From positions 52,813-72,812 of the forward strand of contig JALAGF010000153.1 in NCBI GenBank assembly GCA_030167865.1: 20,000 nucleotides of DNA, in the 5' to 3' direction. This document shows positions 1 to 20,000 of the stretch, one piece after another. This DNA comes from Craspedostauros australis. Its lineage: Eukaryota. Position numbers and translations under genes: made by a program. Below the pieces are notes generated by a model. That model had not been told where the DNA came from. It did no database searches and saw only the letters and a list, made by a program, of their open reading frames with translations. Each line of letters opens with the position of its first letter. Positions within the stretch are counted from its first letter, which is position 1.

Positions 1-860
1 GTCTCAGGATGGAAACTCCGGTGCGCAGATCCGTTGGTAGCCCAGCGCCTTCGGCCACTCTCCGCAGATGAGCAGCAGCGCTGCTGCTTTCGTCTGGTTT
101 CTGATGTGGCTGCCGCATGCTGCGCTGTTCGTATAGTGTAGGTATGATCCAAGCGGAGATGAATCGACAGTTGTCAGAGTGAACGAGAATGTATTTGGAT
201 GGAAGGAAGGATGCGGAGAGGATTCGGCAGCCATGGGGACCTATGGCACATCGCTGCTTCCATCCTTCGATCATTGGCATCTGATTACGAGAAACCAAAT
301 ACGTTTGTTCCACCAAAGCGTGAAAGAATTTCACTTGTTCCAAGAACAAAGATGTCCGAAACAAAAACAGCAATGCCTCCTCGGTCTGGCGGTCGTTCGT
401 GTATGTTGACTGTCGATGTCCAAACAAGCCAACAAACAGACATTTTGTATGTCTGTTTGAACAATTGTCTGCCTGCTCATATCTGACTGTTTGAAGCAAA
501 CTGCGTTTCTTCAGCACTTGCATCCCAATGATCCGATCTGATCTTGCAGAACTAAGCGGAACCAAGTGGAGCTCGTATGGTGTGTATGATACCACACCCG
601 CACTTGCACAACTGAGAAGATAAGGATGCCGTCAATCCAACGTTTGTGTAGAGCTGTCCAAGTAACTGTCTCTGGCATGTTTGAATGGACAATCTTCGCC
701 GTGGGACGTATCACTTAGTGACGGGCTATCGAAGCCAACGTGGTCTGTTCAAACTAGGATACGGAGGACACACTGAGGTATACAGAAGGGAAGTGGGAGT
801 GAATGTACTTGTACTGTGCCTGCCCACCTATTATACATGATAGCGTGAGCCTCTTATCTC

Positions 861-3470
861 TCAATTAAATCGTATGCAATGCGTGCAGAAGCGATCCAGC
901 TGCTGACGCGAATGCGACACCATCATGATGGGCACCGCCCTTTCGATCAACGTCCGTTCCACGATCTTCGCTGTTGATTCGTCCAACGCGCTCATGCTTT
1001 CGTCCAACAGCAACACACGTGGTTGCATTGACAGCGCAATCGCCAAGGACATGCGCTGCGCTTCGCCACCGGACAGCGTAGACCATGGCTGGTCGAATGT
1101 GCCCTCCTCCATGCCCCATTTCGTGATGATATCGATCGGCGATTCTTCAGTGTGGTCTTGATGTGATTGTCCTTGTTTTGATGCAGATGGATGCTGTGAA
1201 GAGCTGTGGACCATCTTGTTCAGAAGCTGTTGGTGCCGTTTCCAACGACAATGGTGTTGAAACCTTGAGATTTCGTCCATGAGCATCCTGGGCGTTCCTT
1301 CGATGGTTGGTCGATTCTGAGACACGAAGCATACCTTCGTTCGGAACTCGGTATTCGAGAGTTCATGAGAATTCACACCATCCAACTGAACCCAACCATT
1401 CGTGCCGCCAGACTCCTCCAGTCCAACAAGCGTCCGCAGCAGTTGGGACTTTCCAGTTCCGGACTTCCCAACTATCCCAATGCGATCGCCAGTCTGGCAT
1501 TGGAAGGATGCTGTTGCGTTAGCTCGATGAATATGAAGATTTTGAGCTTGTAATACTGGAGTGGTGGCAGGTGATGGCGAAGTTATCGTTGATTTGGCAC
1601 TATCCTCGTGTTTCTGCAGAGCAAAGGCTTGAAGGGTGGTGGTAGGAGTTGTGCTTGGAAGAGTGTCGCCATCTTCTTCATGCTTGTCTGCTGCATCGTT
1701 GTCACTTACGTTGCTGCTTGACGAAGACGATGTCAACGTGGATGACGATGACGCTGATGGTGCTTGTCCATCGTTCCCTTTCCATTGCAACAAGCCTGAT
1801 CTCAGTCTGTCGTTGGGACGATCGATGAGGGCGCCTACAGCTGCCCTGACTACGAGCTGGACTGTCGTGCAGGCAGTTGCTGCGATCAAGAAGTTGATCA
1901 TGATTTGGTACGCTGCAGCTTGTCGAGGTGACTGTCCTGCCAAGATCTGCCCTGTCATCATGCCAGGGATGTGGACGATGCCTGTGACTGCAAGTCCGTT
2001 GATGGTGGGCGTCAACGCTGTGAGGAACGTATCCCGAATGAGAGGCAGCGTGGCCTCACCAGATGATGCCCCACGTGCGAGTCGCAGCTCGACTTCGTCT
2101 TGCCTTGTCGCAAACTGCTTGGTCAGGGTGGAGATACCCAGCGCGGATGCAGACAGCGTGTTGCCAAACAGCATCCCGGCCACAGGGATCCACGTTCGGG
2201 GCTGGAACCACGGCTCGATCACACCCAGCACCTTCAGGAACATCGCCAGCGACAACACCGTGGTGCCGCCGGCCAACACAGACGAGTAGATGTGGCGTCG
2301 GAGCTTCGGGTAGTCATATTGCACACGCGACAGTGCCTCGCGACTTGCGATACATCCGACCCCGACGATCCATGACAACACGAACAGCGGGTTGGAAGTT
2401 CCCATGATACGTTGCAGCACGACGCTGCCGAGCAACGACACTTGCAACGCGCACCGACTTGCTGACAGCAGCAACGATCGTGCCAGCGATGGCAGCCCGG
2501 AACTCCACAACGGTAGCACAGCAAGTCCTGTCAGCATCGTGGCAGCCGTGGCGAGGTTGCGGATCCCAAGTGCGTTGACGACGATCGTATCACTTGCAAC
2601 GGACGCTGCTTGGAGCGATGGTTCCACCGTGTTCGTTGCTGATGCTGACATTCGTGATGCGAATGGGGCTGCCCAGGAAGGCTGACATCGCATCAGCAAA
2701 ACGAAGCTCAGCACCAACGCGGATCTCACGATGCGTTCCTTGGTCTTCGACGGTCGTGACGGGCTTGCCGGCAGTGACCTTGCTTCTGTCTGAAGCCGAA
2801 GAAGTCTCAGACATATCCTTCTTGCGCTACGTCGATCCTTGCCATGCGGATAATGATCAGACTTATGACCTGTCGTGTGACTAGATCTATGACCACAGCA
2901 TCTTCTGACATGTGGGACCTTGTTATCCGCACCATCATGACGGCCACGCTTCCGAATCCATTGCGGGAAAGTCCAGGAACATTTTCCCAGTCTGGAACAC
3001 TTTCGGGATCTGATAAATATGGATATTGCCTTCCTCTCATGGTTCCTGGTGGGTGTTGGATGGGCTGTTGATGTGATGAAAGGGTGCGCGTTGGCTTGGA
3101 GAGAGTGGTGATCAGGATATGCAGAGGCATACCGCAGGCTTGAGGAACACTGATGAAGTTCCCGACGGTTTGGTTGATGATGTCCACGCGATTGGTGACT
3201 GTTCTTTTTGGACAAAATGGGAAGCGCCGAAGCACCTGGAACAACACTAACTAGTTCCAACCGTTTCGCGATGAGAAGCTGATCCACAAACAAGGACGCG
3301 CATGCGAGTACTCCCACGATCACAATCCATCGAGCCCGCCGCATCTTGATCTGGCGTTGACGCTGTTGAAGGCAACGGCGATTGAGCTGGTTGTGTTGAC
3401 GTTGCGGCATCTTGCTCGGTGAAAGGGGTGACGCGTGGAAAGTCGTGGTCGGCAGTGTCATCAGCAGCAT
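861..3470 (-). CDS. Fused ABC transporter: UPF0014 (FetB/YbbM/ALS3-STAR2-like) permease plus FetA/YbbL/STAR1-like ATPase, with long N-terminal extension
   Basis: One stop-free frame. Permease (~2590-1820) has UPF0014-type motifs RCALQVSLLG, WFQPRTWIPVAGMLFGN, EVELRLARGAS, PTINGLAVTGIVHIPGMMTGQILAGQSPRQAAAYQIMINFLI. ATPase (~1560-864) has Walker A GKSGTGKSQ, Q-loop FVSQ, signature LSGGEAQR, Walker B LLLDE, SALD and H-loop MVSH. Start uncertain (in-frame ATGs at 3674, 3470, 3410, 3344); a 5' intron cannot be excluded. Confidence 0.85.
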   Translation of the reverse strand: MLLMTLPTTTFHASPLSPSKMPQRQHNQLNRRCLQQRQRQIKMRRARWIVIVGVLACASLFVDQLLIAKRLELVSVVPGASALPILSKKNSHQSRGHHQPNRRELHQCSSSLRYASAYPDHHSLQANAHPFITSTAHPTPTRNHERKAISIFIRSRKCSRLGKCSWTFPQWIRKRGRHDGADNKVPHVRRCCGHRSSHTTGHKSDHYPHGKDRRSARRICLRLLRLQTEARSLPASPSRPSKTKERIVRSALVLSFVLLMRCQPSWAAPFASRMSASATNTVEPSLQAASVASDTIVVNALGIRNLATAATMLTGLAVLPLWSSGLPSLARSLLLSASRCALQVSLLGSVVLQRIMGTSNPLFVLSWIVGVGCIASREALSRVQYDYPKLRRHIYSSVLAGGTTVLSLAMFLKVLGVIEPWFQPRTWIPVAGMLFGNTLSASALGISTLTKQFATRQDEVELRLARGASSGEATLPLIRDTFLTALTPTINGLAVTGIVHIPGMMTGQILAGQSPRQAAAYQIMINFLIAATACTTVQLVVRAAVGALIDRPNDRLRSGLLQWKGNDGQAPSASSSSTLTSSSSSSNVSDNDAADKHEEDGDTLPSTTPTTTLQAFALQKHEDSAKSTITSPSPATTPVLQAQNLHIHRANATASFQCQTGDRIGIVGKSGTGKSQLLRTLVGLEESGGTNGWVQLDGVNSHELSNTEFRTKVCFVSQNRPTIEGTPRMLMDEISRFQHHCRWKRHQQLLNKMVHSSSQHPSASKQGQSHQDHTEESPIDIITKWGMEEGTFDQPWSTLSGGEAQRMSLAIALSMQPRVLLLDESMSALDESTAKIVERTLIERAVPIMMVSHSRQQLDRFCTHCIRFN

Positions 3471-3649
3471 GTGGGCTCGCGGAGCGCCTTCTTGGTGGCA
3501 GATGGATGTTTCCGTTGTTTTGTTTCGTTGTGATCTGTGACGTTGTGTTGTCTTGTGCGTGCGGAACACGCTGCAGCGGCGTTCTGGTGTGCAGAATCGT
3601 CGATCGTGGACATCAAGGATACGGCTTCGATCTGAGGATTTCAGGCATA

Positions 3650-3745
3650 TTGCAATGTATACATTTAATATCATTTTAAACAATATTTGATCAACAACTA
3701 TGTTTTTACCCCTTTAATCATACTTTCCCATACCCCATCTCATAC
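3650..3745. promoter_or_regulatory. AT-rich patch in the divergent intergenic region between the two ABC genes (candidate promoter region)
   Basis: catttaatatcattttaaacaatatttgatc... stands out from the GC-balanced flanks and lies between head-to-head genes. Function is inferred only. Confidence 0.35.
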
Positions 3746-4299
3746 TCGTGATTCGATGAGAACTGTTGGTGCAACAGAAATTGAAACGTGGTATTGCTTC
3801 AATGTGCTCGCCAACACCGCCGAAATTGTGTGCCAACGAAGAAGTCTGTGGAACAACTTGGTGAAGTGTGGCTCGCTTTGTCTCTCAGTCACGCTCTGCA
3901 CAGAGACGCCAACACCGACACGAACAGCAGCACCAACGGCGGCTTCAGCACAACCAATCGCAACAGCAATGCCCTGTGCGAGTAGCACGCCATCAGCAGC
4001 GACGTCCCCCTCCAACATCGTACAAGCAAGAGCGCACCAGCAACAGTAGCAACACCACCCGACACAGCCGCTGTATAGTACCATCGAGCAACGAAGAGAC
4101 CGAAGCACGTTTGCTTTCCGACGAGAGCTGTGCCAGTAGGAGATCATTGCTTTTGAAGCGTTGTTGCTGTTGCTCATCCCTTTGCGAAGTTGCACAATTG
4201 CAGATCATCATTTGCCACTCATAAAACCAGCTCGCGCAGCAAGCTCAGCCACAGTAACGACACCACGAAACAGCACACACAAAAACATTCCAGCAAGCC

Positions 4300-7200
4300 A
4301 TGAACGATCCAACCAAAGGTGACAACACCGAACAGCTGCCCGAAGTGGCCAAGCCAACCACAGCCAACTTCGATGACAAGACTGACAAGACTGACAACAA
4401 TGACAAGGACAAGGACAACAAGAAGGATGACAAAGCTGCGGACGCTGGTCCGATGGCGACCATCTCAGAAGTCTTCAGCTTTGCCACTCCTCCTGAGAAG
4501 ATCAAGATCTTTGCTGGGCTGATCTGTGCGTCTGTGTCCGGTATCGTGGTGCCCTGTAAGTGATCAGGGAGTGTCGAAACAGGCAGAATCGAGTCCGGTG
4601 CAAACGTGAATCGACTGGGCGCACGTTGGTGTTGTTCATTGACGCAGCATTCCAATGGCAGTGACGAGCAGACAACGTGAGAACCTGCACAAGTCAGTGT
4701 TGTTGCCGAGTATTGTACTCTGCAAGTATACGCACACCTCACAGCTGACAGGGCTGAATACCACATGACACCATCTGACATTGCTTCAATCTCCACCATC
4801 CTATCCAATGAATCATTCGCTTCCCCAACAACCCAATCCAACATGCATGCATTCATGCACACAGCCATGGCGTTCTTCTTCGCCCGCATCTTCGAGGATC
4901 TTTCCTCCGACCCGTCATCCTCTGACTTTCTCAAGAACATTCGAACGCTGGCCTTCAGTTTCATGATTCTTGGGGTGGTCATCTTTGCATCCATGTCGAT
5001 GCAGGCCGCCCTGTTGGAAACGGTCGCAGGCGAGATGACCAAGAGGATGCAACGCTCTTGGTTCGAAGCTGTGTTGCGCCAGGACATGGCGTACTTTGAC
5101 ATCAAGGACGTGTCAGGCACCGCCACCATCATCTCCACGAACGGCAAGAAGTTCAAGAAGTACGTCGAATGTGCGTTTGCGTATTAAGCCTTGCTTGTGT
5201 GCTCATCCCGGTTCGATGGCAAGATCATCGTCAGTTGTCTTGTATCTGTTGACAACTAAACCATGTCCATGTTGTTCATCTCCATGCATTCACCCGCAAC
5301 CCATTTCTTACCAATTCAATCAACCAATCAATCCTCCACATCAACACACCGACACACCAACACAATTCATTTTGCTCGCTCATTCGCTTGTTGCATCCCA
5401 TTTGACCATCAGAGGAGTCGGAAGGAAGCTCGGAGAAGGCATCCAATACATCGTCACTTTCTTTGGCGGCATCATCTTTGCTTTCGTCCAAGCTTGGCGT
5501 GTCAGTCTGCTTGTTCTTTGCATCGTGCCATTCATGGCCGTCTGCACTGGATTCCTCCTCAAGGTCAACCAGACTGAGACAACTCGCAAGAATGCTGGAT
5601 ACGCCAAGGTCGGCGCCATCGTATACACAGCCGTCTCATCCATCCGCACCATCCTCTCTTTGAACGCCGTCGAAGACATCGTGAGCGAGTTCAAGGACGC
5701 GACCCAAAAATCATACGAGGCCTCTTCAAGCTTCGTCGTCTGGGTCGGGCTCGCCAATGGATCTGTCATGGGATCCTTCATCTTGGCCTACATCCCTGTC
5801 ACTCTCTACGGATCCTTCGTCCTGTACGACAACGTGAAAGACTCCGGTTGCGACCCATCCGGCGGCGTATCTGATAACTTCACCTGCGACCCTGGTGCCG
5901 CAGGAGTCTTTGGAGCCCTCATGGGTATCACCTTCGCGGGTGCCGTATTGCCCCAGATCTCATCCACCATTGAGGCGTTCACTGGAGCACGAGTTGCCTG
6001 CTTCCCTGCTCTGGAGGCCATGAACCGCCAAGTCGGGGCTGATGTAGCAGCATCGAAGCAGGAAATGGACGAGAGCAACAAGTCCACTTCTCATCAGCGC
6101 AGAGGCAGCGTGGCGAAGCTCCCAACCTACGTCATCGACTCTTCATCCGATGAAGGTTTGAAACCAGACAAGGTCGTTGGTGACATCGAGTTCAAAAATG
6201 TTGACTTCGCGTACCCAACACGCGACGAGATCAACGTGTTCGACGGATTCTCTTTGAAGATCGAGGCTGGAACAACGGTGGCTCTTGTCGGGCCCAGGTA
6301 CGTGGCAGTTTCCTAACCGTGCTGCTTTTCTCGTCGTCACTGTTGCCATCGCAACAACATGACTACCTCCACGTTCGCAATGCGCCATCATCACTCCCAC
6401 ACGTACTCACTGGCCTCGTTTCTGATCCGCTTGTTGCGCAATTCAATGTCTCGCTCAAACCGCTCTTCTTGGAACTTGTCAACCTTCGCCTTCTTTTTCA
6501 TTCAATTGTTCACTTGTTCGTGCAACAATCAAACCAAACCAAACCAAACCAACGAACTCACGCAAACATAACAGTGGAAGGTAAGTGTGAATCGAATACG
6601 AAGCTGCGCACGCGCCTGTCTGTGGAATCCATCCCCTTTGGCAACTTGTCTGCTCCACGGCTGCTCCTTCCAATCTCACCAAAAAAGTTTTTGCTCATTT
6701 GCCCTTCCTACTCGTCCCTGTTTCCGTCTACTTTGCGAATTGGAAATGGACAGTGGAAAGTCGACGACGGTCCAGCTGATTGAGCGGTTCTACGACCCCA
6801 AGGCTGGTTCCATCACCCTCGATGGCAACGAACTCACCCAACTCAACGTCAAATGGCTCCGCCAACACATGGGGCTCGTAAGCCAGGAGCCAAAGCTGTT
6901 CGCCACAACCATCAAGGAGAACATTTCTGTCGGCATGCCAAATGCAACCATGGCCGACATCGAAGATGCCGCGCGCAAGGCCAATGCGCACGACTTCATC
7001 GTCAGCTTCCCAGATGGGTATGAAACTCAAGTTGGAGACCAGGGAGCGCAGCTCTCCGGAGGTAAGTCAGCCAACCATCCGAAAGTAGTGTCCTGCTCTG
7101 CTTCCACTCGCTTCAATACGGCTCGTTCGCCATGCTCAACTGCACAGTATACACTTGGTTGGCATCTGCCACTTCTTGGAATTCCTCACACACGTACCAT

Positions 7201-10200
7201 ACATGCACACGCACATGGACACGCACATGGACACGCACATGAACACGCATACGTCTCCTCCACCTCTTCTCCTCCATGTCCCATCTTTGCATCGTTGTAT
7301 TGATGCATCAAATGAACGCACCATACGCGCCCGTACAGGCCAAAAGCAACGTATCGCCATTGCCCGCATCTTGATCAAAAAGCCAAAAATTGTCATTCTT
7401 GACGAGGCCACAAGGTAAGCCCAATCACGCTCCGCCATGTTCATACAATACCTGCTGCATGAATACGCTGGAAGTCTGACCTGTTGTTTACCGTACACAA
7501 CATTGTCTGCTTGCACTCTCTCGCTTGTTCCACCGTGGCACGACATCACGATCATGCAAAACTCATCCTTCCTCCCTCCCTACTTCCCTCTCTTCCTCTC
7601 TGCCCCCTTCAACCACAGTGCCCTGGACAGCGAATCCGAGGCCGTAGTCCAAGAGGCGCTCGATAAGCTGATGGAAGAAGGCAATCAGACTGTGGTCGTC
7701 ATCGCTCACCGGCTGTCAACCATTCGAAATGCTGACATGATCGTCGTTGTCAACGAAGGAAAAGTCGCGGAGACCGGTACGCACAGCGAACTGATCGAGA
7801 AGCAAGGAAAGTACTACGACCTCGTCGAGGCGCAGAAGGGTAACAAGGGCAAGGATGATGAATCTTCGTCACAGAAGACCGATAGCACGCACACCCGCAC
7901 GAGCAGCACGCTGGATGGTGTCGAGAATGAAGATGGAGATGATGCCATCGAAGTGAGCGCTGTGCTTGACGAGAAGTTGGAAACACCCACCGACAGTCCG
8001 CTGCTTCGTTTTCACGGCGTTCACTTTTCATACCCATCGCGCCCGGACAACAAGATCTTCCGCGGTTTGAACCTCGATGTCTACGAAGGAGAGACGCTCG
8101 CTATCGTCGGACCAAGGTAAGCGGAACCAATGCAATGGTTCGTAGCACCATTCGGCACAGTATGAGTGCATGCATGGCTACATGCAAGTGGTCACGCACA
8201 GAGATGAAATCGCATTCCTGCCCCCGAACTTGCTCCCATTTGGGCCACGCGGACTTTGTCAACAAGCGAGACGATGATGTGCCACGTTCTCACTTTCCTC
8301 TCGCCTCGCGATTTTCCATCACAACTCGCACACACCATATTTCGCAACCACTCATCTCCGTTTCACAACACAGTGGCCAAGGAAAGTCCACCATCATCCA
8401 GCTCTGTGAGAGCTTCTACCGCCCAAGCAAGGGCGCTGTGGAGTACTGCGGCGTCGACATGGCCGACCTGAACGTCAAGTGGCTTCGCCAGCAGTTTGGA
8501 CTTGTTAGTCAGGAACCCGTCCTTTTCGATGTTAGCATTGAAGAGAACATCCGCTTTGGGTCCAAAGACGTTTCCGAACAAGACGTCATCAAGGCCGCCA
8601 AAGAAGCCAACGCGCACGATTTCATCATGTCCTTCCCCGACGGATACAATACCGCGGCAGGAGGGGCCGGCTCTTCACAGATTTCAGGCGGCCAGAAGCA
8701 ACGTATTGCCATTGCGCGAGGTGAGTGAAAAAGATTCGGTGGACCATCGTTGCGAGTAAATGAAACTCCCTCTCGTGTATTCGATTTCGTTCACCTGTGC
8801 AGTCGTACAGTCGCCTGTTTTTCTTTGTTCTCTCATACTTACCGCCGGCCTCCCTGTGCCGCTGCTGCAACTTGCAAATTCCCGACGTCCTTAATCTCGC
8901 AGCTCTCATCAAGAAACCCAAGATCCTACTGCTGGATGAAGCCACATCGGCGCTCGACAGCGAATCCGAGAAGGTTGTGCAGGCTGCACTAGACAGCATC
9001 ATGTCCAGTGCTGGCCGTACCACTATTGTGATCGCCCATCGCCTCTCGACCATCCGCGATGCCGATCGCATCGCCGTCATCGACAACGGCAAGGTCCGCG
9101 AGATCGGGACGCACGATGAACTGATGATGAAGCCAAACGGCCGCTACAAGCGTCTTCAAGACTTGCAGAATCTCGATCAGGATGTCAAGAAATCCAAGAA
9201 GAAAAAGGACGATGACGATGATGATGCGGACGAAGAGCATGCCGATGACAAGGACGATGGCACCGACGAGAAGGAATCCACTGAGGAAGACAAGAAGAAC
9301 GAACAGCTCCGAGCGAAACGGGCACGAAGCTTCGCCAACCAGGACGTCATGTTCTTTGTGATTGGAAGTGTCGGTGCGGTCTTCGCCGGGTTGCTCTTTC
9401 CAGGATGGGGTGTAAGTTTCTGAGCGGCAATACAATGCGATGCCATGCCATGCTACTAATATGGCATGCTTCATCGTTGCATGATGTTGTTGGTGGAAGT
9501 TTCCTTGCAACTGAGCTGCTGATGGTGGTCGCGACTTCGTGGTGTTTGCCCATTGGGGGAGAATCTTGTTGTGTGCGTCCATCCTGAACCATTCGCTCGT
9601 ATCAACATGTGAATACTGACAAACATCGTTTCCCTGTGTTCTTGCCCCTCGCTCCTTCAGCTCGTCTTTGCGTACATGGTGGAGTTGCTCTACACACCAA
9701 TCGAACGATGCGACGAGTCTGCTGGTATCTTCCCTGACGGAAACATCACAGACTGCCAGGAATACTTCGACGACGAAGCTGATGATATGAAGGAATTGTC
9801 CATCAATGTGTTCATCGGGGTCATTGGAGTCATCTGTTCGTCGCTTTTTGGCAACGTCCTCCTCTTTTATGGATTCGGAACAGCGACGGAGCGCATGAAC
9901 AAGCGCGTCCGCGACAGCACATTCGAAAGCCTCGTGCGTCAAGAGGTCTCGTGGTTCGATGTCCGCCCCGTGGGAGTCATCACCTCCCAGATCTCCGATG
10001 ACGCTGCCATGATCCATTCCTTTTCCGGTGAACCAATCCGCACCTTGGTGATGAACTGCGCAAGCGTGCTGGTCGGGCTGGTCTTCGCCTTTTACTACAT
10101 GTGGTACGTATCGAACACTATGCTGTGTCACGTTGGTCGACGCTGTGATGTTGTGTGTGGCCTTGCGATCTACGGCGCTGCCCTCCCCATTCCGAATGCG

Positions 10201-10947
10201 GGGCTTGTAATGATTTTTGTCGCTGAAAGGGCGGTGGGATGCTCAGGCGTCGACTTGCTCGCAGTTCCATTCAAACCCCATGCTCCCACAATGACGGCGC
10301 ACTCGCTTACATCGAACATACTCGTATCGTTCCACTCCATCGTTTTCTCACGCCCAATCGTTTCGGAACGCTATCCTCACACGCTCCTTCCCCTGACACT
10401 AACGAACAGGCCATTCGCATTGATGACCCTCGCCATCTTGCCGTTCATGGCATTTGGAGCGGAGGCAGAGATGGCCATGTACCTTGGAGAAGACGAGGGT
10501 GACGAAAGCGCATTCGATGAGAATTCCAGCGGAGGCATCGTCGTCGAAGCCTTGATGAATATTCGGACGGTCGCATCACTCGTCGTTGAGAAGGACCGTC
10601 ATGAGCACTACGCGACGGCGTTGGAACATGAGCTCCCCAATGAATTCGCCAAGAACTTCGTGAAGGGAAGCACCGCCGGCTTGGGTCAGTTCGTCCAGAT
10701 GTGGGGAATGGCCTTGATGTTCTGGTGGGGCGGATGGCTGCTCAACAACTACAGCGGCACCTTCGAGCTCCGCGACTTCCTCATCTCCATGTTCACGTTC
10801 CTTTTCTCTCTGTCCGGTCTGAGCTTTGCCATGCAGGGCATCACCGACCGCGTCAAGGCGAACAAGGCGGCCGAGCGCATCTTCGGGTTGATCGACCGAG
10901 AGAGTTTGATCGACCCACTCAGTGACGAAGGCAAGAAGCTCAATTGA
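4300..10947 (+). CDS. Full-size ABCB (MDR/P-glycoprotein-like) transporter, 11 exons, ~1386 aa, domain order TMD1-NBD-NBD-TMD2
   Basis: Exons 4300-4555, 4865-5159, 5413-6297, 6575-6580, 6754-7061, 7339-7414, 7619-8116, 8374-8720, 8903-9411, 9661-10103, 10410-10947. All introns are GT-AG and the exons total 4161 nt (1387 codons including stop). Motifs: TMD1 [12 protein letters not shown]1 [60 protein letters not shown]2 [57 protein letters not shown]2 [29 protein letters not shown]. Confidence 0.93.
6531..6550 (+). repeat. (AAACC)4 microsatellite in ABCB intron 3
   Basis: aaaccaaaccaaaccaaacc, ending about 24 nt before the micro-exon. Confidence 0.85.
6575..6580 (+). other. 6-nt micro-exon (TGGAAG) of the ABCB gene
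   Basis: Flanked by acceptor ...ataacag (to 6574) and consensus donor gtaagt (6581). Joining AG|TGGAAG|TGGAAAGTCGACG restores Walker A G-P-S-G-S-G-K-S-T. Confidence 0.88.
7201..7250 (+). repeat. 12-bp tandem repeat (ACACGCACATGG-like, ~4 imperfect copies) in ABCB intron 5
   Basis: acatgcacacgcacatggacacgcacatggacacgcacatgaacacgcat. Confidence 0.8.
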
Positions 10948-11234
10948 ATTGGAGCAATCGTAGTGCAATAACACAATAGTAACATGACAAGTGATGTATG
11001 TACTGAGCAGGACGGCATCAACCCAATGGTAGATGGCCATGCGAAATCCATTGTCTAAACACTCGCAGTTGATGATGGTGCGCAATGTGAAGCGCGAGAC
11101 ACAGAAGTGTGCACGGTTGTGCGAAGAACTTGGTTCAGTGATCAGCTCCTGTTGTTTTGTCCAGAGAAGTTATGTACATGGTGATGTTGTTGTTCTTGCT
11201 ATTGCTCTGTCTCTACCGTTTCGGTTGGACTGAA

Positions 11235-12563
11235 TCACGAGTACGGGTTGATCAAATCAAAGACCACATCTTGTGTCTTGCCACCGAACATGCACTCCAT
11301 GACTGTCTCGGTATGCCCCACGTCCTTCAAGACGTGACACTGGATATCCTTGCACCTAACCCCGACGTCGCTGCTCTCATTGTGCTGCAGCAATGCCTGC
11401 GCAAACTTGTTCGATGCCGAATACGGCACCACCATGTCTTCCGCACCGTGGACGAAGTACATCGCTGGCAGCGTCATGTCGGAGTGAGATGTCTGAACGA
11501 TGCATGTAGGGGAACGACGATTCCAGTTGTCTATCGTGTAATGGTTCGCAGGAATCAACGGCGAGATCTGATCCAAGCCTCTGCCAACCTCGAAGAGCTG
11601 ATGATCCTCCACATGGTACAAGCCGGAGAGTCCGATGAAGCTCTTCACGTTCGCGCGCGATTGGTGCGGCTGATTCAACAAGGCCAACGAGGAAACTTGG
11701 CATCCTGTCGAATGCGCCATGAGAACGATCGGAGATGATGGATATTTGGATTGAATCGCTTGCAGCGACGCCGCGACATCATCGGCCTGACCATCGACGT
11801 CGGTGTCCGGGTACGTTCGGTAACCTACGATTGCAACTCGACATCCACGTTCCAAGCCAGGCTTGGCCAGCAATCGGTACATGGCCGGGAATCCAGAAAA
11901 CCAAGCTCCGCCATGGACAAAGACCATCGTCTTTGGTGGTTGCTGGTGTGTGTCAGCGGCCTGTGGTTCCCAAACATGCATGACCTGCTTGGCATGAGAT
12001 CCGTACCGTATCGCCTCGTATCCGCCGAATTTGGTTACATCCGTCGCATCCGTCGAATCCACCAGCAGACTTACGAGGAAGGACGGCACTCCCGACAACT
12101 GCAGGAACGTTTCCCACGATCCTGGATGTTGCTTCAGCACGGCCGGTCCAGCAGAAATGTACGTCAAGGAATCGACGAGGAACCTCAGCACGCCGAGGTT
12201 GCAAATGGCGTTCTGAAACCAAACGGGTGCGTTGTCGCGAAAGTTGCGAAACCCATCGTCGTCCGGGTTGGCTGCGGGGTCCGCGGGCGGAGGAATCTGA
12301 TCGAACGAGAAGGTCGGATCCAGGATGTTGCTCGTTGGCGCTGCGTCGCAGACACGCACGTCGATGTCGGCGCACGCCTCATCGGTTGCCGTCGCAGTGG
12401 AGCGGATCCGCCATGGACATCGCCTTGTCGATGACGGCGATGGGTACATGTCGTGACGAAGAACATAATGAGCCCCGCTTCTGCCGCTCCACGCTTGGCA
12501 TGTTGGAAAGCGTGACCACAGCACACCAGCCAACGCCACAAAACGCGGCGCCTTTCCAAGCAT
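11235..12563 (-). CDS. Alpha/beta-fold hydrolase, isoprenylcysteine methylesterase (ICME)-like/HSL-type esterase, 442 aa, apparently intronless
   Basis: Oxyanion motif FVHGGAW, GYRTYP, nucleophile elbow AHSTG, FIGLSGLY, candidate acid in HGAEDMVVP and candidate catalytic His in VGHTETV. The N-terminus is signal-peptide-like. Substrate assignment is by resemblance only. Confidence 0.85.
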   Translation of the reverse strand: MLGKAPRFVALAGVLWSRFPTCQAWSGRSGAHYVLRHDMYPSPSSTRRCPWRIRSTATATDEACADIDVRVCDAAPTSNILDPTFSFDQIPPPADPAANPDDDGFRNFRDNAPVWFQNAICNLGVLRFLVDSLTYISAGPAVLKQHPGSWETFLQLSGVPSFLVSLLVDSTDATDVTKFGGYEAIRYGSHAKQVMHVWEPQAADTHQQPPKTMVFVHGGAWFSGFPAMYRLLAKPGLERGCRVAIVGYRTYPDTDVDGQADDVAASLQAIQSKYPSSPIVLMAHSTGCQVSSLALLNQPHQSRANVKSFIGLSGLYHVEDHQLFEVGRGLDQISPLIPANHYTIDNWNRRSPTCIVQTSHSDMTLPAMYFVHGAEDMVVPYSASNKFAQALLQHNESSDVGVRCKDIQCHVLKDVGHTETVMECMFGGKTQDVVFDLINPYS

Positions 12564-12759
12564 TGTTGTTCAGCCTGCAACTGAGACGTCAGTGCTCGTA
12601 GTGGCTGTTGAGGTTGTTGTGGGGAATCTGCATTGTGGGTTGTGCGCTGTCGATGTGATGTTGTTGCCAGCGCGGATTGAAACGAGGAACAAAGAACATG
12701 GATGATTTCTCTCCCGTTCGGGCCAACGTCATTGTTGAGAAGATATTCCGTAGTTGCGT

Positions 12760-12830
12760 GACATTAACATTATCTGCATATTATACGCGTATGAGCACTA
12801 GAAAATTATATACAATATAGATAGTTTTGC
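12760..12830. promoter_or_regulatory. AT-rich patch about 200-270 bp upstream of the hydrolase ATG (candidate promoter, or 3' end signal of the protease)
   Basis: acattaacattatctgcatattatacg...gaaaattatatacaatatagatag; supported only by composition and position. Confidence 0.3.
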
Positions 12831-13100
12831 CGTTGCATCCACGGTCGCCAATTCTCTCCGTCATTTCTTTTTGCGTGGCGGAAGTTCATCCTTCGCTCCG
12901 TTGCGGCAATGCCCGCGGAACGTGTGGCACCAAGACAGGTTCTGGATCATTTGTGTCGTTCTACACGCATGGCAATGTTCTACTTACACTATATTATATT
13001 ACATCACATTTGTACATTTATATCCCCAGAGAGCGTTCCACTTGTATCCATTGCACTGAACGCTCGTGAACATGGATATGGACCTGGACATTCCCGCATT

Positions 13101-16100
13101 TTACTGCGGAAAGACGCAGTAGTCAGAGTTTCCATTCAGATTCCCCTTGCACCCTGGAATGTCATCTCCCGCGTCACGTTGATAGCAAATCAATCCCTCC
13201 TCGCAATCGGCATCCTTGTCACAGTCTCCGGCGCAGCGCGACATGATCACGTCGGGATCTGCACCAAAATCAATGATCTGCAAAATGGGAACTGCGGTCG
13301 GTGAAGCCGTAGCCGATGTGATTGGACTTGGTGTCGGTGCTGAGGTGGCAGATGACGTTGGCTTCGATGTCGGCGCTGCCGTCGGTGCTGCGGTTGGGGT
13401 CGAGGTGGGAGATGACGTTGGCTTCGATGTCGGCGCTGAGGTCGGCCGCGACGTTGCGCGTGCTGTGGGAGCGATGGACGGTGCGCTTGTTGGGTTCTCT
13501 GTGGACACCGTATCCTGTTGGCCATCGATAGGCGCTTCAGTAGGGGCGGTGTAGTCGGGGTCGATCACGCAATAATCGGAGTTGCCATTCAGATTCCCGG
13601 TACAACCTGGAATCGCGTCACCGGCGTTGCGTTGGAAGCAAATCAGCCCTTCTTGGCAGTGAGAATCCTTGTCACAGTCTCCTCCGCAACGGGGCATGAT
13701 CACATCGGGATTTGCGCCAAAGTCCTGGATTTGCAGGATTGGAAGAGGGGTGGGAGAATTGGTCGGTGACTCTGCCTGCTGGATGGTCGGAGACTGCGTG
13801 GGGTCGTCAGTTGGCTCCGTGGTAGGGCTGGATGTTGGTTTTGAGGTTGGAGCCGACGTTGGTGATGATGTTGGGCTGGATGTTGGCTCCGTGGTAGGGC
13901 TGGATGCTGGTTTTGAGGTTGGAGCCGACGTTGGTGATGATGTTGGGCTGGATGTTGGCTCCGTGGTAGGGCCGGATGTTGGTGATGAGGTAGGACTTGA
14001 TGTTGGGCCGGATGTTGGTGTTGATGTAGGACCTGATGTCGGGCTGGCTGTGGGACCAACCGTTGGATTACCTGTTGGAGCTGGTGTCGGGTTCGAGGTT
14101 GGCGCCGCTGTTGGGTTCCGTGTTGGGCCTGTGGTAGGGCCTTTGGTAGGGCTCGAGGTCGGTCCCGACGTTGGAGCTGATGTCGGGCTCGAGGTTGGCC
14201 CTGCAGTTGGCCCTGATGTCGGGCTTGAGGTTGGTCCTGAGGTTGGGTCAGCTGTTGGATTCCCTGTCGGGCCCGCCGTGGGGTTCGAGGTTGGTCCGGT
14301 TGTTGAACCTGACGTAGGAGTGCCTGTCGGACTTGATGTCGGAGAAGCGGTTTCGCTTAATCCTGGTGACACTGTTGGCGCCTCCGTCGGACCCATCTCC
14401 GTGGGTGCCGCAGTGGGCGCGACGTAGTCGGGATCTGTGACGCAGTAGTCTGAGTTACCGTTCAGGTTGCCGAAACACCCTGGAATCTCCTCGCCCGCGT
14501 CACGTTGGAAGCAAACGAGTCCTTCCTGACAGTCGGCATCCGTGTCACAATCCCCTGCGCAGCGAGGCATGATCACGTCAGGATTAGCGCCGAAGTCCTG
14601 AATCCTCAGAATCGGCTCTGCGGTTGGTTGACCCGTCGGAACTGGAGTCGTCGGCTCCGTTGGAAGTGTCACCGTTCCGTCCGCACCGGCAGGTGAAAAT
14701 GTCGGAACAAGGGTGGGAGATACCGTCCGTGTTGGGATTGATGATGTTGTGCGCGTTGGCATGCTGGTTGGATGCTGTGTCGGTGACAGGGTCGGCTGGT
14801 GGGTCGGCGACGATGTTGGCGCGAATGATTTCGTGGGCGACATGGTCGGGATCGCAGTCGGAAGGCGCGTGGGCAATGAGGTGGGGCTCAACGTCGGCGT
14901 GGCCGTGGGATGACGTGATGGTTGCATGTTCACAGTCGGTGATGCGGATGGTACCAAGGATTCCTCGTCCGTGCACGGTCCTTCCAGCTTGGGCACGAGC
15001 GTAGGATCTGGGACACAAAAGTCTGAATTGCTCTTCGTGTTCCCGATGCATCCCGTCATCTCATCGTCTGCATCGCGCAGCAGGCAGATCAATCCCTCCT
15101 CGCACTCGTCGTCAATGTCGCAATCGCCCTGGCATAGCTGCAGCGGAAAGTTGATTGGATCTGGTTCACCTCCCAGATCATCCACGTGCACCCATTGCGT
15201 TGGGTCTTCCATGTACGTTGGCCTCCCGAGCTGCGAGGCGCACGTTGGTGTTGACGTTGGGATGGACGAGGGTTCCGCCGATGGGACGAGCTGAGGCGCC
15301 ATGGTTGGCTCGGTCCGAAGCGAAACCGGTGGCTTACTTTCCGCGTAGCCGTCCGAGGCGCAAAATCCGATCTCGCCGTGGAACGCTCGGTCGTTGACAT
15401 AGTAGGAGTACGAGTTGGAGCTGACGGAGGTGAATGCGCGTCCGTAGTACATGCGGAAGGGACAGCTCGGGCAGGACTGCGTGTTGGATGGATGCACGAC
15501 GCCACTGATGGACGACGTCTCGGTGGACCGGCCGTTCGGTGTGTCGATGCGGAAGGCGATCAAAGTCCCCTTCTTGGCCACGATGAACTCGTCGAATGGA
15601 GGCAGTTCTGTCAACGTGTCGGGTCCCTGACCTCGCACCGACACGCTCTGGACTTGTCGCCACTCCGGATAGTCGCGGAATGTGCTGTCGGCGACGTACA
15701 CATCCACATCCGTCATTCCTGTCGTCTGCACGTAGAGCTTCAAATCCCGGATCGTCGTGTCCTCGAGGATGTCGACGTCGAAGTGAAACGAAACGATGTT
15801 GTCACCTGCCAGGTAGAAATCGGACGTATCCTTCCAGCTCGCGCACGTGAGCTTCGTTGGCGACATCGTGGGCTGCGCCGTGATGGTTGGAGCAGGCGAG
15901 CCTGTGGGCGGGGCCGTGTCTGATGCGATGGTGACGAAAGCGCAAGAATCGGCGGAGGATGGATTCTCGATCTGAGCGACACGGATGTGGATGGGGCTCA
16001 TGATGCTCGGGTCCACCGAATCGATGGTGAAGGTGTCGCCCTGTCGCATACGAGCCTCCAGGTAGGAATCCTGGAATCCAGTGCCGCTATCGGGGGTGCT

Positions 16101-18057
16101 CGTGATGAGAACCCGGTTTCTGCCCTCGTTAGTGTGTGAATTGAAGCCGACGGCGTGGTTGAAGTTGATGTAGTAGTCGTCGTTCCAATTCGGCGTGTTG
16201 ATCTTGATGAGAACAACGAACGAGGACGTGTCTCCATTGGGATCGTAGTTCACGACTCCACAAATCCAACCAGCATAGTTCTCATTGGCTTCAATTTCAA
16301 TCGCCTGGTTGGAGTACCACCCCGTGTTCCAGCTCTTGTGGCCTGCGTCAGGTGATACGTACGTGAATATGTTTGTGAAGGAAGATATGGATCGTGAGGC
16401 ACATGTGAGAGTGATTTGCCAATGCTGACGGCGGATCGCACATTTCGTGATGATGTGAACTTACCATTGAAGGCTTTCTTCTCTTGTTGAACTCCAGACA
16501 GGGTGTACGAATTTCCCATGATTCCACTGTAAAGAGAGAAAGAACAAATGATTTGTGAGACGGGTTTGGTCTTGCGTTGCGGCACAATACAATGTCATTG
16601 CATGTATTATAGAATGCCGCACTTACCTCAAATCATTACGAGTGCCACGTTCGTCATTGGAATGGAACATTCCAAAGTTGTGCGCGATCTCGTGAAGGAT
16701 GGTGGCAACGTGGAATGCAGAATGTCCGTTGGTTCCGACCTCGTTGTACATGGACATTTTGCCTCCGGGTCCGACACGTGCATAGGCTGTGATGAACAAA
16801 CGAATAAGTGAGTGAGTGAAGGCACGGCGACGATCCCCGATGCCACAACGATCCATCACGATACGTACCATACCAATTCGACGACCCGCTCTTGCGCGAT
16901 CCGTACGGCAGAACGCACAAGACATGATCGAATTGGCCGTAGAGACCAACCGATCGCAAATGATCCTTGATCTGATCTTCAAAGTCTTCCGTCTCTTTGC
17001 CTTGAATCGTCGTGGAAATGCGATAATCGTAAATGCCGTCTTTGACGTTGCCCACAGTTTTGGTGGTGAACTGCAACTGGCCGTACGAAATGGCGGCGGC
17101 CTGCGTGATGAAACTGGGAGTCGAAGAGAGCATCTCGGACCGGATATCGGCCTCCGAGATCGCGCCGTCATCAAAGATGGCACGCACAATGACAAAGTCG
17201 CGTTGGCCGATGGCATCGGGCGTTTGTCGCAGTTTCCGCGCAGTTTGCGGGGTGTCAATGAGCATGTCGTGGATCGTGGCGCCTTGTGGCAACTGCAAGC
17301 GATTGAGATGCAGTTGGATGCGCGCGTTGGCAAGGAAGAGGGTTGTGGAGTGAATGTCCAGCTGGTGTGATTGCACCCACTTGGTATCCAATCCCCGGAT
17401 GTGCAAATGATGGGCTCCGTGAAGTTGCTCGTCAATGCCTTGCAAGGCGCATGTCACAGTTGCGTGGTGGTGGTGGGCATTGTTGCTAGTGTCGGTGTTG
17501 TCGTCGTCGGAAGGGTAAAGAATGGTGTGTTCCATGCTCAATTGGCAAGGTTCCTGGAGGATAAGGCTGCGATTTCTATGGCCCTTGAGCGAAGGTGAAT
17601 TGTGCGAAATTGAAGCAGATGGTTTGGAACGATCAATTGTGACAATCGTCTCCTCCTCTGTGGATTGGTCCGCGAGATTGCGATGCTGCTGTGTATGGTG
17701 TGATAGTGATGATGATGGCGTTACATGATTGATGACGATGCATCGAGAGAAGCAAGAAATGAGGTGATTCCACGATAAGGAATGGTGTGAGTATCGTGTG
17801 CGCATGGATGATGTTTGAAGTGTTGATGACCTCACATATTCGAGATGCACTCCAATCGCAGAACATGGAGCAATGTGCTGCATGGAACTTACAGCGGATC
17901 CGCCTATCCGACGCCCAGTGGATGCAGCTGCAGTGCCGATGCATGCAGTTGCTACCAGGAGCAGACTGCAGCAGACGACCTTCCATGCTGCCGAAGATGA
18001 TTGCATTCGTGTGATTCTGTGTGAGGATGGGCGCGTGGCCAACGTTGATGGTGCCAT
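13101..18057 (-). CDS. Secreted gametolysin-like (peptidase M11) zinc metalloprotease with C-terminal PT-rich spacers and four frustulin-type ACR repeats, ~1480 aa
   Basis: Proposed exons (minus strand) 18057-17893, 17688-16869, 16786-16627, 16526-16465, 16342-13101. GT-AG joins give NWY|AYARVG...HEIAHNFGMFHS (HExxHxxGxxH)...DL|SGIMG (Met-turn)...KAFN|GHKSWNTGWY. Signal peptide VVCCSLLLVATACIGTAAA. The first intron (in-frame, 204 nt) and the start (18057 or 18006) are less certain. Confidence 0.87.
13104..13286 (-). repeat. Frustulin-type ACR domain, copy 4 (C-terminal)
   Basis: ILQIIDFGADPDVIMSRCAGDCDKDADCEEGLICYQRDAGDDIPGCKGNLNGNSDYCVFPQ, then stop. Confidence 0.8.
13558..13739 (-). repeat. 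Frustulin-type ACR domain, copy 3
   Basis: ILQIQDFGANPDVIMPRCGGDCDKDSHCQEGLICFQRNAGDAIPGCTGNLNGNSDYCVIDP. Confidence 0.8.
13740..14425 (-). repeat. Coding minisatellite: (PTxx)n mucin-like spacer with 12-bp period and a 72-bp higher-order tandem duplication
   Basis: Translates to PTSSPTSGPTAGPTSSPTSAPT... A 72-bp unit beginning ttggctccgtggtagggc recurs at 13811, 13883 and 13955; the first two copies differ at one base. Confidence 0.9.
14430..14612 (-). repeat. Frustulin-type ACR domain, copy 2
   Basis: ILRIQDFGANPDVIMPRCAGDCDTDADCQEGLVCFQRDAGEEIPGCFGNLNGNSDYCVTDP. Confidence 0.8.
15003..15194 (-). repeat. Frustulin-type acidic Cys-rich (ACR) domain, copy 1 (most divergent)
   Basis: LQLCQGDCDIDDECEEGLICLLRDADDEMTGCIGNTKSNSDFC; 6 Cys; exact match to the C-E/Q-G-D-C-D frustulin core. 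Confidence 0.8.
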
Positions 18058-18432
18058 CGTGATTGTGATTGTCTGCGATTGCAATTTGTGAGGAGAGTGA
18101 TCTCTTTGCTGAAGGATGCGAGCGATTGATGGAAGCAGCTGATGGACGAGCTGGTCTTCGTTGCTGCCGCTGTTGTTGACGCTGGTGATGATGCCAAAGC
18201 CGTGGGGACCTTCGATTTGTGACTGTTGCGTTGAGGTTGTTGGGCGTGGATGAAGTTGTCACGCTGCGATGTCACACTCGCACAGTGCCTCCTCTGCTGT
18301 TATGGCACGCTATACTGCATGCGCTGCGAATCGTGTTGCGTTGCAATGAGCATCCGATGTGGTCTTTCGTCGATGTCCGCCCTCGCTTTGCTCGCTCTTG
18401 TGTTGCCCTGTCGACTGAGTTGCCTTCTTCGT

Positions 18433-18476
18433 TTGGCTTTGCACTTCGTTTTGCGCTTGGCTTTGCGCTTGGTTGG
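18433..18476. repeat. Short imperfect 12-bp tandem repeat upstream of the protease
   Basis: ttggctttgcac-ttcgttttgcgc-ttggctttgcgc-ttggttgg. Confidence 0.6.
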
Positions 18477-20000
18477 CCTTCGTTTTGGTTGATCAGTGAT
18501 GTGTTGAGATGGTGGAGTTGGTCTCTCTCTCTCTTCCTTCCTTTCCCTCCAGGCATCCATGCACTTGTCCGAGCGCTATTCGCAGTCCCTGGTGGTCTTC
18601 GGTGAAAGGGTGATCTCTCCGTTCACCTCTTTCTTCGTCCATCTGATTGTCGGATTATCGTAAACACCCACGTGAGCTCTTTTCGCGTTTCTTGATTGTC
18701 GTTTTGTTGGTTGTCTTCGTTTGGCATCGGCAACTCGGGAATTTGGTGGGGAGGACAATTTGCGTCACCCATCCCTAAAATTGTGACCAACTTTAGCAGG
18801 ACTCTGGCCGAAAATTTGAAGCTATTCCTCATGTCTTAATATAATCAATGCTTGTTTGCCCGTCAACGGAAAAACTCAAATAAGTATTTTCGGTCAATGT
18901 CATGCTTCCACATGGTGATTAGATGCCGCAATGGCGCCAAACCAATCAAGACCCACGCTCCTTACAAGTTCGGAGTTGCAAGAACTGCATCATGGGTCGT
19001 GTGAAACACTCAGCTCTGCGACATGTTACGAGAAGTTGCAACGTCTGTCTACGAGCAGGACAGCGATTTGTTTCCACCACTTCGCCTTGACGGGATCTCG
19101 GACAAGCGCAGCGAAGCGTCGGCGCCTGCAGAGTTGCGCAGGCAGGTGGGAAAGCTGCCACGCGATACTCTACCGCCCATTCGCCGAGTCTCCTGTGCGA
19201 TACAGATGTTGGAGGAAGGATAGAGAGACGGCAACTCTCTGTCCAAATGGGAAGCTTGGATGGGAAGAGCCGGTCATGCGATAACCAGGGGTGATACCAC
19301 TGGTACAGCTAGAGTAGATGATGGGTCAGAAAGGACGAATCGGAGATCAAGATGTTGAAATATATCACAATACTCTACGAGACTACACTCGTGATGCAAC
19401 TAGACGAGGGAGAGACCAGTTGCATAGTATAGTAGCGTCCAGAGAGCGGAGGGCGATAGAGAGAGAGCTCTACTCGTATCTTGAATGGTGCCTGTCGCAG
19501 GACGACCTACGTCCGTCACCCTTTGCGAAAGGGTGATGCTCTGCGACAAATCCGAAGCACATTGGTGTTGCAACCTGGATGGAACTTGGCGATGACCCCA
19601 GAAAATGTGAGCGCCAAAGATACCTGCAGGATCGAAATCATTTGTGTGGTGGGAGTCGATCACTCATCCACCACCATGTGCTGTGATTGCTGTCGTTCTT
19701 GTAGATTCCAATGCAAATGCATGGCACCACAGCACTCCATGTGATTCTGCTTGGGGCCCAATGCCATGCTATGTCCAGCAACACGATGCCATGTGCCAAT
19801 GGTCCCATCACATGTCATTGCTCACTCGTATCGTGCTCGCCACCGCCTACCGATGTCTGGACTCCGAAATGTAGAGCTGGACGCTGCCGAAGTTCAGTTG
19901 ACGAACCTCCTCCACTGCAAAGAAACCAGTACCAGTGCGAGAATTGTCATCCTCGTTTGACTTCCCACCACCAACGTTGTTTCCCTCCGCATCACACTCC

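Follow-up and report, generated by a model that had tools for sequence, protein, structure and literature searches.

The question raised by this locus, on the minus strand of the 20,000-nucleotide stretch of Craspedostauros australis DNA analysed here (the window), is whether one diatom gene joins a gametolysin-type protease to a tail of frustulin repeats, and what such a protein would do at the cell surface. Peptidase family M11 (PF05548) comprises the Chlamydomonas gamete lytic enzyme, the Volvox VMPs and the diatom M11 genes, and frustulins have so far been seen as structural coat proteins whose function is unclear. The sequence features listed in the original prediction are all present on the minus strand, where they had been placed. 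From these features we lean towards a diatom nuclear gene that is intact and encodes an ecto-protease of modular build, which would be secreted, processed at an RXL site and held by its ACR modules in the frustule coat, with a zinc-binding head carried on a stalk.

The predicted splicing joins four exons into a frame of 4653 nt that encodes 1550 aa without internal stop.

13101..18057, minus strand: whole coding region, from start codon to the single terminal stop (stop codon 13103-13101), open once spliced
18057-16869, 16786-16627, 16526-16465 and 16342-13101, minus strand: the exons, with GT..AG introns between them
16787..16868, minus strand: intron 1, 82 nt, GTACGT..CAG
16527..16626, minus strand: intron 2, 100 nt, GTAAGT..CAG
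16343..16464, minus strand: intron 3, 122 nt, GTAAGT..CAG
17689..17892, minus strand: candidate extra in-frame intron, 204 nt, GTAAGT..CAG, missed by the original prediction

The alignment to two full-length relatives (P0040 and P0054) is gap-free over all three intron junctions. The stretch 17892-17689 has no counterpart in these homologues, its GC is 0.446 and its GC3 0.41, against an exon GC3 of 0.51-0.75, and it has the sole strong donor consensus within exon 1; a fifth exon created by this candidate intron is probable, and the protein would then have 1482 aa. The C-terminal half of the protease (GHKSWNTGWY... to ...FVTIAS, as aligned with P0040 and P0054) and all four ACR modules lie on one uninterrupted exon, so that the proposed presence of protease and tail on one gene is upheld independently of splicing, and only the join of the tail to the HExxH exons depends on the predicted introns. 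In public records no RNA match to the locus was found, the sole match being a contig of 313 nt and of uncertain kind, 100% identical over 13025-13337 (the 3' end).

The N-terminal part of the protein carries the elements expected of a secreted pro-protease.

17920..18057, minus strand: predicted signal peptide, starting at Met1 (18057) or Met18 (18006), core WKVVCCSLLLVATACIG, then AAA-S
17230..17238, minus strand: R-K-L (R274-L276), likely site of pro-peptide cleavage (diatom RXL type), placed by alignment
15918..17205, minus strand: M11-type catalytic domain, residues 285-612, by homology to P0040, interrupted by introns 1-3
16662..16694, minus strand: zinc-binding motif HEIAHNFGMFH (H428, E429, H432, H438; residues 428-438), aligned with relatives
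16514..16628, minus strand: SGIMG, putative Met-turn, its codons split by intron 2

Residues 21-47 form the sole hydropathy peak of the whole protein (19-residue Kyte-Doolittle mean >1.6), and no second hydrophobic segment or membrane anchor was found with the same windows, which fits the predicted signal peptide and the predicted lack of a C-terminal transmembrane anchor. The sequence ARKLRQ adjoins, on the upstream side, the region aligning with the M11 relatives, and R-D-L occupies the position of R-K-L in both P0040 and P0054, so that an R-x-L is conserved where the pro-region had been proposed to end (near ARKLR). The RXL motif is described as a diatom cleavage site in the available text of PMC4557024 and PMC5501833, and we infer that the present protein would be cleaved at R-K-L. 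Both RNL and RKL motifs occur in it, an ER signal followed by a second targeting or RXL part being a feature of frustulin pre-sequences, and its N-terminal 280 residues are poorly conserved in the alignment with relatives.

The three zinc histidines and the catalytic Glu are all intact. HEIAHNFGMFH aligns with HEIGHNLNLHH and HEVGHNLGYGH in the relatives, and SGIMG, which from the general knowledge of metzincins we take to be the Met-turn, aligns with SGAMG (P0040) and TGTMG (P0054), so that SGxMG is conserved. The metzincin site noticed earlier is present. In the expected Peptidase_M11 profile search single exons failed, since PF05548 was matched by none of the 10 exon-wise, unspliced translations, even at E<=1 or <=10, and the HExxH stretch gave sub-threshold matches to Astacin, M10 and Reprolysin (E 0.03-0.06). 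The spliced residues 285-634 match residues 148-496 of P0040 (Chaetoceros tenuissimus) with an E-value of 5.8e-35 in a set of 120 proteins, and P0040 itself matches PF05548 (E 3.5e-13, 49.7 bits for a cutoff of 21). The second relative, P0054, matches the spliced catalytic part at E 7.1e-25 in the same set and has no PF05548 match at E<=0.01. When the final 127 residues of exon 1 were searched against the Atlas, rank 3 (score 0.93) was a diatom cluster named gametolysin M11, PF05548 being carried by 11% of its members; a search by sequence for an M11 structure found none. The M11 (gametolysin) lineage is supported only indirectly, transitively through one relative, P0040.

Between protease and repeats lies a further domain, missed by the original prediction.

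15354..15851, minus strand: Cys-bounded, beta-rich middle domain of ~165 aa, residues 635-800

This domain has no Pfam match at E<=10, no relative among the 270 proteins compared and no PDB sequence match, and its AlphaFold model from a single sequence has a pLDDT of 44.6.

The remainder of the protein alternates ACR modules with Pro/Thr/Ser linkers.

14997..15194, minus strand: ACR module 1, CQGDCD ... MTGCIG, 70.1 bits
14622..14996, minus strand: linker of 125 aa, 58% P/T/S by composition
14424..14621, minus strand: ACR module 2, CAGDCD ... IPGCFG, 71.0 bits
13749..14423, minus strand: long linker of 225 aa, 72% P/T/S, holding DNA tandem repeats
13551..13748, minus strand: ACR module 3, CGGDCD ... 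IPGCTG, 69.5 bits
13296..13550, minus strand: linker of 85 aa, 64% P/T/S by composition
13104..13295, minus strand: ACR module 4, CAGDCD ... IPGCKG, 68.0 bits

Every module has 6 Cys (24/24 intact in the array), 10-17 D+E against 2-4 K+R, and both CxGDCD and [IM][PT]GCxG (4/4 repeats), and the columns C, G, D, C, D ... G, C, G are invariant in the four modules and in other diatom proteins. Scored with an independent profile, made with 66 modules taken from other proteins and none of the window's repeats, they reach 68.0-71.0 bits, whereas the highest score among 200 shuffled versions of the protein is 3.4; the four 6-Cys C-x-G-D-C-D repeats on P/T/S-rich spacers are thus present as described. 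P/T/S content of the linkers ranges from 45 to 72%, exon 4 matches the Pfam PT repeat (E 5.4e-22), and the DNA at 13810-13995 is a tandem repeat of period 72 (2.6 copies, 94% matches). The protein ends 4 residues past the last ACR Cys. According to the available text of PMC4712521, the ACR hexapeptides of frustulins are CQGDCD and VPGCSG and alpha-frustulins have Pro-rich linkers. Both published hexapeptides are present here, and these motifs, together with the profile, support the assignment of the repeats to the frustulin ACR type, by comparison of motifs rather than by direct frustulin alignment. A word-index search with one ACR gave no match.

The AlphaFold model of ACR module 2 (pLDDT 88.3) resembles small disulfide-rich peptides at levels below significance. 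With Foldseek the best E-value was 0.52 (TM 0.67-0.70 by target length), the targets being inhibitor-cystine-knot peptides, and with VIA-align Z did not exceed 3.2, Z>=2 being reached in 22 of 48161 chains, nearly all knottins. Many ACR proteins give partial WAP-motif matches, over about positions 7-29 of the 41 of the profile and with no single stretch passing, and the carboxypeptidase-inhibitor families matched one ACR protein each.

We know of no Pfam model for the ACR module. For this reason diatom secreted metalloproteases are scored as single-domain in surveys, as seen in the available text of PMC8035641. The ACR profile found 4436 cluster representatives (clusters at 50% identity) at E<=1e-3, 2289 at <=1e-10 and 474 at <=1e-30. 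Three of the best 150 ACR-bearing representatives begin with the M11 C-terminal subdomain, followed by ACRs: P0263 (E 5.7e-12, 4 ACRs), P0127 (E 3e-09, 8 ACRs) and P0243 (E 3.2e-07, 4 ACRs). This recurrence and the shared exon support the proposed architecture of a secreted M11-type metzincin with a frustulin-type ACR array. Among the same 150, four have a C-terminal Ricin_B_lectin after the ACRs (2 above the Pfam cutoff, 2 below), which is the frustulin architecture, a C-terminal Ricin_B-like/Trp-rich domain after the ACRs, described in the available text of PMC4712521. Others carry phosphatases (PhoX, 2; Metallophos of purple-acid type, 2), glycosidases (GH75+GH16, 1; GH99, 1), proteases besides the M11-like ones (Trypsin_2, 1, P0155; Peptidase_S8, 1, the subtilase P0180; Astacin, 1, P0188), carbonic anhydrase (1) and Methyltransf_FA (1). 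PhoX-like P0006 (Cylindrotheca closterium) and P0008 (Fragilaria crotonensis) and the carbonic anhydrase P0009 are ACR-tagged proteins additional to these, the labelled carbonic anhydrases being P0009/P0151. All these other ectoenzymes are uncharacterised predictions, many of them truncated ORF calls. By its predicted distribution the ACR module tags diatom enzymes promiscuously, and such tagging is apparently widespread in diatoms and apparently not described before.

In the reading that we lean towards, the protein would enter the ER, a diatom RXL endoprotease would remove the pro-peptide at RKL and the mature enzyme would be exported. The ACR array would bind Ca2+ and keep the enzyme within the frustule's organic coat, which is bridged by Ca2+, extractable with EDTA and the home of frustulins. 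The linkers, probably O-glycosylated, would form extended stalks from which the zinc protease head could reach cell-surface protein substrates, candidates being proteins of the coat, secreted proteins such as adhesives, and external peptides. Frustulin-GFP is reported at the cell surface and ACR domains are reported to bind Ca2+ (PMC4712521 and PMC4557024, available text). Since ACRs are very common and occur on many enzyme types, tethering of the protease to the wall by its tail is plausible; the same breadth argues for general ectoenzyme display at the cell surface and against a dedicated wall-remodelling device. Such a device was the reading of the original prediction, namely a gametolysin-like autolysin stored or tethered in the coat, activated at mating, gametogenesis, auxospore formation or daughter-cell separation, and digesting the proteinaceous coat; the prediction also raised gamete release and the processing of adhesive trail material. 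The M11 lineage is in agreement with it, as are, in the available text of PMC8769554, an autolysin-annotated gene of Pseudo-nitzschia multistriata up-regulated 1 h after the start of the sexual phase and the cleavage of the cell wall by Chlamydomonas gametolysins noted there, and a tail of coat-protein modules could place the protease next to what it digests. We judge it distinctly unlikely, however, because ACR tags are also found on enzymes unlinked to wall lysis (phosphatases, carbonic anhydrase) and because M11 genes are reported as numerous in some diatoms (PMC8613185, available text), which argues against one dedicated role.

Rather than anchoring it, the ACRs could also serve a freely secreted protease as spacer or binding modules, stabilised by Ca2+ and knotted by disulfides, for example in substrate recognition, or could be inhibitor-like given the knottin- or WAP-like core. 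This would agree with the lack of an anchor and of a Trp-rich/ricin-B domain, with the weak resemblance of the ACR model to inhibitor-cystine-knot peptides only, and with the WAP and carboxypeptidase-inhibitor matches; should the Trp-rich/ricin-B-like domain be the wall binder, ACRs alone may fail to anchor. Such free secretion seems unlikely to us, since the fold matches lie under any significance threshold, the WAP matches are partial and frustulins, in which this module recurs, reside in the wall (PMC4557024 and PMC4712521, available text). A silent, decaying or mis-modelled locus whose frame yields no protein would account for the missing RNA match and the poorly conserved N-terminus, and is very improbable in view of the long open frame, the canonical splice sites, the full set of catalytic residues and ACR cysteines, and the high exon GC3 against the low intron GC. 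Beyond the coat-held ecto-protease, we tentatively raise a wider possibility, in which the ACR array would be a general Ca2+-dependent display tag for coat ectoenzymes, among them proteases of at least four families as well as phosphatases, carbonic anhydrases and glycosidases. The M11-ACR proteins would then act as autolysins resident in the coat, turning it over or opening it when cells separate or gametes are released, and the knottin-like core may add to the coat a resistance to foreign proteases.

If ACR arrays anchor, diatoms would possess a natural means of displaying at their surface enzymes for nutrient scavenging, carbon concentration and proteolysis, with concrete candidates for the proteases by which the organic casing is processed or opened and a minimal tag for the biotechnological frustulin display mentioned in the available text of PMC4712521. 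If they do not, a very large family (the 4436 clusters above) still needs a function.

Compared with known systems, the protein combines features of several. The named frustulins considered, by description and not by alignment, were alpha1-frustulin of Cylindrotheca fusiformis, epsilon-frustulin of Navicula pelliculosa and frustulins 1-11 of Fistulifera solaris. Like these, it has several acidic modules with 6 Cys each, ~50-60 aa long and carrying the two hexapeptide motifs, and, like alpha-frustulins, Pro-rich linkers; its N-terminal hydrophobic segment would fit the signal peptide of frustulins. It formally shows 3 of the 5 features taken as the frustulin criterion in the available text of PMC4712521. 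Unlike them, it has no polyglycine (no run of >=4 Gly), its C-terminus lacks the Trp-rich/ricin-B-like domain (no Trp among the final 200 residues, and no Ricin_B match by Pfam in exon-wise translations), and a 600-aa protease and an extra domain precede the repeats. With gametolysin and M11, reported from diatoms and brown algae and not from oomycetes in the available text of PMC8035641, it shares the layout of a secreted pro-enzyme, the HExxHxxGxxH zinc site followed by the conserved Met-containing SGxMG, and ~350 residues homologous to a diatom protein passing PF05548; it differs in that its single exons fail PF05548 and in its middle domain and C-terminal ACR array, P0040 and P0054 having PT repeats without the CxGDCD module. 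It resembles other ACR-tagged diatom ectoenzymes in joining an enzyme domain to PT linkers and 2-8 ACR modules. The order of the modules differs within this group, its own array being C-terminal whereas in PhoX and carbonic anhydrase proteins the ACRs precede the enzyme. The gene would be a member of a large class of diatom ectoenzymes that are tagged with ACRs and so far have no common name.

The four-exon gene model, built from the three-frame translation and from the sequence around each change of frame, has exactly the limits originally proposed for this gene, 13101 and 18057, and reads on the minus strand:

18057-16869, minus strand, exon 1
16786-16627, minus strand, exon 2
16526-16465, minus strand, exon 3
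16342-13101, minus strand, exon 4

The three introns of 82, 100 and 122 nt begin with GTACGT or GTAAGT and end in CAG, and the joined frame of 4653 nt encodes 1550 aa with one terminal stop only. The alignment to relatives, gap-free through all three splice junctions, also supports the model. Public sequence records list no RNA for the locus; a single 313-nt public contig covers 13025-13337, includes no splice joints, and its RNA nature is a guess. A candidate extra in-frame intron of 204 nt (17892-17689, minus strand, GTAAGT..CAG) lies directly behind the part coding for the signal peptide. Its GC is 0.446 and its GC3 0.41, against an exon GC3 of 0.51-0.75, and the 68 residues encoded by it have no counterpart in the alignment with P0040 and P0054, two full-length protease relatives that have Pro/Thr/Ser-rich (PT) repeats and lack the CxGDCD module. 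This segment is probably an additional intron. If it is spliced out, the protein would be 1482 aa long with QHRNL close behind the signal peptide.

The anatomy of the predicted protein agrees with that of the original prediction, to which a domain has to be added. Residues 21-47 form the sole hydrophobic segment of the whole protein, which points to a likely signal peptide and to the absence of a membrane anchor, at the C-terminus as elsewhere. As proposed, the poorly conserved pro-region closes at ARKLRQ, whose RKL is aligned to R-D-L in both P0040 and P0054. The site is consistent with RXL, the motif at which diatom wall proteins are described as being processed (PMC4557024, PMC5501833). Three diatom proteins thus keep an R-x-L shortly before the M11 catalytic domain (window 17230-17238, minus strand, P0040 and P0054). 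The conserved R-x-L suggests that these three proteases may themselves be activated by the diatom RXL endoprotease. The predicted metzincin site is intact in the catalytic domain (residues 285-612), with HEIAHNFGMFH followed 11 residues on by SGIMG, both conserved in relatives. Behind the catalytic domain, a short PT linker leads to a domain that the original prediction overlooked:

15354-15851, minus strand, middle domain of about 165 aa, Cys-bounded and beta-rich, with a CPSCP motif

The translation of this interval matches no Pfam family, phmmer against 270 retrieved proteins, other M11-ACR proteins included, finds no relative, and PDB sequences give nothing below E 0.4; its single-sequence AlphaFold model (pLDDT 44.6) is too poor for a structure search.

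Four acidic 6-Cys modules (ACRs) follow, each with 10-17 Asp+Glu and 2-4 Lys+Arg, so that all four C-x-G-D-C-D repeats of the original prediction are found, on linkers of 53, 125, 225 and 85 aa with 45-72% Pro/Thr/Ser; the C-terminus lies four residues beyond the last cysteine. The DNA of the longest linker holds tandem repeats (13810-13995, period 72, 94% matches), and such near-identical repeats suggest a recent expansion, in which case linker length is probably strain-variable. A second linker tandem repeat lies at 13342-13461 (period 60, 83% matches).

The family of the protease was assigned through a relative. Since the catalytic domain is spread over four exons, PF05548 was scored on contiguous exon-wise translations only, and none of these 10 translations matches; in the same exon-wise search, the HExxH stretch gives only sub-threshold matches to Astacin, Matrixin and Reprolysin (E 0.03-0.06). 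A word-index search with exon 1 against longer proteins returned no homologue. In a local search of a 120-protein set, spliced residues 285-634 align with residues 148-496 of P0040 at E 5.8e-35 and with P0054 at E 7.1e-25. P0040, a 791-aa protein named Chaetoceros tenuissimus, exceeds the PF05548 cutoff (E 3.5e-13, 49.7 bits vs 21); P0054 has no passing match. The language-model search (Atlas) places at rank 3, with a score of 0.93, a diatom cluster named gametolysin M11, in which 11% of members carry PF05548; ranks 1 and 2 are unnamed clusters with few recorded members, mostly diatom and haptophyte, respectively. M11 peptidases have been reported in diatoms and brown algae (PMC8035641), with an expansion in C. 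tenuissimus (PMC8613185). By homology, the protease is a metzincin of the M11 lineage, its membership being transitive through P0040.

The rest of the window contains the following genes:

11238-12569, minus strand, alpha/beta-hydrolase (BD-FAE/Abhydrolase_3)
864-3713, minus strand, UPF0014 permease fused to an ABC ATPase
4245-10947 (about 4.2-11 kb), plus strand, multi-exon ABCB-type ABC transporter with ABC_membrane domains

These flanking genes are unrelated, and nothing evident connects them with the protease. On the other side, ahead of the start codon, 18058-20000 contains no ORF of at least 140 aa wholly inside. Long plus-strand ORFs across 13186-14913 were rejected as genes, being Gly/Val/Asp-rich mirror readings of the repeats coding for PT linkers; one example is 13663-14427 (plus strand, 254 aa).

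Two hexapeptides, CQGDCD and VPGCSG, are described in ACR domains, which Pro-rich domains connect in alpha-type frustulins (PMC4712521). Each module has its version of both:

ACR 1, CQGDCD...MTGCIG
ACR 2, CAGDCD...IPGCFG
ACR 3, CGGDCD...IPGCTG
ACR 4, CAGDCD...IPGCKG

Named diatom proteins, from Cylindrotheca closterium and from Fragilaria crotonensis, also contain this module, and an alignment of 10 ACR sequences has 15 invariant columns, the six cysteines all among them. A profile of 66 modules taken from other proteins only gives the four ACRs 68-71 bits, the top score among 200 shuffles being 3.4 bits. Both published motifs and this independent profile thus uphold the frustulin type of the repeats, the comparison with frustulins being by published motifs. 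The module has no Pfam family. With one ACR, a word-index search against proteins of 220-700 aa found no candidate sharing three words; with exon 4, it gave 155 matches, mostly driven by low-complexity PT repeats, and among the 120 matches listed CxGDCD is present in 6 and HExxHxxGxxH in 2.

The 10-sequence profile retrieved 4436 cluster representatives (clusters at 50% identity) at E<=1e-3 among 1.84 billion, 2289 of them at <=1e-10 and 474 at <=1e-30. A Ricin_B_lectin match lies C-terminally behind the ACRs in four of the 150 best representatives, two exceeding the Pfam cutoff; the Trp-rich domain of Fistulifera frustulins is likewise ricin-B-like (PMC4712521), and therefore canonical frustulin architectures are represented in the profile family.

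The fold of the module gives a lead only. An AlphaFold model from a 70-sequence alignment (pLDDT 88.3, pTM 0.76) has no significant Foldseek match (best E 0.52), the top rows being spider inhibitor-cystine-knot toxins (TM 0.67-0.70 by target length), and a structural search against representatives reached Z<=3.2, with Z>=2 in 22 of 48161 chains, nearly all knottins. Against PDB sequences, the best profile match is a spider knottin (E 0.013), with no single stretch significant; many ACR proteins have partial WAP-motif matches (positions about 7-29 of 41), where no single stretch passes. The ACR core may be a three-disulfide knot weakly resembling inhibitor cystine knots and the WAP motif.

A single uninterrupted exon encodes the C-terminal half of the protease domain together with the four ACRs, so that protease and tail are linked whatever the splicing. 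Taken together with the transitive M11 homology and the ACR motifs and profile, this supports the predicted architecture of an M11-type protease with a frustulin-type ACR array. The arrangement is not unique, since among the 150 best ACR representatives three start with the C-terminal subdomain of M11:

P0263, M11 C-terminal subdomain at E 5.7e-12, 4 ACRs
P0127, M11 C-terminal subdomain at E 3e-09, 8 ACRs
P0243, M11 C-terminal subdomain at E 3.2e-07, 4 ACRs

All three appear to be ORF calls that lack their N-terminal part and begin at the counterpart of the exon 3/4 start. A metagenome scan with P0263 gave 35 loci, every match being confined to the ACR/linker part. By Pfam, enzyme partners in the best 150 are PhoX (2), carbonic anhydrase (1), GH75+GH16 (1) and GH99 (1), protease partners are Trypsin_2, Peptidase_S8 and Astacin (1 each), and further partners are Metallophos (2), Methyltransf_FA (1), F5/8C, PKD, TSP1, LRR and others; these counts are lower bounds, since the 150 probably include many fragments. 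Extra PhoX-like and carbonic anhydrase ACR proteins occur among the exon 4 word-index matches. Judged by these partners, the ACR module is promiscuous and attached to many enzyme classes. Neither the protease-ACR fusion nor a class of ACR-tagged enzymes was found described in the literature searched, which mostly leaves out subscription journals, among them those with the original frustulin papers.

From family knowledge, the protein would enter the ER, lose its pro-peptide at the RXL and act through its mature head as a zinc endopeptidase, while the ACRs would bind Ca2+ and hold to the frustulin pattern of residence in the EDTA-extractable coat. Frustulins lie in this coat (PMC4557024), and Frustulin1-GFP was seen on the cell surface (PMC4712521). 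The anatomy suggests that extended, probably glycosylated PT stalks could let the catalytic head reach its substrates. The wall-remodelling function originally proposed is plausible and probably too specific; a gametolysin-like autolytic role is a less likely possibility for this gene, and in Pseudo-nitzschia a gene annotated as autolysin is induced at an early stage of mating (PMC8769554). General surface display would be the most economical reading, because the range of ACR-tagged enzymes is broad.

The frustulin-type ACR is thus a very large family without a Pfam model, 4436 clusters in size and present on many enzyme classes. Unlike canonical frustulins, the protein studied here has neither polyglycine nor a Trp-rich/ricin-like end, and formally it has three of the five features that make up the criterion of PMC4712521. 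On its domain content, it is an ACR-bearing enzyme rather than a frustulin strictly speaking, and the fusion is best described as a variant on two known kinds, the M11 peptidase and the frustulin ACR.
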